NCBI GenBank assembly: GCA_963675785.1
Contig: OY776562.1
Location: 32,001-96,000, forward strand
Direction of reading: 5' to 3'
DNA length: 64,000 bases
DNA from: Anaerolineae bacterium
GTDB taxonomy: Bacteria > Chloroflexota > Anaerolineae > UBA1429
How positions within the stretch are numbered: the stretch's first letter is position 1; each line of letters starts with the position of its first letter. Below the pieces are notes generated by a model. It saw only the letters and a list, made by a program, of their open reading frames with translations. It did not search any database and had not been told where the DNA came from. Position numbers and translations under genes: made by a program. This document shows, piece by piece, positions 1 through 64,000 of this stretch.

Positions 1-183
1 GGTCGCTACGCCGGCCCAGGAATGCAGCCGAATCATGCTGATACCCAGCAATGCAAAAACAGTAATTCCCACAATCCACAGCACGAGACTCATTGAAGCA
101 ACTGTCGTTGGGGGGAGAATCAACAGCACAAAAAACTGGACTATTGCTACAATGTATAGACCTTTGGGTCGACGTGATACCAT
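1..183 (-). CDS. Partial hydrophobic membrane protein (runs off the left edge)
   Basis: ATG at 183 preceded by AAAGGGG; translates MVSRRPKGLYIVAIVQFFVLLILPP..., hydrophobic and open to position 1. Confidence 0.55.
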   Translation of the reverse strand, partial: MVSRRPKGLYIVAIVQFFVLLILPPTTVASMSLVLWIVGITVFALLGISMIRLHSWAGVAT

Positions 184-256
184 CAGTATCCCCTTTATGA
201 GTTCAAGATAAGAGGCATTATAGTTTGCCTGGTATAGGTGGTCAAGGAGCGATGAA

Positions 257-1018
257 TTGAAGTTGGGATTTGGAAATCTGCATGTGACAGCCGATATGGT
301 TGCCTTTGATAAGGATGGCACGCTCATAGCCTTTCACGATCTTTGGCATGCCTGGATGGATCGCTTTATTCAGGCTATCGATGAGCAAGTCCCCCTCTCG
401 GATGCTTTGCATAAAGCTTTTGCACTGATCCTGGGTTGGGATGCAAGTTCGGGTGTCTGGGACCCTCTTGGCCCAGCAACCTTGGCTTCGACACAAGAGG
501 CAGCGCTTTTGGCCGCTTCTGTTCTCTATGGCTATGCCTCTCTGGATTGGCCCAAAGCTCAGGCCGTGGTTAGGTATGCCTATGATAACATTTGGGACCA
601 TTTGCCCGTGGAAGATCTGATCAGACCTACGGGTGATGTCACCTCATTGCTGGGTAGCTTGAGAGCTGAGGGTATCCACACCGCACTGGTTACCGCAGAT
701 GATCGTCAGCCTACAATAGATACGCTGGAGCGCTTTGGCTGGCTGGAGTTGTTTGATGTGATCATGTGCGGTGACGATGGTTTGCCGCAAAAGCCTAACC
801 CCGAGCTGCTTCTGGAGACTTGCCGAAGGATTGGCGTCTCCCCGGAGCGAACGATTATGGTTGGCGATACAGTCGCGGATTTGGCTATGGCCAGGGGGGC
901 AGGCGCTGCGTTCGCCGTAGCTGTTTTGGGCGGCAGTATGCCTGTTGAATTACTTGCTCCCCATGCGGATGTAGTGCTATCGAGCATTGATGATATTGTG
1001 ATTATCAGGGAAGAGTAA
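257..1018 (+). CDS. HAD-IA hydrolase, phosphoglycolate phosphatase-like
   Basis: FDKDGTL motif I, KPNP, MVGDTVAD motif IV. Confidence 0.85.
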   Translation: MKLGFGNLHVTADMVAFDKDGTLIAFHDLWHAWMDRFIQAIDEQVPLSDALHKAFALILGWDASSGVWDPLGPATLASTQEAALLAASVLYGYASLDWPKAQAVVRYAYDNIWDHLPVEDLIRPTGDVTSLLGSLRAEGIHTALVTADDRQPTIDTLERFGWLELFDVIMCGDDGLPQKPNPELLLETCRRIGVSPERTIMVGDTVADLAMARGAGAAFAVAVLGGSMPVELLAPHADVVLSSIDDIVIIREE

Positions 1019-1020
1019 AC

Positions 1021-1797
1021 ATGGTAGAACCTCGGTATCAGGGTTATATCTTTGATCTGGACGGTACAGTTTATCTGGGTGATCGGTTGATCCCTGGCGC
1101 CAAAGAGCGGATCGAATGGCTGCGTTCGCATGGCCGGCGAATCGTGTTCTTGTCCAATAAACCGCTCGAGCCAAGATCGAGTTATGCAGCCAAGCTCACC
1201 CGCCTGGGAATCCAGACTCCCGAACAAGATGTCATTAACTCGACCCAGGCATTGATGACCTATCTTCGACAGAATAACCCTGGTGAACGTTTGTATGTTA
1301 TCGGTGAAGACGCCCTTTTGCGCGAGATGAAAACCGAGGGCTTTGAGCTCGTTGAGGACATCGACCAGATCGATATTGTTGTGGCCGCGTTTGATCGCAC
1401 CTTGACCTATGCCAAATTGAATACAGCCCATCAGGCTTTGATACGGGGAGCACGTTTTTACGCCACCAATAGCGACCGTACTTGCCCAATTGAAGGTGGT
1501 GAGATTCCTGATTGCGCTGGAGTCATTGCCTTTTTGGAAGCCACTACTGGTCGCACTGTTGAAATGGTGGCAGGCAAACCTTCTGAGCATATGGTAAAAG
1601 CGGCTGCGGCGAGGTTAGGGGTGCCTTTGGCGCAAAGCATTATGGTGGGCGATCGTCTGGCAACGGATATGCGCATGGGGCAAAATGCCGGCATTGATAC
1701 GGCTTTGGTTCTCTCTGGAGTTACTACAAGAAATCAATTGGAAGGGAGCGACGTACAACCGACCATGGTGCTAGCAAGTATTGCCTCGATTCCTTGA
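1021..1797 (+). CDS. HAD-IIA (NagD-like) hydrolase
   Basis: FDLDGTVY, FLSN, GKPS, VGDRLATD, VLSGVT. Confidence 0.9.
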   Translation: MVEPRYQGYIFDLDGTVYLGDRLIPGAKERIEWLRSHGRRIVFLSNKPLEPRSSYAAKLTRLGIQTPEQDVINSTQALMTYLRQNNPGERLYVIGEDALLREMKTEGFELVEDIDQIDIVVAAFDRTLTYAKLNTAHQALIRGARFYATNSDRTCPIEGGEIPDCAGVIAFLEATTGRTVEMVAGKPSEHMVKAAAARLGVPLAQSIMVGDRLATDMRMGQNAGIDTALVLSGVTTRNQLEGSDVQPTMVLASIASIP

Positions 1798-1799
1798 TG

Positions 1800-2618
1800 C
1801 TATTGCTGGAGTACACACATGGTATAGTCGCCCCAACGCTCAAAACCGAGTGATTCGTAGATGTGCAGGGCGGGAGTATTCTCTCGCTTTACATAAAGCG
1901 TAATGCGATCGCCAGCCATCAAACTCTCAGCACATAACGCTGCTACTGTACAACGGGCTAGTCCATGTCCTCTGTATTCGGGAGTGGTGTAGACGGCTCC
2001 CACGTGGGTGTATCCGGGGATACTGGCTTCTCGGACTGCCATAGAGACAGGCAAGTCGTCGCAGAACCCTATATATGTGCCGCATTCGATATAGCGCGCG
2101 GCCAGTTGAAATGCCCAATCTCCCATCAAAAGTTCGCGGCGCGTACCAAAATACTCGCATTCGAAATCTCGCCGCATTTCGGCTATAGCATCGAGATCGT
2201 TCATCGTGGCTCGTCGGGTATTCTGTACATCAGGCAGTTGGAATAGCTGGGGATTCAATTCGCAGGCATAATCATCTTCTCGGTAGGTGATACCCAAGGG
2301 CGCCATGGTTCGCAGTTCGCGCAAGAGTGGATCGGTGATAGAGCGCATGGCGCCTATCCATCTTAATCTGTGAGTATAGGCATCACGGATTAGAGGGGTT
2401 ATAGCGTTATCACTGGTGAAATAGGGAAACCAACGGCCGTTGGCGAGGATGATTTGTGCGCCAATGATGCGCCCTGAATCTCTGTAGATATAAGCCAATG
2501 TTCCGGGCACAATCGTAGATTCGGCCAAATGGTTGATTGCATAGATGTTCTCTCGTGGAAACTGCTCGAGATAGGCCGAAATATCTGCCAAACGCAGGAT
2601 GATGCTTTCGCCGTCCAA
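1800..2618 (-). CDS. GNAT acetyltransferase (C-terminal FR47-like domain)
   Basis: VYTTPEYRGHGLA acetyl-CoA motif, N-x-PA-x-x-x-YESLGF. Confidence 0.8.
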   Translation of the reverse strand: MDGESIILRLADISAYLEQFPRENIYAINHLAESTIVPGTLAYIYRDSGRIIGAQIILANGRWFPYFTSDNAITPLIRDAYTHRLRWIGAMRSITDPLLRELRTMAPLGITYREDDYACELNPQLFQLPDVQNTRRATMNDLDAIAEMRRDFECEYFGTRRELLMGDWAFQLAARYIECGTYIGFCDDLPVSMAVREASIPGYTHVGAVYTTPEYRGHGLARCTVAALCAESLMAGDRITLYVKRENTPALHIYESLGFERWGDYTMCVLQQ

Positions 2619-2627
2619 GTTTCACCC

Positions 2628-2674
2628 CAAAAAAACAAAGAGGGGCGAGAAACCACAACGGAATCTCGCCCCTT
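2628..2674 (-). terminator. Intrinsic terminator after the S1 gene
   Basis: AGGGGCGAGA/TCTCGCCCCT stem followed by a T-tract on the minus strand. Confidence 0.65.
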
Positions 2675-2697
2675 CTATTTCTATTTCGCCCTATCGA

Positions 2698-3429
2698 TTA
2701 ACGACGGTGCTTTTTGCGGGTCATGGCTTCTTTAAAGGCCAACTCAAAGGCTGTTGGTCCCTCCCAATCCTCGTCAATTTGGGGCTGAGCGACTGGCTCT
2801 TCCCGGTTTTCTTCGTCGTCGGCGTCTTTCATAGTCAACGAGATTCGACGGCGCTCTCGATCAACTTCGAGAATGCGCAGAGAAACCTCATCGCCAACTT
2901 TGACAACTTCAGACGGATGCTTGACGAAGCCATTGGAAAGCTGCGAGACATGAACCAGACCGTCAGATTGCGCACCGATGTCAACAAAGGCGCCAAAATC
3001 AACCAGACGCATAACTTTGCCTGTAATCTGTGCACCCGGCTCTAGTCTGTTCAAAGGCGTACGATCATCACGGTCACCGCGTGGCAATGTCAGGCTAATG
3101 CGGTTGTTTTCTGTATCAACACGGCGTACTACTACGTCGATAACATCGCCAACTTTGAGGGTCTTGTCCAAGCCGGCACGTTTGAGCGCGGATACATGGG
3201 CGAGACCGTCACGGCCAACGCCAATATCTATAAAGGCGCCAAAATCGACGATATTCCGAACTTTGCCTTTGCAGCGGGTACCAGGACGCAAAGCATCAAG
3301 CCCTGCGGCCTTTTTCTGGCCCGAATCGAGCTCATTGTCGGGAGCTTTCCCTGTCCCGTCTTCGGCGGCCGAAGCCACTGGTGTAGACTGGTCAACATCT
3401 TGCCCAGCCACTTTTTCCTCGTAATCCAT
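2698..3429 (-). CDS. Two-S1-domain RNA-binding protein
   Basis: Two repeats of G-x-V-x-x-x-VDFGAF-x-DIG...DGL-x-HVS...KVGD; start placed at MDYEEK after GGAG. Confidence 0.85.
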   Translation of the reverse strand: MDYEEKVAGQDVDQSTPVASAAEDGTGKAPDNELDSGQKKAAGLDALRPGTRCKGKVRNIVDFGAFIDIGVGRDGLAHVSALKRAGLDKTLKVGDVIDVVVRRVDTENNRISLTLPRGDRDDRTPLNRLEPGAQITGKVMRLVDFGAFVDIGAQSDGLVHVSQLSNGFVKHPSEVVKVGDEVSLRILEVDRERRRISLTMKDADDEENREEPVAQPQIDEDWEGPTAFELAFKEAMTRKKHRR

Positions 3430-3619
3430 GCTCCCGATCTCCTGCATCTCAGTTACAACTGGCGAGTGTCGCCAATGGCCGACGCGTTCAAGCCAAACGC
3501 AATTATGCCACAAGCGCTAGGGCTAGTCAAACATCGCTGCTGGCCTGCATCTCACCATTCTTCGTGGGCGGGCACAAGTGTGCTATAATCGCTATATTAC
3601 ATAGTCAAGGGTAAAAAAC

Positions 3620-4369
3620 ATGAGACGCTCTGATAACCGGACGTTGTGGTATGTGCTCGCCGCCCTTTTGGGGCTCTATATTGTCATCGCTGTCGCCAGA
3701 GGTGGATTCGGCACTATTGGCAGCACGTTGCTGGGTATTCTGATCAGTCTACTGGCCATCATCATTGCCATTACTGTGCACGAATGTTCGCATGCCTGGG
3801 CTGCAGACAAACTGGGGGATTCAACGGCCCGCTTGATGGGGCGGGTTACACTGAATCCCCTTGCACATTTGGATCCCATGGGCACCGTGATGATGATTCT
3901 CACTGCCCTGACGGGCGTGGGTATCGGCTGGGGTAAACCTACTCCTGTGAATCCCACGCGCCTCAAGTATGGTTCGCGGGTGGGCTATGGTGTGGTGGCG
4001 TTGGCGGGGCCGATTTCCAACCTGTTAGTGGGCACATTTTTCGGCCTGATCCTTCGTTTCGCGCCGTTATCATCCTACTATCTTTATCTGAGTTTATATG
4101 TGTTGACTCTGACTAATTTTTATCTCTGTTTCTTCAATCTATTGCCCTTTCCCCCACTTGATGGCTTTAGTGTGCTGATTGGCATTTTGGCGTTGTTCCG
4201 CGGTAGATGGGCCTGGCAGGCAACGAATTGGCTGCGCAGCATCGAACCCTATGGCTCAACCTTTCTGTTCGGAGCCATCATCCTGTTGCAGTTTCTCAAT
4301 CTGCCGGTCTTGAGCTGGGTCATTGGTACGCCCGCCTATGCTTTGTACCATTTGGTAACGGGGCTATAG
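3620..4369 (+). CDS. Site-2 protease (peptidase M50)
   Basis: HECSH, AGPISN and NLLPFPPLDG motifs; TATAAT upstream. Confidence 0.92.
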   Translation: MRRSDNRTLWYVLAALLGLYIVIAVARGGFGTIGSTLLGILISLLAIIIAITVHECSHAWAADKLGDSTARLMGRVTLNPLAHLDPMGTVMMILTALTGVGIGWGKPTPVNPTRLKYGSRVGYGVVALAGPISNLLVGTFFGLILRFAPLSSYYLYLSLYVLTLTNFYLCFFNLLPFPPLDGFSVLIGILALFRGRWAWQATNWLRSIEPYGSTFLFGAIILLQFLNLPVLSWVIGTPAYALYHLVTGL

Positions 4370-4370
4370 G

Positions 4371-4901
4371 TTGCCTTCCCGAATTCTCTCCCGGGCGCAC
4401 TACAGGTTAAGTCAGGTCTGGCATCGCTATACCGGGCGTATACCCTACGAGTTGCTGGCTCAGGCGCAGGCGTTGATCGGTCCGGCATGCTGGGCCCTTT
4501 TTGTGGCCATGCCGCGCGGCGATAGAATTCACGCCCTCTCTGTGTTTCAGTGTCTGAGCGCAGAGACAGAGAACAAAGATTTGTTGACTGCGGCTCTATT
4601 ACACGATGTGGGTAAAACTGGAGTCGGGCTAAACCTCTTGAGGCGAACGCTTTGTGTGCTTTTTGGGCATTTTTGGCCTTCTGTTCTTGAACGAATGGGC
4701 AGCCGAGACGAGGGCTGGCGGCGCCCCTTTTATCGGCATCTTTATCATGCAGAGCTTGGTGCGCAGGCTTGTGAGCGCTGTGGCTGTAATGATACGATTG
4801 TCTGGCTTGTTCGACATCACGAGGATAGTAGCGTGGATGAAGTCCAATCGGCCAGAGGCTTTCAACTGCAGGCGTTGCAGCAGGCGGATGATCGTAGCTA
4901 G
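4371..4901 (+). CDS. HD-domain phosphohydrolase
   Basis: AALLHDVGK, H-x-x-LGA, RHHE, LQQADD. Confidence 0.85.
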   Translation: MPSRILSRAHYRLSQVWHRYTGRIPYELLAQAQALIGPACWALFVAMPRGDRIHALSVFQCLSAETENKDLLTAALLHDVGKTGVGLNLLRRTLCVLFGHFWPSVLERMGSRDEGWRRPFYRHLYHAELGAQACERCGCNDTIVWLVRHHEDSSVDEVQSARGFQLQALQQADDRS

Positions 4902-4918
4902 TTCTGCTGGAGGTTACT

Positions 4919-5872
4919 ATGCAACTTTCGTTGATTGGTTTGGGTTTGACTACAACTTCGATGGCCTTGGCGCTCAAGCGGGCTACGTCGGAGATTACCA
5001 TTGTTGGAAATGATCCCGATCCTCTGTTGTCTGCACGCGCCAAGAAACTAGAGGCCGTCGACAAGATCCATTGGAATTTGCCGGCTTTGTGCGAAAATGC
5101 GGATATGATCATCATCGATGTTGGTCTCTCCGAGTTGGGGAAAACGCTACAGGTAATCAGGCAGGATCTCAAAGAGGATGTAGTGATCATTGCTCTTTCC
5201 TCTGTTCCTTCCTCTGTTCTAAGTGTTCAGGATATGTTACCCGAGACTGCTAATCTCATTGGCGCCCTGCCAATTTCGCCAGCTTTTGCCTTTCCAGAGC
5301 ATTTGGATCCCTCGGTGGATTGGTTGGTAGGCATCCCCGTCTTTTTGGCGATCTCTGCGTGTGTTTCTCCGAGTGCTGCTGATCGAGCGTCGACGCTGGT
5401 ATCTGCCTTTGGGGCCATACCGCGTTTTGCCGATGCTGCCGAATTGGATGGCATGGCCGCTGTAGGGGAGCAATTGCCCTTGGTGATTGCCTTGTCGTTG
5501 GCAGCCCAATTCCAGAATGTCTCTGGAGAGCATGACCGTCTTGCTGCTTCTGGGGGACAGCTGGCTTTGCTGGGCGCTGCCTTGCAGGCTCCTGAGACGG
5601 AAGTCGCTCAAGACTGGATTGCGAATCGTGCCGTTCTAGTCCCGGCAATTGATGTGTGCATTCAGGAACTGGAAAGCATCAAGAGACGTATTCAAACAGA
5701 GGACGAACAGGAGCTTGTTAGTGAGCTCAAACAAGCGGCCAAAACGGGCATGGTTTGGGTGACGGGCGAGGAAGAGGATGATAGCAAATCATCTGTTCCA
5801 CGGCCCAGCGGCTGGCTGCGCACACTGTTTCTCGGCGGCTCATTCAGACGCAGATCCACAGATGAGAATTAG
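4919..5872 (+). CDS. Prephenate dehydrogenase-like protein (degenerate)
   Basis: LIGLGL...SMALAL Rossmann start and TyrA layout, but the catalytic His motifs are altered. Confidence 0.65.
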   Translation: MQLSLIGLGLTTTSMALALKRATSEITIVGNDPDPLLSARAKKLEAVDKIHWNLPALCENADMIIIDVGLSELGKTLQVIRQDLKEDVVIIALSSVPSSVLSVQDMLPETANLIGALPISPAFAFPEHLDPSVDWLVGIPVFLAISACVSPSAADRASTLVSAFGAIPRFADAAELDGMAAVGEQLPLVIALSLAAQFQNVSGEHDRLAASGGQLALLGAALQAPETEVAQDWIANRAVLVPAIDVCIQELESIKRRIQTEDEQELVSELKQAAKTGMVWVTGEEEDDSKSSVPRPSGWLRTLFLGGSFRRRSTDEN

Positions 5873-5908
5873 GTATTCTTGGGTTCGAGGTCAAGCTCAA
5901 GGGGGAAC

Positions 5909-6604
5909 ATGACGAGCCTAACGGTTGGCATGCCAGCATATAACGAGGCAGAGAATATTGGGCCAATGATCGACATGGTGTTGGACAAAGTCAGTCCTCT
6001 TGTCGATGATCTGGAAATCGTGGTTGTGGACGACGGCAGCCGTGATAATACGGCCGCTGTTATCAGTGAGCTGAGTCAGAGGGACCCGCGCATTCGTCTG
6101 GTGCAACATGAAGTGAATCAGGGTTATGGCGCCGCCGTTCGAGATGCGATTTGGGCTGCTACCAAGGATCTGGTTTTTTTTACGGATTCGGACCGCCAGT
6201 TTGATCTCAGTGAGATGAAGGCTTTTTTCCCCGCCTTGCAATCTGCCGACATGGTCGTGGGATATCGCCACAGTCGTAGCGACCCCTGGCACCGCCGCTT
6301 CTTTGGGCATGGTTGGAGCTGGCTTGTTAACTTGCTTTTTGGCTATACCGCGCGGGATATCGATTGTGCTTTCAAGCTGTTCAAGCGTGAGGTGATTGAT
6401 ACCATCACGGTTGATTCGGGGGGGGCCATGTTCAGTGCCGAGTTCATGGTGCGCACCAAGCGTGCGGGGTTCAAGATCGTTGAGATGCCAGTTTCTCATT
6501 TGCCGCGCGTTGCGGGTACCCAAACTGGGGCTAAGCCAGCGGTCATTTTGCGAGCCTTTGGTGAGCTGATCAAGCTGCGCTTTAGGCTTTGGTTCAAGGG
6601 ATAA
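5909..6604 (+). CDS. GT2 polyprenol-phosphate glycosyltransferase (DPM1-like)
   Basis: PAYNEAENI, VDDGSRD, NQGYG, TDSD, DIDCAFK. Confidence 0.9.
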   Translation: MTSLTVGMPAYNEAENIGPMIDMVLDKVSPLVDDLEIVVVDDGSRDNTAAVISELSQRDPRIRLVQHEVNQGYGAAVRDAIWAATKDLVFFTDSDRQFDLSEMKAFFPALQSADMVVGYRHSRSDPWHRRFFGHGWSWLVNLLFGYTARDIDCAFKLFKREVIDTITVDSGGAMFSAEFMVRTKRAGFKIVEMPVSHLPRVAGTQTGAKPAVILRAFGELIKLRFRLWFKG

Positions 6605-6605
6605 C

Positions 6606-7844
6606 ATGGATTCTGCCCGGTCTTTGGATGACGAGACGTCTGTGCTTGCGCGGCGTGTGCTGATGATTGCCCCGACCTCTTTTTTTGCTGATTCGGGCTG
6701 TCATGTTCGCATTCTCGAAGAGACTCGGACGCTTCAACGCTTGGGGTGCCAGGTGGCCATATGCACGTATCACACTGGCCGGGATGTGGATGGTCTGGAT
6801 ATTCGGCGGACGGGTCCTCTGTTTTTTCATAGCAAGTATGAAGTTGGCACGGCGCGCCACAAAGTTGCTTTTGATGCACTTTTATTCTTTCGTGCCTGGG
6901 CCGCCTGCCGCTCTTTTCGCCCCCAGGTGATCCATGCACACTTGCACGAAGGCGCTCTGATTGGGTTGGTGCTCTCTCGTCTATTGCGAATACCGCTAAT
7001 ATTTGATTTTCAGGGCAGCCTGACCAGCGAGATGGTGGATAATCACTTTTTGTCTCGCGATGGCCTGGCTTACGGGCCTCTTCGGCGGCTAGAGCGCTAT
7101 ATCGACCAGCATGTGCCACAAATCATCACCAGTTCAACCCATGCGGCAGAGCTGGTTTGTGGCGAGTTTGGCTGTGATCCCGAGCGGGTGATGAGTATTG
7201 TTGATTGCGTTGACCTGGACACCTTTTATCCTCGCCAGGATGAAGAGGAGCGCCATAGCCAACTGCAATCCTTGGGTATTCCTGAAGGTCGGCACATTAT
7301 CGTGTATCTGGGCAAGCTGGCAGAGTATCAGGGAACAAGGTTGTTGATCGAGGCAGTGCAAGAGTTGTGCCGAAGACGTGATGATCTGCACTTTGTTATT
7401 GCGGGGTATCCCTCGGTGGATGTTTACAAGGCCCTCGCCTTTGAGTTGAGCATCGCCGATCACTGTACTTTTACCGGGCGGGTAGACTATGAGCACGCAG
7501 CCGACATTCTCAAATTGGGCGATATCGCCGTATCTCCCAAAGTGTCAAAAACCGAAGGCGCCGGAAAACTGCTCAATTACATGGCCATGGGATTGCCCAC
7601 CATCGCTTTTGATAACGGTGTAAGCCGCGAATACCTGGGCGATTTAGGGGTTTACGCGCCGACTGGCGATGTCGCAGCGCTGGCAGAGCAGATCAGTCTT
7701 TTGATTGATGATGAGCCCCGACGGTGCGAATTGGCAGTTGCACTACGCCAACGGGCAAGCATGTTTTCGTGGGATGAGGCAGGACACAGAATACTAGAGC
7801 GCTATGGGGCAGCGGCAGAAATGAAAAACGGGCCGCGCAAATAG
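6606..7844 (+). CDS. GT4 glycosyltransferase
   Basis: IHAHLHE, YLGKL-x-x-YQG, KLLNYMAMGLP. Confidence 0.88.
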   Translation: MDSARSLDDETSVLARRVLMIAPTSFFADSGCHVRILEETRTLQRLGCQVAICTYHTGRDVDGLDIRRTGPLFFHSKYEVGTARHKVAFDALLFFRAWAACRSFRPQVIHAHLHEGALIGLVLSRLLRIPLIFDFQGSLTSEMVDNHFLSRDGLAYGPLRRLERYIDQHVPQIITSSTHAAELVCGEFGCDPERVMSIVDCVDLDTFYPRQDEEERHSQLQSLGIPEGRHIIVYLGKLAEYQGTRLLIEAVQELCRRRDDLHFVIAGYPSVDVYKALAFELSIADHCTFTGRVDYEHAADILKLGDIAVSPKVSKTEGAGKLLNYMAMGLPTIAFDNGVSREYLGDLGVYAPTGDVAALAEQISLLIDDEPRRCELAVALRQRASMFSWDEAGHRILERYGAAAEMKNGPRK

Positions 7845-7856
7845 CACGGCCCGTTT
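7824..7856. terminator. Bidirectional terminator between GT4 and the tRNA cluster
   Basis: AAAAACGGGCCG...CGGCCCGTTT. Confidence 0.65.
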
Positions 7857-7863
7857 AATCCTG

Positions 7864-7937
7864 TGGAGGCGACGGTCGGACTCGAACCGACGATAAAGGT
7901 TTTGCAGACCTCTGCCTTGCCACTTGGCTACGTCGCC
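7864..7937 (-). tRNA. tRNA-Cys(GCA), CCA encoded
   Basis: GGCGACGTAGCCAAGTGG...CTGCAAA...GGTTCGAGTCC...GTCGCCTCCA. Confidence 0.96.
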
Positions 7938-7984
7938 TCAGAAAAACACGGCTCCCGGATATTATCAATTGGGAACCGTGCTCA

Positions 7985-8059
7985 TGGAGCGGAAGACGAG
8001 ATTCGAACTCGCGACCCTCTCCTTGGCAAGGAGATGCTCTACCACTGAGCCACTTCCGC
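7985..8059 (-). tRNA. tRNA-Gly(GCC), CCA encoded
   Basis: GCGGAAGTGGCTCAGTGG...TTGCCAA...GTTCGAATC...TTCCGCTCCA. Confidence 0.96.
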
Positions 8060-8064
8060 CCAGG

Positions 8065-8137
8065 TGCCGAAGCCCAGACTTGAACTGGGGACACCTTGAT
8101 TTTCAGTCAAGTGCTCTACCAACTGAGCTACCTCGGC
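8065..8137 (-). tRNA. tRNA-Phe(GAA), full CCA not encoded
   Basis: GCCGAGGTAGCTCAGTTGG...CTGAAAA...GTTCAAGTC...CTTCGGCA. Confidence 0.95.
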
Positions 8138-8258
8138 ACGAACCTTGGGTGCCTTTTATTCTATCGAAAACATAGAGCTTGTCAAACTCGCTGGCAGGCT
8201 TCCGGCAGCTTTGACAGTCTGATTTATGCAAGGGACAATACGTCCAGGGGGTAAATAC

Positions 8259-9179
8259 GTGAAGATATATGATAGTGTTGTCGAGACAATTGGGAATACG
8301 CCATTGGTTTATTTGTCTCACCTTCGCCAGGGCATTGGCGGGCGTGTTGCCGCCAAGCTCGAGTTTATGAACCCAATGTCGAGCGTCAAGGACCGAACGG
8401 CTGCAAATTTGATCGCGGATGCTGAGAAGCGTGGGCTCTTGTCTCCGGGGGCTTTGGTAGTTGAAGCGACTAGCGGTAATACGGGCATCGGTTTGGCTTG
8501 CGTCTGCGCTGCCAAGGGGTATCGTTTGGCCATCGTTATGCCCGATAATATGAGTCAAGAGCGCATCCAAATTCTAAAAGCGCTTGGAGCTCAGGTGGAA
8601 CTAACGCCGGCTTCCAGCGGCATCAAGGGCGCAGTAGCTCGCACTGATGAGATATTGAAGGCTAATCCGGGAAGTTTTGCCCCCCGGCAGTTTGAGAATC
8701 CTGCCAATCCTGATGCGCACCGCAAGACAACCGCACCAGAGATTCTGCGAGATACCGATGGTAGGGTAGATATCTTTATTGCTACATCTGGGACTGGAGG
8801 CACCTTCACCGGCGTTTCGGATGTTCTAAAGCGGCATAATCCCAATATTCGTTGCATCGTTGTCGAACCTGCCGAGTCTTCTGTTATTGCCGGGGGAGAA
8901 CCGCATCCACATGGCATCGCTGGCATTGGCCCAGGGTTTGTTCCCGACATCCTCTGCGTAGCCCTGGCCGACGAGATATTGCCAGTTAAGACAGAAGACG
9001 CGCGAGAGATGACGCGCCGCCTGGCTCGTGAGGAGGGTATCTTTGCCGGCATTTCCTCAGGGGCTGCTGCCTGGGCTGCATTGCATGTGGCTTCCAGGCC
9101 AGAGAATGTTGGCAAACTCATTGTGACGGTCTTGCCGGACGGCGGAGATCGCTATTTGAGCACAAATGTGTTTGCTTGA
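8259..9179 (+). CDS. cysK: Cysteine synthase A
   Basis: IGNTPLV, SSVKDR (PLP lysine), ATSGNTG, QFENPAN, GTGGT, GISSGA. Confidence 0.93.
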   Translation: MKIYDSVVETIGNTPLVYLSHLRQGIGGRVAAKLEFMNPMSSVKDRTAANLIADAEKRGLLSPGALVVEATSGNTGIGLACVCAAKGYRLAIVMPDNMSQERIQILKALGAQVELTPASSGIKGAVARTDEILKANPGSFAPRQFENPANPDAHRKTTAPEILRDTDGRVDIFIATSGTGGTFTGVSDVLKRHNPNIRCIVVEPAESSVIAGGEPHPHGIAGIGPGFVPDILCVALADEILPVKTEDAREMTRRLAREEGIFAGISSGAAAWAALHVASRPENVGKLIVTVLPDGGDRYLSTNVFA

Positions 9180-9225
9180 CAGAGGGGTGTAAGACGGCTA
9201 TTCTAATACCAGTAGGGGGTATTGG
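9176..9225 (+). promoter_or_regulatory. Sigma70 promoter with a CsoR/CstR-like operator
   Basis: TTGACA(9176)-17 nt-TATTCT(9199), immediately followed by TAATACCAGTAGGGGGTATTGG. Confidence 0.6.
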
Positions 9226-9256
9226 TATTGGTGAGAATTATTTGCGAGGTTGAGCG

Positions 9257-9802
9257 ATGCGATATAAATGGATAGCTGTTCTAGTGATTGTTTTGATTGT
9301 GGCGTTAGCAGTCATGGGCTGTAGCAGCGATACGCCCGAGGAGGCGGCTCTGGGGCTAATTGTAACAGATGACAGTAGTTCCAAGCCTGCTGAGGGTCAA
9401 GTAGCGCCTGACTTTCGCCTGGAGACTCTCGATGGCGAGGCTGTAGCGCTGAGTGACTTTCAGGGCAAGCCGGTTATGCTGAATTTTTGGGCTAGCTGGT
9501 GTGGTCCCTGTCAGCAGGAAATCCCTTATATGGTCGAAGCTTATGCTGATGCGGATGACCAGTTTGAGATTGTGGCTGTGAACATCCAAGAATCGACCAA
9601 TACAGTTAGAGACTTTGCGGATTCGGCAGAGATGACATTTTCTATACTTTTGGATGACAAAGCTTCTGTAGCGACTGGTTATTCTATTCGGGGTATCCCA
9701 ACAAGCATGTTCCTCGATAGCGATGGTGTGATCGTGGCTATTCATGAAGGCACACTGACAGAGGCGCAACTGCAATCTTATCTTGATATGATTATCGAGT
9801 GA
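9257..9802 (+). CDS. TlpA/ResA-family thiol-disulfide oxidoreductase lipoprotein
   Basis: Lipobox VMGC, APDF, NFWASWCGPC, GIPTS. Confidence 0.92.
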   Translation: MRYKWIAVLVIVLIVALAVMGCSSDTPEEAALGLIVTDDSSSKPAEGQVAPDFRLETLDGEAVALSDFQGKPVMLNFWASWCGPCQQEIPYMVEAYADADDQFEIVAVNIQESTNTVRDFADSAEMTFSILLDDKASVATGYSIRGIPTSMFLDSDGVIVAIHEGTLTEAQLQSYLDMIIE

Positions 9803-10485
9803 ATATGGGAACCCCTTTGCAGGATAAAGAGGCCGCCGGCCGCCTAGAGAAGCTGGCTCGGCTGGCCGTAAAAGTAGACCGCTTTGCCGGATATATGATG
9901 TTGTTTGTCAGCAAGCACTGGCTGGCCTTGGTTAACGTCGTCGTCGGTCTCTATGCATTGCTGCCGTTTATGTCTCCATTGTTCTATCATTATGGCTATG
10001 ACGGTGCTGGCAACGCACTGCAAGTGATTTACCGGCCATTCTGTCACCAATTGCCAGAACGCTCCTACTTTCTCTTCGGCGATCAGCTTGTCTACAGCAG
10101 TGCGGAACTCGATGCCTTGGCTGGTTCGGAGGGGCTAGGCCGACAGTTTGTAGGCAACGAAATCATGGGGTTCAAAGTAGCCTATTGTGAGCGCGATGTG
10201 GCTATTTATACCACCATGTTCATTGCTGGCCTGATATTCGGTTTTGTGCGAAGCAAATTGCATCCTATCACGCTCAAAGTGCTCGTTGCCCTATCTATTC
10301 CAATGGCTTTGGATGGTTTTGGGCAACTATTGGGTTTTTGGGGCAGCACCTGGTTCAGCCGCAGTGTAACCGGGTTGCTCTTTGGATTGGGTGTTGTATT
10401 GTTGGTTTATCCCTATGCAGAAGAAGGCATGGCTGACGCCTACAAACAGGCTGTGCGCATGGTGAACTCGGAGCAACAGACATGA
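9799..10485 (+). CDS. DUF2085-like membrane protein
   Basis: CHQLPERS, CERD-x-AIY, PMALDG-x-x-Q. Confidence 0.75.
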   Translation: MNMGTPLQDKEAAGRLEKLARLAVKVDRFAGYMMLFVSKHWLALVNVVVGLYALLPFMSPLFYHYGYDGAGNALQVIYRPFCHQLPERSYFLFGDQLVYSSAELDALAGSEGLGRQFVGNEIMGFKVAYCERDVAIYTTMFIAGLIFGFVRSKLHPITLKVLVALSIPMALDGFGQLLGFWGSTWFSRSVTGLLFGLGVVLLVYPYAEEGMADAYKQAVRMVNSEQQT

Positions 10486-11186
10486 ATCTGGTGGATATCT
10501 GGGTATCTCTGGGGGCGGGTTTCTTGTCCTTTTTCACCCCCTGTGTGTTACCTATGGTACCGGCCTATATTCTGTATATGACGGGTACAGCTGCTGGACG
10601 CAGAGAAGATGTGTCGCGCTGGTACACCATTTTACATGCTGTGTTTTTTGCGATTGGGTTTGGCCTCATTTTTGTTCTCCTCGGAGCTGCTGCGGGTTTG
10701 TTGGGTTCGTTGGTTTCCCAAATCCTCCCCTACATTATTCGTATTGGTGGCGTGCTTCTCATTCTGTTTGGTTTGCAGATGACCGGGCTCATCGGTATCC
10801 CCCTGCTGTTCATGGAAAAACATTTAGATCCTACGCTGGGAGATCGACCTTCTTACGGACGCTCTTTTCTAGTGGGGATTATCTTTGCGGCGGGGTGGAC
10901 ACCCTGCTATGGCCCGATTCTGGCTAACATTTTGCTTCTTGCGGCGGATACGCAGACTGTGTTGCGAGGCGCTTTTTTACTGGCCATCTATTCAACCGGT
11001 GTGGGCCTTCCCTTTATTTTGGTTGCAGCTTTTTCGGAATTAGCCTTGCCGCTGTTGAAAAAGATTGGCAAACACATACGCGTCATATCAATTATTGGCG
11101 GTGTGCTGCTTATCATCATGGGCATCTTGTTCGTAACCAACCGATATACTGCAGTAACGTTTTGGTTGAATGCTCTACTAGCTTAG
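10482..11186 (+). CDS. ccdA: CcdA/DsbD-beta electron transporter
   Basis: SFFTPCVLP and GWTPC-x-GPIL. Confidence 0.92.
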   Translation: MNLVDIWVSLGAGFLSFFTPCVLPMVPAYILYMTGTAAGRREDVSRWYTILHAVFFAIGFGLIFVLLGAAAGLLGSLVSQILPYIIRIGGVLLILFGLQMTGLIGIPLLFMEKHLDPTLGDRPSYGRSFLVGIIFAAGWTPCYGPILANILLLAADTQTVLRGAFLLAIYSTGVGLPFILVAAFSELALPLLKKIGKHIRVISIIGGVLLIIMGILFVTNRYTAVTFWLNALLA

Positions 11187-11236
11187 CACGCCTTTGATTT
11201 GGCGCGTCTCTTTAATCGGCGTATACTGCAATCATT

Positions 11237-11310
11237 CGGGGCGTAGCGCAGTCCGGTAGCGCGCACGGTTCGGGTCCGTGAGGTCGGAGGTTCAAGTCCT
11301 CTCGCCCCGA
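11237..11310 (+). tRNA. tRNA-Pro(CGG), CCA not encoded
   Basis: CGGGGCGTAGCGCAGTCCGG...TTCGGGT...GGTTCAAGTCC...GCCCCGA. Confidence 0.95.
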
Positions 11311-11313
11311 CTC

Positions 11314-11349
11314 GGGGGTCGTGGATCAATTGATCCGCGGCCCCTTTTT
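11314..11349 (+). terminator. Terminator after tRNA-Pro
   Basis: GGGGTCGTGGATCA/TGATCCGCGGCCCC stem plus TTTTT. Confidence 0.8.
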
Positions 11350-11413
11350 GTGGATTCTACTTTTGAAGGCTCCTGGCTGCTGGTATAATCGGCATATTGG
11401 ATAGGAGTAGCCC

Positions 11414-12739
11414 ATGGCTGCCATCGAACTAGAAGATGTCGTCAAGTCTTTCTCTATGCGCTCTGGTGGGGCGGGCTCTTTTCAGGATATCTTTGTCGAC
11501 CTGTTTCGCGGTCGCAAATGGCGTAAAGAGCATCAGCGCGATTTTGATGCGCTAAAGGGCGTCAGTTTTGCCATTGAGTATGGTGAGATGGTTGGTGTGA
11601 TCGGTTCGAATGGTTCTGGCAAGAGCACTTGCCTCAAGCTGGTTAGCCGCATTATCGAGCCTACCTCGGGCGCCATTCGCGTCAATGGCCGTGTGGCCGC
11701 TCTGTTGGAACTGGGTGCAGGGTTTCATCCAGAACTATCGGGGCGAGAGAATGTTTTTCTATACGGCTCGGTGTTGGGCATCAAGCGTAGCGAGATGGCC
11801 AAGCGGTTCGATAGCATCGTCCAGTTTGCTGAACTGGAGCGCTTTATCGATGTCCCTGTCAAGTTCTACTCCTCTGGTATGTATATACGCCTCGCCTTTG
11901 CCACGGCCATCAATGTGGATGCTGAGATACTGTTGGTTGATGAGGTTTTGGCCGTTGGCGACCAACGCTTTCAGAACAAGTGTTTAGAGCGCATCAGCGA
12001 GCTCAAGCGGGCTGGTGTGACTATTATGTTCGTCACCCACAATCTGGCCGATGTACGTACCATGTGCGACCGCGCTATCTGGTTGGACCAAGGTCTTTTG
12101 GTAGATGACGGTCCAGCGGAGAGTGTCATCAGCGCGTATCTTGAGCATGTCTACCAGATGGAAGAGGCTGCCGATCTAGAGATTCGCGATGCACTGGCTG
12201 CCGATAGCCATCTGGGCGCTACTGCCGCCTTTGACGATGGCCTGGAAACCGAGGCGAACGACCGTCTTGCAGGCCGAGGCCGAGGACGTTGGGGTTCGGG
12301 CGAAGCTGAAATCACGGACGTGCGCTTTATGGATGCTAAAGGTGAAGATCGCCTATTGCTGACCAGCGGTGAGCCTGCTTCGATTTTGTTTCATTATCAC
12401 GCTCATGAACCCATCGCCGATCCCATGTTTGGCTTTGCCATCTATCGTAGTGATGGCACTCACATCGCCGGCCCCAATTCGGTATTTGCTGGCATGGAGA
12501 TTGCGCAAATAGAAGGGCATGGCATAGTGCGCTATGAGATGGAATCTTTGCCGCTGTTGCCTGGCACCTATTATTTGACGGTGTCACTGTGTGATCACAG
12601 CGGCGTACACACTTATGATTATCGCGATTACTGGTATCGTTTTCGCGTCATGGCTCAACAAGGGCGAGATCATTATGGTTTGGTTTACATTCCCGCCAGC
12701 TGGTCTCACGCGGTTGATAGCAGTGAGGAGCAAGCATGA
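11414..12739 (+). CDS. wzt: Polysaccharide ABC exporter ATPase with C-terminal Wzt_C domain
   Basis: GSNGSGKST, YSSGM, LLVDEVLAVGD, RWGSGEAEI linker, LLPGTYYL. Confidence 0.92.
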   Translation: MAAIELEDVVKSFSMRSGGAGSFQDIFVDLFRGRKWRKEHQRDFDALKGVSFAIEYGEMVGVIGSNGSGKSTCLKLVSRIIEPTSGAIRVNGRVAALLELGAGFHPELSGRENVFLYGSVLGIKRSEMAKRFDSIVQFAELERFIDVPVKFYSSGMYIRLAFATAINVDAEILLVDEVLAVGDQRFQNKCLERISELKRAGVTIMFVTHNLADVRTMCDRAIWLDQGLLVDDGPAESVISAYLEHVYQMEEAADLEIRDALAADSHLGATAAFDDGLETEANDRLAGRGRGRWGSGEAEITDVRFMDAKGEDRLLLTSGEPASILFHYHAHEPIADPMFGFAIYRSDGTHIAGPNSVFAGMEIAQIEGHGIVRYEMESLPLLPGTYYLTVSLCDHSGVHTYDYRDYWYRFRVMAQQGRDHYGLVYIPASWSHAVDSSEEQA

Positions 12740-13563
12740 TAAGCAGACTACGCGAGCTCTGGAGCTATCGCGAACTCGTTTGGACACTGGTCGTCCGTGA
12801 TCTCAAAGTGCGTTACAAGAACTCGATGCTGGGCTTTCTCTGGTCGTTGCTGAATCCACTGCTGTTGATGCTGGTGTTCACGGTGGTGTTTACTGTCATG
12901 CTTCCCAGCCTGGAGACGCCACGATTCCCCGTATTTGTGCTAAGCGCATTGTTGCCCTGGAACTTTTTCAGCTCTTCGGTGCTTTCGGGGGTCAACGCCA
13001 TTACGGGCAATGGCCATTTGATCAAAAAGGTCTACTTTCCGCGCGAGATCCTGGTTATTTCCAGTGTACTGGCCAATCTCGTTAACCTGCTGTTGGCCCT
13101 GCCGGTTCTCTTTGTGCTCATGGCCGTGATGGGTGTTCCTTTTACCCCCGTGCTTCTCTATCTGCCTGTGATCATGTTTGTGCAGCTCATCTTTACCATT
13201 GGTATTGTTCTTATCCTTTCGACCACAAACGTATTCTATCGCGACGTCAGTGTCATTATGGAAGTGGTTATGCAGGCCTGGTTCTTTCTGACCCCGGTCT
13301 TCTATTCGGTCGACCTGTTGCCCGAGATAGCTACCATAGGAACACTGGTGTTGCCCATTCGGCGCTTGCTTTATATCCTTAATCCAATGGCATCTATCGT
13401 CGCTTCTTATCGTTCGGTGTTGTATGGCTTTACTAACGGCAGCCCCCCTGCTGCACCAGCCTGGGACTTTTTCTCGCGTACTGCAGTCACGGCGGTGGTT
13501 GTGTTGGTAGTGGGCTATTGGTACTTTACGAAAAAGAGCCATCGCTTTGGCGAAGAGGTTTAG
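12736..13563 (+). CDS. wzm: Polysaccharide ABC exporter permease
   Basis: RDLKVRYKNS-x-LG-x-LWSLLNP, LIKKVYFPRE, TPVFY, LNP. Confidence 0.93.
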   Translation: MISRLRELWSYRELVWTLVVRDLKVRYKNSMLGFLWSLLNPLLLMLVFTVVFTVMLPSLETPRFPVFVLSALLPWNFFSSSVLSGVNAITGNGHLIKKVYFPREILVISSVLANLVNLLLALPVLFVLMAVMGVPFTPVLLYLPVIMFVQLIFTIGIVLILSTTNVFYRDVSVIMEVVMQAWFFLTPVFYSVDLLPEIATIGTLVLPIRRLLYILNPMASIVASYRSVLYGFTNGSPPAAPAWDFFSRTAVTAVVVLVVGYWYFTKKSHRFGEEV

Positions 13564-13566
13564 GCC

Positions 13567-15117
13567 GTGGTTGACGCTGCATCCCCACCTGCCCTGAGCA
13601 TCATTATTCCGACCCTGAATGCTGGGCCGGATTTTGCGCATACGCTTGAGGCGATACAGTCGCAAGATATCGACCTTCCCTTTGAGATTGTGATTATCGA
13701 TTCAGGTTCTACCGATGGGACACTTTCTCTGGCGACTGAGGCCGGCACCAGGGTCATCGAGATAGACAGCGATACTTTTCACCACGCACGCACGCGCAAT
13801 ATGGCTGCTGCGACCTGCAGCGGCCGCTATCTGGTATTCCTGGTGCAGGATGCCATCCCCGCCAACGAACACTGGCTTGCCGCTTTGGTTGAGGCCCTTG
13901 ATGCTGTGCGTGTGGTGGGTGCCTACTCGGCGCAGTTTGCCCATGATGAGGCTTCGCCACTGGCTCGGCGCTTGACCGAGACGTTTCAGGATTCTCTAGC
14001 CAACCTGCCGCCACAGCAGCTTGATGAACGAAGTTTGGGCGAACTTGGCGAGGCTGAGCGTCTGGCCTTGTGTCGCTTTGACAATGTTAGCAGTATCATG
14101 CTGCGTGATATTTGGCAGTCTCATCCTTTCCCGGAAGTCGAATACGCCGAGGATGTGGCCTGGGCAAAAAAAGTGCTCGAAGCTGGCTATGTTGTGCGAC
14201 GTGCGCCCAATTCAGTGGTGTATCATTCACATGAACGCTCGGCTAATTATGTGATGCGGCGCGAATATGTGCAGGCACGTACGCTCGGTGATATGTTGGG
14301 TTACAAAGGATTAGGTATTGAGCGCGACCAGGTTATTCAGTTGCTGCGATTTGGCAGCCTTGCATCTGGCTCGCAAAAGCTGCGACAGGCTATTGTCGCA
14401 AGTCTTTTGCCGGGAACTGGCGATACTCGGCCGGCGTTGCGTTATATTGAGAGACTTTTCATGTCGGACGCTCCTCAGCGTTTGTTGGGGGCAGATTCGC
14501 CTATTCCTCTGGAGACACAACAGTGGTTGGCCCATGAGGCCACCGAGGATTGGATATGGCGCGATTTGCGGTTGCGTTTAGCCGATGGTTCAGGTTCGCG
14601 CTTGTTGCGCTGTACTCAAAAGGCAGCCAGAGTGTGGCATGAAAAAGGTTCAAGTGCTGCATTTGATGCCCTGTTTGGCGAATCGTGGTTATTTGAGAGG
14701 GCTTCGTACCGTGATATGCGTCTACTGATTGGCGCTTGGGTGCGCCGCCGCTCTATCTCTGCTCATCTACTGCAAGATATCATTGACGGCCGTAACGTGG
14801 TTTCTGTATCTGGTGGCATTCGTTCTGCTTTTTTGAGGCGAATTGTTTGGCACTGGCTCAATGAATACCCTCAAGTTCTCAAAGGTGCTATGGTCGATGT
14901 GAGCACACAAGCGATGCCCTTGGCCGTCTATGAGAGCTGGCGCATGGCCTATTGGCTATGGGATGGTCTTGAACTCCATGATACGGCAATAGCTGAAGAA
15001 GTGGTCAATCATGCAGTGGCTGCTACAGCTGGTCGGTTGTTGGGCGAGGCCGCGCGTAAGGGTGGTGATCCTTTGGTGCGCCAGGTGCTAGACGAACAAT
15101 TGGCAAGGGGCGTTTGA
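13567..15117 (+). CDS. GT2 (RfbN/rhamnosyltransferase-like) with an unassigned C-terminal half
   Basis: IDSGSTDGT, FHHARTRN, LVQDA, AEDVAW, VYHSH. Confidence 0.8.
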   Translation: MVDAASPPALSIIIPTLNAGPDFAHTLEAIQSQDIDLPFEIVIIDSGSTDGTLSLATEAGTRVIEIDSDTFHHARTRNMAAATCSGRYLVFLVQDAIPANEHWLAALVEALDAVRVVGAYSAQFAHDEASPLARRLTETFQDSLANLPPQQLDERSLGELGEAERLALCRFDNVSSIMLRDIWQSHPFPEVEYAEDVAWAKKVLEAGYVVRRAPNSVVYHSHERSANYVMRREYVQARTLGDMLGYKGLGIERDQVIQLLRFGSLASGSQKLRQAIVASLLPGTGDTRPALRYIERLFMSDAPQRLLGADSPIPLETQQWLAHEATEDWIWRDLRLRLADGSGSRLLRCTQKAARVWHEKGSSAAFDALFGESWLFERASYRDMRLLIGAWVRRRSISAHLLQDIIDGRNVVSVSGGIRSAFLRRIVWHWLNEYPQVLKGAMVDVSTQAMPLAVYESWRMAYWLWDGLELHDTAIAEEVVNHAVAATAGRLLGEAARKGGDPLVRQVLDEQLARGV

Positions 15118-16517
15118 TGAACGAGAGACAAGCCTGCACTAGTACGATCTCGGTGATTATGCTGAATCACAACGGGATGCGGCTGCAGGGTACCATCCAG
15201 CGCTGTGTTCTCTCGTTGCGCCAGCAATCGGCAGAGGCTGAGATTGTGCTGGTTGACGATAGTTCGACCGATGATAGCCCCGCGCTGCTTCAGTCCCTTG
15301 CCCAAGAGTATAATGCTCTGTATGTTTCTACCCTGGGCGGTGGCACAGGGGTGGGTGCCGCTCGCAACGCCGGTATTCACGCCGCCTCTGGCGATCTGTT
15401 GGCTTTTATAGATAACGACGCTGTGCCTTGCGCGGGTTGGCTTGAGGCCGTTCAGGCTTGCATGATTCAGCATCCGCAGGCCGGAGCTTGTGCTTCCAAG
15501 GTGCTCTTTATGGATCGCCCCGAGATGGTGAACTCGATGGGTTCACTCCTCAATCTACAATTTCAGGGTACCAACGCTGGTCTCAATCAGATGGAGGCTT
15601 TTTGTGCCGAACCGGCCGAGGTGATGTATCCCACGGGATGCGGCATGGTGCTGAGGAGGGCGGCTCTCGATGAGGTTGGGCTCTTTGACGAGGGCTTTAT
15701 AAACTGGGGCGCCGATGACGCCGATATGGGCCTGCGTCTGCGCCGTGCCGGCTGGGATATCGTGTTGGCCTCAGAAGCGCGTATCCATCATATTCACAAT
15801 GCTAGCCACGTACGCTTTTGGGATACACGAAATCGCATCCGTATGGCGCTAAAGTACTTGTATTGGCTGGAACTGCCCTGGTTCATGCTGCGTGATCTGC
15901 GCTATAACGTCTCGCTGCACACGCTGTTTGAGCACATTCGCGCCTGGTTCTCTTGCATCTTCCGTTTCAAGGGATTGGGTGGATTGCTCTCTTATCGTTG
16001 GGCCAACAGAAAGCGGGGCTTGTTTCGCCGTGAGTTTGCGCGATTCTTGTTCTCGGGGCAACGTCTTTCCATGGTACCGGACAACCGCTCTTTTGGTGCG
16101 AACACTGCTCCCCTGACAACTTTTGCTGTGGGTCAGGGCGAGGAGAACCTCCTGTACCACGGTTGGTATTGGGTCGAAAAATACCTCGGCCGCCAGACGC
16201 GCTTTGCTATCGAGGATGCTTCACTGCGTGGTAGCCTGCGCGAGCCAGTGGAAGGCCTGGCCTTTGAGCTGGTCTCTCCGCGCAACGCTGCTCAACAGCA
16301 GATGACGGTGCTGATTCGCCATGTGGGGCAAGAGGGCTTCTGTATTCGTGAGACCTTTGTTGTTGACCCTCTGCCGCGCTGGTACCATGTATCTGGCCAT
16401 CTTGAACTGGGCGATTACGAGATTATTCTCAAGAGCGCGGTAGCAGTATATGGCCACGAGCCCTTCCCGCGGCGCTATGGCGTGGGCCTGCTGGGTTTGC
16501 GGCTTGGAAGCGAATAG
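15114..16517 (+). CDS. GT2 glycosyltransferase with a C-terminal beta-rich domain
   Basis: VDDSSTD, AARNAG, FIDND, VGLFDEGF, DADMGLRL; C-terminal GWYWVE. Confidence 0.85.
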   Translation: MMNERQACTSTISVIMLNHNGMRLQGTIQRCVLSLRQQSAEAEIVLVDDSSTDDSPALLQSLAQEYNALYVSTLGGGTGVGAARNAGIHAASGDLLAFIDNDAVPCAGWLEAVQACMIQHPQAGACASKVLFMDRPEMVNSMGSLLNLQFQGTNAGLNQMEAFCAEPAEVMYPTGCGMVLRRAALDEVGLFDEGFINWGADDADMGLRLRRAGWDIVLASEARIHHIHNASHVRFWDTRNRIRMALKYLYWLELPWFMLRDLRYNVSLHTLFEHIRAWFSCIFRFKGLGGLLSYRWANRKRGLFRREFARFLFSGQRLSMVPDNRSFGANTAPLTTFAVGQGEENLLYHGWYWVEKYLGRQTRFAIEDASLRGSLREPVEGLAFELVSPRNAAQQQMTVLIRHVGQEGFCIRETFVVDPLPRWYHVSGHLELGDYEIILKSAVAVYGHEPFPRRYGVGLLGLRLGSE

Positions 16518-16521
16518 CACC

Positions 16522-17877
16522 ATGCGAATACTCTATGTGCTGCATTGCTACATGCCCGATTCTACGGGCGGCACCGAGGTACATGTCAACCTGCTGGCCA
16601 GAGCCTTGAGTGCACAGCACGATGTGGCCATTTGCTACCGCGTTGCCCGGCCCGGCAAGGCCGAATTCAGCATTGAGCGTGGCGCTTATGAGGGCGTGCC
16701 TACCTATGGCATTGTCAACAATTACAGCTGGAGCAGCGGGCCAGAGGGCGCTTATCGCTGTTTGGCGATAGAGCCGGCCTTTGAGCAAGTGTTGGATGAA
16801 TTTCAGCCCGATCTGGTGCATTTTCATCATCTGGGTGAGCTTTCTACTACGCTGCCGGCTGTTGTCCGGGCCCGCGGTGTCCCTGCGGTGCTCACTCTGC
16901 ATGATTTTTGGCCCATGTGCTATCGTTCTTATCTGATGACGCCATGGAACGCGCTGTGCCTCGGCCCCGATGGCGGGCAGCGCTGCGGCCCCTGTTGGGC
17001 GCACGATCATGTCAGTGCTGGGCCGCTGCTTTCGGGCGGTAGGCTGGCTCGGATGAAGGCTTGGGGGGTGCGCGGCACGCTACGACGTATCGGAGGCGTG
17101 TTACACAAGCAAGCCTCGGGCGTCTCGCAAGACCATTTGCTAGAGCGGGACGCTCATTTCCGCCAGGTGCTGCAGCAGTTCGATGCCCTGTGGGCGCCCT
17201 CGCGCTTTTTGCGCGACCGCATTGCTCGCTGGGCCGATATGCCCGACGGCATTGATTACATTCCTAACGGTATCAACCCCGACAACCTCGCTGACTATGA
17301 CCCTCTTCTGCCCAATGAACCGCGGCTGCAGATTGGCTTTGTGGGCACCGTGTCGCGCCACAAAGGCGTCGAGGTGTTGGTTGAGGCCATGAATCTACTG
17401 GCAGGCGAACCGGTCGATTGCCGTATTTACGGCGCGCCGCTTTATGATGATGGCTTGGCGTATATGAATGGATTAGAACAGAGCCTGACGAATCCATCCG
17501 TGTGCTTTGAGGGGCGTGTGCCCAATGCCGAGATTGGCGACGTACTTTCGGGGCTGGACGTCCTCGTTGTGCCTTCGGTGTGGTGGGAAAACTGCCCTAT
17601 GACGATTCTAGAGGCTCAGTACGCCCGTCGGCCTGTCATTGCTACCAACATTGGCGGCATGGCCGAGCTGGTGCACGATGGCAAGAATGGCCTCACCTTT
17701 GCCCCTGGCGATGCTGAGGCGTTGGCCGAGGCCATCAAGCGCTTGGCTCACGACCGTGAACTGCTGCATCGCTTGCAGCAGGGCATTACGCCGCCGCCGG
17801 CCATGGCGGATGTGGCCGCCGAGATACTGACGCGTTATGAGACGCTTTTAGCACAGCACGGTGAGAGGCGTATCTGA
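16522..17877 (+). CDS. GT4 (ExpE7-like) glycosyltransferase
   Basis: GGTE, TLHDFW, VPSVWWENCP-x-x-x-LEA, GGMAE. Confidence 0.9.
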   Translation: MRILYVLHCYMPDSTGGTEVHVNLLARALSAQHDVAICYRVARPGKAEFSIERGAYEGVPTYGIVNNYSWSSGPEGAYRCLAIEPAFEQVLDEFQPDLVHFHHLGELSTTLPAVVRARGVPAVLTLHDFWPMCYRSYLMTPWNALCLGPDGGQRCGPCWAHDHVSAGPLLSGGRLARMKAWGVRGTLRRIGGVLHKQASGVSQDHLLERDAHFRQVLQQFDALWAPSRFLRDRIARWADMPDGIDYIPNGINPDNLADYDPLLPNEPRLQIGFVGTVSRHKGVEVLVEAMNLLAGEPVDCRIYGAPLYDDGLAYMNGLEQSLTNPSVCFEGRVPNAEIGDVLSGLDVLVVPSVWWENCPMTILEAQYARRPVIATNIGGMAELVHDGKNGLTFAPGDAEALAEAIKRLAHDRELLHRLQQGITPPPAMADVAAEILTRYETLLAQHGERRI

Positions 17878-19205
17878 TGCACATCATACTGGTGGTGCAT
17901 CAATTTGGTGAGGGACGTATTGGCGGCACCGAGCGCTACACATTGAACTTGGCTCGCGGCTTGGTTGAGTATGGGCAGCGTGTGACGGTGCTGACCTTTG
18001 CCGAGGATGACAGTGCCCAGGCGCATTTGGTCGCTTCAGAGATCGAGGGATTCCCCACTCTTACAGTAGCGGCGAGCCTGCTCCATCTTGATGACCCTGT
18101 TCGCGCCAGCTATGCGGGTGATCTCTTCAAGGATGTGTTGGTGCATGTGTTGGACGAGGCCCAACCGGATATCGTACACATCACGCATCCGGGCAACTTG
18201 GGATTGGGCGTGATTGATCTTTGCCACGAGCAGCATATCCCAGTGATGGCCACCCTCACTGATTACTGGGCCATTTGCCCGACCAGCCAGCTCATGAGGG
18301 TTGACGGCGACGTGTGCCCCGGGCCGGTGGATATCGGCCAGTGCGCCCGCTGCATCACCAACATGGGGCCTCGCGGAACGCAGCTGCGCGGCCTGGTGGG
18401 GCGTCTACCTGCGTGGGGCTGGCGCTTTATGCTATGGTTATCTCATAATGGAGTTTTGGCTGGGCGAGGCCCTCTGCGTTGGCTATCTTCCTTGCGGGAA
18501 CGCCAGGACTATATTTGTGGACAGCTCGACAAGGCAGGAGTGGTGTTTTGCCCGGGGGCTTTTCAGCGTGAGATGCTGGTAGCAAACGGTCTGAATGCTC
18601 AGCAGTTAGTTCATGCCCCCCACGGTATCGTCGATCCTGAGGGGATCATGCGAGAGCGAACCGCCTCTGAAACGCTACGCTGTGCTTACATTGGGCCTCT
18701 GGCTGAACACAAGGGCGCTATGCTGCCTCTTTTGGCCTTGGCGCAGCTAGCCCCTCGCACTGATATCAGACTGGATTATTGGGGCAGTATTGCCAGAACG
18801 CCCTATGCTCAGGATGTGCAGCGCGCTATAGCTGCCGATGACCGTGTGCAGCATCGCGGTTCCTTCAAGTATGCGCAAATCGGCGATGTACTGGCTGGTG
18901 TGGATGTCTTGATCATGCCCTCAATATGGTACGAGAACACGCCCACCATCTTATACGAGGCTTTTGCGGCCGGTGTGCCGGTGATTACCTCGGATTTGGG
19001 TGGTATGCGTGAACTGGTGCAAGCCTATGCCGGTGGCTGGCTATTTCCGGCGGGTGATGTCTCGGCTTTGGCCCGACGCATGGCACAGCTTGCCGATGAT
19101 CCTGATGCTGTGGCGCATATGTCTATGGGTATGCGCCCAGTGCCCGATTTTGCATCTCACCTTCAACTCGTTCTGGAAGCCTATCACACTGTAACCGGGA
19201 GATAA
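17877..19205 (+). CDS. GT4 (ExpE7-like) glycosyltransferase
   Basis: GGTE, TLTDYW, PSIWYENTP-x-x-x-YEA. Confidence 0.9.
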   Translation: MHIILVVHQFGEGRIGGTERYTLNLARGLVEYGQRVTVLTFAEDDSAQAHLVASEIEGFPTLTVAASLLHLDDPVRASYAGDLFKDVLVHVLDEAQPDIVHITHPGNLGLGVIDLCHEQHIPVMATLTDYWAICPTSQLMRVDGDVCPGPVDIGQCARCITNMGPRGTQLRGLVGRLPAWGWRFMLWLSHNGVLAGRGPLRWLSSLRERQDYICGQLDKAGVVFCPGAFQREMLVANGLNAQQLVHAPHGIVDPEGIMRERTASETLRCAYIGPLAEHKGAMLPLLALAQLAPRTDIRLDYWGSIARTPYAQDVQRAIAADDRVQHRGSFKYAQIGDVLAGVDVLIMPSIWYENTPTILYEAFAAGVPVITSDLGGMRELVQAYAGGWLFPAGDVSALARRMAQLADDPDAVAHMSMGMRPVPDFASHLQLVLEAYHTVTGR

Positions 19206-19207
19206 TC

Positions 19208-20590
19208 TTGCAGGAATCTCGTTCACGTGTGCTCTTTGTGAGCCAGGATATGGTTGGCCCTCGCATGGCCGGTACGGGCATTCGTGTGTGGGAACTGTGT
19301 CGTGTTTTGTCGCGCTATTGTGATGTGACTTTGGCTGCGCCGGTACAGGGGATCTTGCCTGAGATGGCTTGGCGTGTAGTACCTATTACGTTGGAAGATG
19401 AGAACGAGATTGTTCCACTGATTGCTGAGGCCGATGTGGTTATCACTTCGGCGTTTGCCGCAGCCGATTATCCTCTGCTGAGTAGCCTGGATATACCCTG
19501 GGTAGGTGATGCCTATGTGCCCTCATCGACCGAGTGCCTTCCGCTGAACGCCCACTGGGCTATGGATGATCGTTTGCGTGGTCACAGCGACGACACCACA
19601 GCCTTGAACGTCTTTTTCCGGCACGGCGATTTTTGCATGTGCGCCAGCGAGCGTCAGCGCGACCTGTATCTTGGTTTACTGGCCGCCAATGGTCGACTGA
19701 ACCCCTATACCTATGACGCTGACGAGACTTTGCGCTCTCTGGTGGATGTGGTGCCCTATGGCCTCAGTGCTCAGGAGCCCCGGCCTACGAAGCCCATTGT
19801 GCGGGGCGTCATGCCCGGTGTGGATGACTTGGCGCACCTCATCGTCTGGGGTGGCGGCATTTGGAACTGGTTCGATCCCATCGCCCTTGTTCGCGCTCTT
19901 TCTAACGTGCTGCAGATACGCGATGATGTCTATCTCTATTTTCCGGGTACCAACCACCCCTTTGAATCACGGATGCCGGAAATGCGCATGCGCGCCGAGA
20001 CGCTGGCCCTTTGCGATGAACTGGGGCTGATGGGGCAACATGTCTTTGTGGGCAATTGGGTGCCTTATGCTGAGCGTCAGAACTATTTGCTCGAAGCCGA
20101 TATTGGCATCTCACTCCATCAGCCGGGCATAGAGCCGCGCTTTGCCTACCGCACCCGTTTGCTGGATTATATCTGGGCCGGATTGCCCATGGTCATATCT
20201 GAGGGTGATGTGCTCGCTGATCTGGTTCGCGAGGAGGGTCTCGGTTATGTAGTTGCCCCTGGCGATGTCAACGGGGTGACGAATGCCTTGCTCGCCCTGT
20301 TTTCTGAAAAGGACGCCCGCGCAGCCAGAGCCGAATGCTTCCAACGCGTGGCCGGCGAGATGACTTGGGATCGCGTGGCTGAGCCGCTGATTCGCTTTTG
20401 CACGCACCCCACCAAGGCTGCCGATCTTGCGGCCGGCTACGAGATCGACTTTGCCCCCGGGCCGCAGTTTCGGCAAGAGCTGGAGGAGGCGCGAGCCCTG
20501 AATCACGCCTATGAGCGGGGCCGTTTCATGCGTACCATGGCCTGGTTCAAACAGTTGGGTAATAAATCGCGTGGGAGAGATGACGCGTGA
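19208..20590 (+). CDS. GT4 glycosyltransferase
   Basis: MAGTGIR, WGGGIWNWFDP, RTRLLDYIWAGLP. Confidence 0.85.
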   Translation: MQESRSRVLFVSQDMVGPRMAGTGIRVWELCRVLSRYCDVTLAAPVQGILPEMAWRVVPITLEDENEIVPLIAEADVVITSAFAAADYPLLSSLDIPWVGDAYVPSSTECLPLNAHWAMDDRLRGHSDDTTALNVFFRHGDFCMCASERQRDLYLGLLAANGRLNPYTYDADETLRSLVDVVPYGLSAQEPRPTKPIVRGVMPGVDDLAHLIVWGGGIWNWFDPIALVRALSNVLQIRDDVYLYFPGTNHPFESRMPEMRMRAETLALCDELGLMGQHVFVGNWVPYAERQNYLLEADIGISLHQPGIEPRFAYRTRLLDYIWAGLPMVISEGDVLADLVREEGLGYVVAPGDVNGVTNALLALFSEKDARAARAECFQRVAGEMTWDRVAEPLIRFCTHPTKAADLAAGYEIDFAPGPQFRQELEEARALNHAYERGRFMRTMAWFKQLGNKSRGRDDA

Positions 20591-21849
20591 GGATTCTCTA
20601 TGCCGTCCACCAATATCTACCGGGGAATCGCGCTGGCACCGAGGTCTATACACATACGCTGGCCAAGAATCTTGCCGGCGAGGCCGAGGTACTGGTGTTT
20701 TGCGGTCGCGGTTGTGTGGATCCTGCGGAGAACGACGGCGGCCTTCTGTCCTACGAGGGCGTCCCTGTCTATCAGTTGGCCAAGGGCAAGTCATCCAACT
20801 CTGCAAATCCTCTGATTGAATTTCGCCACGATTATATCAATCCGGCTGCTCGCCGCTCTTTTGCCAAGCTGCTGGATAGCTACCAACCGGATATCGTTCA
20901 TGTGCAGCACCTCAAGGGTTTGGGCACCGGCCTGATTACTGAGGCACAAGTGCGCGGCATTCCCGTAGTGATGACGCTGCACGATTACTGGGCCATTTGC
21001 CCCAATGCCCAGTTTGTTCGTCCTGATGGCACTATTTGCTATGGCACCCATTGGAATTATGAATGTGCCTGGTGTGCGGCGGCCAAACTCTCGCGCCCCG
21101 CTGTTCGTTATTTGGCGCCGTTTATGATGCCCCTGTTCGCTCATCGGCGGGGCCATTTAAAGCGTGCACTTGAGGCGGTGAACGCCTTTGTTACTCCCTC
21201 GCTCTTTTTGCGCAACAAATACGCCGCTGCGGGCTATCCTGTCGAAAAGATTCACATTCTGGAAAACGGCCTTGATCTCTCACGCATTGCGGGTCGGCAT
21301 GGAAATGATGCACCTTATCGCGGTAACTATGCCTATGTGGGTTCTCTAGCCTGGCAAAAAGGTGTTCACGTATTGGTGGATGCTTTTCTTGAGTTGGGCG
21401 ACTGTGGAGCGACCCTCCGTATCTATGGAAATCCCGACATGTTTCCCGATTATGCGCAAGAGCTTGTTCGTGCGGTCGGGGCTTGCCCCTGGATCGAGTT
21501 CATGGGCGAGATCGCCAGTGAGCATGTTGGCGAGGTTTATGAGTGGGCCGATTACGCCGTGCTGGGCTCTCTGTGGTGGGAGAACTCACCAGTGACTATC
21601 CAAGAGGCTTATGCCGCCGGAGTCCCCGTTATTGCTCCCCGGCTAGGTGCCATGGAGGAAAAGGTACACGACGGTGAAACGGGCCTGCTTTATGCGGCTG
21701 GTGATGCGGCCAGCCTGGCGCGCATCATTCGCACTACCAATGAAGACAAGACTTTGCTCTCTCAGCTACGCCCCAATCTTGAGGCGGTTTCGATTGACGA
21801 GCATGCAATGCGGGTGATGGCTCTTTATCAGGAGTTGTTGGGTCAATGA
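20587..21849 (+). CDS. GT4 (ExpE7-like) glycosyltransferase
   Basis: AGTE, TLHDYW, SLWWENSP-x-x-x-QEA. Confidence 0.9.
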   Translation: MRILYAVHQYLPGNRAGTEVYTHTLAKNLAGEAEVLVFCGRGCVDPAENDGGLLSYEGVPVYQLAKGKSSNSANPLIEFRHDYINPAARRSFAKLLDSYQPDIVHVQHLKGLGTGLITEAQVRGIPVVMTLHDYWAICPNAQFVRPDGTICYGTHWNYECAWCAAAKLSRPAVRYLAPFMMPLFAHRRGHLKRALEAVNAFVTPSLFLRNKYAAAGYPVEKIHILENGLDLSRIAGRHGNDAPYRGNYAYVGSLAWQKGVHVLVDAFLELGDCGATLRIYGNPDMFPDYAQELVRAVGACPWIEFMGEIASEHVGEVYEWADYAVLGSLWWENSPVTIQEAYAAGVPVIAPRLGAMEEKVHDGETGLLYAAGDAASLARIIRTTNEDKTLLSQLRPNLEAVSIDEHAMRVMALYQELLGQ

Positions 21850-23792
21850 AATTTTCACAACTAACACTGCGTGTGCTACTTGGCGTGCTCTGTTTGCTCG
21901 GCATTACCTTGCTCTATGTTCCGAGTGAGCTGCCGACCAATGACTGGCTGCGCATGGGGTTACTGATAGCTCGTGCTTTGCTGCTGGTGCTGGTTCCTGG
22001 TGGACTGATCTTGAGCTGTTTCCATCATGAATACGAGCCAGACGAGGCGTTGGCTTTTGCCCCTATTCTTTCGCTGGCATTGTTTCCGCTGACTTTGCTG
22101 CTTTGTACGACGGCTGGTCTAGCTCTTTCAGCCAATGCCTTGCGCGTCGTTTTGGCGGTGGGACTGATCTGCTTGGCTGTGCGCATCATTCACCGCATCG
22201 AGGATGTGGAATTGCATTTCACACCCAAACTGGCATCTGTACTTTCTTTGGGCCTGATCTTCTTTGGTGCTTTGTTGCTACGGCTGTATCAAATTCGTGG
22301 CATTGCCTATCCTGCCGGCGGCGATTCCTATCATCATACGCTCATCACCCAACTCATCATGATGTTTGGCCAGGTACCCGATAGCTATGAACCACTGGTG
22401 GATATCTCGAGCTTTACCTATCACTTTGGCTATCACACCTACAGCGCTTTTTTAGGATGGATTGGTGATCTTGAGCCTCATCGGGCTGTACTCTGGGGCG
22501 GCCAGTTTTTGAATGCTTTGACGGTGCCCTCTGTTTGGTTCCTCACCAAAAGGATATCACACAGTCGCCGAGCGGCTGTGGCTGCCTCGGTGATGGCCGG
22601 ACTTGTTTGCATGATGCCTGCTCACTATGTGAACTGGGGGCGGTATGCTCAGCTTATGGGGCAAGTGGTGCTCTTGCCTGCTCTAGGTGTACTGCTTGAT
22701 GCCCTCAAGCCAGGCCGTATCTCCTGGTGGCTAATAGGCCTGACGGCAGTGATGGGGGCAGGGGTGGGGTTGTGCCATTACCGAGTGGCCATCTTTTACT
22801 TGGTAGGAGCGTTGATTGTGGCCATTGCGGCTTTTATACGAGTCAGCAGCAGTCAGCGCTTACATATCCTTTTCGAGGTTGTACTAATCTCCGCTATCGC
22901 TCTTGCTCTCATGTCCCCTTGGCTTCCTTCTTTTCTACACAAGACGGTTTCTGCTGCAGAAGAAGTAACTGCTCGTGCTGATACGAGCCAGTATGATTAC
23001 CTGACCCTTGATTTTATACTGGGAATGGGACTACAACCGGCCGTGATCATTGCCTCCATTCTAAGTTCCCTTTGGTTGCTCGTTCGGAAAACCTATCGCG
23101 TACAGACTATAGGCATCTTAATTTGGGTCGTAATAGTCTGGTTTCTTGCCAACTCCGATTTTTCCAGTATCCCCAACGGTTTTCTGACAAACGGCACTTT
23201 GGTATTGGCCCTCTATTTGCCAACTTCTCTGCTAATTGGCCTCGCTCTGGCGGATATGAGTCGGTTGATTGCCCCGCACTTTGGGGGACAATCAATCGGG
23301 CTCGTTGCACTTGGCACAATAGTTTGCCTGTGGGGCGCATTGGGCATTCGCGACAAATTGAACTGGGGCATTGATCGAGGTATGTTCTGGGTGACCAATG
23401 GCGATCTTGCGGCTATGACTTGGATTGAAGAAAATACTGTTCCTGAAGCCAGCTTTTCCATCGCCATGAATTATTGGCAGACCGAACACATTGGTGCTGT
23501 GGACGGCGGTTATTGGATTGAATATGTTACAGGGCGCCATATTCTGGTCCCGCCCCTTGTTTACATCAACGAAATGACTGTCTCGCAAATTGCATCTATC
23601 GATAAGATTGGTTTGGCCTTGCTGGAAGCCGACGATGTGAGTGAATACGCGCAAGCTATGCGTAACGCTAACCTCGATTATGTGTACGAACACTTGGATT
23701 CTCCTATTTTGGCCGACGATGAATTCTTCCACTCTGACCTGTTCGAGCTGGTTTACGAAAACGATACTGTGGCTATCTACGCCTTGAATTAG
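21846..23792 (+). CDS. Polytopic membrane protein, GT-C/DUF6541-like
   Basis: Many TM segments, D-SYHH in the first loop, YHFGYH, NWGRY, C-terminal soluble domain 'DLAAMTWIEENT'. Confidence 0.65.
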   Translation: MKFSQLTLRVLLGVLCLLGITLLYVPSELPTNDWLRMGLLIARALLLVLVPGGLILSCFHHEYEPDEALAFAPILSLALFPLTLLLCTTAGLALSANALRVVLAVGLICLAVRIIHRIEDVELHFTPKLASVLSLGLIFFGALLLRLYQIRGIAYPAGGDSYHHTLITQLIMMFGQVPDSYEPLVDISSFTYHFGYHTYSAFLGWIGDLEPHRAVLWGGQFLNALTVPSVWFLTKRISHSRRAAVAASVMAGLVCMMPAHYVNWGRYAQLMGQVVLLPALGVLLDALKPGRISWWLIGLTAVMGAGVGLCHYRVAIFYLVGALIVAIAAFIRVSSSQRLHILFEVVLISAIALALMSPWLPSFLHKTVSAAEEVTARADTSQYDYLTLDFILGMGLQPAVIIASILSSLWLLVRKTYRVQTIGILIWVVIVWFLANSDFSSIPNGFLTNGTLVLALYLPTSLLIGLALADMSRLIAPHFGGQSIGLVALGTIVCLWGALGIRDKLNWGIDRGMFWVTNGDLAAMTWIEENTVPEASFSIAMNYWQTEHIGAVDGGYWIEYVTGRHILVPPLVYINEMTVSQIASIDKIGLALLEADDVSEYAQAMRNANLDYVYEHLDSPILADDEFFHSDLFELVYENDTVAIYALN

Positions 23793-23808
23793 CAAGCGAT
23801 ATGTTTGC

Positions 23809-23839
23809 TGGTGTCATCTCTAAGGATGACACCATTTTT
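23809..23839 (+). terminator. Terminator ending the glycan cluster
   Basis: TGGTGTCATC/GATGACACCA plus TTTTT. Confidence 0.8.
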
Positions 23840-23914
23840 GTTTGTTGCGAGCCAAACTGTAAGCACATGCAAAGAATAATTGTCGATATGCTGCGTTAAC
23901 GTTAGAATCGAGCT

Positions 23915-25822
23915 ATGGATAATCTACAGTTTTCGTCAGGGAGTCAGCATCTCGATCAACTACTGGAAGAGCTCCGCATTGGCGACAATGTGGTTTTCTC
24001 AGTGAGTGATCCCCAGGCCTACAAACCGTTCGTTGCATTGCTAAAAGATCGTGCTGCGGGAGCTAGTCCACGCATCATTTATGCGCGTTCTAATGGCATG
24101 CTCGACTCTGTTATGGGCGATTGGCCAAATGTCCAAGTACTCAATCTGGTTGCTTTGGCTGGAGATGATCTCCTTGATGCGCTAGAGTGTAGCATGCGTG
24201 AGATCGGCCGGGGTGTACATTATGTCTTTGATCCCCTCGATTCCTTGGCGCCGACGTTTTGCTCTTCAGAAGATTTGGGATACTTGTTCAAACGCATGTG
24301 TCCTTTACTTTATGCGCTAGATACAGTAGCGTATTGGGTTTTGCTTCGCTCAAAACACTCGGACAAACTCATTGCTGATGTCAAAGATTGCACACAGGTG
24401 TTCCTTGAAGTCCGGGAAAGCGCTGGGGAGTTTATCTTGACGCCTCTCAAAGTAGCCGGCCGTTATTCTGAGCGTATGTTTCGTCCTCATCAGATTCTTG
24501 ACCGAACCAGCTTTACCTTAAAGGCCCTTGCCGTAGGTTCTGGCGATCAGCAGAACTATGCCCGCATATTGGAAGACAAAAACCGCGAGTTGATCGAAAT
24601 TCGTGACGCGCTGGATGCTAGTAATCAAGAGTTGCAAGCACGCAACCAGTCTTTGGCCGAACAGCAAGAACGGACGCGCACGCTTACCAACATGCTTTCT
24701 GACGTTCTGGCACTTTTGCAGATGGGTCAAGAAATCGCCTCGTCTCTGGTGCTCGAACAGGTGCGTCAGACTGGCATAGAAGCTGCTCAGCGCTTGTTCA
24801 AGGCGAGTCAGGTCAGTCTCGTTTTGAACGATGATGACTTGGATATTGCCGATCAGATGTCTCTTTTGGATGTAGAAGACCAAGCTTTGCAAGAGTTCCG
24901 TCAATTGCTGCAGGAGGCTGGGAATTGTCGACAGGTGTGCTCTGCCACACTTGATGGCGGACGATCTGTTGCTGTGGCACCGTTTTTATCTCGTGGCAAG
25001 ACAGCTGGTTTTTTGGTGATTGTTGCTCCTGATATGCAGTTGGACCGTGCTGAAAACCGTGCTTGGCTGGAATATCTGAGTTCTGTTATTGGCGTGGCTA
25101 TTGATAATGCCCGACTTTATGCAGAACTAGAAGAACAGGGAGAACAGTTGCGCTCTTGGGTCGAGCGGGTCATTTCTCAGGAAGAGACCAACAGCAGGCA
25201 ATTTGCTCTGGATCTCCATGACGGACTCTTGCAGCTTATCGTGGCTGCCTATCAGCACCTGCAAAGCGCTCGTGCCTGGCAAGATCGTAACCCTGAGCGG
25301 CAGACTGCAGAGGCGGAACTAGGCTCTCGGCTAGTTCGTGATGCTATTCATGAATCACGACGCCTCATCGCGCAGCTCAGGCCGGCTGGTTTGGATGATT
25401 TCGGCTTGCTGCATGCCTTGCGATTATTTTTTACCCAGCAAATGCAGGATACTGGTTTGGCTGTAGATGCCGAGTTTAGTGCGGATTGGCCAACTTTGCC
25501 TGTTTCGTTGGAAGCTGCCATATTTCGCATCGTTCAAGAGGCCATGACCAATGTGCTTAAACATGCGCAGGCTGAACGCGTTAGCGTGCAACTCTATCGC
25601 GATGAGAGTCTTCTTTGTATTGAAGTGATCGATCATGGTCAAGGTTTCGATGTTGGCAAAGTGGTGGCCAAGCCAGAGCGGGGTTTGCATATCGGCCTGG
25701 TGGGTATTCGTGAGAGGGCTCGTTTGTGGGATGGATCATGCACGGTTGATAGTGAACTAGGGCGAGGCACCCGAATATTTGTCACCATCCCAATGCCAGA
25801 AGATAGGGGGGATGGATCATGA
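23915..25822 (+). CDS. Cytoplasmic sensor histidine kinase (RecA/KaiC-like N-domain, GAF, HisKA_3, HATPase)
   Basis: ALDLHDGLLQ H-box, LRP-x-x-LDDFGL, QEAMTNVLKHA, DHGQGF, GLVGIRERA; AIDNARLY ending a GAF domain. Confidence 0.88.
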   Translation: MDNLQFSSGSQHLDQLLEELRIGDNVVFSVSDPQAYKPFVALLKDRAAGASPRIIYARSNGMLDSVMGDWPNVQVLNLVALAGDDLLDALECSMREIGRGVHYVFDPLDSLAPTFCSSEDLGYLFKRMCPLLYALDTVAYWVLLRSKHSDKLIADVKDCTQVFLEVRESAGEFILTPLKVAGRYSERMFRPHQILDRTSFTLKALAVGSGDQQNYARILEDKNRELIEIRDALDASNQELQARNQSLAEQQERTRTLTNMLSDVLALLQMGQEIASSLVLEQVRQTGIEAAQRLFKASQVSLVLNDDDLDIADQMSLLDVEDQALQEFRQLLQEAGNCRQVCSATLDGGRSVAVAPFLSRGKTAGFLVIVAPDMQLDRAENRAWLEYLSSVIGVAIDNARLYAELEEQGEQLRSWVERVISQEETNSRQFALDLHDGLLQLIVAAYQHLQSARAWQDRNPERQTAEAELGSRLVRDAIHESRRLIAQLRPAGLDDFGLLHALRLFFTQQMQDTGLAVDAEFSADWPTLPVSLEAAIFRIVQEAMTNVLKHAQAERVSVQLYRDESLLCIEVIDHGQGFDVGKVVAKPERGLHIGLVGIRERARLWDGSCTVDSELGRGTRIFVTIPMPEDRGDGS

Positions 25823-26463
25823 TTCGCGTGATGCTGGTTGATGATCAGATGATTGTGCGCGAGGGGCTCAAATCCATGTTAAGTCTCGAACCGGACATCA
25901 CAGTGGTTGCTGAGGCTTCGAACGGTGAGCAGGCACTACAAAAGTTGCCCTCGTGTCAGCCCAACATTGTGCTGTTGGATATTCGTATGCCGGAGATGGA
26001 CGGCTTGACCGCTCTCGAAAAGATCAAACAACTCTCTCCGCAGACGAGCGTGCTTATGGTGACCCTTTACGATGATCCAGATTATTTGTACAAGGCCATC
26101 GTTCTAGGAGCGGCGGGCTATGTGCTCAAGGATACTGGTCGTGAAGAATTTGTGCGTGCTATTCGCATAACCGATGAGGGTGGGGCCGTGGTAGCGCCAG
26201 GTCTGCTCAAAGAGCTTTTGAAGCGTCTAGAGCATCTAGGGGCTATCCCTGCTGATCCGGCTACCGTACAAACAAATCTGTCTGATCGCGAGCTAGAGGT
26301 GCTGGCACTGGTCGCCGAAGGCCTTACAAATGCCGAAATCGCAGAGGCCCTTTACATCAGTACCACAACGGTCAAAACCCACGTAAAGAACATTATCCAA
26401 AAGTTGGATGTGTCCGATCGTACCCAAGCGGCCGTCCATGCTGTGCGGGCCGGCTTGATCTAA
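25819..26463 (+). CDS. NarL/LuxR response regulator
   Basis: VDD, LLDIRMPEMDG, LSDRELEVL, TVKTHV. Confidence 0.95.
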   Translation: MIRVMLVDDQMIVREGLKSMLSLEPDITVVAEASNGEQALQKLPSCQPNIVLLDIRMPEMDGLTALEKIKQLSPQTSVLMVTLYDDPDYLYKAIVLGAAGYVLKDTGREEFVRAIRITDEGGAVVAPGLLKELLKRLEHLGAIPADPATVQTNLSDRELEVLALVAEGLTNAEIAEALYISTTTVKTHVKNIIQKLDVSDRTQAAVHAVRAGLI

Positions 26464-26493
26464 ACACTAGGGTAGGCTGTCAGGGTGCAATAG

Positions 26494-28200
<1,707 letters not shown>

Positions 28201-28203
28201 ACC

Positions 28204-28231
28204 AAGGCCCGGGATTATCCCGGGCCTTTTT
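28204..28231 (+). terminator. pyrG terminator
   Basis: AAGGCCCGGGA/TCCCGGGCCTT plus T-tract. Confidence 0.85.
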
Positions 28232-28289
28232 CTATTGACGCACCCCTATCGTGATGTTAATCTCCCCAAGTTAGGTAAAGGAGGCGCAC

Positions 28290-29294
28290 ATGTCCAAAAT
28301 CAAAGTATTGGTGACAGTTCCTGTGCCCCTACGGGGGTTGATTCTTTCTGATGAAGCTTTGGCCCGGCTCAATGCCGTGGCGGACGTACAGTTGAACGAG
28401 GATGGGCGCAACTGGACGTCAGAAGAGTTGGCCCAAAGATTGCCCGGCGTCGATGCCATGATTACCAGCTGGGGTATTGTTAAATTGGATGAGCAAGTAT
28501 TGGCGAAGGCTGATCGGCTCAAGCTGGTAGCTCATGCTGCCGGCAGTGTCAAGGGCTTTGTGACAGATGCCCTTTATGACCGGGGCATTCGTGTGACCCA
28601 TGCGGCAGCGCGTATTGCCGAGTCGGTGGCCGAATATTCGTTGTTGACAGCGATGATGGGACTGCGCCGACCCCAGGATTACGATCGCCGCATGAAGGCG
28701 GGAGAGGCCTGGCCCAAGGCCAAGGACGATCCCATCTATGAGATACGCGGCAAAAAGGTGGGTTTGCTGGGCATGGGCTATGTGGGGCGTTGCTCGGCTA
28801 GAGCCTTTCAAGCTGTTGGCGCTGAGGTACTGGCCTACGATCCTTACCTTAGCCAGGAGCGGGCTCATGAGTTGGGTGTTTGCAAGGCTGAGTTGGACGA
28901 ACTGCTCTCAACTTGCAAGGTGGTCTCGGTGCATTTACCTGTGACGGAAGAAACCCACAATCTGCTGGGGACGCGTGAACTGGCCTTGTTACAGGATGGC
29001 GCGGTGTTCGTTAACACTGCCAGAAGTTGGGTGGTCGATCAGGATGCCTTGTTGCGTGAGCTAAGCACGGGGCGCTTTTGGGCGGCGCTTGATGTATTTG
29101 GTGAGGAGCCCTTGTCGCTAGAGAGCCCTTGGCGTCAGCTGGATAATGTGCTGCTCTCGCCGCACATTGCCGGTCTTTCTATCGATTCTTACCGGGGGCT
29201 CGTTGCACTGGCGGTAAAAGAGATTGAGCGCTGGCAGGCGGATTTGCCGTTGCAGTATGAGGTGACGCACGATATGCTGGCTACTATGGCGTAG
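28290..29294 (+). CDS. D-2-hydroxyacid dehydrogenase
   Basis: GMGYVG, YDPY, VNTAR, ALDVF-x-x-EP, SPHIAG. Confidence 0.92.
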   Translation: MSKIKVLVTVPVPLRGLILSDEALARLNAVADVQLNEDGRNWTSEELAQRLPGVDAMITSWGIVKLDEQVLAKADRLKLVAHAAGSVKGFVTDALYDRGIRVTHAAARIAESVAEYSLLTAMMGLRRPQDYDRRMKAGEAWPKAKDDPIYEIRGKKVGLLGMGYVGRCSARAFQAVGAEVLAYDPYLSQERAHELGVCKAELDELLSTCKVVSVHLPVTEETHNLLGTRELALLQDGAVFVNTARSWVVDQDALLRELSTGRFWAALDVFGEEPLSLESPWRQLDNVLLSPHIAGLSIDSYRGLVALAVKEIERWQADLPLQYEVTHDMLATMA

Positions 29295-29365
29295 TAAAGG
29301 CTATTCTTATGCCCACAACGTGATTGAATTGGCGTTGTGGGCGTTTTCATTCGGTGAGGGCGAAC

Positions 29366-29917
29366 ATGAAATTGATCATCGGAGCAGGCCGATTTGCACA
29401 GGAAGGCTGGGTATCTACTCAACAGGACATGTTGAACGTGCTAAACGCCGACGATTGGGAGCGTATCTGCGCTGGTGAACAGCTAGAGGCGCTACTGGCC
29501 GAGCATGTTTGGGAGCATATGACTTACGAAGAAGGCCTTGCCGCGGCGCGCAATTGTTACCACTATCTTGCGCCGGGTGGTTATTTGCGCTGTGCTGTGC
29601 CCGATGCCAATTTTCGTAACGATTGGTATCAGAACATGGCCAAAGTCGGCGGCCCTGGGCCCGCCGATCATCCTGCTTATGGCCACAAGATGTTTTATGA
29701 TTATCAACTCTTTCGCCACCTTTTTGAGAAAGTAGGATTTGAAGTCGAGCTGCTGGAATACTGCGACGAGCAGGGTATCTTTCATTATCGTTATTGGAAC
29801 GAGTCTGATGGTCACGTTGGTCGTTCTTTGCGCTACGATACGCGAAACTCTCTGGAAAAGCTGGGCATGGTTTCTATCATCATCAATGCCTACAAGCCGT
29901 TGCTTATTGCGACGTAG
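29366..29917 (+). CDS. Minimal class I SAM methyltransferase-like protein
   Basis: IGAG, AEHVWEH, LAPGG-x-LRCAVPD. Confidence 0.75.
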   Translation: MKLIIGAGRFAQEGWVSTQQDMLNVLNADDWERICAGEQLEALLAEHVWEHMTYEEGLAAARNCYHYLAPGGYLRCAVPDANFRNDWYQNMAKVGGPGPADHPAYGHKMFYDYQLFRHLFEKVGFEVELLEYCDEQGIFHYRYWNESDGHVGRSLRYDTRNSLEKLGMVSIIINAYKPLLIAT

Positions 29918-29959
29918 CGCTCCTGTTAGCTGTGCCATGATTTTGGGGCTTAATCCTGA

Positions 29960-30325
29960 TTACTCTCGGCGATAGTCATAAACATCACTTCTCACCTCGA
30001 GTTCATGCCCATTGATGGTCACAGTTTCCTCATTCAACCAAGAGGCGGTAGCGTCCGAACAAAGATATTGCCAGTAGATGTTTTTGTGATATCCCGTTTC
30101 GTTATTTGCTAGAACGCCCAACACGGCATAGCCCGTAGTAGCTCCGCCATTATTTCTGTAGAGGCTGACAGTATAGGTTTCATCTGGAGACATGACGTGG
30201 TCGAGAAGCACTTGTCCATCAATATGCTGGATATCGTAGAATGCCCAGTAGATGCCATAGGCCACCATGCCAACGAGGCAAATACCAATAATCGCGGCAG
30301 TATACAAACGCTTATGATTATCCAT
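29960..30325 (-). CDS. DUF5412-like membrane-anchored protein
   Basis: N-terminal TM, SPD-x-TY, NGGATT, NIYW, YDYRR. Confidence 0.65.
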   Translation of the reverse strand: MDNHKRLYTAAIIGICLVGMVAYGIYWAFYDIQHIDGQVLLDHVMSPDETYTVSLYRNNGGATTGYAVLGVLANNETGYHKNIYWQYLCSDATASWLNEETVTINGHELEVRSDVYDYRRE

Positions 30326-30524
30326 GATTTCTCCAGAGGGGAGTCCTGCTGCAGCGATTCGAGACGTAAGGAGAGTCACGTATGTTGCAGCAGTGCAACT
30401 ATTGACGTCATGGTACAAACGCATGCCAGATGAGCACGGTTCCCGTACTATTGGGTGTGTACATCTGACGACAAGAGGAAGAGAGTGTTACTCGCATGGT
30501 CTCGATGAACTCCGAGGAGGGCTT

Positions 30525-31394
30525 GTGTCACAACTAAAGCGTAACAGAACCTATGGTTTTCTTGTTATCGCAGCCGCTTATTTGGCTGCTGTTGCAGCGG
30601 GTATCGCGGTGTTTTATGCACTTGCGGCGCCATCACTTCTATGGCGGATTTTTATCGCGGACTTGATCGCCACACTACTCATCTGGATGGTCGGTCTCTT
30701 TTTTCAGAACTCATCTATCTATGATCCTTACTGGAGCGTGGCACCCTCTATTATCATCCCGCTTATCGCAGGGCATTCAGGATCTTTAAGCGTAGGTGTT
30801 TGTTTGATGATAGGGGTCATATTGTTTTGGGGTGTACGTTTGACTCTAAACTGGGCTCACACGTTCGAGAATCTAGACACCCAGGATTGGCGATATACAA
30901 AAATAAAGCAAGGGCATCCCCGGCTTTGGTTCGTAACGAATCTATTCGGCATTCACCTTTTTCCTACACTGGTCGTTTTCCTGGTCATGATTCCGGCGAT
31001 TCAATTCATCGTATATGCTGCAAAGGTGAATGTCGGGGTGATACTGAGCATGCTGCTGTGCATTGGTGCGGTGTTGCTTCAACTTGTATCCGACACGCAG
31101 ATGCGCCATTTTAGGCGGGATAAGCGTAACGTTGGCAAAGTGATGGATCGGGGACTGTGGAAGTACTCGCGCCATCCAAACTATCTGGGCGAAATCTTTA
31201 TGTGGTGGGGGATATATTTTATGGCCTTGTTTTCCGGTGCTTCACCCTGGATTGCCCTTGTTGGGCCGTTGGCCAATACGCTCATGTTCCTGGGCGTCAG
31301 CGTACCGCTCATGGAAGATAGATTACTTGGCAACAAAAAGGGGTATGCCGAGTACAAGACCAAGACGGGGATGCTGCTCCCCAAGCTGTTCTAG
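30525..31394 (+). CDS. DUF1295 / steroid 5-alpha-reductase-like membrane protein
   Basis: NSSIYDPYWS, DWRY, GLWKYSRHPNYLGE; GTG after GAGGAGG. Confidence 0.88.
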   Translation: MSQLKRNRTYGFLVIAAAYLAAVAAGIAVFYALAAPSLLWRIFIADLIATLLIWMVGLFFQNSSIYDPYWSVAPSIIIPLIAGHSGSLSVGVCLMIGVILFWGVRLTLNWAHTFENLDTQDWRYTKIKQGHPRLWFVTNLFGIHLFPTLVVFLVMIPAIQFIVYAAKVNVGVILSMLLCIGAVLLQLVSDTQMRHFRRDKRNVGKVMDRGLWKYSRHPNYLGEIFMWWGIYFMALFSGASPWIALVGPLANTLMFLGVSVPLMEDRLLGNKKGYAEYKTKTGMLLPKLF

Positions 31395-31417
31395 CGCTCT
31401 CTGACATATGCGTAAAC

Positions 31418-31458
31418 AAAGTCCCCTATTCCGCTGAGTGCGGAGCAGGGGACTTTTT
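31418..31458. terminator. Bidirectional terminator
   Basis: AAAGTCCCCT...AGGGGACTTTT between convergent genes. Confidence 0.8.
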
Positions 31459-31470
31459 AGGGGACAATTG

Positions 31471-32310
31471 CTATTGCCGTGTTGCTCTAACTTGAGCCAT
31501 GTTGTGAATATAAAGCCCCAATGGCACCAGACACACCAGCGCCATGACGATAATCACCACAAAATCGATGAGGGCATAGCCCCAGATGGTTGTGAGTGTT
31601 TGGATTAGCATGAGCACAATCAAAGCGAGAAAGAGCAGGTTCACGTTGAACAGCAACGCCGGACCAACTGCATAGCCTACTGTCCTGTGCCTCCACAGAG
31701 CAATCCCACCAATAATCCAGATCAGAGCCAACACAGAGTCGGCAATCAGCGTTGCCACATCGGGGTCTCCTACAAGTGAATGACCGTTATAGATAGTCCC
31801 CACAGTGCTTGCCCCGCGCAAGAGAAACACAATCCCCAGGCCTGCTAGCACACCACCTGTAAATTTCGCGGGCAACGCTCCTTCTATGATGGATTTGACC
31901 TTTTGGCTATCGATGTGCATGAACAGGACGACAACGGTGTAGATGGTTGCAGCTACAATCAAAAGGTGGACGACAAAGGCCCAGCTCTGAGGCATGGCAA
32001 AGAGATAGGTGATGTGGTTATAGAGCACGTAAAGCAGCGCTCCCGGCCAGTAGAGCAAACCGTTCAACTTGTGACGGGATGTAGCCCACATGGTGCCAAG
32101 CAGAAACGGCACACCGATGATGAGATTGACGATATCGTTGGTGGCAAAGGCGCTCTGTAGCGCTACATTTGGGTAAATGGTAGAAGTGTTGAGCAGCCCG
32201 ACGAGCGAAGTACTCGCGGTTGCCAACGTGATCAACAGAGACAGGATAAAGATTGGCTTCAGTTTGCGCAAAAGCGGCAGGGAATTGGATGCTGGACTCT
32301 CTTGGCCCAT
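31471..32310 (-). CDS. Hypothetical polytopic membrane protein
   Basis: About 8 hydrophobic segments; AAGGAG upstream. Confidence 0.7.
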   Translation of the reverse strand: MGQESPASNSLPLLRKLKPIFILSLLITLATASTSLVGLLNTSTIYPNVALQSAFATNDIVNLIIGVPFLLGTMWATSRHKLNGLLYWPGALLYVLYNHITYLFAMPQSWAFVVHLLIVAATIYTVVVLFMHIDSQKVKSIIEGALPAKFTGGVLAGLGIVFLLRGASTVGTIYNGHSLVGDPDVATLIADSVLALIWIIGGIALWRHRTVGYAVGPALLFNVNLLFLALIVLMLIQTLTTIWGYALIDFVVIIVMALVCLVPLGLYIHNMAQVRATRQ

Positions 32311-32363
32311 AGGTTGACTCCTTGGATTGGATTTGCTTGCGCATCTAGCAGCTACTTTAGCAT

Positions 32364-32410
32364 AAAATAGGGTTATCGCACCAGTTTTCTTATGCGATAA
32401 CCCTATTTTT
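32364..32410. terminator. Terminator after the HEAT gene
   Basis: AAAATAGGGTTATCGCA/TGCGATAACCCTATTTT. Confidence 0.8.
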
Positions 32411-32450
32411 CCGGGCGTTTCTTGATCTTTACAGCGATCTGTAATCCATA

Positions 32451-34760
32451 CTATAGGGTACGCATGGCTTCGTCATAATCATCCTTTGCTTTTTGAGCCC
32501 ACTTGATTTCCTGTAAGGCTCGTTCAGCGATTTCGCGTACCTTGGCATCCGAATCCTCAAGGGCGATCTTGTAAATCTCTTGACCCCGCTGCAACTCATT
32601 GCGCTTTATATAGTCGACGATCCGGTAACGCTTTTCAGCACTTGCTCTTTGAGCCTCAGTTCCCATGTTGTACAGGGAACTTCTCAAGGCTATAAGGGCA
32701 TGTCGACAGATACCTACAAGGAGTTCCCGATTTTTGATAGAACCTACTGTTGAATAGATATCGGCATATGGCTTGGCCAACTCTTCTCCCAAAGCTCGGC
32801 TGAGTGGTTTGATGATGCGAGGATCATCAAAGTGTAATAGGGCTTGCTGTGCGGCTAGGCGTGCTTTGCTCACTTCTGCTATTGCAATCAAGGGTTCTAT
32901 GGCGCGTTCATCGCCGATTTGCCCCAATGCACGCGCTGCAGCGGAGCCTACGCTGCTTGCAGGATCTTGCAGAGCATGAATAAGCGGGTCGATGACATTC
33001 TCGCCACCGACGCTTCCCAGCATTTGGGCAGCAGTTGCACGCACATTACTTTCCGGATCATTGATCGCTTTCAGCAATACGGGTAATATTTGCTTCTCGG
33101 CAGTGCTATTCAGAGAGCCAATAGCTGCGGCTCTGACCGAGCTCGTACTGTCTTGCGCCATAGCCAGTAATAGGGATGTATCCTCAGGGCGTTCGGATTT
33201 CTTGAGTGCTTTTATGGCAGCGATGCGTAATCGCTCGCGCTCATCGTGCAGAGCTATGCGGACCAGTTCTCGTGCCCTGTCGCTGTCGATATTCCCCAAA
33301 GCTTTTACGGCCATCTCGCTAATCTGATTTTCCTGGTCGGCTATAGCTTTGGCCAGGGGTTCAATGGCTTTAACGGATCCAGTTTCCCCGAGTGTTTCTA
33401 GAACCTTGCAACGAAAACCAATGTCCCGGTCATCGAGTTTAGAGACGAGAATCTCTATTGCCTCGGGCGTTCTCAGGTAACCTAGGGCGCTCAGAGCTTG
33501 TTTGCAAGCTGGGGACCCCTTGCTGGATAAGGCTTGTCTGAGGTTGTCATAGACGGGTATGCGAGAATCGTCGAGTTTTATGAGCGCCTGAAAGTCATCC
33601 GGATCTCCGTGGATGATCTCTCCCCATTGCGGTTCCCCTAACAAACGGAGGGCACTGGCTGACATAACGCGCACATGATCGTCTAGACTCCCCAATGCGT
33701 GGATGAGCGGCTCGATGGCTTGGGAAGCCTTGATTTTTCCTAGAATTCGGGCAGCCGTTGCTTGCACGCCCGGGTCATCATTCGTCAAAGCTGTGGACAG
33801 GTGTTCGATGACACTCGGTGTGGCACTTGGAACGGGGTTTTCTTCGAGCACTCTGGCAGCATATCGGCGCGTTTGCTCATCCTTGTCGCTAATGATTTGA
33901 GCAAGTATCTCTGGACTATAGTTACAAATCACCCTATAGAGGGCATCGCGCTGCAACATCCCTTCCGCCGTATAATCAGGGATAGTCACTGTCCTTTGGA
34001 TGACTGTTCTGATGGTTGTAACGTCTCCCAGTTCTCCCAGAGCTTGAGACAAAACGACAAGCTCTGTCCTGCTAGGGGAATTCCAGCCTTCCCCTGGATG
34101 ATATCTAGCCAAAAGGGGGGCTATTGCGCGAGGTTCTTTCATCTCAGTCAGAGCTTGGATGGCGGAATAGCGGACAGAACTATCGCTATCTGCCAGAGCA
34201 TGGATGAGCGCATCGGCATTCTGAGAGCGTTCTGGCTCATTCGAGCTATCCAGTGCATTTGTGTCACTGCTTGATGATCCATTCAATACTGCCAAAGCCT
34301 GGGCGGCCGCCCTGCGGATATCAGGGCTTGAGTTTGCCAGGGCTAGAGTTAGCGGCTCACGCACCTCCGCGCCGCCGATTTGGCCCAAGGCTTGGGCCGT
34401 TGCAACGCGAACGCTGATCTCCTGAATATGCCCGTTGAGCACTTGAGAAAGCACTTTGATTGTCTGTGGATCAGGGAAAGCCCCCAAGGCACGTGCTGCT
34501 GCACTACAAACATACTCATCCTCTAAAAAAGCCTTCAGCCTTTTGCACAGTGGTTTGATGGCTCGCGGATCTCCAATTCTGCTCAGAGCTTCAGCCGCGG
34601 CAATACGGACCCTCTTGGATTTGTCCTTGAGAGCTTTGATGAGCGGCTCTACGGCGGCAGCATCTTGTGCTTGCCCTAACTGTTGCGCAGCATCAATGCG
34701 CACTTCTTCGGAGAAGCTCGAAAGATTTTCGATAAGGAGGGAGAGATTGGGCTCGCTCAT
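32451..34760 (-). CDS. HEAT/PBS-lyase repeat protein
   Basis: Many 'A-x-EPLI-x-AL-x-D-x-x-x-x-VR-x-x-AA-x-ALG' repeats. Confidence 0.9.
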   Translation of the reverse strand: MSEPNLSLLIENLSSFSEEVRIDAAQQLGQAQDAAAVEPLIKALKDKSKRVRIAAAEALSRIGDPRAIKPLCKRLKAFLEDEYVCSAAARALGAFPDPQTIKVLSQVLNGHIQEISVRVATAQALGQIGGAEVREPLTLALANSSPDIRRAAAQALAVLNGSSSSDTNALDSSNEPERSQNADALIHALADSDSSVRYSAIQALTEMKEPRAIAPLLARYHPGEGWNSPSRTELVVLSQALGELGDVTTIRTVIQRTVTIPDYTAEGMLQRDALYRVICNYSPEILAQIISDKDEQTRRYAARVLEENPVPSATPSVIEHLSTALTNDDPGVQATAARILGKIKASQAIEPLIHALGSLDDHVRVMSASALRLLGEPQWGEIIHGDPDDFQALIKLDDSRIPVYDNLRQALSSKGSPACKQALSALGYLRTPEAIEILVSKLDDRDIGFRCKVLETLGETGSVKAIEPLAKAIADQENQISEMAVKALGNIDSDRARELVRIALHDERERLRIAAIKALKKSERPEDTSLLLAMAQDSTSSVRAAAIGSLNSTAEKQILPVLLKAINDPESNVRATAAQMLGSVGGENVIDPLIHALQDPASSVGSAAARALGQIGDERAIEPLIAIAEVSKARLAAQQALLHFDDPRIIKPLSRALGEELAKPYADIYSTVGSIKNRELLVGICRHALIALRSSLYNMGTEAQRASAEKRYRIVDYIKRNELQRGQEIYKIALEDSDAKVREIAERALQEIKWAQKAKDDYDEAMRTL

Positions 34761-35019
34761 TCTGGCTCCTTGGTCAATGAGTAAAGAGTGAAGGGCCTAT
34801 GATTGTTTGGTCTGCATCAGGACTTGTTGCAGATCAATGCTTGTATTTTACAACGACAAGTATCGTTTCAATAATGCTCGCATAAAAATCGAATTGATTC
34901 ATCTTTGCCAAAAGAACCTCGAATTGTTGTGGAGGCTGTTTTCTTGACACAAAAAGAGGTGTGGCTCACAAGTTCTCGAACGACACCCCTTGAGTGATGA
35001 CAATCATTCTGCCTGTTTT

Positions 35020-35613
35020 TTACAATCTATCCTTGATCTCGCCCCAGCCCCCCAGTTTCTCTCCTGCAAAAGAAAAATAGGTTTGGCAAGTTGTCTTGAC
35101 AGGACGAATGGCCTGTATCAACTCCTCGATGCTTTTCTCTCTGTCCACTAGTGCTTCATCGGCGAGAACGTTGCGGATTTTGCAGAGAAAGACGTCGCTA
35201 TCATCTAGTGTAATAGTTTGCATCACCTCTAGCTCAAAGCTCCAGGGGCTATCCACGAGTATAGGAACATTGAGAACAGCGCCGGGCATTGTTTCCAGCG
35301 TCACGTCCATCTTGGTGGACTCGTAGCCATTCGTGGTGCCGTAATAGTCAGCATAGGGCAGGAGGGCCCCCGTAACCAGATTGGCCGAGAAAACGCCATC
35401 CCTGCGGATGTTGTCTTTGGTGAGTTTTTCGCCACCGATGCAAGCCATCACGCCGAGCTCGCCATCCCAGTAATAGCTGAACCAGCAGAACAAGCCAAAA
35501 TTGGGTGTGCCGTCCTCTTTGTAGGTGCCATAAAGGAACAAGGTCTGCGGGCAGAAATCGTTCGATGGGGATACGGATTTTTTAATCATGAGGGCTGTCT
35601 CCTTTGCTGTCAT
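35020..35613 (-). CDS. Flavin reductase-like (flavoredoxin-type) protein
   Basis: GTY-x-EDGTPN, T-x-DNI-x-x-x-G-x-FSANL, P-x-L-x-DSP-x-x-FE. Confidence 0.75.
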   Translation of the reverse strand: MTAKETALMIKKSVSPSNDFCPQTLFLYGTYKEDGTPNFGLFCWFSYYWDGELGVMACIGGEKLTKDNIRRDGVFSANLVTGALLPYADYYGTTNGYESTKMDVTLETMPGAVLNVPILVDSPWSFELEVMQTITLDDSDVFLCKIRNVLADEALVDREKSIEELIQAIRPVKTTCQTYFSFAGEKLGGWGEIKDRL

Positions 35614-36052
35614 TTTGTTCTTGTGTTTCCAGATTAGCCAGGATTTTTCTCAAGCTGCCTTCGAATACGACAATCTCATCATCTGAAAAACCTCTGTAAA
35701 AGAGGTCGTTCATTTTGGCTGAAACGAGCTGGTAATCGTCATTCAGCCTTTTGGCTTGCTCCGTAAGGCCGATTCTGATCTGACGTCTATCAGCCTTGTC
35801 GCTAATACGATAGACAAGGCCACTGTTCTCCATGCGATCGAGCATGCTGGTAAGTGTGGATTTTGCCAGGCCGGTTTTCTGCGAGAGTTCGACGATGGGA
35901 ATAGAATCTGATTCCCAGAGGACATACAATATTCGTCCTTGAGCGCTATTAAAGGCTTCTATCTGTGCTTGAGCAAGCAACTTTTCAAATATCCGGCCCT
36001 GTATTTGCTTGATTTGGGATATTAGGAATCCTCCCTCTGTTTTCTCGATCAG
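35582..36052 (-). CDS. MarR-family regulator (probable CTG start)
   Basis: wHTH 'LAKSTLTSMLDRME-x-x-GLV-x-R...DRR'; reading frame extends to CTG 7 nt after AGGAGG. Confidence 0.85.
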   Translation of the reverse strand: MIEKTEGGFLISQIKQIQGRIFEKLLAQAQIEAFNSAQGRILYVLWESDSIPIVELSQKTGLAKSTLTSMLDRMENSGLVYRISDKADRRQIRIGLTEQAKRLNDDYQLVSAKMNDLFYRGFSDDEIVVFEGSLRKILANLETQEQNDSKGDSPHD

Positions 36053-36187
36053 CTCATCACCTCCTAGCTGTACTGTATCTTTATGCTATATAAAATAATT
36101 CTATATAGTACTTTTGTCAATCATTTTCCCTCTGAAACAGGTTCATTGAACAGGGGTTTATTCGAAAGATATAAAGTGTTATATAAC

Positions 36188-36222
36188 AAAGAAAACCCCT
36201 CTTTAAGAGGGGGGCTTTCTTT
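36188..36222 (-). terminator. Terminator following the tRNA-Ser 3' duplicate
   Basis: AAAGAAAACCCCTCTT/AAGAGGGGGGCTTTCTT. Confidence 0.65.
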
Positions 36223-36245
36223 GTATTACAATTTGCATGTTACTT

Positions 36246-36261
36246 TGGCGGAGGAGATGGG
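36246..36261 (-). repeat. att-like duplicate of the tRNA-Ser 3' end
   Basis: TGGCGGAGGAGATGGG vs TGGCGGAGGAGGTGGG at 37102-37117 (15/16). Confidence 0.75.
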
Positions 36262-36323
36262 GCGTGAGGTCAATCAAATCGAAGACAGCACACAGTAAGA
36301 TTATGCCATGATGTTTTGACCGC

Positions 36324-36890
36324 TCATTGGCAAGCCAGTAGTATGCTTCCTTGCTCGGCCAACATTTTTAGGTAGGCTTGAGTCTTTTCGCTTTTGCCAT
36401 CTCTTAATTGTTTCCCATTCGGGCAATAAAACTCGCCCAGGAGCGAGCTATTCATTCTATTGACGAGTTGCTTGATCCAAAGAGAAACAATTTCAAATTC
36501 ATCTGTCGAGTTGTATCCGCAATTGCTGAGCATGATGAATTTTGGAGCGCCCATTTTTACTTCCGCATGTGGATTCCCCGTCGAAGTAAGCCTGTCAATA
36601 AAATTCTTGAACAAGCCCGTAACGTTCCCGAAATACACAGGGGAAGCAAAAACGATTATATCTGTATTTGCGGCGGATTTTACGATCTCATTGAAATCGT
36701 CATCCAAAATGCATCCCTGGCTGCTTGTCCAACAAGAATAACACCCTTGGCAGTATTCCACGTTTTTTTCGGCCAAAGTGATATCGACAATATCAACATC
36801 CGCCCCGGCCCCACTTAAAAAGGCCGTTAGCATAATTGCTGAAACGCTACCTTTTCCTCTAGGACTCCCATTAATTGCCACAATTTTCAC
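36324..36890 (-). CDS. Iron-sulfur flavoprotein / multimeric flavodoxin
   Basis: INGSPR, CQGCYSC...C-x-x-x-DD, ASPVYFG, KNFIDR. Confidence 0.88.
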   Translation of the reverse strand: MKIVAINGSPRGKGSVSAIMLTAFLSGAGADVDIVDITLAEKNVEYCQGCYSCWTSSQGCILDDDFNEIVKSAANTDIIVFASPVYFGNVTGLFKNFIDRLTSTGNPHAEVKMGAPKFIMLSNCGYNSTDEFEIVSLWIKQLVNRMNSSLLGEFYCPNGKQLRDGKSEKTQAYLKMLAEQGSILLACQ

Positions 36891-37101
36891 TGTCGATGTC
36901 CTTTTAAGTAAACTTGGTCAGTATTGGGTAGTTTGGCAGTTTGTTGGCTACAAACAGAGAGGATATGATTTCGCCGTTCGTGCGTGTTGTGTCTGAAAGA
37001 AGAGCCACGTTGCTAGATGAACTCTGGCAGCGTGGCTTGGGAAACTTGGTCTTACATAGCGCATTCTTCGAATGTTTTGTGCTCGAGTAGTAAGACCAAA
37101 C

Positions 37102-37191
37102 TGGCGGAGGAGGTGGGATTCGAACCCACGGTAGCGCAAGCGCTACAACGGTTTTCGAGACCGCCCCATTCGACCACTCTGGCACCCCTCC
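37102..37191 (-). tRNA. tRNA-Ser(CGA), CCA encoded
   Basis: GGAGGGGTGCCAGAGTGG...CTCGAAA..., long variable arm, GGTTCGAATCCCACCTCCTCCGCCA. Confidence 0.96.
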
Positions 37192-37646
37192 GCGGGGTCG
37201 CGCCGCAATGACGCGAAAAAGGCATCCATGATCTCCTTAACTTCGTCTTCCAGAACGCCCGCAGTTATCTGAAGGCGGTGGTTGAGCCAGGGAGATCGCA
37301 CCAAGTCGTAAACGGACCCAGCGGCGCCTGTCTTGGGATCACGCAAAGCGAACACCAATCGGTCGAGCCGAGCATTGACCATGGCACCGGCACACATGCT
37401 GCACGGTTCTAGTGTGCAAAAGAGTGTGGCACCATTCAATCGCCAAGAGCCCAGCGTTTCTCCGGCCTGGCGCAAGGCCAATATCTCGGCATGCGCCGTG
37501 GGGTCGGTTAGCTGTTCCTTGCGGTTACAGCCTCTGCCAATTACCTGATCATCCTTGACGACCACAGCACCCACGGGGATTTCCCCCGCTTGTGCCGCTT
37601 CTTGTGCTTGTTGGATAGCCAGGCGCATCCAGTGTTCATCTTGCAT
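37143..37646 (-). CDS. tadA: tRNA adenosine(34) deaminase
   Basis: GEIPVGAV, DPTAHAE, TLEPCSMCAGA, DPKTGAAGS, LNH. Confidence 0.93.
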   Translation of the reverse strand: MQDEHWMRLAIQQAQEAAQAGEIPVGAVVVKDDQVIGRGCNRKEQLTDPTAHAEILALRQAGETLGSWRLNGATLFCTLEPCSMCAGAMVNARLDRLVFALRDPKTGAAGSVYDLVRSPWLNHRLQITAGVLEDEVKEIMDAFFASLRRDPAEGCQSGRMGRSRKPL

Positions 37647-37761
37647 AAGCGGGAGGATTATAGCACAGATAGAATGCACCGACAAAGCAAGTAGGGGCGC
37701 TTTGACAGCACCCGGCCACCGCACTAGAGTTTGACTATTCAGGTATAAGGAGATGCACGCA

Positions 37762-38991
37762 ATGGTGCAGATTAGATTAGATGCTCTGGCCCACGGCGGT
37801 GATGCGATTGGCCGTCTAGATGGCAAAGCTGTTTTTGTACCCGGCGGCCTTCCGGGAGAGTTGGTCGAGGTCGAGATTATCGAGGAGCATAAGCGATTCT
37901 CCTCCGCGCATCTGCTCAATGTGTTGGAGGCCTCGACCGATCGAGTCGAGCCGCCTTGTCCTTATTACGGCGTCTGTGGTGGTTGCCAACTTCAGCATCT
38001 GAGCTACCCCGCACAGCTTGCGGCTAAGCACAAGTTGGTGGTTGAGCAATTTACGCGCATTGGCAAGATTGACGATGCTCTGGTGCATCCGGTGTTGGGG
38101 ATGGAGAATCCCTGGGCGTATCGCAATCATGTGCAGCTTTCTGTGACCGCTGAGGGTGCGCTGGGCTACCAAAAACGCCAGAGCAACGAGGTGGTTGCCG
38201 TGGAAGCTTGCCCACTGCTCCATCCTTTGCTGGCCGAACTGTGGGATGAGTTGGAAATTGACCCCACGGCTGTGGCGCGGGTGATTTTTCGCGCTGGCGT
38301 GAACACGGGTGAACAGATGCTGGTGTTTGAGGGGGTGGATGAAGATCTGCCCGAGTTCGAGATGGATGTGCCCCTTTCTGTGGTGTGGGTGGCGGCAAAT
38401 GGCGCAGAGCAGGTTCTGGCCGGTGAGAACTATTTCTGCGAAGAGATCGCTGGCTATCGCTTTCAGGTGTCGGCGCAGTCCTTCTTTCAGGTGAACACGG
38501 CTCAGGCCGAGGTATTGGTGGATGTGGTGCGGCGCTATGCCGCTCTTCAGCCGGGTGATGCGCTGCTGGATGCTTATTGTGGCGTGGGTTTGTTTAGCGT
38601 GTGTCTCAATGAAGCTTTGGGGGCGATTAGCGCCATCGAGATAGATGATTCCTCTTTTAACGACGCCCTGGTAAACCTGGGGCAGCTGCCAGAAGAGCTC
38701 GATATTGCTTTGATTCAGGGGGCGGTTGAGGATGTTGTGATTGAAGGAGAGGCACACTGCGATGTGGCCATCGTCGATCCGCCTCGGGCGGGTTGTGAGC
38801 TATCTGTACTGCAGGCACTGGCAATCTCTGGTGCTCGTCGTATTGTTATGGTTTCTTGCGATCCGGCGACGCTGGCCCGTGATGTGGCCCGCTTGGAGGA
38901 ATTGGGCTATCAGTTTATCGAAGCCCAGCCAATAGACATGTTTCCGCAGACGGCGCATGTGGAGACTGTGGCCTTGATGCTGATGAAATAG
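37762..38991 (+). CDS. rlmD: 23S rRNA m5U1939 methyltransferase
   Basis: TRAM domain, CPYYGVCGGCQLQH, SFFQVN, DAYCGVG, DPPRAG, SCDPATLARD, DMFPQTAHVE. Confidence 0.95.
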   Translation: MVQIRLDALAHGGDAIGRLDGKAVFVPGGLPGELVEVEIIEEHKRFSSAHLLNVLEASTDRVEPPCPYYGVCGGCQLQHLSYPAQLAAKHKLVVEQFTRIGKIDDALVHPVLGMENPWAYRNHVQLSVTAEGALGYQKRQSNEVVAVEACPLLHPLLAELWDELEIDPTAVARVIFRAGVNTGEQMLVFEGVDEDLPEFEMDVPLSVVWVAANGAEQVLAGENYFCEEIAGYRFQVSAQSFFQVNTAQAEVLVDVVRRYAALQPGDALLDAYCGVGLFSVCLNEALGAISAIEIDDSSFNDALVNLGQLPEELDIALIQGAVEDVVIEGEAHCDVAIVDPPRAGCELSVLQALAISGARRIVMVSCDPATLARDVARLEELGYQFIEAQPIDMFPQTAHVETVALMLMK

Positions 38992-39114
38992 AGAATCTCT
39001 TAATATTCCGTCTATAAATGGGATATATGATACTAGACTAGGTTGCAGAATAATTTCTGAACCTAGTCCGACAGGTGAGTTGCGTTAGGTGCTATGCAGA
39101 TAAGGGATGGGAGT

Positions 39115-40191
39115 ATGTCGCAGAGTGAGATAGATCTGCTAAGGAACAAGCACACAGAGCTGATTGATATTGTCACAAAGAGAGTTCAGACTGATTTCCC
39201 AGAAGATATCGATCTGATTGGTATTTGCGGTTCTTTTCTTACAGACGATTTCTACGAAAAGTCAGATCTAGACTTGCTGGTGGTGCCGAACAATGAGCGG
39301 GGTTGGGGATTTACCTCTTGTTTTGTTCTGGATGGTATTGGTTATGATCTTTATGGCACATCTTGGAAAAAACTTGAAAAGATGGCCTGCTATGACGACA
39401 TGTTCGTATCACATGTTATTGATGTGGATATCGTTTACTGCAGAGATTCTGAATGTATGGAACGTTTTCAACAGTTACGGAGCCAAGCACTCGGCATCAT
39501 CAACGGTCCGATGACGCCTCAAATTCTGCAAAAAGCCAAGACGCATCTGGAGAGTGCCATATCAGCCTATGGCCGCTTGATGTTGGAGGATAAACTTGGC
39601 GCCGTTCGCCAGTATTCTGGTGATGCCCTTTATCATTTGACTAACGCAGTGTGTTGTATGAACCACAGTTACTTTAGAAGGGGAGTCAAACGTCAGCTGG
39701 AAGAAATGTTGGCGATGGAACAGGTTCCTGACCATTTCAAAGAATACTTTGATGGTGTTATGCATGCCAGAACTGTGGCAGAGATCAAGGAAGCAACAAA
39801 GAGATTGCTTCAAAGCGTCAACTCACTGTACGACACGATTTCTAGTGAGTTGCTCGATATAGCGGTCCCCGCAAAAGATGATTTGCGTGGGACATATGAA
39901 GAGATCTGGTCGAATTGGAAGAACAAGATTCATTACGCGGCAAAGCATGGTGACGTACTGCTCGCTTTTGCGACAGGGGTCAGCTGCCAGGATTTCTATA
40001 ACGAGATGCAAAAGGAGCACGGAACTGCATTCATCGATCTAATGGAGCATTTTCAAGCGGATGCACTCGATACTTTTGCCAATGCTTTTGAAGAGGCGAT
40101 GGAACTCTACCGACAGGAGTATGAAAAGTTGGGGATGAGGGTGCTAGAGTATAGATCCGTCGATGCGTTTCGGAAGGATTATCTTGGCTGA
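39115..40191 (+). CDS. Pol-beta superfamily nucleotidyltransferase (KNTase-like)
   Basis: GSFLTDDFYEKSDLD plus helical C-terminal region; alternative start at 39094. Confidence 0.75.
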   Translation: MSQSEIDLLRNKHTELIDIVTKRVQTDFPEDIDLIGICGSFLTDDFYEKSDLDLLVVPNNERGWGFTSCFVLDGIGYDLYGTSWKKLEKMACYDDMFVSHVIDVDIVYCRDSECMERFQQLRSQALGIINGPMTPQILQKAKTHLESAISAYGRLMLEDKLGAVRQYSGDALYHLTNAVCCMNHSYFRRGVKRQLEEMLAMEQVPDHFKEYFDGVMHARTVAEIKEATKRLLQSVNSLYDTISSELLDIAVPAKDDLRGTYEEIWSNWKNKIHYAAKHGDVLLAFATGVSCQDFYNEMQKEHGTAFIDLMEHFQADALDTFANAFEEAMELYRQEYEKLGMRVLEYRSVDAFRKDYLG

Positions 40192-40260
40192 GGAACACAT
40201 GTGCAGGGCTGGGATAGGTTGACGCAATACTTTTCTACTAGCCACATCAATCAGGGTTTT

Positions 40261-40425
40261 GGTGCCGAAGTATTGCTAGGGTCTTTTGCGATGTTGACGC
40301 TTGTTCGTAGGGTGGCGCGTTTAGGCATGGGCCATCGTTTTATCGAGATTCAGTCAATAGACATGGTCCCGCAAACGGCGCACGTAGAGAAAGCAGTATT
40401 GATGTCACGGAACCTGTCTTCTTGA
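40261..40425 (+). repeat. Degenerate copy of the rlmD 3' end
   Basis: TLVRRVARLGMGHRFIEIQSIDMVPQTAHVEKAVLM vs RlmD [37 protein letters not shown]. Confidence 0.9.
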
Positions 40426-40525
40426 CACTCGAAATACAAGTTCTCCGACTTTTGGATAAGAAGCAGTAGTTTTCCTGATATATCAATAATTAAGTAAACA
40501 TATATGACGGCAACAGGATAATAAA

Positions 40526-40912
40526 GTGAAAAACTATACACAGGTCTATGTTATGAACAGCTTCGAAGCTGCTGACACATATTGCAGAGCTTTCGGAGGA
40601 GAGGTAACATTTGAGATAAAAAACGAGGCCGGGGACGCATTTGCGCATTGCGAGTTGTCTGTGAGCGGCGAACCTTTTCTTGCTTTGGCCGAAGCGGCAG
40701 AACCATATGACGTAAGTCTGATTCATAGAGAAAGATGGCAGACAATGACTTTCAATGCTTTTGAATTGGGGAGTGAAGCGGCTGTCAGGAACGCATTAAG
40801 CGTTTTGAGCGAAGGCGGTGTTGTTATTGAGCCAATCCATGAATTACCCTGGAGCAAATGCTGCGCGACGGTTATAGATAAATATGGGGTATGCTGGTGG
40901 ATAGCAATATAA
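40526..40912 (+). CDS. VOC/PhnB-family protein
   Basis: EA-x-x-x-YC-x-AFG, LSEGG-x-V...PWS...DKYGV-x-W. Confidence 0.85.
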   Translation: MKNYTQVYVMNSFEAADTYCRAFGGEVTFEIKNEAGDAFAHCELSVSGEPFLALAEAAEPYDVSLIHRERWQTMTFNAFELGSEAAVRNALSVLSEGGVVIEPIHELPWSKCCATVIDKYGVCWWIAI

Positions 40913-41000
40913 CGACAGAAACGGTTTCGGCTTGAATAAGTCGGTTAGACAAATAACAGTTTTTCGGGGACATTAGCTTATTTTTCAGGAGTATAGGATT

Positions 41001-41417
41001 GTGGTTGAAATAAGGTATGTTAAGAAACGGATAAGGATTTCTGGTTCAGTCTCGATAAGCATCTGGATGAAAAAGAATATGAGAACAAGGTGAATACAAA
41101 AAGGGGTATGACTGTCGGAGGATAATCAGCCGATAGGATTACTTCGGTATAATCTTTTCTGGGATAACACTCCGTTCTGTACTTTGTTATATATAGACGG
41201 GAATTACCGGAGAAAAGGCTATGGTCGAATGCTTATGGGATTCTGGGGAAAAGATATGAGATTGCGGGGGTATGGAATGATATTGGCTTCTACACAGGTC
41301 GATGAAGGGGCGCAGCATTTCTACAGAAAACTGGGTTATAAAGATTGCGGCGGAGTCATAGTGGATATTCCCGGCTATGAACAACCTATGGAATTATTCT
41401 TGAGCAAGGCGTTGTGA
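41001..41417 (+). pseudogene. GNAT acetyltransferase, two frameshifts
   Basis: VVEIRYV / DKDFWFSLDKHL / LLRYNLFWDNTPFCTLLYID...RRKGYG...AQHFYRKLGY lie in different frames. Confidence 0.75.
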
Positions 41418-41444
41418 CTGGTTTGAAATTGCAGAGTTGTTTGA

Positions 41445-41668
41445 ATAACAGTAAAAAAGGCAAGAAAACTTAGAAACGGGCTTTTAATTGCAGGCTTTGT
41501 AATTATGTTATTGGCTTATGTTTATGAACCCCTGATAATTGTTGGTGCCTTGGTGACATTCTCCTGTCTTATTCCTCATTTTCTGTATAACAAATGCCCT
41601 CATTGCGGAAAGCAGCTTGGCAGGACGAAGGAGATTTCTGTCAGCATTGCGGTGGACGCATCAACTAA
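41445..41668 (+). pseudogene. Small membrane protein with a zinc ribbon, frameshifted
   Basis: TM segments, CPHCGKQLGR, then in another frame EGDFCQHCGGRIN*; start appears to be ATA. Confidence 0.6.
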
Positions 41669-41686
41669 AAGTTCCAGTTTGCCGGC

Positions 41687-41876
41687 GTGGATATGTTTTC
41701 TTATACCTGTTTTTCCGTTTACATATTATCTTATACGAGTAGTTTCGGTGAATATGTTAGCGTATACGTGTGATATTTCTGATATGTTAGGATATACCTA
41801 TGACATCCGACCTGTGGTTTCAAGCCATGTGGAGATAGTAGTTCTGATGACGAGAAGGGGCTCTGAGAGCCAATAG
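41687..41876 (+). repeat. Split rlmD-end copy containing four ~30-bp repeats
   Basis: GTGGATATGTTTTCTTATACC (VDMFSYT) ... CATGTGGAGATAGTAGTTCTGATG (HVEIVVLM); units start at 41691, 41721, 41752 and 41782. Confidence 0.75.
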
Positions 41877-41979
41877 TAGATTAATTTGAGAATCTTGATT
41901 TGATAACCCTTGTTCCCCCCAATAGGATGTTCTTATGTAATATTGACATAATGCATTGCAATATTGAAAGGAACCCTAT

Positions 41980-42351
41980 ATGAAAGAGTCCAACGCAAAG
42001 GCACCCAAAAAGACCGACGGCGAGGACGCGGTTCTTGAAAAGATCACCGCAATGCCGGAACCTTACCGCTCTATGGGCGAGCGCCTCCACAAGCTCATTC
42101 TGAGCACCGCACCAACACTCAAACCCAGAGTGTGGTATGGCATGCCGGGGTATGCAAAGACTAAGGATAGCCCGGTCCTCTGCTTCTTTCGTTCTGATAA
42201 ATACATGACCTTTGGCCTTACTGATAAGGCGAACTTTGCTCTTGAAGAAGGTGCGCTCCACCAACTCCTTGCCTCTTCGTGGTTTTTTACAGAGCTGGAT
42301 GAAGCAACTGCGGCCAAGATTGCAGATATTGTACGCAAAGCCACAAGTTGA
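41980..42351 (+). CDS. DUF1801/YdhG-like protein
   Basis: APTLKPRVWYGMPGYAK, CFFRS-x-KYMTFG. Confidence 0.8.
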   Translation: MKESNAKAPKKTDGEDAVLEKITAMPEPYRSMGERLHKLILSTAPTLKPRVWYGMPGYAKTKDSPVLCFFRSDKYMTFGLTDKANFALEEGALHQLLASSWFFTELDEATAAKIADIVRKATS

Positions 42352-42547
42352 GGGCGCGCTGCAAGAAACGTTTTTTCCTGGATAACCAAGTATGCGCCCA
42401 AATGGATTGACCAAGGCGGATTATCTTTTCCCCGTATTTGTTGTGAAACGCCAGCCATGGTTACATGGTTTTATCGCTGTAAACAAGTGACCTTGTGTCG
42501 CGAAGAAAAGGCGGCTAGTTTTTTATCCGTTAGAGGAGAGTTTCACG

Positions 42548-42958
42548 ATGGAAAAGCAACCTGCGAATGACGAAAGATCTCCGTCTCAGCTAATCGATGA
42601 GCGAATTGAGGAATTAGGTGATTGGCGGGGGCAGATGCTCTCCAAGATACGAACCCTGGTCAAAGAAGTCGATCCGGAGGTAGTCGAGGAGTGGAAATGG
42701 CGAGGAACCCCTGTGTGGTCTGACGATGGAATGATATGTACTGGAGAGACTTATAAGAATGCTGTCAAAATGACTTTCGCCAAGGGAGCATCATTAGAGG
42801 ATCCCACGCATCTTTTCAACGCCAGTTTGGACGGGAATGTCAGAAGGGCCATTGATTTTCACGAGGGGGACACACTGGACGAGGAGGCGCTTAAGGAACT
42901 AATCTGTGCCGCCATAGCCCTAAACAAGTCCAATCGTAAGGCTTCTCGTAAAGGGTGA
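42548..42958 (+). CDS. DUF1801/YdhG-like protein
   Basis: EEWKWRGTPVW, CTGETYK, FAKGASL-x-DP-x-x-LFN, RRAID. Confidence 0.88.
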   Translation: MEKQPANDERSPSQLIDERIEELGDWRGQMLSKIRTLVKEVDPEVVEEWKWRGTPVWSDDGMICTGETYKNAVKMTFAKGASLEDPTHLFNASLDGNVRRAIDFHEGDTLDEEALKELICAAIALNKSNRKASRKG

Positions 42959-43072
42959 GTTTTTCCGTCAATAGGGGTTCGTGCCTGCTTAGGTTGATAC
43001 TGAGAGCGTGCCGATAAACTTCTGCGCATATGAATTTCTAGAATTCAGAGGCTTTTTTAGAAAGTTACTCTA

Positions 43073-43465
43073 TCGCCTTCGCGCGAAATTGCTTTGGATG
43101 CCGAGGTCATTGAGACCATCAAGCACGTGCTTGCAGCCCATACCACGCCCTTTGTGGCGTGCAAAACTTGGACAACCGACGCCTTTTACCGCGAGACGCC
43201 GGATATGATTACCTATCGCAAAGAAGAGGGCTGCTCTGTTGTCGAGATGGAGTGCGCCACCATGGCCGCAGTGGCCAGGTTTCGTGGGGTTCACTTTGGG
43301 CAACTTCTCTACAGTGGCGATATCCTGACCGATTACGCCAACTATGATGAGAGGGATTGGAGCAAGAACCTGACCGCCAGGCAAAAACTATTCCACCTGT
43401 CCCTAGCCGTTATTGGAGAACTGGCCAAACATGAGGAGATAAACGATGCTGACTCTGACGCATGA
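43073..43465 (+). pseudogene. 5'-truncated nucleoside (uridine/purine) phosphorylase
   Basis: PSREI...WTTDAFYRET...VVEMECA; in-frame TAG at 43058, N-terminal half absent. Confidence 0.75.
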
Positions 43466-44120
43466 CCTGGCACAGCGCTATCCTGGGGCGGCTGTTGGCC
43501 TTTTGGCGATGCACGATGTGGTGAATGCTGCTGCTCATGAAAAGCTGGATGAAATCCGTGGCGAGATTGAGCGTTCATTACGAGAAAAGTATGGCGCTAT
43601 GTCTCGCAACGCGCTCAAGGCCTTGTATCCCATGGATGTGTATGTAGCTTACTACAAGGCCTTTGGTTATAGCTATCATGTCCTCTCTCAAGTGGAATCG
43701 ATTATGAAGGGCAAGTTGATCCCCAATGTTTCCTCATTAGTAGAAGCTATGTTCATGGCTGAACTCAAGAACATGCTCTTGACCGCTGGTCATGATTTGG
43801 ACAAGCTTGCGGAGCCGTTACTGTTGGCTTTATCGACAGGGGAAGAATGTTTTACCGCCTTGAGCGGCAAAGAGGTATCCACTGTGGTGGGCGATATGAT
43901 GATTAGCGATAGCGAGGGCGTCATTTCCAGTATCTTGCGCGGCCCCGACGCTCGGACCAGCATTGGTCCTAAAACCACGCGCGTGCTCTATGTGGTCTAT
44001 GCGCCGCCTACTATCGAGGATTCGGTGCTCTATAGCCATCTTGATGACATCGAAAGCTATGTACGTCTTTTGGGTGAGCCAGTTATGGACTTCAAGCACG
44101 TCTTGCGCGCTGCTCGATAA
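43446..44120 (+). CDS. B3/B4 (PheRS-beta editing-like) domain protein
   Basis: LVEAMFMAEL...AGHDLD, GD-x-x-x-x-D-x-x-G-x-ISS, T-x-I-x-x-x-TT. Confidence 0.75.
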   Translation: MLTLTHDLAQRYPGAAVGLLAMHDVVNAAAHEKLDEIRGEIERSLREKYGAMSRNALKALYPMDVYVAYYKAFGYSYHVLSQVESIMKGKLIPNVSSLVEAMFMAELKNMLLTAGHDLDKLAEPLLLALSTGEECFTALSGKEVSTVVGDMMISDSEGVISSILRGPDARTSIGPKTTRVLYVVYAPPTIEDSVLYSHLDDIESYVRLLGEPVMDFKHVLRAAR

Positions 44121-44171
44121 CAAGGGTGCCCCATCTATTTTACTATCCTATGAACGATGGCAGACATCGAA

Positions 44172-44741
44172 TTAGGATAAATCCATGATGCTGTTTGTCA
44201 TCAACTTTTCGGCTAACTCTGCCATACGTTCTGGGGATTCTTGCATACCGTTTTCAAACCAACGGCGCAGCATTGCCACACAGCCAAAGGTCACAAAGTC
44301 ATAATAGTATTCATAGTATTCTTCTTTACCGTTCCCAAAGAGCTTCCGCCATTCGCTTTGGTTCTGCGGACGACCTCGCTCGATGATCTGGTTTAGAAGC
44401 CTTGTTTCTCGTGCGTGAAAGATGGCAATAAAAAGATCTGAATTTGCGGCTATGTATTGAAACAGATCAAATAGTGCTGACATCCAAAGAATCTGTGACT
44501 GCGTCTTGTATTTCCCCAAAATGGCAGTGAAATCCTCTACGACCTCTTCCTCAGTTTGTTCAAAAAGATCATAGATATCCTTATAGTGCAGATAAAAAGT
44601 CCCCCGATTGATATCAGCAAGTTCAGTAAGCTCGCTTACCGAAATATCCTTTAAATTTTTCTTCATCAGCAGCTGTGTCAAGGCCTGCCGAATCCTCGCG
44701 TTCGTTTTACGAATGCGACGGTCATCATTTGCCTTTTTCAT
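44172..44741 (-). CDS. TetR/AcrR regulator (DhaS-like)
   Basis: DRRIRKT, ISVSELTELADINRGTFYLHYKD. Confidence 0.92.
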   Translation of the reverse strand: MKKANDDRRIRKTNARIRQALTQLLMKKNLKDISVSELTELADINRGTFYLHYKDIYDLFEQTEEEVVEDFTAILGKYKTQSQILWMSALFDLFQYIAANSDLFIAIFHARETRLLNQIIERGRPQNQSEWRKLFGNGKEEYYEYYYDFVTFGCVAMLRRWFENGMQESPERMAELAEKLMTNSIMDLS

Positions 44742-44781
44742 GGCGAAATCTTTTCCTTCTTGCACAACTGATGGAGAGTTT

Positions 44782-44867
44782 GTTGATTTTCCGACAAATG
44801 TCCGATGTCTCAATACTTGAGGTTTTTCTTATCCCCTACTATAATAGACAGCTGACTAAAAATCAAC
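44782..44867. promoter_or_regulatory. Divergent promoter region with paired operator-like sites
   Basis: TTGAGG-17 nt-TATAAT flanked by inverted GTTGATTTT-N8-TGTC / GACA-N8-AAAATCAAC. Confidence 0.6.
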
Positions 44868-44902
44868 GAGTGGTTAATATCTTGCAAGAAGGATGTGTTG
44901 TA

Positions 44903-45604
44903 ATGAGCTTTATCACGCTTGATGAAGTTACAAAGCATTACAGAATGGGCGAAGTGATAGTCAAGGCTGCAGATGGCGTAAGCTTTCAGATAGAAAAAGG
45001 TGAATTAGCTGTTGTGCTTGGTCCGAGCGGGGCTGGGAAAACAACAGTGCTCAATATGCTTGGTGGCATGGATACCTGCGATGGTGGACACATTGTGGTT
45101 GATTCCATGGACATTAGTTCGCTAAACGCCAAGCAACTTACCGTTTTCCGGCGCAAAGATATTGGTTTCGTGTTTCAGTTTTACAACCTAATTCCCAATC
45201 TTACAGCACTGGAAAATGTGGAACTCGCCTCTCAGATCTGTGAGAATCCTTTGGATTCTGCCGAGATATTGGCAGAAGTGGGACTGCACGACAGGACGGA
45301 TAACTTTCCATCTCAACTCTCTGGTGGAGAGCAACAACGTGTCGCGATTGCCCGCGCTTTGGCAAAGAACCCCAAACTATTGCTTTGTGACGAACCAACT
45401 GGTGCGCTTGACGATGATACAGGCAAAGTCGTCCTCTCACTGCTTCAGAAAACGAGTCATGAGAAGGGAATGACCGTCATTATTATCACCCATAACCAGG
45501 CCATTACTCCAATGGCAGATCGTGTCATCCATATCCGAAACGGCAAAGTGGATGATATTCTTGTCAACAAAGCCCCTGTTCCTATCGCTCAGATAGAGTG
45601 GTAA
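44903..45604 (+). CDS. LolD/MacB-type ABC ATPase
   Basis: [34 protein letters not shown]. Confidence 0.95.
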
Positions 45605-45609
45605 GCTCC

Positions 45610-48600
45610 ATGACCAAGAATGCATTTTGGAAAGATAGTCTACGGCAAGTGCGGGCTACACTAAATCGTTTCTTGGCTATTCTTGTCATAACGGCCTTGG
45701 GAGTTGCTTTTTTTGCCGGGCTTAGAGCATCTGGCCCCGACATGAGAGCTACGGCCTCAGCGTATTACGACGAATTGAATTTCATGGACGTCAGGTTGCT
45801 CTCCACCATCGGTTTCGATGAGAATGATGTGGATGCCGTAAGAAACACGCAAGGTGTTCTCGGTGTGATGCCAGCCTATTCCTATGATGCGATTGTCGAG
45901 CTATCGAGTGAGAACTTGACCATTCGGTTGGACTCTTTGAGTGAAGAACCTAATACAGAAAACGATATCAACGCTCCCAATGTAGTAGAAGGGCGTATGC
46001 CGGAAAGTAGCGGCGAATGTCTTGTCGATCCCCACTTTATAACGCTCTCTGGCTATCAAATCGGGGATACCGTGAACTTGGTCTCAGGTACGGCTACGCT
46101 CATTTCGGATACTTTGAAAACAGACGCATTCCAGATTGTGGGAATTGCAGAGAGCCCTTTGTATATTTCCAATGAACGGGGATCTAGTGATATTGGCAGT
46201 GGCAAGATGGACGCCTATGTTATGGTGCCTGCAGGTGATTTCACTTTGCCAGTCTATACAGAGATATATGTGACAATCGAGAATGAGGCCGGGCGTTCTC
46301 GATTTGAGGATACGTTTACGGATTTACTAGAGCCAATCGAAACCGCTTTGAAAGATGTCGGAGAGCTTCGAGCAAGTGTGCGTTATGCTGAAATCCAAGA
46401 CGAAGCAACCCAAGAACTGGATGACGCTAAAGCGGAACTCAACGATGGATGGGCGGAATACAATCAAAGTAAAGCGGATTTCGATACACAGATTGCTGAT
46501 GCACAGCAACAACTTGATGATGGATATGTCCAATACAACCAAGGTCTGGCAGAATATGCGGCGGGCCTCAGTGCACTTGAGGCAGCAAAAACAGATACGG
46601 AAGCGCAGTTTTCCCAAGCTGAGGATCAATTAGCACAGGGACAGACAGAATATGAAAGCGGGCTTGGCGCCTATAACGATGGCAAGGTCGTATATGATGC
46701 ACTGGTTGATGCATTAGCAGCTGGTAACACGCCTGAAGCTATTGCGACTATTAGTGGATTGATCAGCGAGATGCAGGATGATGGCGCCGATCTTGCGATG
46801 GTGCTCTCTGCTTATGTGGACAATCCTGATGATGCTACGAGTATAGCGGCAGCACAGGGAGCAGTTGCAGAGTTTGGCAATGTGCTCGAGCAAAGCAAGC
46901 AACAGCTCGATGAAGTAGCGGGCACGCTTGATGAAAAAAGCGTCGAATTGGAACAAGCACGCCTCGATGCTCAAAGCCAATTGGATGAATCCCAGGATCA
47001 GCTCGATGAATCATCCAGTCAGCTCAACGATCTAAAAGAAACCCTTGACAAAAATCGCGAGGAACTCGAACAGTCGCGAATTGAGGGGCAAGATGGGTTG
47101 GCTGAAGCCAAAGAGAGACTTGAGGAAGCAGCGCAGGAGATAGCGGATGGCGAAGAGCAGTTAGCTGAGCTTGAAATGCCAGAATGGTACATCCTCGATC
47201 ATGATACCAACATTGGCTTTGCCAGCTACAAAGAAGACGCAGAGCGTATCGATACGCTCAGTGTTGTTTTCCCCCTACTTTTCTTCCTGGTGGCGATACT
47301 CGTATCCATGACCTCGATGACACGCCTTGTGGAGAGCGATCGTCCTCATATCGGCACCCTCAAAGCATTGGGCTATAGCAATGGCAAAATCGCCTCGCGC
47401 TATCTGCTTTATGCCCTGGCAGCCTCATCTTTGGGTAGCGGGATTGGTTTGATTGTAGGTTTTAACCTTTTCCCCCGAGTGATTTTCAACGCTTATAGTG
47501 TGCTCTACAACTTGCCGCCGATCATGGCTGATTTTAACCTCAAATTTGCGGTTATTTCGACAGTAGCTGCAGTTTCATGCGCAACTCTGCCAGCCTGGTT
47601 TATCTGTGTGCGGGCATTAAGAGGTACCTCTGCTGAGATGATGCGCCCCGCCGCACCGAATAGTGGCAAACGTATTTTGCTTGAGCGCATCACGCCGCTT
47701 TGGAAGATGCTGAACTTTTCTCAAAAAGTGGCGATGCGAAATCTCTTTCGCTACAAAAAGCGTTTTTTCATGACGATATTCGGTGTTGCTGGCTGCACGG
47801 CACTCATGTTTGCTGGATTTGGGCTGCGCGATGGTATCACGACGATCGAACCCAAGCAGTACGAAAACATTCAGCGCTATGATTTACAGATCGACTTTGA
47901 AGGGGATGCCCCAGCGGAAGAGAAGCAATCTCTGGATGAAGAAATAACAAGCAGTGCAGGCATTTTGTCAGAAACCGAATTATTCCAAGAGTCAGTGGAT
48001 TTTTTGAGTGATGGACAGCTCAAATCAACAACGCTGATTGTGCCCGAAGTGATATCTGAATTTTCAGATTTTATCCATCTTCAAAATCGCGAGACACAAG
48101 AAACACTTGTTCTCTCGGATGATTCGGTCATTATTACAGAAAGACTGTCCGTATTGTTTGATTTGCAGGTGGGAGATACTTTCGTCCTTCGGGATGGCGA
48201 TGGACAAGAAGCGACAGTCCAAGTGGGCGGCATCGCGGAATACTATCTGTATCACTATATTTACATGTCCCCGTCACTGTATCGCTCATCTTTTGGAAAA
48301 GAGCCTGTCGCGAATCAGATGTTGTGTCTCCTTCGTGACCCTGCGGACGACAATAGCGCGCTTGCTACGAGTTTGCTGGAACAATCTTGCGTAACCTCTG
48401 TGACGCTCACTGCGAATGTAAGAGCTTCATTCGAAAACATTGTCAATTCCTTGCACTATGTCGTTTGGGTTCTGATCATATCTGCTGCGATGCTTGTGTT
48501 CGTCGTGCTCTTTAGTTTGACCACGATTAACTTGGAGGAACGTGGTCGAGAGTTGGCGACGATCAAGGTGCTTGGTTTTTATGACTGGGAGCTTGCTGCT

Positions 48601-48852
48601 TATATATATCGTGAGAACAGTCTCTTGACTATCATAGGCACTGTTTTGGGGCTTTTACTTGGCATAGTCCTTCAGCGTTACATCATTACGACGATGGAAA
48701 CAGACGTGCTCATGTTCAGCCGCGATCTCTTGTGGCAAAGCTATGTCTATTCGGCTGGCCTGACCATCTTTTTTGCTGCTGTAGTAAATCTTGTCATGTT
48801 TCGGCACATCTCCAAGATTGATATGGTCTCATCGCTCAAGAGCATTGAATAG
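45610..48852 (+). CDS. FtsX-like double permease with a long extracellular coiled coil
   Basis: Two FtsX halves (IGTLKALGY; ELATIKVLGF) and an acidic heptad-rich insert. Confidence 0.92.
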   Translation: MTKNAFWKDSLRQVRATLNRFLAILVITALGVAFFAGLRASGPDMRATASAYYDELNFMDVRLLSTIGFDENDVDAVRNTQGVLGVMPAYSYDAIVELSSENLTIRLDSLSEEPNTENDINAPNVVEGRMPESSGECLVDPHFITLSGYQIGDTVNLVSGTATLISDTLKTDAFQIVGIAESPLYISNERGSSDIGSGKMDAYVMVPAGDFTLPVYTEIYVTIENEAGRSRFEDTFTDLLEPIETALKDVGELRASVRYAEIQDEATQELDDAKAELNDGWAEYNQSKADFDTQIADAQQQLDDGYVQYNQGLAEYAAGLSALEAAKTDTEAQFSQAEDQLAQGQTEYESGLGAYNDGKVVYDALVDALAAGNTPEAIATISGLISEMQDDGADLAMVLSAYVDNPDDATSIAAAQGAVAEFGNVLEQSKQQLDEVAGTLDEKSVELEQARLDAQSQLDESQDQLDESSSQLNDLKETLDKNREELEQSRIEGQDGLAEAKERLEEAAQEIADGEEQLAELEMPEWYILDHDTNIGFASYKEDAERIDTLSVVFPLLFFLVAILVSMTSMTRLVESDRPHIGTLKALGYSNGKIASRYLLYALAASSLGSGIGLIVGFNLFPRVIFNAYSVLYNLPPIMADFNLKFAVISTVAAVSCATLPAWFICVRALRGTSAEMMRPAAPNSGKRILLERITPLWKMLNFSQKVAMRNLFRYKKRFFMTIFGVAGCTALMFAGFGLRDGITTIEPKQYENIQRYDLQIDFEGDAPAEEKQSLDEEITSSAGILSETELFQESVDFLSDGQLKSTTLIVPEVISEFSDFIHLQNRETQETLVLSDDSVIITERLSVLFDLQVGDTFVLRDGDGQEATVQVGGIAEYYLYHYIYMSPSLYRSSFGKEPVANQMLCLLRDPADDNSALATSLLEQSCVTSVTLTANVRASFENIVNSLHYVVWVLIISAAMLVFVVLFSLTTINLEERGRELATIKVLGFYDWELAAYIYRENSLLTIIGTVLGLLLGIVLQRYIITTMETDVLMFSRDLLWQSYVYSAGLTIFFAAVVNLVMFRHISKIDMVSSLKSIE

Positions 48853-48917
48853 TGGAGTATACTGGGGTATCATCGCGACTTGTTGGCTTGTTGTGCTCAT
48901 AAAGGGATGAAAAGAAG

Positions 48918-51245
48918 ATGGTCAAGTTTGCTGCGCAGTGTCTCGATGGCATCTATCGGATGGCTTATATGCCGCAGAAAGAATATGCTTCTTGTGCGAT
49001 CGAGTTCAATACCATGGCTGCGCTTGAGGAGCACGATTGTTCAATCATCCCTGCTACGGTTCCTGGTAATTCCGAGCTCGACCTGCAGGCCGCTGGCCTC
49101 ATCGATGAACCTTTTTACGGCAGCAATATCATCGAGCTGCAAAAGTACGAGAACTATCATGTGTTCTATTCCAAAACCTTTGACTATACGCCGAACGGAA
49201 GCGATCCTCAGCTTTACTTTGAGGGCATCGACACCTTCGCTGATATCTATTTGAACGGCGTATTGCTTGGCCATACTGAAAACATGCTCATCCCTCACCA
49301 AATGAGAGCCACAAGCACGGTAGAGGGTGAAAACGAGCTGTTCGTCCATATCTACCCGACTTGCATCAAGGCTCGCAAGCATGATCTCGGCGCGGCGGAT
49401 AATGCTATGCGCTATACCTATGACTCGCTACTGGTGCGTAAGGCGGCCCACATGTTCGGCTGGGATATCATGCCGCGCGCCGTCTCGGCTGGCCTCTGGC
49501 GTTCTGTGTCGCTGCTCTCTGTTCCTAACCACTATGTTCGCGAAGCTTATTTGATGACTAACCGCCTCTCTGCTGACCAAGATCGAGCTTACTGTGAACT
49601 CTTTTATCGATTCGAGATCGGCGATGATCCCATCAAAGGATATTCTTTCACCCTGACAGCCGATTGTGGCGAATCCCATGTTCAGGTTAGTGATGTGCTC
49701 TGGTTTACCCAGGGCAAGCTGCGTTTCGAAATTGAGAATCCCAAATTATGGTGGCCAGTGGGGCGAGGCGACCAGAACCTCTACACCGTCACCATCACCC
49801 TCTTGTTCGAGGGAGCGCCTGTGGCTAGCGACACATTCCGCACGGGCATCCGCACCACTAAGCTGCGCCGCAGTGAGATTCTCAATGAAAACGGCGAGGG
49901 CGAATTCTGCTTTGTCATCAATGGTGAACGGATTTTCATCAAGGGTTCCAACTGGGTACCGGCCGATGCTTATCATTCTCGCGATCGAGAGCGCATTCCG
50001 GCCATGCTCGATTTGTGGACTGAAATTGGCTGCAACGCGTTACGTAGCTGGGGCGGTGGCGTCTATGAGGACGACCTTTTCTACGACATCTGTGACGAAA
50101 AGGGGATCATCGTTTGGGCCGACTTTGCCATGGGCTGCGGATCATATCCTCAGACCGAGAACATGCAAAAAGCTCTATATCACGAGGCCGAGGTCATTAT
50201 CAAAAAGCTGCGGCACCACCCTTCTATTTGTTTGTGGGCAGGCGATAATGAGAACGATTACTTTATGGCTTACAACTATGGCACCGATCCGAACCTCAAT
50301 CTGTTGACTCGTAAGGTGTTGCCCGAAGCCATCCGTCGTCACGACCCGATACGGCCATTTCTCCCCAGTTCTCCCTATGTATCGCCTGCGGCTTGGACCG
50401 CTCATGATAGCAAGTTATTGCCAGAGAACCATCTTTGGGGGCCGCGAGACTATTTCAAAAGCGATTTCTACCGCCAAGCATCGGCATTGTTTGCGAGTGA
50501 GATGGGCTACCATGGCTGCCCTTCGCCTCGGTCGGTGAGGCGCTTTTTGCCGCCCGAGAGCGTCTGGACCGACTATTGCGATAACGCCGACTGGCTAACT
50601 CACGCCGCCTCGCCGGACTTGGATGGTCCCTACGCCTATCGCAATGAGCTGATGCGCAAGCATGTCAAGACTTTGTGGGGTATCGATCATTGTGAGAGCT
50701 TGGATCAGTTCGCACGCGCTAGTCAGATATCCCAGGCCGAGGCTAAAAAGTATTTCATCGAGCGCTTTCGCGCGAAAAAGTGGCATCGCACTGGCGTCAT
50801 TTGGTGGAACATCATCGATGGGTGGCCCCAATTCTCGGATGCCGTCGTCGATTACTATTTCACGAAAAAGCTGGCTTTTTCCTACATCAAGCGTTCGCAG
50901 AATCCTCTTTGTTTTATGATGGATGAGCCACAGGATGAAGAGCTACCTTTGGTAGCTAGCAACGATACGCGTTTCGATCAGGATACGACCTATCACGTTT
51001 TTACACTAGAGGATGGCGCCAAACATCTCGTCGACTCTGGGAGAGTGTGCGTCAGAGCTGATTCAGCCCAATGTGTGAGCAGACTGCCCTATGATGGCTT
51101 GGCCCAGACTTTTTATTATATCGAGTGGGATAACGATCAGTATGCGGGGAATAATCACTTTTTAGCGGGTCGTCCACCATACGATTTAGTCTGGTACTTT
51201 GATATCATTCGCCGTCTGGGCTATGATCAGTTCGAGGGATTCTAA
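48918..51245 (+). CDS. GH2 beta-mannosidase-like glycosidase
   Basis: FEGIDT, FGWD, KGSNWVPAD, RSWGGG, HPSI-x-LW-x-GDNE, FASEMG. Confidence 0.9.
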   Translation: MVKFAAQCLDGIYRMAYMPQKEYASCAIEFNTMAALEEHDCSIIPATVPGNSELDLQAAGLIDEPFYGSNIIELQKYENYHVFYSKTFDYTPNGSDPQLYFEGIDTFADIYLNGVLLGHTENMLIPHQMRATSTVEGENELFVHIYPTCIKARKHDLGAADNAMRYTYDSLLVRKAAHMFGWDIMPRAVSAGLWRSVSLLSVPNHYVREAYLMTNRLSADQDRAYCELFYRFEIGDDPIKGYSFTLTADCGESHVQVSDVLWFTQGKLRFEIENPKLWWPVGRGDQNLYTVTITLLFEGAPVASDTFRTGIRTTKLRRSEILNENGEGEFCFVINGERIFIKGSNWVPADAYHSRDRERIPAMLDLWTEIGCNALRSWGGGVYEDDLFYDICDEKGIIVWADFAMGCGSYPQTENMQKALYHEAEVIIKKLRHHPSICLWAGDNENDYFMAYNYGTDPNLNLLTRKVLPEAIRRHDPIRPFLPSSPYVSPAAWTAHDSKLLPENHLWGPRDYFKSDFYRQASALFASEMGYHGCPSPRSVRRFLPPESVWTDYCDNADWLTHAASPDLDGPYAYRNELMRKHVKTLWGIDHCESLDQFARASQISQAEAKKYFIERFRAKKWHRTGVIWWNIIDGWPQFSDAVVDYYFTKKLAFSYIKRSQNPLCFMMDEPQDEELPLVASNDTRFDQDTTYHVFTLEDGAKHLVDSGRVCVRADSAQCVSRLPYDGLAQTFYYIEWDNDQYAGNNHFLAGRPPYDLVWYFDIIRRLGYDQFEGF

Positions 51246-51333
51246 GCGACTTTTTCCGATTTCTGTTGAAACGATAAAAGGAGGAGAGTTGGATGAACAG
51301 CGCTCCTCCTTTTCTAATACGCGCGCTCTAGGT

Positions 51334-52254
51334 CTACTGTTGATCGATAAGTTTTATGGTGACAATATCCCCTTGCTCGCAGTGCCCGTCACTATCAAAA
51401 GTAACCTGCATGGGGAACCCTTCATAATAGACTCGTTCATCGGTGTCAAAATCTGTGACCACGATAAGACCACTCCAGTGTTGCATCATGTCATCGACGA
51501 AAAAGGGTGTGTCCCAATATTGAAATGGCCTGCAAATACGCCCCAAACCTTCCATACCGATCCCGTCGGATGCTGTGTCGCTGGGCTTTTTCACTGTGAC
51601 CACGTAAGCATCACTGGGCGTATAACCATCTTCAAAAGTGAGCTTGATGACAAAGGTGGCATCGGGAAAGGTAAGGGATACGACGCCGTCAGGGTATTTA
51701 TCCGTGATATCCACGTCAATCTGCCCTTTTTCGGCATAGTAGGGCAATTCCCAACTCATGTCCTCATCATCATTGGGTATAAATTGAACCAGGGTCTCCT
51801 CATTTAGAGGATTGCGCAAGTAGATGTCCTCTTGCGTGGTAACGACGAGTTGCAGGCTATTATCTTGGCTTTTCTCGATCTGATAGGCCAAGTTATCATT
51901 GTATCGCAGATCTATGGTAACTGCGCCATTCTCATCTGTTTCAAGTGGTGTACAACCTTGCTTGGCTGCGCCTGGCTCTGTGGGCAGGGTCCCTGGCTGA
52001 ATCAAAAAAACGAGATACGAGTCATCTTTATCTTCTGGATTGGTGAGGTTTGTCTGGATGGTCAATGTCGTATAGCCGAGTTCCTCGTTCACCTCGGCAT
52101 CATCATCTACTGCGTCGCTAATGGTTGTGGCTGTGGAAGAGACTGTCGCGTTCGTATTGCTTTGTGGCGTGATCGTAGGGTTTTGTTCTTTGGGAGAACA
52201 GCCCGCCAATAATAATGAAGTGATGAGCATAAATGTGAACAGGCTTTTTTTCAT
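51334..52254 (-). CDS. Acidic lipoprotein of unknown function
   Basis: Lipobox LLAGC and a T/S/N-rich linker. Confidence 0.75.
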   Translation of the reverse strand: MKKSLFTFMLITSLLLAGCSPKEQNPTITPQSNTNATVSSTATTISDAVDDDAEVNEELGYTTLTIQTNLTNPEDKDDSYLVFLIQPGTLPTEPGAAKQGCTPLETDENGAVTIDLRYNDNLAYQIEKSQDNSLQLVVTTQEDIYLRNPLNEETLVQFIPNDDEDMSWELPYYAEKGQIDVDITDKYPDGVVSLTFPDATFVIKLTFEDGYTPSDAYVVTVKKPSDTASDGIGMEGLGRICRPFQYWDTPFFVDDMMQHWSGLIVVTDFDTDERVYYEGFPMQVTFDSDGHCEQGDIVTIKLIDQQ

Positions 52255-52415
52255 GCGTCTTTCTCATGGCTTATTGCGGGGAATTGAGCCCCAGGTCGGA
52301 TAACCTTAACAATCTAGCATAGCCTTAACATTCCTTCAATAGTAATGGACATACAAAAGGTTTCATATAGAATCCAAACACTGCGATGATGGAACAACCA
52401 AGGAGGACGTGAAGA

Positions 52416-53303
52416 ATGACGCCAAGACTACAGCAGTGTGCCCAGCGCTTGTTCGACCTCTATTTACGAGACGCGCCCCGAGCGGCAGTGATTCATGATG
52501 CGGCCTTTGGCGAGTTAGCTCAGGCGATAGGACTTTTGGGACCGTTTGAATCGTTCCTGATTAACGATAGTGCTCAGACCGAAACAGCCGTCCAGTATAG
52601 TTTGGATGAAGCTTTTCCCACGCTCGTGTTGGTCGAGCCGAACAGCTATGTGAAGATGACCCTTTACAAGTGGTTGGATTTCAGCTTGGGCGCCCCACAT
52701 ATCGCCAACCTGAATGCGCCTTCCGCCATTTGTGTCTTTCCTCTTGAGAGCACCTATCGCATTTTCTCCTCGGATGCCGAGGCCGATGCTCGTGCCAAAG
52801 GGCAACTCTTGAGCGACCTTGAGGCAAACAGCGCTTATTCGGTGACCACCGAGAATGGCACATCTTTGCGTTTTATCTCGCGCCATTGGATCGACGATGG
52901 CTATGAGGTACTCACTGCACCCATCGAAAGCTCGGTCGAGGGCGTAATTGCGGTAGATGGTGCTCTCTTTTTCCAAAGGATCGATAGCACTCTTGAGTTC
53001 ATCATTGAGGCAGGTAAAATCGTCGACATCAAGCCGCGTGATGGGCGGGGGCATGAACTGGTAGAGCAGTACAAGCGGATGACAGCTTCTGATTTTCGAG
53101 ACCCCGTGAACATACAGTTAGCTGAGGTGGGCATTGGTTGCAACACTGGGGCCATCATCAGCGATTGTTTTATGGAAGCCGAGATGGTCTATGGCACCTG
53201 TCATTTCTGCTTTGGTAATAACGCTTGTTATGGGGGTGATAATCCCAGTGATTTTCATGGCGCTTCTGTGCTGATCAAATCTCCCGTTTTTACGCGCCTC
53301 TAA
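52416..53303 (+). CDS. Aminopeptidase T (M29)-like protein
   Basis: EVLTAP, GVIAVDG, AEVGIG-x-N, E-x-EMVYGT-x-HF-x-FGNN, GG-x-N-x-SDFH. Confidence 0.65.
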   Translation: MTPRLQQCAQRLFDLYLRDAPRAAVIHDAAFGELAQAIGLLGPFESFLINDSAQTETAVQYSLDEAFPTLVLVEPNSYVKMTLYKWLDFSLGAPHIANLNAPSAICVFPLESTYRIFSSDAEADARAKGQLLSDLEANSAYSVTTENGTSLRFISRHWIDDGYEVLTAPIESSVEGVIAVDGALFFQRIDSTLEFIIEAGKIVDIKPRDGRGHELVEQYKRMTASDFRDPVNIQLAEVGIGCNTGAIISDCFMEAEMVYGTCHFCFGNNACYGGDNPSDFHGASVLIKSPVFTRL

Positions 53304-53319
53304 AAAGGAGTCTATTTCC

Positions 53320-53955
53320 GTGTTGAATGAACAGGGCTTTGATTTGTGGGCCGATGGTTTTGATGTGAGCGTTCAGTCAAGTGAAGAAGCCAATGCCTAT
53401 CCCTTTGCTGGTTATAAGGATGTGTTGAACGCCGTCTATCGGACTGTGCATACCAAAGGGGTGGCTCGCGTCTTGGATATTGGCTTTGGCACGGGTGTCT
53501 TGACCCAAAGGCTGTATGATGAGAGCTATGAGATCTATGGCGTCGATTTCTCTAGTCGCATGATTGAAATTGCCCAGGCCAAGATGCCTTGTGCCCATTT
53601 GTATCAGTATGATTTTTCTGAAGGGCTGCCGCCAGCACTGGATGGTTTGCAGTTTGATTTCATTATCAGCACCTATGCGTTGCACCATCTGAGTGATCCT
53701 CAAAAGGTTACTTTTCTAGAGTTATTGCGAGATCATTTAGCGAAGGATGGCCGCATTCTCATTGGCGATGTGGCCTTTGAAAGCCGGAACCTTTTGGAAG
53801 CCTGTCAGCGTCAAGCAGGGGAAGGCTGGGACTCGGACGAGATATATATCGTCCATGATGAACTAGCGAGCTACTATCCGGATGGAGACCTGTGTTTTCA
53901 GGCCTTTTCCCACTGTGCAGGCGTTATCGAATTGGGTCCCCGTGTAACGAGATGA
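53320..53955 (+). CDS. Class I SAM methyltransferase
   Basis: VLDIGFGTG, GVDFS, STYALHHL. Confidence 0.9.
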   Translation: MLNEQGFDLWADGFDVSVQSSEEANAYPFAGYKDVLNAVYRTVHTKGVARVLDIGFGTGVLTQRLYDESYEIYGVDFSSRMIEIAQAKMPCAHLYQYDFSEGLPPALDGLQFDFIISTYALHHLSDPQKVTFLELLRDHLAKDGRILIGDVAFESRNLLEACQRQAGEGWDSDEIYIVHDELASYYPDGDLCFQAFSHCAGVIELGPRVTR

Positions 53956-53959
53956 GGTG

Positions 53960-54547
53960 ATGATGCGAGTCCCTACGATTGAACAAGCCGAGGCTCTGCT
54001 TGTCAAAGCACAAGAGCTGAACCTGGGCGTTTGGGTTGACCATAGCAGAGTAGCAGGAAATTGCGCACGCGCTATAGCGAATGCTTGTCCGGATCTCGAT
54101 CCAGATTCATCTTATGTGATGGCTCTCTTGCATGATATCGGCCGTCGCTTTGGCGTAACCGATATGCGCCACATTATCGATGGTTATCAATTTTTGCAGG
54201 AACTTGGTTTTACGGATGCTGCTCGCATTTGCTTAACCCACTCTTTTTCTTATCAGGACATTGCAGCATACAGTGGTAAGAACGATTGTACACCTGAAGA
54301 AACGGCTTTCATTATCGATTATCTGGCAACCTGCCAGTACGATGACTATGACCGACTCGTACAGCTCTGTGATGTGCTGGCTTATCCTACGGGGTCGGTG
54401 TACATCGAAAAGCGCCTGGTGGATGTTGTCCTACGCCACGGTTTCAACGATCTTACTCTCGAAAAGTGGAAGGCGTTCCTTGCCCTAAAAGGCTATTTTG
54501 ATGAGATGGCAGACACAGATATTTATCGCCTTGTGGGGGTGTGCTGA
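53960..54547 (+). CDS. HD-domain phosphohydrolase
   Basis: HS, LLHDIGRR, H-x-x-x-GY, THSF, QLCD. Confidence 0.88.
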   Translation: MMRVPTIEQAEALLVKAQELNLGVWVDHSRVAGNCARAIANACPDLDPDSSYVMALLHDIGRRFGVTDMRHIIDGYQFLQELGFTDAARICLTHSFSYQDIAAYSGKNDCTPEETAFIIDYLATCQYDDYDRLVQLCDVLAYPTGSVYIEKRLVDVVLRHGFNDLTLEKWKAFLALKGYFDEMADTDIYRLVGVC

Positions 54548-54655
54548 TACTTGAGCGGTCTCTCATAGACGCGATGCCAGATCGACCTCGGAATACCATA
54601 TGTAGATCTCGCAGCAATCTTGCCCTTCCGCTTAAAGATTCGGCTTTTTGCCTAC

Positions 54656-54720
54656 TTGACAGGGTATTCGTTTTCTGACAAAATATGAACGAACGTTCAT
54701 TAACTAACTAACTAACTAAC
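54656..54720 (+). promoter_or_regulatory. Promoter, palindromic operator and (TAAC)5 repeat
   Basis: TTGACA-17 nt-CAAAAT; ATGAACGAACGTTCAT; TAAC x5. Confidence 0.65.
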
Positions 54721-54740
54721 TATCTTGGTGAGGAGAATGA

Positions 54741-55382
54741 ATGGATAAAAAAGCTGTTTTCGAAACGCTGATCGAAGAGGCGACATCAACTAAAGAGCGA
54801 CTTTTCTACAGCGCAGTGTATCTCTTTTCTATCAAGGGCTATGCCAATGTGGGGATTCGAGCGCTGTGCAGTTCGCTGAATATGCAGCAAAGCGCTTTTT
54901 ACAATCATTACAGCAGCAAGGAGGAACTCTTTGAGGCGATTCTTGCTCGCTTTGCAGAATTGAGCAGCCAAGTCGTTTTTACAGAGCAAGAAATCGATGA
55001 TGTGGTGTGTTCGGGAGATGTAGCCTTGTTTTTCATCGAAAACATGAAAAAGTTCAGCGCCAGTACCGGCAGTCCACTTTATCACACACTGCTTCAAATC
55101 GTGCTGATGGAGAGTTACACCAATCCCATCGCCCACGAGATTGCCCGGCACAATCTCTACTACCTTCGCAAGGGTTATACCGAACAGGTTCTGTCCAGAA
55201 TGATGGAGGCCGGGGATATCAAGCCCTGCAATGTCGAGGTGGTTGCTGCCGAGTATTACTATGCGCTCATTGGGTTTTTCGATGAATATCTCTTGAATGA
55301 GGTTTGGGGCGAGAGCACCGATGTCATCGACAAGCGAATTGAGGAGCACATTCGTTTCTTTGTAGAGCTTTTGAAAAAGTAG
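54741..55382 (+). CDS. TetR/AcrR regulator
   Basis: TKERL...LFS-x-KGY...SAFYNHYSSKEELF. Confidence 0.92.
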   Translation: MDKKAVFETLIEEATSTKERLFYSAVYLFSIKGYANVGIRALCSSLNMQQSAFYNHYSSKEELFEAILARFAELSSQVVFTEQEIDDVVCSGDVALFFIENMKKFSASTGSPLYHTLLQIVLMESYTNPIAHEIARHNLYYLRKGYTEQVLSRMMEAGDIKPCNVEVVAAEYYYALIGFFDEYLLNEVWGESTDVIDKRIEEHIRFFVELLKK

Positions 55383-55401
55383 TGGCAGCAGGAGTTTCAG
55401 A

Positions 55402-56046
55402 ATGAGCACAGTGATTTATGGAAAAGCTTGATCTGGACGAAAAGTATGTCTTTGCCGTTTGCACCTATGGTGATAGCCCTTGTATCGCGCTAGAAGAGCT
55501 AGAGCAGCTTGTCGAATCTTGCGAGAGCAAGCTTTCGGCAGGTTTTGCCGTCAGAATGCCCTACAATTAGGTTAATCCTTCCAGAATACACCGCTTTTTA
55601 GTTCGTTCGCATTGCGCAATGTGCCCGAGGTCTCTTGTCAGGAGATGTTTGTGGCTTGGCACGAAACATTGCCGACTATTGCCAAGCTGGTTCAGGCTCG
55701 TGGACTCGGCGAGGTAATCATTGAGCATTGAGGGACCGAGCTCTCTTACGTGGAGAGCATCCAATTGATGGATCATGGCTTTAGCAGCAATAGTACTTGT
55801 ATCGGCTGTGGCACTTGTCAAAGGGTGTGCCCGGTGGGGAATATCGAGATAGTGGGTAGTCAGCCTGTATGGCAGCATCGTTGCGAGAAATGCTTTGCCT
55901 GCTTGCAGTGGTGTCCCCAAGAGGCCGTTCAGTTTGGCACGGCTACGGTGGGCCAAAAGCGTTATCATCACCCAAAGGTTCGTTTATCCGAGACGATGAG
56001 CGACCATGGGGAGGGTAGGAAATTAACCAAGGAGAATTTTGAATGA
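55402..56046 (+). pseudogene. EFR1-type flavodoxin-ferredoxin, degraded
   Basis: KYVFAVCTYG, MPYN*, stops and frameshifts, intact CIGCGTCQRVCP / CEKCFACLQWCP, RYHHP. Confidence 0.8.
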
Positions 56047-56408
56047 GCAAGGTAATTGGGGCAGGCGTGTTATTTCTGTTGACGGGAGGGCTGGGCATTT
56101 GCTTGAGTAGTTCGGGCAAGCCTTACGGCACATTGATTTTCACAATCCACAAGCTCGTGGGGCTGGCGGCTGTGATATTCGCTGTCATCGTGGTTCGCAA
56201 TTTACTGCAGGGAGCTGGTATCGAAGGAACGGCCATGACGCTGATCATTGTCACGGGCGCTTCCATCCTGGCTCTGTTTGTGACCGGCGGTTTATTGGGG
56301 GCCGAGAAGGAGCCTTACATGTTGCTAAGGGTGGTGCACATTGTGGCAACGTGTCTGGCACTCCCTTCTGTGGGGGCGCTTTTCTATCTGCTGGGATTCA
56401 AGAAATAG
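56043..56408 (+). CDS. Small 4-TM membrane protein
   Basis: GKPY-x-x-x-x-FT-x-HKL; second His in the last TM. Confidence 0.7.
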   Translation: MSKVIGAGVLFLLTGGLGICLSSSGKPYGTLIFTIHKLVGLAAVIFAVIVVRNLLQGAGIEGTAMTLIIVTGASILALFVTGGLLGAEKEPYMLLRVVHIVATCLALPSVGALFYLLGFKK

Positions 56409-56567
56409 ATGGTATCGATCTGGTCGTTTTCTGTCTGGCACTGTGTTTAGGCACATAGTAAAATGCTATATGAGTTTGATTGGGAGGTGGCAATTGCAAA
56501 TGCCACCTCTTATTCTAGATAAGCACAATATACAACGAATGCCAGTGATTATTTTCGAGGGCAGAGT

Positions 56568-56987
56568 ATGAGCCAGGTATTTCAGCGTTGCGGCGCGAGT
56601 GTGATTGTCTACAAAGGCGACCAGGTGTTGTTGCAACAACGCAAGGATAATCGCTGCTGGGCCTACCATGGTGGATGCGTCGAGTTGGGCGAGAATGTCG
56701 AGCAAGCGGCTAGGCGAGAACTGTTTGAGGAGACTGGGCTTGTTGCTGAGGAGCTCGATTTTTTCGGTATTTATTCGGGTCCCGAACAGCATCACATCTA
56801 TCCCGATGGTAACGAGGTCTATTTTATCGATATTATCTATACTTGCACAGCCTTTACGGGTGAACTTTGTGCTCAATTAGCGGAATTACTCGATCTGAGG
56901 TGGTTTGCGTACGACGCCATTCCAAATGAGATCAGCCCGCCGATCAAAAGTGCGCTGCTGGATTTCATTCAGCAGCATTATGGCTGA
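56568..56987 (+). CDS. NUDIX hydrolase
   Basis: GG-x-VELGE-x-x-E-x-AARRELFEETGL. Confidence 0.93.
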   Translation: MSQVFQRCGASVIVYKGDQVLLQQRKDNRCWAYHGGCVELGENVEQAARRELFEETGLVAEELDFFGIYSGPEQHHIYPDGNEVYFIDIIYTCTAFTGELCAQLAELLDLRWFAYDAIPNEISPPIKSALLDFIQQHYG

Positions 56988-57014
56988 TGATCTTTCCTTG
57001 ATAGGAGGTCGCTG

Positions 57015-57578
57015 GTGCATCTCGTACTCATTCGCCATGGGGAACCCGACTATAGCGAGGTCAACGAAAGGCATTATCCTGGTTTTGGCAAGGATTTAGC
57101 CAAATTAACGCCTCAAGGCCTTGAACAGGCTGAGGCTGTCTCTCACAATGCCAGATTGCAGGGAGCACAGCTTATCGTTTCTTCGCCCTATACGCGTGCT
57201 CTACAAACAGCAGCCATCATCTCTAGAAACACCGGGTTGCCCATTCAAGTAGAGACCGATCTGCACGAGTGGATGCCAGATCTGACTTTTCAGTATGATA
57301 GCTGGGATTATGTAATGCGAGCTGTCGAGGAGTGTACCAAGTATCGAGGGCGCCGTGATGATAGCTGTTTATACCAGTGGGAGGACCTAGCCCATGTCGC
57401 CGAACGTGCCTATCGCTGCCTGGCAAACTATGCCCATTATGAAAAGCTCGTTATAGTGGCCCATGGTATGTTGATGCGTCAGTTCAAATTCGTGCCCGAG
57501 ATACCTTATTGCGGAATTCTAGAGCTAGAGTGGACGCCCGAAATGCCCTGGCCCGGGTTCATTGAGCGGCAGGATTAG
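57015..57578 (+). CDS. Histidine phosphatase (phosphoglycerate mutase family)
   Basis: RHGE, SSPYTRALQTA, VAHG. Confidence 0.92.
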   Translation: MHLVLIRHGEPDYSEVNERHYPGFGKDLAKLTPQGLEQAEAVSHNARLQGAQLIVSSPYTRALQTAAIISRNTGLPIQVETDLHEWMPDLTFQYDSWDYVMRAVEECTKYRGRRDDSCLYQWEDLAHVAERAYRCLANYAHYEKLVIVAHGMLMRQFKFVPEIPYCGILELEWTPEMPWPGFIERQD

Positions 57579-57601
57579 CTGGATTTAAGCAACGCTGGTA
57601 G

Positions 57602-58069
57602 GTGAAGACGATGATTACTTTTGGTAATACGATTACGGTTGAAGATTATTGCACGCTGCGCAAATCGGCCGGATGGCGCAAAATCGAGGATCGTCAAGCC
57701 CAAACGGGTCTGAATAATTCAGCCTATATCACTGTGGCCAGTGATGGTATCAAGACAGTGGGAATGGCCCGTGTGGTCAGTGATGGCGGCTATATCGCCC
57801 TCATCGCTGATGTGATTGTGTTGCCCGAATATCAAAATCGGGGCATTGGTCGGGCCCTCATGCACAATGTTGTGCGCTACATTGAGGATACGCTTTCGGA
57901 AGGACAGTGTGTTATGGTCAACCTGATGGCGGCCAAAGGCAAAGAGGGCTTTTACGAGAAATTCGGTTTTGTAGTGCGTCCCAACGATTCGGTAGGGGCC
58001 GGTATGCACCGCTGGGTCGAGGGACACGCCAACAGCCTACTTGATCAACGACACACTGGAACTGACTAG
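57602..58069 (+). CDS. GNAT acetyltransferase
   Basis: VGMAR, DVIVLPEYQNRGIG, FYEKFGF. Confidence 0.9.
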   Translation: MKTMITFGNTITVEDYCTLRKSAGWRKIEDRQAQTGLNNSAYITVASDGIKTVGMARVVSDGGYIALIADVIVLPEYQNRGIGRALMHNVVRYIEDTLSEGQCVMVNLMAAKGKEGFYEKFGFVVRPNDSVGAGMHRWVEGHANSLLDQRHTGTD

Positions 58070-58130
58070 ACTAAGGTTCAGTCCATTGGTGAGTGGGTTT
58101 AGTATCCTGGCTTGTAAAGGAAGGCAATCA

Positions 58131-58439
58131 ATGGACGAACTCTACCTCCTCGCACAGGGTTATAATTGCCGTTTTCCTCAAGGCGTTAATCCCTTTCAGA
58201 TGGTTACGCGGTTGCTTGAAGAGTGTGGCGAAGTGGCCAGCGAGGTCAATCATTGGGAAGGTAGTGGCGTCAAGAGGCAAAAACATGGCGAACCCTCGAA
58301 AGCACAATTAGCGAATGAGATTAGACAGGCTCTAGCTGCGCTAGCATCCATTGCTGCCTATTATTCAGTCGAAGAGGAGCTGCAAGTCTCCATTGATGAT
58401 TCTCTCTCTCGTATGAGGGCCGAGGGTCTCATTGATTGA
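58131..58439 (+). CDS. MazG-like all-alpha NTP pyrophosphohydrolase
   Basis: RLLEECGEVASEV...LANE. Confidence 0.65.
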   Translation: MDELYLLAQGYNCRFPQGVNPFQMVTRLLEECGEVASEVNHWEGSGVKRQKHGEPSKAQLANEIRQALAALASIAAYYSVEEELQVSIDDSLSRMRAEGLID

Positions 58440-58460
58440 ATGGTTTGATGAGGAACCCAT

Positions 58461-59201
58461 ATGAATGACGACATCTTGTACATCGAGGAACGTTCCTTAA
58501 ATGCCCACCCCGCTATAGAAACGCAGTTCTACGATGGCTGGGTGCTGCGCTTTGCTGGCGGTTACACCAAGCGGGCGAATTCCGTGAATCCCTTGTATGT
58601 GGGTGCTCTCCCTCTGGACGAAAAGATTGCCTTTTGCGAGGGGGTATACACACGGCAGGGCCTGCCCACGGTGTTCAAACTGACGCCCGCTTCGTCCGAG
58701 GGGTTGGACGAACTTTTGGCACGTAACGGCTATGAGGTGGTTGCTCCTACGAACGTCATGACACGCCCTTTGGCTGAGACGGATGCGGTCGATACTTTGG
58801 TGACTGTTGAGGATGAGATCGATGCGCGCTGGCAGCGCAGTTTTTTCGCCTTGAACGGGGTTACGGATAACGTCAAAATGGCCACAGCTTCTGCTATGAT
58901 GAGACATATTTTGCAGAATGTGCTCTGTGCCCGCATTGAGAAGGAGGGATGGATCGTCGCCTGTGGATTATGCGTGGTGGAACGTGGCTATGCCGGCCTC
59001 TATGATATTGTCGTAGATCCCCTCTGCCGCAAGCAGGGATATGGCTATCGGCTCTGCAGTGCTCTGTTAGGTTCGGCGTACAAACTGGGGGCACACAGCG
59101 CATATTTGCAAGTGGTTGCTGAAAACGCTCCAGCCATGGCTTTGTATGCAAAGTTGGGCTTTGTGTATCTGTATCAGTACTGGTACAGGGTCAAGAGCTG
59201 A
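58461..59201 (+). CDS. GNAT acetyltransferase
   Basis: DGWVLRF-x-x-GYTKRANS, RKQGYG, AYLQV-x-x-x-N-x-x-A-x-x-LY-x-KLGF. Confidence 0.9.
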   Translation: MNDDILYIEERSLNAHPAIETQFYDGWVLRFAGGYTKRANSVNPLYVGALPLDEKIAFCEGVYTRQGLPTVFKLTPASSEGLDELLARNGYEVVAPTNVMTRPLAETDAVDTLVTVEDEIDARWQRSFFALNGVTDNVKMATASAMMRHILQNVLCARIEKEGWIVACGLCVVERGYAGLYDIVVDPLCRKQGYGYRLCSALLGSAYKLGAHSAYLQVVAENAPAMALYAKLGFVYLYQYWYRVKS

Positions 59202-59231
59202 GAAAAGTACAAGACTTTGGGGGAGGAGGCA

Positions 59232-59692
59232 ATGATTTCATTTGTTCGTTGTGATAGTCACAATGAAGATTTCCTCGAATTGGTGCGCTGCCTAGATGCC
59301 AACCTTTTTGCACGGAACGGCGCCATCCAAAACGAATATGCGTCGCATAACGTCATCGAGTTCATCGAGACTGTGATCATTGCCAAGGAGGATGATCTGG
59401 CGGTGGTTGCGGCTGCTTTCGCCTCTATGATGAAACTATTGTCGAGATCAAGCGTATGTTCGTGCGTTCTGAATATAGGGGGCAGGGCGTAGCCAAGCGC
59501 ATCCTTGGCGAACTCGAGACCTGGGCGCAGGAGTTGAACTATACGGCCGCTGTGCTGGAGACGGGCCACTGGCAGATCGAGGCACTGAGCCTGTATCCGC
59601 GTTGTGGCTATGAACGCATCTCCAATTACGGTCCCTATATTGCTTTCGATACAAGCATCTGCTTTCGCAAAGGGATTACATCGGCTGGCTAA
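59232..59692 (+). pseudogene. GNAT acetyltransferase, single frameshift near 59405
   Basis: The N-half (59217 ORF) joins GCGCFR...VEIKRMFVRSEYRGQGVA in another frame. Confidence 0.8.
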
Positions 59693-59714
59693 TACTCGCG
59701 ATTGAAGGGGAATC

Positions 59715-60401
59715 ATGATGAACAAGGCCTTGTTTTGGGATTTCGATGGCACGCTTACCTACAGCAAATCATTGTGGAGTAATGCAGTACTCAAAGCCTT
59801 GCAGAGCAGCATGGATGATTGCCCCTTTGTTTTAGATGATATTCGCCCCCATCTGCGTCACATTTACCCCTGGCACATGCCAGACGCCGACCTGCATCAC
59901 CTCATTGACGATGGTTGGTGGGACTTTATGTTCGCAGGGTTTGCCGGAATCTATCGTCATCTGGGCGTACAAGAGGCCCAGGCTGACGTCATCAGTTACA
60001 AAGTCAAAGACTATGTGTTGAGTGCGGCGAATTACACCCTGTATGATGATGCTATCCCCACGCTAGGGCGCTGTATCGCCCTTGGCTACAAGAACTATAT
60101 CGTATCCAACAATTACCCCGAATTGCCGCTGATTGTCGAGCAGCTTGGCTTGGCACCCTTTTTTAGCGATTATATCATCTCGGCCCTGATCGGCTATGAC
60201 AAACCCCGTCGCGAAGTATTCGAACATGCTATGGATTTAGCGGGACATCCTCAGTGTTGCTTTATGATTGGCGACAATCCTGTGGCTGATATCGAAGGCG
60301 CCAATCGTGTGGGCATTCCCTCGGTGTTGGTGCATCGAGATGTCCCCTCGACAGCTATGTATACCTTTGATACCCTCAACGAGATATCGAGTATTCTATA
60401 G
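59715..60401 (+). CDS. HAD-IA hydrolase
   Basis: WDFDGTL, VSN, DKP, IGDNPVADI. Confidence 0.9.
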   Translation: MMNKALFWDFDGTLTYSKSLWSNAVLKALQSSMDDCPFVLDDIRPHLRHIYPWHMPDADLHHLIDDGWWDFMFAGFAGIYRHLGVQEAQADVISYKVKDYVLSAANYTLYDDAIPTLGRCIALGYKNYIVSNNYPELPLIVEQLGLAPFFSDYIISALIGYDKPRREVFEHAMDLAGHPQCCFMIGDNPVADIEGANRVGIPSVLVHRDVPSTAMYTFDTLNEISSIL

Positions 60402-60473
60402 GGCCTGCATTGACGAACTCGGATATGAGGACGTGATATCCCGTTCTAAAAGTAAGTCTTCCATCTTGGTCGT

Positions 60474-60507
60474 GGAGCATATTCTGATACAATATGCTCC
60501 TCTTTTT
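60474..60507 (+). terminator. Intrinsic terminator immediately upstream of the ANT(6)-like RBS
   Basis: GGAGCATATT/AATATGCTCC plus TCTTTTT. Confidence 0.75.
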
Positions 60508-60529
60508 GCTCCCTTCGGAGGATACTCGG

Positions 60530-61402
60530 ATGTTCACATATGACGAGCTTTTGACGAGATTTGCCTCGTGGACCGAGAGGACTCATGACGTGATAGCTGT
60601 TTTTATCATAGGCTCTCGTGCCAGAGATAAATCCCCGGCCGATGCCTTTTCAGATCTCGATCTCGTGTTAGTGGTCACGGATCCAGAACATTTCTTGTCG
60701 TCGGACGAGTGGATCGAAAATCTAAGCCCCTATTGGATGCAGTTCACTGAACGTACCTTTGGTGGTGGTCAAGAGCGCCGAGTGCTGTTTGAGGGGGCTC
60801 TTGACGTTGACTTTTGCCTATTTTCAGAGGCTCAATTTCGGCGTCTTGCAACTGAAAGAGAGGCGCACAAGATATTCTCCAGAGGATATCGGGTCATGCT
60901 CGATCAGGCTGGATTAGCTGGTCTGCTTCCCAATTGTAGTTTTGAGCATTCACAATCTCTTCCTCCACTAGAGGGCGAATTCTTGAACCGCGTTAATGAT
61001 TTTTGGTTCCATACTGTGTGGGTTGCGAAAAAGCTGCAGCGAGGCGAGTTGTGGACCGCTAAATCATGTTTGGATTGCTATATGAAGCAACATTTACTAT
61101 GGATCACCGAGTGTCACGCTCACATCATCAATGGCTGGGGTTATGACACTTGGCACGACGGCCGTTTTTTAGACGTATGGGCATTGCGAGAAGTAAAGGG
61201 GGCAATCCCCTGTACTTTTGCACGCTATGATCTCGTTGATATGGAACGTGCTCTGCGAGCCACGATGGATTTGTTCCATTCGCTGGCTGTAAAAGTCGCT
61301 GAGGATATGCAGTTCGAATATCCAGCAGAAAAAGAACAGCAGGTTATCAAGTGGGTCGATCAAGCATTAGCGAATCTATCCCCTTCTGATGCTGCATTAT
61401 GA
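60530..61402 (+). CDS. Aminoglycoside 6-adenylyltransferase family protein
   Basis: GSRAR...AD-x-FSDLD, NDFWF...KKL-x-RGELW, WHDGRFL. Confidence 0.82.
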   Translation: MFTYDELLTRFASWTERTHDVIAVFIIGSRARDKSPADAFSDLDLVLVVTDPEHFLSSDEWIENLSPYWMQFTERTFGGGQERRVLFEGALDVDFCLFSEAQFRRLATEREAHKIFSRGYRVMLDQAGLAGLLPNCSFEHSQSLPPLEGEFLNRVNDFWFHTVWVAKKLQRGELWTAKSCLDCYMKQHLLWITECHAHIINGWGYDTWHDGRFLDVWALREVKGAIPCTFARYDLVDMERALRATMDLFHSLAVKVAEDMQFEYPAEKEQQVIKWVDQALANLSPSDAAL

Positions 61403-62335
61403 ATGGGAACTGCTATGGAACTAAATGAGCTTGTTCGCACTATTCCTGGTTCGAATGGTTGGCAACTAGTGCGAGAGGTCAATAAGGGCTGGTCATCCGA
61501 TCGCAAATACTATGTCGAAACAGGTGAGGGGCAGCGACTTTTGTTGCGAGTTTCGGATATCGCCCAGTACGATGAAAAGAAGCGCGAGTTCGAAGCGATG
61601 AAACAGCTCGACACTCTCGACATAAATATACCTCGCCCCATAGATTTTGGCCTTTGCGAGGGAGGCGCGGCAGTGTACCTTTTGCTTACCTGGGTCAATG
61701 GGGCAGAAGCGGAGAAGGTATTACCTACGTTGAACAGCGCTGAACAATATAGATTAGGACTGGAAGCGGGCAGGGTGCTGGCCAAGATGCATCAGGTTCC
61801 TGCTCCCGAGGGACAAACTCCTTGGTCAGAACGTTTCAACGCCAAGATCGATCGAAATATCCGTAAACATTTGGCTTGTCGGATTCAAGCAGAGGGTGCT
61901 GACCGGATCATTGCCTACATTGAGACCAGCAGGCATTTGCTGGATGATAGGCCGCAGTGTTTTCAGCATGGCGATTACCATTGCGGTAACATGCTAATCA
62001 ACAATCAGCGTCACATTGGCATTATCGATTTCAACCGACTCGATTACGGCGATCCTTGGGAAGAATTCAATCGCATTACTTGGTGTGCTGCAGTCAGTCC
62101 CTTGTTTGCTTCGGGGCGTATCAACGGCTATTTCGAGGATGCTGTGCCTGACGAGTTTTTCAGGCTTTTGGCGCTGTATATCGGCAGCAATCAGCTCGCT
62201 TCTGTACCATGGGCCATTCCCTTTGGTCCCGCCGAGGTACAGACAATGCTTCAACAAACAAAAGCTGTGTTAGCATGGTATGATGATTTCCGTTCCTATA
62301 TCCCCAGTTGGTACATCTCTCAATTCTCGGACTGA
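61403..62335 (+). CDS. Aminoglycoside phosphotransferase family protein
   Basis: KGWSSDRKY, HGDYHCGN, IIDF, GDPWEEF. Confidence 0.9.
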   Translation: MGTAMELNELVRTIPGSNGWQLVREVNKGWSSDRKYYVETGEGQRLLLRVSDIAQYDEKKREFEAMKQLDTLDINIPRPIDFGLCEGGAAVYLLLTWVNGAEAEKVLPTLNSAEQYRLGLEAGRVLAKMHQVPAPEGQTPWSERFNAKIDRNIRKHLACRIQAEGADRIIAYIETSRHLLDDRPQCFQHGDYHCGNMLINNQRHIGIIDFNRLDYGDPWEEFNRITWCAAVSPLFASGRINGYFEDAVPDEFFRLLALYIGSNQLASVPWAIPFGPAEVQTMLQQTKAVLAWYDDFRSYIPSWYISQFSD

Positions 62336-62393
62336 ACACGCCGAGGATTGGTCAAATTCACCATGCTGACGAGAACCAATCCAGGCAGAAAAC

Positions 62394-62827
62394 ATGACAA
62401 GAAACTACGAGTCTCAAGATCTTGATGGCTGTGTACAGCTTTTGATTGAGGCCTACAATTGCGAGCCCTGGAATAACCACTGGACTGAAGAGACGGGTAA
62501 ACGATATCTTGACGAGTTTGCACTGTCTCGGAATTTCGTCGGTTTTGTAGCAACTGAGCATGAGGAGCTCGTTGGCGCCATGTTTGCACATAGGAAGACA
62601 TGGTGGACCAACGACAAAGTGTTCGTGGACGAGTTGTTCATTAAACCTGTTTTTAAGGCAAAGGCTATGGCACGGCTTTACGCGACATGGCGAGGACTAT
62701 GGCCATTCAAAGGGTTTAGCCAGACTTATATTGTTGACGAATCCTTATATGCCCGCCAAGACCTTTTATGAGAAGAACGGCTATACGCTGGCAGAGCATG
62801 TTGTTTTTCTACTATAAAAAAGTCTAG
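62394..62827 (+). pseudogene. GNAT acetyltransferase, multiple frameshifts
   Basis: EPWNNHW...VDELFIKP / GKGYGTAL / LLTN-x-x-x-PA-x-x-FYEKNGY lie in different frames. Confidence 0.78.
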
Positions 62828-63007
62828 TTATTACAGACCTATCTCTCAGTCAAGATATGCAAACATGAACTCTTTGTCATTCTGCTTTTAACCACCATAT
62901 AGCTTGATGTGCTTTGAGCAGATAAGGAACCCCAGATATCCAAATATGCTTGTTGATGGTTGTGCTATGTGACTGGCTAGATGATCCAAGTAGTAGAGGG
63001 AAGGCTC

Positions 63008-63841
63008 ATGCTTTTATCGCAGATAACAGAAACCCTTTCAGCGATTCCGGGTGTCAGAGCTATAGCATTGGGAGGTTCCCAAAGCCGCGGAGAAGCTGAC
63101 GAAAGCTCAGACTTTGATATTGGTTTGTATTATGACGCAGACACGCTGGATGTCATTGCGTTAAGCCAATGCCTAAAGGAAATCGATGACAGGCATGAGG
63201 ACGGTCTTTTGAATCCTCCTGGGCAGTGGGGCTCTTGGATCAATGGCGGAGCGTGGTTGAGTGTCGAGGGTGTGTCTATCGATATCCTTCTTCGAGATAT
63301 TTCAAGGGTCAAAGCGGTCGTTGGGGATTGCGTCGCGGGCAGAATCACAATTGATTACCAAAATGGGCACCCTTTTGGTTTTGTCAACACGATCTATGCT
63401 GCTGAGACACACTATTGTCAGCCTTTGTGGCAAGATCGCTCTGCACTTCTCTCGATGCTAAAAACCTTGCTGTATTCAAAAGGTGAGTATCCCCCCTTGA
63501 TGCGAGAAGCTACGATCAAGAAATTTCTGTGGGGTGCCGAGTTTTCATTGCAGTGTGGGCGTAAGGCAACGTTTCGGGGTGACCTCAATTACTCGGCTGG
63601 TTCCGTTTTTAGGGCTGTTTGTTGTTGGGTTCAAGTACTATATGCCCTGAATAATTGTTATTTGATGAACGAAAAGGGGGCTTTGAGGCAGGTTCATCTC
63701 CTTGAGCAAAGCCCGGCTGATATGGAACCCAAAGTGAAGGAGATATATTCTCTGCTGGCGAATGGGAACGCCCAAGGTGCTTACCAAATTCTAGAGTGTT
63801 TACATAGTAAAGTCGAGGAGCTTGTCGCTGGATTTTTTTGA
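63008..63841 (+). CDS. Nucleotidyltransferase domain protein
   Basis: LGGSQSRG...SDFDIGLYY, WINGGAWL, NEKGAL. Confidence 0.85.
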   Translation: MLLSQITETLSAIPGVRAIALGGSQSRGEADESSDFDIGLYYDADTLDVIALSQCLKEIDDRHEDGLLNPPGQWGSWINGGAWLSVEGVSIDILLRDISRVKAVVGDCVAGRITIDYQNGHPFGFVNTIYAAETHYCQPLWQDRSALLSMLKTLLYSKGEYPPLMREATIKKFLWGAEFSLQCGRKATFRGDLNYSAGSVFRAVCCWVQVLYALNNCYLMNEKGALRQVHLLEQSPADMEPKVKEIYSLLANGNAQGAYQILECLHSKVEELVAGFF

Positions 63842-63900
63842 ACTGTAGGCTGTTTTGTAGCAACGACTAAGCTCAAACCCGCTATATCTAGGGAACTCTC

Positions 63901-64000
63901 ATGACCTTTGATGACGCCTTTTGGCACGCTTTGGACGAATTGGTAGTCACCTCAGAAATAATCATTGATCGTCCCAAAGGGGCGCGGCATCCCCGATATC
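63901..64000 (+). CDS. Inorganic pyrophosphatase-like protein (partial, right edge)
   Basis: FWHALDELV...IIIDRPKG-x-x-HPRY. Confidence 0.6.
   Translation, partial: MTFDDAFWHALDELVVTSEIIIDRPKGARHPRY

Follow-up and report, generated by a model that had tools for sequence, protein, structure and literature searches.

A phased array of target half-site mimics at the probable orphaned end of an rlmD-integrating serine-recombinase element

The 164 bases at positions 41687 to 41850 of the DNA analysed here, a stretch of 64,000 nucleotides from contig OY776562.1 of an Anaerolineae bacterium (the window), are probably the orphaned distal end of an element that integrates into rlmD by means of large serine recombinases, and the four repeats that they contain are likely docking sites for recombinase on one face of the DNA. 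The repeats resemble the rlmD half of the recombination site, lack a crossover, recur in a family of related sites, keep a phase of ten bases across that family and are linked to a trio of recombinase genes. The gene rumA/rlmD is a known hotspot for serine-recombinase ICEs, IMEs and prophages of Bacillota (PMC4701971, PMC5704250, PMC7168690, PMC11578063); in streptococci it harbours resistance prophages and ICEs (PMC7168690). The hotspot is thus familiar, and the new part is the extended, phased attachment end of the elements that use it. A literature search returned no account of phased target-mimic arrays; supplementary att-site tables (e.g. those of PMC4701971 and PMC10083194) may show them. 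Large serine recombinases owe their value as genome-engineering tools to the view that two short sites suffice for them (PMC3783163). Phased accessory sites would give them a second mode of control, could explain how two-recombinase elements handle a target half-site that is fixed by protein coding, and could explain why such enzymes might look weak on minimal sites. The rules that govern the ends at the rlmD hotspot also bear on the growth of such islands.

The host genome is a single contig of 3.2 Mb, 94.8% complete. Its rlmD (rumA) gene, coding for a 23S rRNA uracil methyltransferase (Pfam TRAM and tRNA_U5-meth_tr), occupies window positions 37753 to 38991 on the forward strand, as do all features described below, and ends in IDMFPQTAHVETVALMLMK; its last codons are the integration target. 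Behind it, small genes of stress and modification types fill about 28 kb up to rpsO-pnp at genome position 99025. Among 17 stretches behind rlmD in relatives, pnp lies within 1 kb in three (L037, L038, L049), about 10 kb away in two, in inverted orientation in one, and is not seen in 11, several of them short. The region thus forms an island at rlmD.

Three rlmD-type tails are present in this island (at 38956, 40381 and 41826), all within 3 kb of rlmD, and the remaining island genes show no repeated boundary. Site 1 (38932-38983) is the native rlmD half-site, or B arm, with the putative crossover CA at 38956-38957 followed by an element-type tail (tail profile 28.9; B-arm profile 28.5 at offset -4). 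It is followed by a nucleotidyltransferase-like cargo gene at 39094-40191, with weak matches to Pfam Polbeta and NTP_transf_2 below the cut-off. In site 2 (40215-40425), the 130-170 bases of rlmD that lead up to the crossover recur in degenerate form (CA at 40381), and a tail follows. The copy matches the rlmD 3' end at 75% over 77 nt and in 93 of 121 positions over the last 127 nt, the local alignment beginning near 40215, and by the tail scores the tail of site 2 carries a mirrored element motif that is close to perfect. A second copy of the rlmD 3' end is also found 0.7-1.4 kb downstream of the gene in relatives from the host's family (184/198 identity in L119 of genome G015; 30 nt in L036 of G012), which suggests a further way in for cargo, one in which host DNA as far as the crossover is duplicated.

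Between sites 2 and 3 lies a small cargo (40526-41668) composed of a glyoxalase/VOC-like gene (Pfam Glyoxalase, E 0.002, below the cut-off), a GNAT gene at 41112-41414 (E 5e-12) broken by stops, and a small membrane or zinc-ribbon-like gene, labelled by eye from paired CxxC motifs, which three-frame translation shows to be broken by frameshifts. A 123-residue open reading frame that crosses the repeats (41505-41876) has no Pfam match and was rejected as a gene, being read-through of the frameshifted one. After the stop of the last cargo gene and before the outermost unit, positions 41666-41684 carry a TTCCAGTTTGYCG-like motif, seen also in L009, L017, L019 and L059; in a formal count it stood upstream of only 2 of 33 family sites and was not taken as part of the array. 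Site 3 (41826-41876) comprises the putative crossover CA and the rlmD-like replacement tail HVEIVVLMTRRGSESQ, recognised by its mirror symmetry with the adjoining element arm and by its HVE tail. Site 2, 1.4 kb of cargo and site 3 together have the layout of a CIME, in which the integration genes are lost and attL/attR-like ends are kept. From 41980 to 64000 the cargo island continues with two DUF1801 genes, GNAT, NUDIX, HD and HAD genes, adenylyl- and phosphotransferase-like genes, an ABC transporter and a glycoside hydrolase (all by Pfam).

The four repeats themselves are beyond reasonable doubt. All strings quoted in the preliminary description of this DNA are in place: the left string at 41687, the units at 41691, 41721, 41752 and 41782, and CATGTGGAGATAGTAG at 41826, with unit spacings of exactly 30, 31 and 30 bp. 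Their 16-base cores follow a common pattern, AYATRTT-N4-TATAC, in which TATAC is invariant and the changes are concentrated in the central four columns. The preliminary description had named shuffled sequence as the standard against which the periodicity should be judged, and a motif-free chain statistic was used for this, taking the best four 16-mers at a spacing of 29-32 (maximum 96). The array scores 75, whereas 1000 dinucleotide shuffles score 43.8 +/- 2.9 with a maximum of 56, so that none reaches 75. The highest score among 1500 random tiles of the genome was 66, and one of 418 AT-rich tiles, from a grid that includes a tile holding the locus itself, scored 75. No match to positions 41660-41900 was returned by BLAST-type searches of 40 related genomes, PLSDB plasmids and INPHARED phages.

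With the crossover as origin, unit 1 (41687-41706) ends 119 bases before it, unit 2 (41717-41736) at -89, unit 3 (41748-41767) at -58 and unit 4 (41778-41797) at -28, adjoining the element arm. Unit 1 is a mimic of the rlmD half-site (B-arm profile 15.0; family-unit profile 21.6, among the top two in the genome), and unit 3 scores 9.2 on the B-arm profile and agrees in position and in its spacer end with locus L054. These two are the only window units that pass the B-arm threshold. Units 2 and 4 fall below zero (-1.6 and -5.5); unit 2 is recognised by the chain statistic and has a family-profile score of 3.9, and unit 4 by its positional match to the -28 unit of L017, L024, L031, L054 and L060. 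The window units agree with each other in 11-14 of 16 positions and with the host rlmD arm in 9-11 of 16. A dinucleotide CC, conserved at 96-98% in other family units as measured, circularly, on units picked with the same profile, is lost from three of the four. This loss and the low rlmD-arm scores fit decay as well as changed specificity. The TATAC end is found in 4/4 window units and elsewhere in 4 of 10 innermost units, a place at which two scans favoured ATAC, and in 0 of 88 others. The array thus likely arose by tandem duplication of an innermost unit in this lineage. Its closest relative is L054, with 77% identity over 62 nt and the same end of the spacer between units 3 and 4; it is the only close relative found.

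The repeats had been described as inserted inside an rlmD att-like site, between its left and right halves. Nothing is inserted there. The 26 bases that precede CATGTGGAG form a conserved element arm, TGACATC-N18, whose counterpart GATGTCA in the tail mirrors it across a central CA, and this symmetry marks the CA as the probable crossover. The true left arm is thus the element's own half-site, or P arm, at 41800-41825, with the outer motif TGACATC at -25 to -19, and all four units lie outside it. Unit 1, previously equated with the left half-site, does resemble the rlmD half-site, but the real left arm (TGACATC-N18|CA) is at 41800-41825. A profile of the element arm built from 34 other sites scores 51.0 at 41826, and no other position of the 3.2-Mb genome reaches 12. 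The end is thus homologous to that of intact elements, found in genomes G173 and G541; it lies 2.9 kb behind rlmD and terminates in a replacement of the last rlmD codons. The outer arm motif (TGACATCAAT) is common to element arms and absent from the rlmD coding arm: it fits the mirrored tails at shift 0 and is poor on 25 rlmD arms at any shift, with a best mean score of -7.3 at shift 3 and of -26.9 at the canonical shift of 5. The outer motif of attP that canonical serine integrases show in attB, 5 bp further inward, is therefore missing here.

Recurrence at other rlmD-linked loci, proposed earlier as a test, was found in GTDB, metagenome and viral loci. In scans that did not require repeated units, family sites were recognised at 6 of 20 GTDB loci and 11 of 12 metagenome loci. 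The arm and tail pattern alone was found in 19 of 401 genomes of the class to which G041, a Lachnospiraceae genome, belongs, with 2 control hits; in the host's phylum the arm pattern gave 5 of 401 genomes and 3 control hits, and by eye only those of the host (G000) and G541 are true sites. Viral loci picked on arm and tail only comprised 32 true sites and 18 chance matches out of 50. The units were then sought with a profile built only from 25 native rlmD arms, that of the host included. With the window left out, 15 of 23 site groups have units upstream of their element arm, against a mean of 0.05 units in shuffles and 0 on the reverse strand; in the viral set, 24 of 32 true sites have them and none of the 18 chance matches does. 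Repeats are not universal, as 18 of 64 family sites and 8 of 32 viral sites have no upstream unit at threshold, and their number per site varies from 0 to 3. Among viral contigs, a three-unit pattern gave six AT-rich or simple-repeat loci, dropped as unrelated, an arm-end pattern gave three judged to be chance, and a stricter pattern gave none.

The family is not uniform. A three-unit block is kept intact, with its spacers, in several hosts (L017, L024, L031, L055, L057, L061). A unit-less CCACCAAGGG subfamily (L053, L056, L058, L059, L062, L077, L087, L136) shares the same element arm and has no rlmD-mimic units; instead, the seven loci whose upstream DNA was inspected, all but L136, carry a conserved TCCACCAAGG motif just upstream of the arm. 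In a second arm type (L009, L010, L011, L016, L019, L020) the innermost unit lies 38 bases from the crossover, and in L009, L019 and L020 it is preceded by a long inverted repeat, TTTTAACGATA...TATCGTTAAAA.

The positions of the units follow the turn of the helix. Unit ends lie near -28, -38, -48, -58, -68, -78, -88, -98, -110 and -117 from the crossover, and unit spacings cluster at 21, 29-30, 40, 50-53, 61-63 and 79-83. The best period is 10.1 bases (R 0.76, 32 units; reached by 0 of 5000 null sets), and R is still 0.74 (0/5000) when the class at -25 to -28, favoured by two scans, is left out. A further 11 viral groups, none with a match among the earlier sites, give R 0.70 at the period set beforehand (15 units; 2/20000). 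All these null counts overstate significance because of relatedness between site groups, some of which have positions in common (L074/L109; the L083 and L092 groups). One observed unit (-153) is outside the null range of this test. The counts leave out L093 and L096, which are chance sites, and four sites with less than 190 nt upstream; L095 (G541) failed the tail filter of the script and its units were judged by eye only. The four window units, at -28, -58, -89 and -119, are all within about 1 base of phase. At 17 of 63 sites, mirror-image units face the crossover from the tail side, mostly at 108-121 bases; none was found at the three sites of the window.

A link to serine recombinases, suspected in the preliminary description, was borne out: recombinase matches occur in the available flank of 13 of the 32 true viral sites and of none of the 18 chance ones. 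The element arm recurs in prophages and islands that integrate at rlmD and carry genes for two large serine recombinases plus a short third gene. By Pfam, two proteins with Resolvase, Recombinase and zinc-ribbon domains flank a 140-residue protein with the Recombinase domain only. Whole elements, from rlmD to the unit-bearing arm, are seen in the complete genomes G173 and G541, where a prophage with the trio is closed at its distal end, 56-59 kb behind rlmD, by the same arm. Viral locus L170 likewise combines the trio with the repeats. In four loci (L019, L024, L062, L110), only one or two small genes stand between rlmD and this end and no recombinase is present, a layout known from decayed cis-mobilizable elements (PMC5704250). 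The window copy is likewise an orphan. Searches of the 94.8% complete genome G000 with PF07508, PF00239 and a large-serine-recombinase family protein found no serine recombinase, so that this copy appears to encode none of its own, as an autonomous ICE, IME or prophage would, and both genes that immediately precede the repeats are disrupted. Without a helper element as a source of enzymes, the copy is probably inactive.

We consider that the repeats are likely accessory recombinase-binding sites, a reading drawn from sequence comparison. One protein of the trio may be specific for the odd rlmD arm, as the outer motif missing there would imply, and mimics of that arm beside the attachment site of the element could pre-load or position this protein for target capture or excision. 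Successive integrations at rlmD would have stacked cassettes in the host, with site 3 as the junction of a small rlmD-proximal cassette and an older element end whose recombinase genes were lost. More tentatively, large serine recombinases of this kind might assemble a multi-subunit intasome; phased half-site mimics on both sides of the element's attachment site would then load the target-specific protein, or the short one with only the Recombinase domain, and integration would depend on them to be efficient and directional. Should this possibility be true, it would present a large-serine-recombinase system with accessory DNA sites, and the array of four TATAC units would be the sign of a lineage whose specificity has shifted. 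As for the earlier idea that the repeats define the cis element of an undescribed capture system, the phased array does appear undescribed, but the system is the known rlmD/rumA accretion hotspot. The preliminary description was right in placing the repeats in rlmD-linked serine-recombinase biology with several sub-sites, and has to be corrected as to insertion into the target, a res site and local scars.

An unlikely alternative is that the repeats bind recombinase protein for regulation, i.e. that they titrate a target-specific subunit, brake excision or repress a nearby promoter. A tunable sink would suit the variable number of units, and the trio does include a short protein with only the Recombinase domain; simple titration, however, needs neither phasing to the crossover nor mirrored placement on both sides. 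We also think it rather unlikely that the units are functionless relics, pieces of host rlmD that element ends once picked up and have kept since, multiplied by slippage. The copies of the rlmD 3' end at downstream sites (at least 127 nt in the window, 198 nt in G015, 30 nt in G012) provide a route of origin, and the window copy is diverged and without enzyme. Neutral copying, on the other hand, would not place units at different multiples of ten bases in different lineages, nor does it agree with changes concentrated in the central four columns of the window units while TATAC stays invariant.

It is very unlikely that the repeats act as an integron-like cis element that captures single genes at this place. 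The enzyme-less loci with one or two small genes would agree with such capture, as would a contig in run X5, one of four examined out of 15 listed, that joins 40407 to 41825, skipping cargo, repeats and arm, so that sequence like that of site 2 appears to meet site 3 with the 1.4-kb cargo left out. This single contig (depth 38, shorter side 72 bases, 85% likeness setting) fits a related strain with the downstream DNA directly on the rlmD-type arm and may belong to another organism; it bears on whether the recombinase of a related element could excise or mobilise the cassette, as in a CIME. Against single-gene capture, the only three tails of the 28-kb island are clustered near rlmD and the other genes lack a repeated boundary, the same ends bound whole prophages, and decay to enzyme-less cassettes with tandem accretion has already been described (PMC5704250). 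Nor does the island resemble an integron or CALIN, with a single-strand-folding site repeated after each cassette and a tyrosine integrase beside the array: it has three tails, the array region folds as RNA or single-stranded DNA no better than shuffles (z-scores +1.27 and +1.00) and has no Rfam match, and the two PF00589 genes of the host genome are at 1.19 Mb and 3.05 Mb, outside the island.

That the units are stacked scars of repeated integration and excision at this locus, as proposed earlier, is highly improbable. Each unit does look like the target half-site, and rlmD is known as a place of recurrent insertion (PMC11578063, PMC7168690), but a crossover follows none of 98 distinct family units and none of the four in the window; the units are therefore half-site mimics, not complete sites or scars. 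The window units are also closer to each other than to the host arm, and arrays travel intact between hosts.

The least credible reading is the res-like multi-site array of the preliminary description, that is, the res site of a small serine resolvase, since the units are single half-sites in direct repeat, the enzymes linked to them elsewhere are large serine recombinases with Recombinase and zinc-ribbon domains, no small resolvase gene is adjacent and no Resolvase-domain gene (PF00239) was found in the host genome. Dyads about TATA had been noted in units 3 and 4. Unit 3 does contain an 8-base palindrome, but its longer dyad is at chance (7/14); in unit 4, a TGT..TATA..ACA-like dyad extends into the bases that follow and holds in 10 of 14 positions (14-base arms, p about 0.016, one of four units tested); it arises from the unit abutting the arm motif GACAT. 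Units 1-3 score 8, 9 and 7 against a null mean of 7.2, so that a dyad above chance, as expected of res subsites with paired half-sites about a central spacer, is seen in only one unit of four. TATAC, moreover, ends only 4 of the 98 family units, and TATA is not the family consensus.

Among known recombination systems, lambda attP has a similar layout, its arm-type sites being additional repeats that bind recombinase to either side of the core. Lambda differs in its tyrosine recombinase with a separate arm-binding domain, in its host bending proteins and in arm sites that do not copy the target. Within the serine recombinases, res sites of Tn3, gamma-delta and Sin combine a crossover site with accessory sites for the same enzyme family in constrained geometry, and site II of Sin has half-sites in direct repeat (bioRxiv 10.1101/2021.12.07.471667). 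Resolvase subsites are bound by dimers on paired half-sites and act in resolution, whereas single target mimics and large integrases are involved here. Phage serine integrases (LI/A118, phiC31, Bxb1) share with the present elements half-sites of about 25 bases with an outer motif, placed where the zinc-ribbon domain binds (16-24 in LI integrase, 16-25 before the crossover here; PMC3783163). The canonical enzymes are said to require no auxiliary DNA, with sites of 40-50 bp and an attB motif shifted 5 bp inward (PMC3783163); the rlmD arm, in contrast, does not fit this shift, and half-site mimics extend the element end to about 120 bases.

Staphylococcal cassette chromosomes, integrated at rlmH by CcrAB or CcrC, are similar in having large serine recombinases, often two, and the 3' end of an rRNA methyltransferase gene as target (PMC13739063). 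SCCmec also has three like half-sites and an odd fourth that overlaps the methyltransferase frame, as well as composite elements and ccr-less cassettes. The gene, the motifs and the crossover differ (GA there, putatively CA here), and phased copies of the odd half-site are not described in what that source covers of the system (PMC13739063). The elements closest to ours are those of rumA/rlmD, with the same 3' target, last-codon replacement, nested and tandem hotspot and decay to enzyme-less cassettes (CIMEs). Streptococcal rumA ICEs have a single integrase with the att site inside its gene (PMC4701971), whereas two full-length recombinases with a short gene, and an arm away from them, are found here. 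The accounts of rumA/rlmD elements cited above give direct repeats of 2-21 bp at the ends and mention no target-mimic array; the window copy, for its part, has no recombinase.

Several further observations concern the cargo of the island. The second DUF1801 gene (42534-43036) has 81% DNA identity to the first gene behind rlmD in L042 of genome G001 (1486-1990), and this cargo is therefore common to rlmD islands of the host's family. A homolog of the nucleotidyltransferase gene at 62981-63841, 63% identical, lies in the island between rlmD and pnp in another relative (L039 of G008, 7601-8425). Genes with streptomycin adenylyltransferase-family and APH phosphotransferase-family domains, identified by domain matches only, occupy 60494-62335. 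Inside the island, two 19-base inverted repeats (54666-54684 and 47962-47980), 95% complementary, lie 6.7 kb apart.
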